The position numbers and the translations under genes are program-made. Of a DNA stretch of 10,401 nt, positions 1-10,401 are shown piece after piece; within the stretch, counting starts at the first letter, position 1, and each line of letters opens with the position of its first letter. Under the pieces are notes generated by a model, which had not been told where the DNA came from, did no database searches, and saw nothing but the letters and a program-made list of their open reading frames with translations. The DNA is from Candidatus Heimdallarchaeota archaeon (GTDB lineage Archaea; Asgardarchaeota; Heimdallarchaeia; Heimdallarchaeales; Heimdallarchaeaceae), in NCBI GenBank assembly GCA_016839945.1, contig JAEOTE010000131.1, positions 1-10,401 on the forward strand. The letters are read 5' to 3'.

Positions 1-651
1 AACTAAAGATTCAGTTTGTTCCTGAAGATGTTGAAGATAAAATCCTCCAATTTTCGGATCTTGCATCATAGCTTTTTTGACAAATCGAGGATCCATATCT
101 ATCAAGTAAATGGAACGGGAAAAATCTCGTTCGAAAGATTTTATGATAAACTTCCCGATCGTGTGAGGGCCTGTTGGGGCTGTTATAAGCCAGTTCATAT
201 GGAGTGGGATACCAAAATCCTCAAAGTTGTCTAAACATAATTTCACTAGTACATTGAAAGTGTCTGTGTTCATGTCAAAGTAATCCATTTGGTCAAAATC
301 TATTCGTGAAGTATTCGCCATTAGCACATTTTTTTTGGGTTTGCCTTGAGTTCCACCTGTTTCTGCTACTTGCATTTCTGCACCTGGAGTCTTTGCATAC
401 CATTGATAAGCAAACTTTGTTGTTGTATAGCTTATTGGAAAATTTCTGAATACATCTGGTGGAGTGGGTCCTAGCTTTTCAGCTAAGTCTTTCCAATCAT
501 TAATATCCCCTTTTTTGACATTCCTTTCCTTTGCTAGTTTTATCAAATAAGGAGAGCCTTGTTCTTCTGAAATCGCTATATCTACGCATTCTACTAGAAA
601 ATCATTTTGATTTATTTTATTTACTATTTTTGTTTTTGCGGATGTAGCCAT
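1..651 (-). CDS. EhpF/GriC-like (ANL superfamily, PaaK-like) aryl/acyl-carboxylate adenylating enzyme, 3' partial (217 aa in window; not in ORF track)
   Basis: Manual translation from ATG at 651 is open to position 1: MATSAKTKIVNKINQNDFLVECVDIAISEEQGSPYLIK...AETGGTQGKPKK...NWLITAPTGPHTIGK...IDMDPRFVKKAMMQDPKIGGFYLQHLQEQTESLV. It has the ANL P-loop (ETGGTQGKPK) plus PTGPH and ID(M)DPRxVK motifs that I recall from EhpF/GriC-type proteins. GGTGA lies 7 nt upstream (659-663). Confidence 0.82.
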   Translation of the reverse strand, partial: MATSAKTKIVNKINQNDFLVECVDIAISEEQGSPYLIKLAKERNVKKGDINDWKDLAEKLGPTPPDVFRNFPISYTTTKFAYQWYAKTPGAEMQVAETGGTQGKPKKNVLMANTSRIDFDQMDYFDMNTDTFNVLVKLCLDNFEDFGIPLHMNWLITAPTGPHTIGKFIIKSFERDFSRSIYLIDMDPRFVKKAMMQDPKIGGFYLQHLQEQTESLV

Positions 652-658
652 AAAGTCT

Positions 659-693
659 TCACCGTTAATATTTTCAGTAAAATCATTTATAAA
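659..693 (-). promoter_or_regulatory. Archaeal TATA box (TTTATAAA, 686-693) and SD-like GGTGA (659-663) for the 651..1 gene
   Basis: TTTATAAA lies 35-42 nt upstream of the ATG, and GGTGA has a 7-nt spacer to the ATG. Confidence 0.55.
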
Positions 694-718
694 GGAGGAC
701 AACTCACCGACAAAATTC
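679..718 (+). repeat. Imperfect direct repeat, copy 1 (partner at 2846-2885)
   Basis: aaaatcatttataaaggaggacaactcaccgacaaaattc vs aaaatcacatataaaggagagtaaatcacctacaaaaatc: 32/40 identical, ungapped, offset 2167 bp. Confidence 0.75.
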
Positions 719-882
719 TATTCTGAATTTTAAAAAATACAAATAAAGTTCCAGAATATGATTTAATGGCATGGTCAGTGTTAAATTTGTAGAAAAGGTA
801 TTGAAGAGAGTAATATAAGAACAAATCTAAATAATATGCACAAAATTAATAAATTGAGTTTTATTAGATTTACAAAAAATCT

Positions 883-2844
883 GTGGAAATGATGAAAAAT
901 TCAAAAATTAATTTCTTTATTTTATTCTCCATTTTAGTCTTCACAGCACTCATGAATGTATCTCAGATCCAAGGCATTACTCCAAATGCATATTTAATTC
1001 TAAAAACCACAGATAATCGTAATTGGTCTGAATATGCTGATTATATTCAGGAATTTTTAGATGAAATAAATATTAATGTAACTATAAAAATAGAAACAGA
1101 TGCAACATGGTATGAATCTCTTCTTACAGGTGATTTTGATTTAGCAATTGTTGATTATTATAATTTTGCCACTGATCCTGATATGAGATCAATATTTACT
1201 GAATCCGCATTTTTTAATTGGATGGGGCTTTCCAAAACAATGCCATATGGAAATGAAAGTGAGAACTTGTTACATTATGGAATAACCATAACTGATCCTG
1301 AAGAGAGAAAAGAAATTTATGATGATTGGCAAAAGATTCAAATGGACAAAATACTTGGATTTTTCCCAATATTAATAGAAAAAAAATATGCTGTTGTTTG
1401 GGACAATATTGTAAATTACGATATAAGAAGAGATTTAGTTAATAACTTACCTTACATGTATTACAATGGTCTACATGAAGGACAATCTTCTTTTGATGCA
1501 TTAAACATCCATAAAAAGCAATGGTTTAACCTTAATCCTCTTTATCAGAGAAAAGCTTTTGATTTTCCAGATATGGAAGTAACTAGCTTAATTATGGATC
1601 CAATTGCTCAGGGAAATATTAACAATTTTTGGATTAAAACAGGTTTAATATATGATTGGGAAAAGATAGATGAAGCACATTACAAATTTTACTTAAGGGA
1701 CAATATTTTTTGGAATCCTTCTTACAATGTTTTATCCCGAACTAGTTTGTCTCCTCCTCTTGGTTCTATTCCACCTGGAGAACTAATGAGAGGTCTCAGA
1801 TCTTACGCATATAGTGATGGTTCAAATCAACAAGTACTCGCAAAAGATGTTGTGTTTACCTATTTAGCTCTTGCAAATCCTCTTACAAGTCCATATTACA
1901 ACGATTATTCATGGATTAGAAATATATACGTTGATCCTTTTGATGATTTGGCATATCATTTGCATACTGGTAATGAATATGGCTTGGTAGATTATGCTCC
2001 AATGTTTACAGATATGTCTCTTTTTACACTTCCTGAGTTTTTCCTTAATTCTTCTGATACTAGTGTTAGTTATTCTTCTGGTGGAGTAAAAACTATTGGA
2101 TTTTATGATGGTATTAATGAAACTACTCAATGGATTAATTTTGAGAAATCAGCATTTGGTTGTGGGCAATATATGTTAGATTATTATGACCTTGACTCTA
2201 TAACAGTATTACAAAGAAGCCCATATTGGCACGGAATTGGTCCAATTGATGGTTCTACTGGAAAACAACCTTTTGTAGATACAATTAATATTCATGTTTT
2301 TGATGATTTAGGGAATGCTTTTACATCTTTTAAATCTGGGAATCTTGATATCTTTAATTTCAACAATATTGATGGAGAATATTCTAATCTTATACCTGCA
2401 ATCAAAGAAATGGCATCTAATACAAAATACAACTTATATTCAGATTATCTTGGTTTTGCAGATGTTCTTCTAATAAATCTTAAACGTCCATTTGTTGGTG
2501 GAGCAGATAATTATATTTATCTAGATGAACCGGGAAAAGAGGAATACACAAAAGGTTTAGCAGTTCGTAAAGCAATTTGTTATTCGATTGATAGAGAAAT
2601 AATGAATAGAGAAATTCATAGTGAGAACTTGGAGGTTTTTCATAGTCCAATATTACCAATACTTGATTATTGGTATTATGATTACATAATCAAATATGAT
2701 AAAGATATACATTCTGCTAATGAATGGTTGTTAGCAGCAGATTATGATATTAAAACTAAATCTGCAAACTTTTTATTTAGCATATTTATAATAGGAATTA
2801 TTGTTACGTCTCAAAAAATGAAAAGAAGAATAAAAAACCTTTAA
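883..2844 (+). CDS. Family-5 (OppA/DppA-like) ABC solute-binding protein, circularly permuted, with N-terminal signal peptide and C-terminal membrane anchor
   Basis: Signal peptide MKNSKINFFILFSILVFTAL (true start may be ATG 889 or 892). Family-5 motifs: GDFDL, DPEERKEIY, LNPLY, YKFYLRD, AKDVVFTY, FGCGQY, LQRSPYW, VRKAICYSIDRE. C-terminal hydrophobic segment plus basic tail FLFSIFIIGIIVTSQKMKRR. Confidence 0.88.
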   Translation: MEMMKNSKINFFILFSILVFTALMNVSQIQGITPNAYLILKTTDNRNWSEYADYIQEFLDEININVTIKIETDATWYESLLTGDFDLAIVDYYNFATDPDMRSIFTESAFFNWMGLSKTMPYGNESENLLHYGITITDPEERKEIYDDWQKIQMDKILGFFPILIEKKYAVVWDNIVNYDIRRDLVNNLPYMYYNGLHEGQSSFDALNIHKKQWFNLNPLYQRKAFDFPDMEVTSLIMDPIAQGNINNFWIKTGLIYDWEKIDEAHYKFYLRDNIFWNPSYNVLSRTSLSPPLGSIPPGELMRGLRSYAYSDGSNQQVLAKDVVFTYLALANPLTSPYYNDYSWIRNIYVDPFDDLAYHLHTGNEYGLVDYAPMFTDMSLFTLPEFFLNSSDTSVSYSSGGVKTIGFYDGINETTQWINFEKSAFGCGQYMLDYYDLDSITVLQRSPYWHGIGPIDGSTGKQPFVDTINIHVFDDLGNAFTSFKSGNLDIFNFNNIDGEYSNLIPAIKEMASNTKYNLYSDYLGFADVLLINLKRPFVGGADNYIYLDEPGKEEYTKGLAVRKAICYSIDREIMNREIHSENLEVFHSPILPILDYWYYDYIIKYDKDIHSANEWLLAADYDIKTKSANFLFSIFIIGIIVTSQKMKRRIKNL

Positions 2845-2845
2845 A

Positions 2846-2885
2846 AAAATCACATATAAAGGAGAGTAAATCACCTACAAAAATC
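2846..2885 (+). repeat. Imperfect direct repeat, copy 2 (partner at 679-718)
   Basis: Starts 2 nt after the SBP stop codon. Contains the dyad GGAGA-gtaaa-TCACC (2861-2875). Confidence 0.75.
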
Positions 2886-2920
2886 AGATTAACTGTATTT
2901 GTTGTTCTTTTCACCTAAAT

Positions 2921-2970
2921 TTTATATATATCTCGTTTTTTATCGAATACTATTACATTATAGAAAGGTA
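2921..2970 (+). promoter_or_regulatory. TATA box (TTTATATA, 2921-2928) and SD-like AAGGTA (2965-2970) for the GNAT gene
   Basis: Motif spacing fits a TTG start at 2977 rather than the ORF-track start at 2899. Confidence 0.5.
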
Positions 2971-2976
2971 ATTATT

Positions 2977-4074
2977 TTGACTAAAAAAGAAGATTCTGAA
3001 TATTCTATCGAGCAATTTACTCTCAAAAAGAAAAACTTTGATGAAATCACAAATCTGTTGAATGATGCATTCTTAACTGATGAAGCAGCTATAGAAGAAG
3101 GAGCAACGATTACATTTACCAAGGAAAGTTTTGATCTATTTTTTAATTCTCCTATAACTGATCCAGATCTTTTTGTACGAGCAATACACAAGCCTACAAA
3201 TCAAATAGTAGGTTTTCTTGGAAACATACCAAGAACTGTGTCACTCTTTGGTGAAAAATATAATTTTATCATTCCTGGATGGTTAAGTGTTGCTCCAGAT
3301 CATAGAAGGCAAGGAATAGCTACCTTAATGGGTAGAAAGCTTCTGGAACTAGTCTCTAACTCAGAAAAATATGAAGGAGGTTTCGCTTTATTTGAACCAG
3401 AACAATATGGAAAAGATATAACTAGAATTGTAGTTTCTTCTAGTAATTTAAAGCAAGTAACTGTTTATTCCACAAAGAAATTCGTAGTTCGAGCTTTTAG
3501 TGCGAAGAAGCTTTCAGAAGTTGTTAAACTTAAATGGTACGAAAAACTTGCTTTCAGAGTTTTACAAGGTGTCAAGGAGAAAGATAATCCTCGAATTCGG
3601 CTTTTTGAGAAGAAGGATACTGAAGCACTCTACAAACTTATACTTGAGTATGAAGATAGATGTGATTTGGCAGTCATTCATGACAAAGAAGATTTCGCAA
3701 GAATAGTTAATCACCCACTTTTTCTCTGTGTTGTTCATGAGAATGATAAAGGTGAAATTGATGGATTTATTGGAGTATGGGAATTCCTTTTATCTGGTTT
3801 TGGGAAGACATATCCTTTCGGATGGTTAGATATGGTTCATATATATCAAATTACTACTAAAGAGGCGAAAGAGTTGTGCAATTTTCTGTGTGTAAAAGCA
3901 AAAGAACGAGGGTGGATTGGAATACAATGTCCATATTTTCCATACTATGATTCTAAACCTTTCATTAAAGCTAAATTCATTTTCTATACAAAGAGGTTAT
4001 TCTTGGATATGGGGATGCTAAAAGGGATGAACTTACCTAGAAAAATTGAATCTATCTTTTTAGATTGGAGATAA
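2977..4074 (+). CDS. Tandem-GNAT N-acyltransferase, N-myristoyltransferase (NMT)-like fold (~365 aa)
   Basis: GNAT motif A: WLSVAPDHRRQGIA. A second GNAT domain begins at RIRLFEKKD. Blocks are colinear with the NMT core (see findings). Start moved to TTG 2977 because the 26 upstream codons overlap the TATA/SD signals and are low-complexity. Confidence 0.8.
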   Translation: MTKKEDSEYSIEQFTLKKKNFDEITNLLNDAFLTDEAAIEEGATITFTKESFDLFFNSPITDPDLFVRAIHKPTNQIVGFLGNIPRTVSLFGEKYNFIIPGWLSVAPDHRRQGIATLMGRKLLELVSNSEKYEGGFALFEPEQYGKDITRIVVSSSNLKQVTVYSTKKFVVRAFSAKKLSEVVKLKWYEKLAFRVLQGVKEKDNPRIRLFEKKDTEALYKLILEYEDRCDLAVIHDKEDFARIVNHPLFLCVVHENDKGEIDGFIGVWEFLLSGFGKTYPFGWLDMVHIYQITTKEAKELCNFLCVKAKERGWIGIQCPYFPYYDSKPFIKAKFIFYTKRLFLDMGMLKGMNLPRKIESIFLDWR

Positions 4075-4106
4075 AAAATGGAAAAAAGAGAGAGAGAAAA
4101 CTAGAT
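4075..4106 (-). terminator. Pyrimidine/oligo-T tract, probable archaeal intrinsic terminator between convergent genes
   Basis: The minus strand after the rubrerythrin stop reads atctagttttctctctctcttttttccatttt. Confidence 0.5.
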
Positions 4107-4691
4107 TTAGTATGTTTCACATTGAAGCTCGAAATAGTTGTGAGGATGATCACATACAGGGCAAACTTTGGGTGGTTCAGTTCCATCATGAACATAACCA
4201 CATTTTCTGCATACCCATGCTACTTCTTCTTTTTTCTCGAAAACAGATTTCCCTTGAACTTCTTTTAGAAGTTTCTTATATCTCTCTTCATGATGAACTT
4301 CTGCTCTTCCAATGGCTAACAGTCTGATAGCAATCTTTTGTAATCCTTCTTCTTTGGCTTTCTCTGCAAATTCAGGATACATAATTGTATTTTCATAGTG
4401 TTCTCCATCTATAGCTGCTTGAAGATTAGCTACTGTATCACTTAGAGTTGTTGGTACTGTTGCTTCTACATCAAATTCAGGTAAATCCAATTTTTCTTTT
4501 TTCAGTAGTTCATTTAGCATTTTAAATAGTATTTTAGCATGTTCTTTTTCATTCATTGCAGTTACACTAAAGATATCTGCTATTTGCTCATAGCCTTCTT
4601 TTTTTGCTATTTTGGAATAGAATGTATATCTATTTCTAGCTTGACTTTCTCCCAAATATGCTTTGGCTAGATTATTTATTGTTTCCTTCAT
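4107..4691 (-). CDS. rbr: Rubrerythrin
   Basis: Di-iron ferritin-like motifs GESQARNRY, NEKEHAK, GEHYE, AEVHHEERY. C-terminal rubredoxin CRKCG...CPVCDH. AAGGTG upstream of the ATG. Confidence 0.97.
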   Translation of the reverse strand: MKETINNLAKAYLGESQARNRYTFYSKIAKKEGYEQIADIFSVTAMNEKEHAKILFKMLNELLKKEKLDLPEFDVEATVPTTLSDTVANLQAAIDGEHYENTIMYPEFAEKAKEEGLQKIAIRLLAIGRAEVHHEERYKKLLKEVQGKSVFEKKEEVAWVCRKCGYVHDGTEPPKVCPVCDHPHNYFELQCETY

Positions 4692-4761
4692 AAAAGCACC
4701 TTGCTTTACTTCATCCTTTAATGTGGTTTTAAAAAAGTTATTATCGGAAAGAGAACTAATC

Positions 4762-6042
4762 TCAAGTGTTAGGTTTGTATCTGGATATCTTTAGCTTTAT
4801 TGTTGCTAACAATAAAGGAAAAGCTAAGTTGGGTTTGAAGAAAGTTAATTTTGGTTCTGAACCCGTCATAATTGTTGCCCATCTTAATAGATATTTTACT
4901 CCTTTTTTATTACAAAGGTATGCAAAAGCATCTAGAAAAATCGGCATTCTGGCTAACACTTTGACCATTCGTGAAGACCATTTGAAATCTTTTCCAAAGG
5001 ACTTCATCCATCTCTTTTGATATAATTTCAGCATGCTTTCGCTAAAATCATTTTTTTCAAAAGCTTCTTCCAATGTTTTAGCAGCTATTTCTCCAGCATC
5101 CATCGCATACTGTATTCCTTCACCAGTTAGAGGATCAATATGACCAGCTGCATCTCCAACAATTAGAAAGTTATTAGCATAACTTTTCTTTACTCCTCCT
5201 AATCTTAAAGGTCCTGATTTCATTGGTTCAACCTTTGTTTTTGGACCAAGAGCTTCCGCAACATAAGGTTCTCCTGTAAGGAATAACTGATGCACATGCT
5301 GTAAATCTTCAGCTTTATATCTCCCTCCTGGAATTATATAACAACAAAAAACTACATCACCATCAGCTTCTTTGAAAAGAGCTAGATAACCTGGAACAAT
5401 ATCTTGAGTATAAAGACACACTCCATCATCTTTGTATTGATGGGTTCCAGCTTTGATGTAAACACTACTGCAAACAGCTTCTGGAGGTTTGTCCAGAATA
5501 CCTAAAGAACGAGCGATTTTTGAAGTAGCTCCATCTGCAGCAATCAGAACCTTTGTTCTGATAATCGCCTGTTTATCATTGAAGGATTTTACTTCCCAGA
5601 ATTTCTTGTCTTCAGAAAACTTAACTTCCTTAACATTATACTCTTCAATTAGTTTTGCTCCTTCTCTAACAGCTGCACGAACCATCTTTTCATCCATAAT
5701 CTCCCTTTTAATAGACATCATCAGATGACTTCCAAGTTCTTCAGCTGAATTATCGATATATGTGATTCTTCTGGGACTTACAAGACCACCAACAGCTGAA
5801 TAATGTCCTTTACCTTCTTCTAGAATTTCTTGTAAAACTCCCATCCTTTCCAGGTGGATTTGGGCTCTCTGTGAAATAGCATCTCCACAAATCTTTCTTC
5901 TAGGGAATTTCTCTTTATCTAAAAGAACAACGTTCTTTCCTTGTTTAGCTAAATAAAAGGCAGTAGAAGAACCACCAGGACCTGCTCCTATAATGCAGAC
6001 ATCAAAGATTTTTTCGTTCTCTTTGTTTGTGTTATTTGTCAT
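4762..6042 (-). CDS. Geranylgeranyl-reductase-family FAD-dependent oxidoreductase
   Basis: Motifs IGAGPGGS, FPRRKICGDAIS, LIAADGATS and LIVGDAAGHIDPLTGEGIQYAM. Confidence 0.9.
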   Translation of the reverse strand: MTNNTNKENEKIFDVCIIGAGPGGSSTAFYLAKQGKNVVLLDKEKFPRRKICGDAISQRAQIHLERMGVLQEILEEGKGHYSAVGGLVSPRRITYIDNSAEELGSHLMMSIKREIMDEKMVRAAVREGAKLIEEYNVKEVKFSEDKKFWEVKSFNDKQAIIRTKVLIAADGATSKIARSLGILDKPPEAVCSSVYIKAGTHQYKDDGVCLYTQDIVPGYLALFKEADGDVVFCCYIIPGGRYKAEDLQHVHQLFLTGEPYVAEALGPKTKVEPMKSGPLRLGGVKKSYANNFLIVGDAAGHIDPLTGEGIQYAMDAGEIAAKTLEEAFEKNDFSESMLKLYQKRWMKSFGKDFKWSSRMVKVLARMPIFLDAFAYLCNKKGVKYLLRWATIMTGSEPKLTFFKPNLAFPLLLATIKLKISRYKPNT

Positions 6043-6068
6043 TGGAATTTTATTTCTAAATAGGAAGG

Positions 6069-6082
6069 TTATAAGTTTTCAC
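6069..6082 (-). promoter_or_regulatory. BRE-TATA (gtgaaaac-TTATAA) for the GGR-family gene, probably leaderless or short-leader
   Basis: TTATAA at 6069-6074 is 27-32 nt upstream of ATG 6042 and is preceded by purine-rich GAAAA. No SD motif is visible. Confidence 0.5.
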
Positions 6083-6086
6083 AACT

Positions 6087-6452
6087 TTAAACATAGAAAT
6101 TAATTGTTTGATACCTCTCAATTATCTCCTTCTTCTTCTTTATGTCCTCTTTTTTGTGTTCAAGATCCCAGATAGTGACTTCTTTTATTTCATCATAATC
6201 CAAGAAAGTTACTTTTGCAAGAGAGATATTCTTATCTTCATCAATGATTATTTTTCCTTCATCAGCAAGCTGATCTATCATCAAATAAATCTGTAAATAG
6301 TGATTGAGAAGATTGTGATTGTTCCAATACTTTTCGAAGATTTCTTGAATGTTGATTTTTCCTTTTTCCAGCAATATTTTTTCCAATTGTTTTTCTAAGT
6401 TCTTCTTCGCTAATTCCTCTGTTTCAGGAGTATCTCCCCATAATCGCACCAT
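6087..6452 (-). CDS. Hypothetical protein (121 aa), possible winged-helix domain plus short C-terminal charged helix
   Basis: Open frame with codon usage like neighbouring genes. The pattern LEKILLEKGKINIQEIF...IYLMIDQLADEGKIII resembles a wHTH. Confidence 0.65.
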   Translation of the reverse strand: MVRLWGDTPETEELAKKNLEKQLEKILLEKGKINIQEIFEKYWNNHNLLNHYLQIYLMIDQLADEGKIIIDEDKNISLAKVTFLDYDEIKEVTIWDLEHKKEDIKKKKEIIERYQTINFYV

Positions 6453-6498
6453 AATACTTTCGGTAATGAGAGACAGACGAACCTATTAAATCACCAAA

Positions 6499-6646
6499 AG
6501 AAAAAAAGTGACATAAGTGAAATTAATAAGAATCGCTAGAAACACCTTCTATATATTCCTTAAATAATAATATTAGCTTATTTTCCTTCTAAAATTTCTA
6601 AATTTTTTTTACTAAATTATAAAAACCCCACAGAAAAAAAGTGACA
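6499..6646 (+). repeat. Exact 15-bp direct repeat AGAAAAAAAGTGACA (6499-6513 and 6632-6646) in a divergent intergenic region
   Basis: Read directly from the sequence. Similarity continues loosely downstream (taagtgaaatta vs agttaatta). Confidence 0.6.
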
Positions 6647-6712
6647 AGTTAATTATCTGTTCTTATACTCAAAAACTAGTTATTCTAGAAAGAAGTCTGG
6701 TTTTGACGAACA

Positions 6713-7546
6713 ATGATTGAAGAAAATCTTAAGTCGCTTATTGAAATTTGTGGTTTGAATATAGGTGATTTTGACCCTGTTAAGGCAAACAAACTCTATC
6801 TTCAAGCTGACAAAATGCGTGGTAAGGAGAATTGGAAAAAAGCTGACACACTAATCCGTCAAGCTATAGAATGCAACCCTTACGAATTCCGATATTGGAC
6901 TCTTTTTGGTCTATGTCTAAACAATCTCTTTAGGGAAGATGATGATTTATTTGAACAATCACAAGCAGTTTTCGATTATACAATGGGGAGTATTGATTTC
7001 GATGGTATGAACCGTTTTGTTGAGGATTTAAAAGCTTTTGAAGAACTGGAAGAGAAATCAGCGACTAATCTTCAAGAAGGTCGATGGGTTCAAGCTGAAA
7101 AAGGATTTAAGGAACTCTTAGAAATAAAAAATAATCATCATGAAGCATTTCGTAATATGCTCGATGCTAACTTAGATGTATCCAAGGATTTTATGTATTG
7201 GAATGCGATTGCTATCTCTGTTAAGAATCAAGGCAGAATCGATGAAGCAGAGGAAGCTTTTAGGAAATCAATCGAGTTAAATCCAAAAGAAGTAACTACT
7301 TGGTATTTTCTAGCTAATATGCTTGCTGATAATGATAGGTTCGAAGAAGCAGAAGCGATGTATAGAGAAGCTTTGAAGTTAGATTCAAAAAGCAGTAGAA
7401 TCTGGTGTGATTTTGGTTCATGTCTCGCAAATCAAGGAAAAGTTGCGGAAGCTGAAAAACCTTTCAGAAAAGCTGTGAAATTGGATCCTTCGGATAAATC
7501 TGCAAAAGAACTTTTACAGAGATGTTTAGATTTTCTGGGAAAATAA
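6713..7546 (+). CDS. Tetratricopeptide-repeat protein
   Basis: Three consecutive 34-aa TPRs at 7190-7495 (FMYWNAIA...ELNPKE / VTTWYFLA...KLDSKS / SRIWCDFG...KLDPSD), plus degenerate TPRs near the N-terminus (…QAIECNPYEFRYW). Confidence 0.92.
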   Translation: MIEENLKSLIEICGLNIGDFDPVKANKLYLQADKMRGKENWKKADTLIRQAIECNPYEFRYWTLFGLCLNNLFREDDDLFEQSQAVFDYTMGSIDFDGMNRFVEDLKAFEELEEKSATNLQEGRWVQAEKGFKELLEIKNNHHEAFRNMLDANLDVSKDFMYWNAIAISVKNQGRIDEAEEAFRKSIELNPKEVTTWYFLANMLADNDRFEEAEAMYREALKLDSKSSRIWCDFGSCLANQGKVAEAEKPFRKAVKLDPSDKSAKELLQRCLDFLGK

Positions 7547-7652
7547 GAATGAAATCAAAAAGAAATTAGGATTTAGAAACACAAGATATTTACAACAAAT
7601 ATAAATAAGATAATCCTATTAGTTTCACAGAAAAACCAATGGGGTTTCATGA

Positions 7653-10401
7653 TTGTTTTCGAAAAGAAAAATGAGTATTTTAATAATTTTCAGTTTTTTT
7701 ATTATGAATCTTTCTTTGTCTTCAAGTTTAAATCCAATTCAGAATAGTTTTGAAGAAAAGACAATTTCTTCTTCAATAGAGGATGATACTGTTTTAAAAG
7801 ATCATAATCTAGTTAATGTTGATCTATCTCAAGATAAAGATAAAGATCTTTTTCAAGATTCCTTCAAGAAAAAATTGATATTGAGTGATTCTTTAGTTGA
7901 ATATGAAGCTATTCTTTCTTTGAAAGGACCTGTTAGTCATTCAGATAGATTTTTCTTAGAGATGAATGATATAGAAATTTTAAGCGAATATTCAGTAATT
8001 TATGCTTTACACATAAAAGGAACTGCTGAATCTTTGCTGAGAGTTCAGAATCTAGGAACATTGCAGTATCTAGAAGAAAATGCTTTAGGTAAAGCTCTAA
8101 TGCATGATGTAACAACAGATTTCCAAGTAAGAAAAGTTTGGCAAGTAGCTCAAGGCTATGGTTACAATGGTGATCCTAATACAGCAATTGCAATCCTTGA
8201 TACAGGAGTGGATGATACTCATCCTGATGCGAATTTTAATGTCGTTTTCTGGGCTGATTTTGTTGGAGCTTCATCTGGAGCAACAGGAGATGAATATCTA
8301 ACTGCAACTGATAAAGGAGAGCATGGTTCACACTGCGCTAGTATAGCAGCTTCACAAGGAGCTTCTAGTAGCAGTTCTACTGTTAAGATACAAGCTTCAG
8401 GATATCTTCATGCAACTGATGGATATGCATGGCAATATACCTGGTTTTACCTTGGTTCAGCTCAAACGGTAACCATTAATTATTCTTGGGAAGGTACTGG
8501 CTCAACTTATGTAGGATTTATTGATTCTACAACTGCTTGGGTAGCTAATAGTTTTAGTACTCCCGATAGTTCCTCACCAGGAACATTCTCACATTCATTT
8601 AGTTCAGGTGGTTGGTACTGCGCTATGTATGGAAACGCTGTAGGAGCAGGTGGACGTTATTTCTCTGGAGAAGTAGTTTATGATACAGGTTGGTCAAATC
8701 CTTATTCAGATGGTAAAGGAGCTTATGCTGGTGTTGCTCCAGATAGTAATATTGTTGGTCTCAAGGTTCTTGATGATGTAGGAGTTGGACCTACAAATTC
8801 TCTTCTTGATGCTCTTCAATGGTTATATGATTACGGGCAAAACTATAACGCAACTGTTGCTAGCATGAGTATAGGTTGGCCATCAGTAGTTTCATCAATA
8901 GATTCAGCGGTTAGTTCTTTGGTTAGGAATAAAGGAATTGTATGTGTTGTAGCTGCAGGGAATAGTGGAACTTCTTCAGGAGGAGTATATTCTCCTGGTT
9001 CGTGTCCTGATGCGATAACTGTTGGTTCAGTAAACAAAGCTAGTGAAATTGCTTACTATAGTAGTAATGGACATGTTAGTCAAATGCATGCAAAACCTGA
9101 TGTTGTCGCTCCTGGTGGGAGTGTTGCTAGTTCAGGAAGCTCTGCTATTCGTCAACCAATTATTGCAGCTGATTCAAACGATGCTGATAATGCTTATGAT
9201 TATAATACTGCTATTGAATATCCTCCAAAAACTGATTATTATTCTGACAATTATAGAGCAATGCAAGGAACATCTATGGCTACACCATTTGTAGCTGGTT
9301 TAGTACAACTAGTAATTGATGCTATGAGACAAGAAGGAGATTGGGATTATTCTTGGGATACTGCAAAAAGAGTAAAGTCAATTATTTGTATGACTTCTTC
9401 TGAAGTGAGAAACATACAAGGATCAATCAGTTCAGGAGGAGAAACATACGATGGAGATGGAGATGCAATTGCCCAAAACCCACAACTTCAGAGAACAGAA
9501 AAAGATTTAGTTGAAGGTTGGGGTGTGGTTTCTGTAGAAGGAGCGATTCAAGCTGTTACAGAATGGTTAAGCGTAGGTACTACTGACACTGTTTGGTTAT
9601 CTGGAAATCAGAATGGTAACCATGTTGTAACTAGGAAAATAAATCTGGAATCAGATGTGATTTACAGGATGGATGGTTATTATGTTGTAAGTGTCTTTAT
9701 AGATGCAGATTTGTTATTATTCGACAGCATTCCTGATCAATATGGAAATCCTATATTAATTACTAACTGCACTTTTGGTCCCTTAGCTATTGATTCTACC
9801 GTATTTACTGTTCCTAGAGATGATACTTACTATCTTGTTGTAAAATGGATTGATGGTAATTATAATGGTCAATGTAGTTTTACAATCAAAGAAGTAATCA
9901 GATTAACTTCTCCAGCTGAAGGTTCAATTCTAAATTCTGGAACATTAATCTCCTTTACAGCTGATACTTCTGCAATTGCCTCACTTAATTATCGTTGGGA
10001 TGGTCTAGGAATGATGCCTTTAGATCCACCTTATCATACACCAATGATTGCAGGAGACGGGATACATACCTTAACAGTAATTGTGGAAGATGTACTTATC
10101 GATACAGAACAAATGTCATTCAGTTTTACAACGGATGATACAGATCCAATAATTGCAATTACTGGAGCAACGAATGATACAAAAGTTAATGGGGGAACGG
10201 TTGTTTCAATACAAATCACTGAAGTTAACCTTGATCAAGCACTCTATAATTGGAATAGTGGTACAGATACAACCTTAACATCACCTTATGAAGCTATAGT
10301 ACCAGATACAGATGGGGAACATGTTCTATCTGTATATGCAGATGATTTAGCAGGAAACTCAAAAAGAGAATTATTTGTTTTCAGAGTTGGAGTTAGTAAA
10401 T
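7653..10401 (+). CDS. Secreted S8 subtilisin-like serine peptidase with prodomain, internal insertion, PPC-like domain and Ig-like repeats; 3' partial (916 codons in window; not in ORF track)
   Basis: Frame is open from TTG 7653 (GGGGT SD at 7641-7645; in-frame stop at 7650) to the window end. Signal peptide MFSKRKMSILIIFSFFIMNLSLSS. Catalytic Asp in AILDTG (8199), His in HGSHCASIAA (8322), oxyanion Asn in AAGN (8961), Ser in GTSMATP (9273). Confidence 0.95.
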   Translation, partial: MFSKRKMSILIIFSFFIMNLSLSSSLNPIQNSFEEKTISSSIEDDTVLKDHNLVNVDLSQDKDKDLFQDSFKKKLILSDSLVEYEAILSLKGPVSHSDRFFLEMNDIEILSEYSVIYALHIKGTAESLLRVQNLGTLQYLEENALGKALMHDVTTDFQVRKVWQVAQGYGYNGDPNTAIAILDTGVDDTHPDANFNVVFWADFVGASSGATGDEYLTATDKGEHGSHCASIAASQGASSSSSTVKIQASGYLHATDGYAWQYTWFYLGSAQTVTINYSWEGTGSTYVGFIDSTTAWVANSFSTPDSSSPGTFSHSFSSGGWYCAMYGNAVGAGGRYFSGEVVYDTGWSNPYSDGKGAYAGVAPDSNIVGLKVLDDVGVGPTNSLLDALQWLYDYGQNYNATVASMSIGWPSVVSSIDSAVSSLVRNKGIVCVVAAGNSGTSSGGVYSPGSCPDAITVGSVNKASEIAYYSSNGHVSQMHAKPDVVAPGGSVASSGSSAIRQPIIAADSNDADNAYDYNTAIEYPPKTDYYSDNYRAMQGTSMATPFVAGLVQLVIDAMRQEGDWDYSWDTAKRVKSIICMTSSEVRNIQGSISSGGETYDGDGDAIAQNPQLQRTEKDLVEGWGVVSVEGAIQAVTEWLSVGTTDTVWLSGNQNGNHVVTRKINLESDVIYRMDGYYVVSVFIDADLLLFDSIPDQYGNPILITNCTFGPLAIDSTVFTVPRDDTYYLVVKWIDGNYNGQCSFTIKEVIRLTSPAEGSILNSGTLISFTADTSAIASLNYRWDGLGMMPLDPPYHTPMIAGDGIHTLTVIVEDVLIDTEQMSFSFTTDDTDPIIAITGATNDTKVNGGTVVSIQITEVNLDQALYNWNSGTDTTLTSPYEAIVPDTDGEHVLSVYADDLAGNSKRELFVFRVGVSK
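9897..10388 (+). repeat. Two tandem ~82-aa Ig-like (Big-type) protein repeats in the subtilase C-terminus
   Basis: Both units share the pattern SP/GA..G..I..YxWD/N..L..PY..DGxHxLxV..xD (9897-10148 and 10149-10388), joined by a DDTDP linker. Confidence 0.75.

Follow-up and report, generated by a model that had tools for sequence, protein, structure and literature searches.

A distant, whole-length homolog of eukaryotic N-myristoyltransferase in Asgard archaea

N-myristoyltransferase (NMT), which adds a fatty chain to the ends of proteins, is regarded as exclusive to eukaryotes, and its origin has yet to be explained. An initial annotation of a 10,401-nt stretch of DNA from Candidatus Heimdallarchaeota archaeon (contig JAEOTE010000131.1 of assembly GCA_016839945.1; hereafter, the window) proposed that one of its genes encodes a prokaryotic sister or precursor of NMT. 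Here, we ask whether the encoded protein is a homolog of NMT, what reaction it might catalyze, and how it is related to the eukaryotic enzyme. Our literature search found no paper linking NMT with Asgard archaea. A 2025 paper in Nature Communications (PMC12219266) mentions in passing that archaea and bacteria also have NMT-type structures, though NMT had been reported as eukaryote-only; the searchable part of its supplement text lists no Asgard proteins.

The gene occupies positions 2977–4074 on the forward strand, on which its putative 5′ elements and the protein segments given below are also read, and is an uninterrupted open reading frame (ORF) of 365 amino acids that starts with TTG and ends with a stop codon at 4072–4074. 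A database protein identical to its product had already been called. A TATA-like box (TTTTATATATAT, 2920–2931), read from the sequence, lies ≈50 nt 5′ of the start and suggests that the gene may have a promoter of its own, and a putative Shine–Dalgarno-like purine stretch, AAAGGT (2964–2969), has its GGT 7 nt before the TTG. In view of these two elements, a longer ORF starting at 2899 seems unlikely; it is also disfavored by the orthologs, which start 5–10 residues ahead of a conserved EYxIEQF motif. The initial annotation had read the product as a two-domain GNAT of ≈365 residues and had placed blocks of it at 3211, 3490 and 3733. These coordinates are correct (G79–F80, R172 and V253, respectively), and the description agrees with the 365-codon ORF and with the two lobes of the structural model described below.

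A family-5 solute-binding protein is encoded upstream on the same strand (883–2844), and downstream are genes for a rubrerythrin and a geranylgeranyl reductase family protein (ORF 4762–6042), both convergent with the NMT-type gene. At the beginning of the window, ORF 1–702 resembles EhpF-type adenylating enzymes (E = 1.5e-4). We considered the possibility that the adenylating enzyme, the transferase and the geranylgeranyl reductase form a functional module, but rejected it, since this arrangement was present at no examined ortholog locus. The neighborhood was compared at seven loci: the window, its paralog and five orthologs, including that of Lokiarchaeum ossiferum. No neighbor recurred across these seven loci, apart from a PALP gene upstream in two of them, and none of the seven had a biosynthetic cluster around the gene, which stands alone among varied neighbors.

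When the single sequence was compared with all PDB sequences by phmmer, the ten best matches were all NMTs (E = 4.4e-5), with matches found separately for the N-lobe and the C-lobe. The alignment with yeast NMT included the blocks NLLNDAFLTDE, QIVGFLGNIP and WLSVAPDHR. A family profile built from 32 orthologs matched NMT in the PDB at E = 3.7e-13, and 36 NMT sequence groups preceded any non-NMT, the first of which was AAC(3)-I at E = 0.017; Eis followed at E = 0.55. Against a eukaryote-type NMT profile of ten sequences, hhalign gave a probability of 99.4% (E = 9e-22) over 307 columns, covering residues 18–349 and both lobes. The block pairs in this alignment (window protein first, NMT profile second) were FVVRAFSAKKLSEV with YHHRSLNYKKLVEV, IRLFEKKDTEALYKLILEY with MRPMTEEDSPAVYKLLIAY, VVHENDKGEIDGF with YVVEDESGELTDF, and KAKERGW with LAKQQEF. 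All of the blocks that the initial annotation had matched in order to human NMT1 were reproduced by phmmer or hhalign, and the match to NMT is far beyond chance. We firmly conclude that the 365-residue protein is a real, whole-length but distant homolog of eukaryotic NMT, and NMT is clearly its closest solved relative.

In Pfam, the best match was the generic Acetyltransf_9 model (the Eis N-domain family; E = 3.3e-8, 34 bits). The copy in the window was below threshold for both NMT models, with 23.3 bits against a cutoff of 25 for the N-domain (PF01233; E = 6.6e-5) and 15.8 bits against a cutoff of 27.9 for NMT_C (PF02799; E = 0.012); the latter was matched by three of the 32 orthologs, all weakly. 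The same genome (3.0 Mb, 88% complete) has a second paralog on contig C105 (10311–11396), 45% identical to the first, which is the more typical copy and passes the Pfam NMT cutoff with 38.1 bits. As the initial annotation had cautioned, the NMT signatures EINFLCxHK and KFGxGDG are missing, and in the hhalign alignment their equivalents are IIPGWLSVAP and KFIFYTK. The strand geometry and the K–F pair of KFGxGDG are kept, whereas the peptide-recognizing GDG is absent. An equivalent of the acidic Ab-loop of NMT (D35, E36, E39–E40–G42) is retained, as is F47, which is paired with Y192.

An AlphaFold2 model calculated from the 32-ortholog alignment (pLDDT 91, pTM 0.88) consisted of two lobes only. 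The best 50 Foldseek matches of the model in the PDB were all NMTs (E ≈ 1e-22, TM ≈ 0.76), and VIA superposition on NMTs gave Z = 31–33 and a root-mean-square deviation (rmsd) of 2.5–2.8 Å over about 333 residues. In an exhaustive VIA search, the top two matches were yeast NMT (Z = 31.3) and Cryptosporidium NMT (Z = 29.8), with rmsd values of 2.8–2.9 Å over 325–334 residues. Below the NMTs came MAB_4324 (Z = 22.2), Eis (Z = 20.2; rmsd 5.9 Å, with the chains aligned end to end), other tandem GNATs (Z = 14–19) and FemA/FemX (Z = 12–13; FemABX identity 6–7%). The initial annotation had named a match to Eis or FemAB as good as that to NMT as an observation that would count against it; the values found were 20 and 13, compared to 31–33 for NMT. 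The model starts at human NMT residue 153, and ≈40 residues before the first strand of the NMT core have no counterpart. In NMT, the segment ahead of the first strand helps to enclose myristoyl-CoA.

The N-terminal GNAT lobe (residues 6–200; positions 2992–3576), defined by Pfam matches and by alignment to the NMT N-lobe, is predicted to bind acyl-CoA. Within this lobe, the alignments equate P100-G-W-L-S-V105 (3274–3291) with the EINFLC strand of NMT. This strand reads PxWLxV in the orthologs, with P100 and V105 invariant, and by analogy the backbone of W102–L103 may correspond to the F–L oxyanion hole of NMT. It is followed by an invariant H109 and then by R110-R-Q-G113-I-A115 (together 3301–3321), which has the form of motif A as established for GNATs (R/Q-x-x-G-x-A) and is the predicted CoA pyrophosphate-binding loop. 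As in NMT, motif A is present in the N-lobe only. E140 (3394–3396) is located at the end of strand β5, near the Thr of the NMT YTAG motif, with a register uncertainty of ±1. The position is acidic in 32 of 32 orthologs, but is not conserved in the neighboring prokaryotic clade, and is thus a family-specific feature. The C-terminal GNAT lobe (residues 205–349; 3589–4023), in which the NMT_C match of E = 0.012 falls, lacks a CoA motif and has most of the invariant residues: R208, D214, G263, G274, G282–W283, G312–W313, Q317, P319, Y323 and K339, the last of which stands in place of a Gly of KFGxGDG. In total, 21 columns are invariant across orthologs with 37–69% identity to the window protein. 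The segments that match the lining of the NMT groove are all present, and constitute the most conserved parts of the protein.

In the model, the C-terminal tail (…FLDWR, 4024–4071) ends where NMT has its catalytic C-terminus, and residue 365 aligns with the last residue of NMT from six species: human (Q496), yeast (455), C. albicans (451), A. fumigatus (492), L. major (421) and P. vivax (410). The coincidence of C-termini that the initial annotation had pointed out is thereby reproduced at the level of the predicted structure. With the human NMT ΔC2 and ΔC3 truncations, the alignment stopped at model residues 364 and 362, respectively, which would place the model tail (pLDDT 77–79) on the NMT catalytic tail, roughly in register. 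The chain end is an Arg in 105/105 full-length orthologs and Trp–Arg in 101 of these, and 91 of 100 orthologs have the same spacing of 54 residues between the GWxGxQ motif and the C-terminus. A fixed chain end of this kind is what a functional terminal carboxylate (and/or Arg) would predict.

By analogy, the protein is likely to be catalytically active in acyl-CoA-dependent N-acylation, with its chain end serving the same purpose as that of NMT. Our best explanation, to which we assign a probability of roughly 40%, is an NMT-type enzyme of this kind with a C-terminal base and with an acceptor that leans to a non-canonical peptide or protein α-amine. The N-lobe would bind acyl-CoA via motif A (R110-x-x-G113-x-A115), and the bulged-strand backbone at W102–L103 would polarize the thioester. 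The acceptor amine would sit between the lobes and, as in NMT, would lose its proton to the buried carboxylate at the chain end, here that of the invariant R365. Catalysis through the C-terminus, argued from the NMT precedent, seems reasonably probable. For the acceptor, we tentatively favor the free α-amine of a peptide or protein N-terminus, other than the canonical Gly-x-x-x-Ser signal, because the groove architecture of NMT is retained (rmsd 2.5–2.8 Å), its lining segments are the most conserved, and small-molecule tandem GNATs fit far worse. A small amine is almost as likely, given that the family is patchy, dispensable and duplicated and has bacterial relatives; a long-chain acyl donor is doubtful. 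Several observations count against our best explanation: the missing NMT signatures and GDG, the sub-threshold Pfam scores, the lack of a counterpart of the ≈40 residues before the first NMT strand, the patchy distribution with broken copies in two closed genomes, and, as described below, Arf-like N-termini without Gly2 and the lack of co-occurrence with Arf or ACBP. The bacterial relatives also belong to phyla in which no such protein modification is known, and most of the prokaryotic tandem GNATs characterized so far have small-molecule substrates.

More than 100 orthologs of 360–370 residues were found. Those with names come from Heimdall-, Loki- (including L. ossiferum), Thor-, Gerd-, Sigyn- and Hodarchaeota, and the genome of the window carries Arf-family and ESCRT-III genes; the host is an Asgard archaeon, as the initial annotation had proposed. 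Among 301 genomes of the Asgard phylum, representing 30 families, strong matches were found in four families: 24 of 28 genomes in the window's own family, all 11 genomes of another family in its class, all 7 genomes of a family from a different class (one of them a closed 4.4-Mb genome) and one of 76 genomes in a further family. The other 26 families sampled had none. The Pfam PF01233 model was passed by 33 of the 301 genomes; its matches fell in the first three of these families, with single weak matches in two others, and it had no matches in 14 control genomes. In both closed genomes of a sister genus, the sole copy is broken, and neither has an intact second copy. In one of them, a 1.75-kb insert with a TnpB/Cas12f-like gene splits the copy at approximately residue 150, and the copy in the other has an inversion of its central 76 codons. 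The gene is thus dispensable, and the family is non-essential, patchy and lineage-restricted within Asgard. One ortholog contig carries the label Zixibacteria.

When 1.84 billion representative proteins were searched exhaustively with the family profile, 263 matched at E < 1e-3. These fell into tiers, with the Asgard family at E < 1e-99 and a second tier at E = 1e-29 to 1e-10; eukaryote-type NMTs entered this Asgard-profile search only from E = 7.6e-10. The second-tier proteins are 330–410 residues long and aligned end to end, and many of them end in Y-x-D/E-x-R. The names in one large second-tier clade are Deltaproteobacteria, Bradymonadales, Chloroflexi, Acidobacteria and Aminicenantes, and other clades are labeled Sigynarchaeota or Thermoplasmata. 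A member of one second-tier clade adjoins a PGF-CTERM protein and looks archaeal. Comparison of the Asgard family with five other prokaryotic clades by hhalign gave probabilities of 99.5–100%, and we firmly regard the Asgard family as a branch of a larger superfamily of NMT-type double GNATs that spans archaea and bacteria. With the eukaryotic NMT HMM, the median score was 61.6 bits for the Asgard family and 26.8 bits for the other prokaryotic clades recovered. The hhalign scores against eukaryotic NMT were 175 for the P0136 clade, 163 for the Asgard family, 139 for the Thermoplasmata-type clade, 130 for the Sigyn-type clade, 117 for the HVLWR clade and 105 for the bacterial P0147 clade. The archaeal-looking P0136 clade passes both Pfam NMT cutoffs and is equally as NMT-like as the Asgard family. 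Within the clades recruited via the Asgard profile, a procedure that may miss closer prokaryotic relatives of NMT, the Asgard family ranks among the two that resemble NMT most.

A 44-row tree (LG+C20) gave full support to the Asgard family and likewise to the eukaryotic and the Sigyn-type clades, and the Asgard and Sigyn-type clades joined at 86/81; the backbone was a polytomy. Constraining the eukaryotes, the Asgard family and the Sigyn-type clade to form a group improved the log-likelihood by 0.07 units over that of the unconstrained tree (AU p = 0.52), although this group was named after a quick tree and all three clades have long stems. With these limits and a polytomous backbone, sisterhood of the Asgard family with eukaryotic NMT is compatible with the sequence data, but neither demonstrated nor rejected. 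Thus, of the sister or precursor of NMT initially proposed, the whole-length homology stands, whereas the sisterhood and the precursor role are undemonstrated, given the polytomy and a P0136 clade that is equally NMT-like. An exclusive ancestor of the Asgard family and eukaryotic NMT, combined with an archaeal enzyme that already acylates protein N-termini, possibly with lipid, appears rather unlikely.

The alternative that survives best is that the protein is a small-molecule N-acyl- or N-acetyltransferase, like MshD, GlmA-type enzymes, HisAT or the N-acyl amino acid synthases, a reading that we consider a serious, if tentative, contender. The fold and chemistry would be unchanged, but the acceptor would be a free amino acid, polyamine, aminosugar or thiol precursor, and three invariant basic residues (R365, K339 and R208) would bind the substrate through an anionic group. 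Patchy distribution, duplication and dispensability are typical of accessory metabolism, and the loss of the NMT peptide-recognition motifs, the relatives in several bacterial phyla and the generic Acetyltransf_9 as best Pfam match are all consistent with such a role. However, small-molecule tandem GNATs superpose with Z = 14–22 and rmsd 3.4–5.9 Å, compared to Z = 31–33 and rmsd 2.5–2.8 Å for NMT, the segments lining the NMT groove are all present and the most conserved, and none of the seven loci has a biosynthetic cluster.

We also considered an Eis-like N-ε-acetyltransferase that would act on lysines or at multiple sites, on proteins or on aminoglycoside-like amines. The Pfam match to Acetyltransf_9 (34 bits) and the end-to-end alignment with Eis chains at Z = 20 fit this idea, and NMT itself can acylate Lys, to judge from the titles of 6pau and 6sk2. 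It is nevertheless improbable: Eis superposes with an rmsd of 5.9 Å and matches in sequence at E = 0.55, and its SCP2-like third domain is absent from the 365-residue protein, which has no further Pfam match.

Still less probable is an ancestral NMT, the direct precursor of the eukaryotic enzyme, that would carry out Gly-specific N-myristoylation (C12–C16) of Asgard Arf-like or ESCRT proteins and so direct them to membranes. This would be in keeping with NMT as the closest known family, with the place of the Asgard family among the two most NMT-like prokaryotic clades, and with the grouping of eukaryotic NMT, the Asgard family and its Asgard sister clade, which matches the unconstrained tree in likelihood (AU p = 0.52). 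The genome of the window has 7–8 strong Arf-family genes, as well as ESCRT-III genes, and a possible MG start was seen in one gene of each kind. A Ras/Arf-like small GTPase is encoded 200 bp upstream of the L. ossiferum ortholog, but its N-terminus reads MTASK. The readable Arf-like N-termini in the window's genome include MSFMSNFSQW, MSMFGSFSTW, MSFLLSLF and MFASLFS. Position 2 is Ser or Phe in four of the five readable strong ones, and from their sequences these N-termini look like amphipathic helices without Gly2. The Gly2 substrates that the initial annotation had envisaged are thus mostly absent among the Arf-like and ESCRT-III genes of this genome. According to published work, Asgard Arfs have no myristoylation signal and associate with membranes independently of myristate (PMC11914678; bioRxiv 2024.02.28.582541). 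The NMT-type gene showed no co-occurrence with Arf, in that one Asgard family has Arf in 21/21 genomes and the NMT-type gene in 0/21, nor with ACBP, which was found only in lineages without the NMT-type gene. The window's genome encodes one AMP-binding enzyme and one acyl-CoA dehydrogenase, so that acyl-CoA chemistry exists but is not prominent. The missing NMT signatures and the polytomy in the tree also speak against an ancestral NMT. Canonical Gly-myristoylation by the window protein is unlikely, and the protein is not an ortholog-by-function of eukaryotic NMT.

A catalytically dead pseudo-enzyme or binding protein, which the disruption of the gene in two closed genomes without an intact second copy might suggest, is scarcely credible for a family in which 21 residues are invariant and the bulged strand, motif A and an exact chain end have been kept across Asgard classes at 37–69% identity.

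An NMT-type enzyme acting on a non-canonical peptide or protein α-amine is the reading that we slightly prefer. Strongly conserved and with the fold and chain end of NMT, the Asgard family is the most concrete starting point for asking whether N-terminal acylation of proteins predates eukaryotes, and it also bears on how a generic double GNAT became a lipid transferase. If the Asgard family and eukaryotic NMT did share an exclusive ancestor, and the archaeal enzyme already attaches a lipid to protein N-termini, protein N-terminal lipidation would be older than eukaryotes and accessible to study in the cultured Asgard archaea with an ortholog. The value of the family is tempered by its being patchy, dispensable and embedded in a broader prokaryotic superfamily. 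The question is directly testable, with an ortholog in the cultured L. ossiferum and another in the closed 4.4-Mb genome of a related family.

Among known systems, eukaryotic NMT (glycylpeptide N-tetradecanoyltransferase, EC 2.3.1.97; PF01233 and PF02799; human NMT1, yeast Nmt1p) shares the tandem-GNAT fold of the window protein over its whole length. The resemblance includes the CoA motif in the N-lobe only, the bulged strand, the modeled position of the chain end and the colinear blocks in both lobes. However, the identity is only 13–18%, and the window protein lacks EINFLCxHK and KFGxGDG, the ≈40-residue segment ahead of the first strand and the ribosome-binding N-terminal extension, while it has an extra helix-containing segment of ≈16 residues after β5. 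The essentially invariant Trp–Arg end of the Asgard family contrasts with the hydrophobic tail of NMT, and the acidic residue at position 140 is specific to the Asgard family. Furthermore, all eukaryotes have NMT, whereas the Asgard gene is patchily distributed and non-essential.

The window protein belongs to the uncharacterized prokaryotic NMT-type double GNATs noted in PMC12219266, with which it shares the length range (330–410 residues), a chain end aligned to the active-site position and homology to NMT in both lobes. Many of these clades end in Y-x-[DE]-x-[RK]. The Asgard family forms a separate clade with 100% support and has motifs of its own (EEGATI, PxWLxVHxxH, FEPEQ, AGFG..PFGWLD, GWxGxQTPYIPYF and the DWR end), and it is closer to eukaryotic NMT than the bacterial NMT-type clades (hhalign score 163 versus 105–117). 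Eis (PF13527 family) and MAB_4324 are likewise tandem GNATs, and the N-lobe of the window protein matches Acetyltransf_9. The C-terminus of Eis also reaches the active site. Nevertheless, their Z-scores are 20–22, compared to 31–33 for NMT, Eis has a third domain and forms hexamers, and its sequence match is E = 0.55, compared to 3.7e-13 for NMT. FemABX enzymes have a tandem GNAT-like fold with a coiled-coil insertion and use an aminoacyl-tRNA donor; they superpose at Z = 12–13, and the window protein has a CoA motif A. HisAT/NAT16-type enzymes are double-GNAT amine acyltransferases that, according to PMC12219266, can accept long acyl-CoA in vitro, but they superpose at Z = 15.2 and have the Trp of a β-hairpin at the active site instead of the C-terminus.

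The partial gene at window 1–702 (−) encodes the N-terminal 234 aa of a protein, the remainder of which lies off the contig. Pfam and NCBIfam gave no hits for its product, which weakly matched (E = 1.5e-4) adenylate-forming enzymes of the EhpF type (PaaK/F390-synthetase-like), and no counterpart of this gene adjoins the orthologues of the NMT-like gene at other loci. On the other side of the NMT-like gene, a rubrerythrin gene (window 4107–4691, −) adjoins that of a geranylgeranyl reductase family protein (window 4762–6042, −), which scored 174 bits against TIGR02032, above the cut-off of that model. They are followed by a 121-aa ORF (window 6087–6452, −) that matches no family, and by a TPR-repeat protein gene (window 6713–7546, +) located upstream of a gene for a large subtilase of >916 aa (window 7653–10400, +), which continues off the contig.

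In Lokiarchaeum ossiferum (locus L005), a Ras/Arf-like small GTPase is encoded at 6191–6799 (+), 200 bp upstream of the orthologue and on the same strand, while in another Loki MAG (locus L004) the orthologue is found ≈5 kb from Roadblock/LC7 and LAMTOR5-like genes (1504–2306, −). In genomes so rich in GTPases, such neighbors may well be coincidental. Acyl-CoA-binding protein (PF00887) was searched for in 301 Asgard genomes and was not detected in any family with the NMT-like gene. It was present in 10 of the 21 genomes of f5, a family of the window's class with large genomes and Arf in all 21, and in two single genomes outside that family.

In two closed genomes of a sister genus, the sole orthologue (L025, G074:C1:1137800–1141700, 499–3436; L026, G026:C1:1011000–1013400, 615–1835) is disrupted near residues 145–150. 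In one of the two, the gene is interrupted by a 1.75-kb insert that is flanked by 20-nt inverted repeats and encodes, on the opposite strand, a TnpB/Cas12f1-like protein of 500 aa; in the other, a middle piece of ≈228 bp (residues 75–150) is inverted in place. Another orthologue, P0069 (43% identical), is located on a 124-kb contig labeled “candidate division Zixibacteria”, reflecting either a mis-binned Asgard contig or transfer to a bacterium.

In the separate, archaeal-looking P0136-type clade of double-GNAT proteins, one member (locus L010) is adjoined by an alanine dehydrogenase-like gene, and an AMP-binding (acyl-CoA synthetase-like) gene (1759–3432, −) lies two genes away. The profile similarity of this clade to eukaryotic NMT is on a par with that of the Asgard family.
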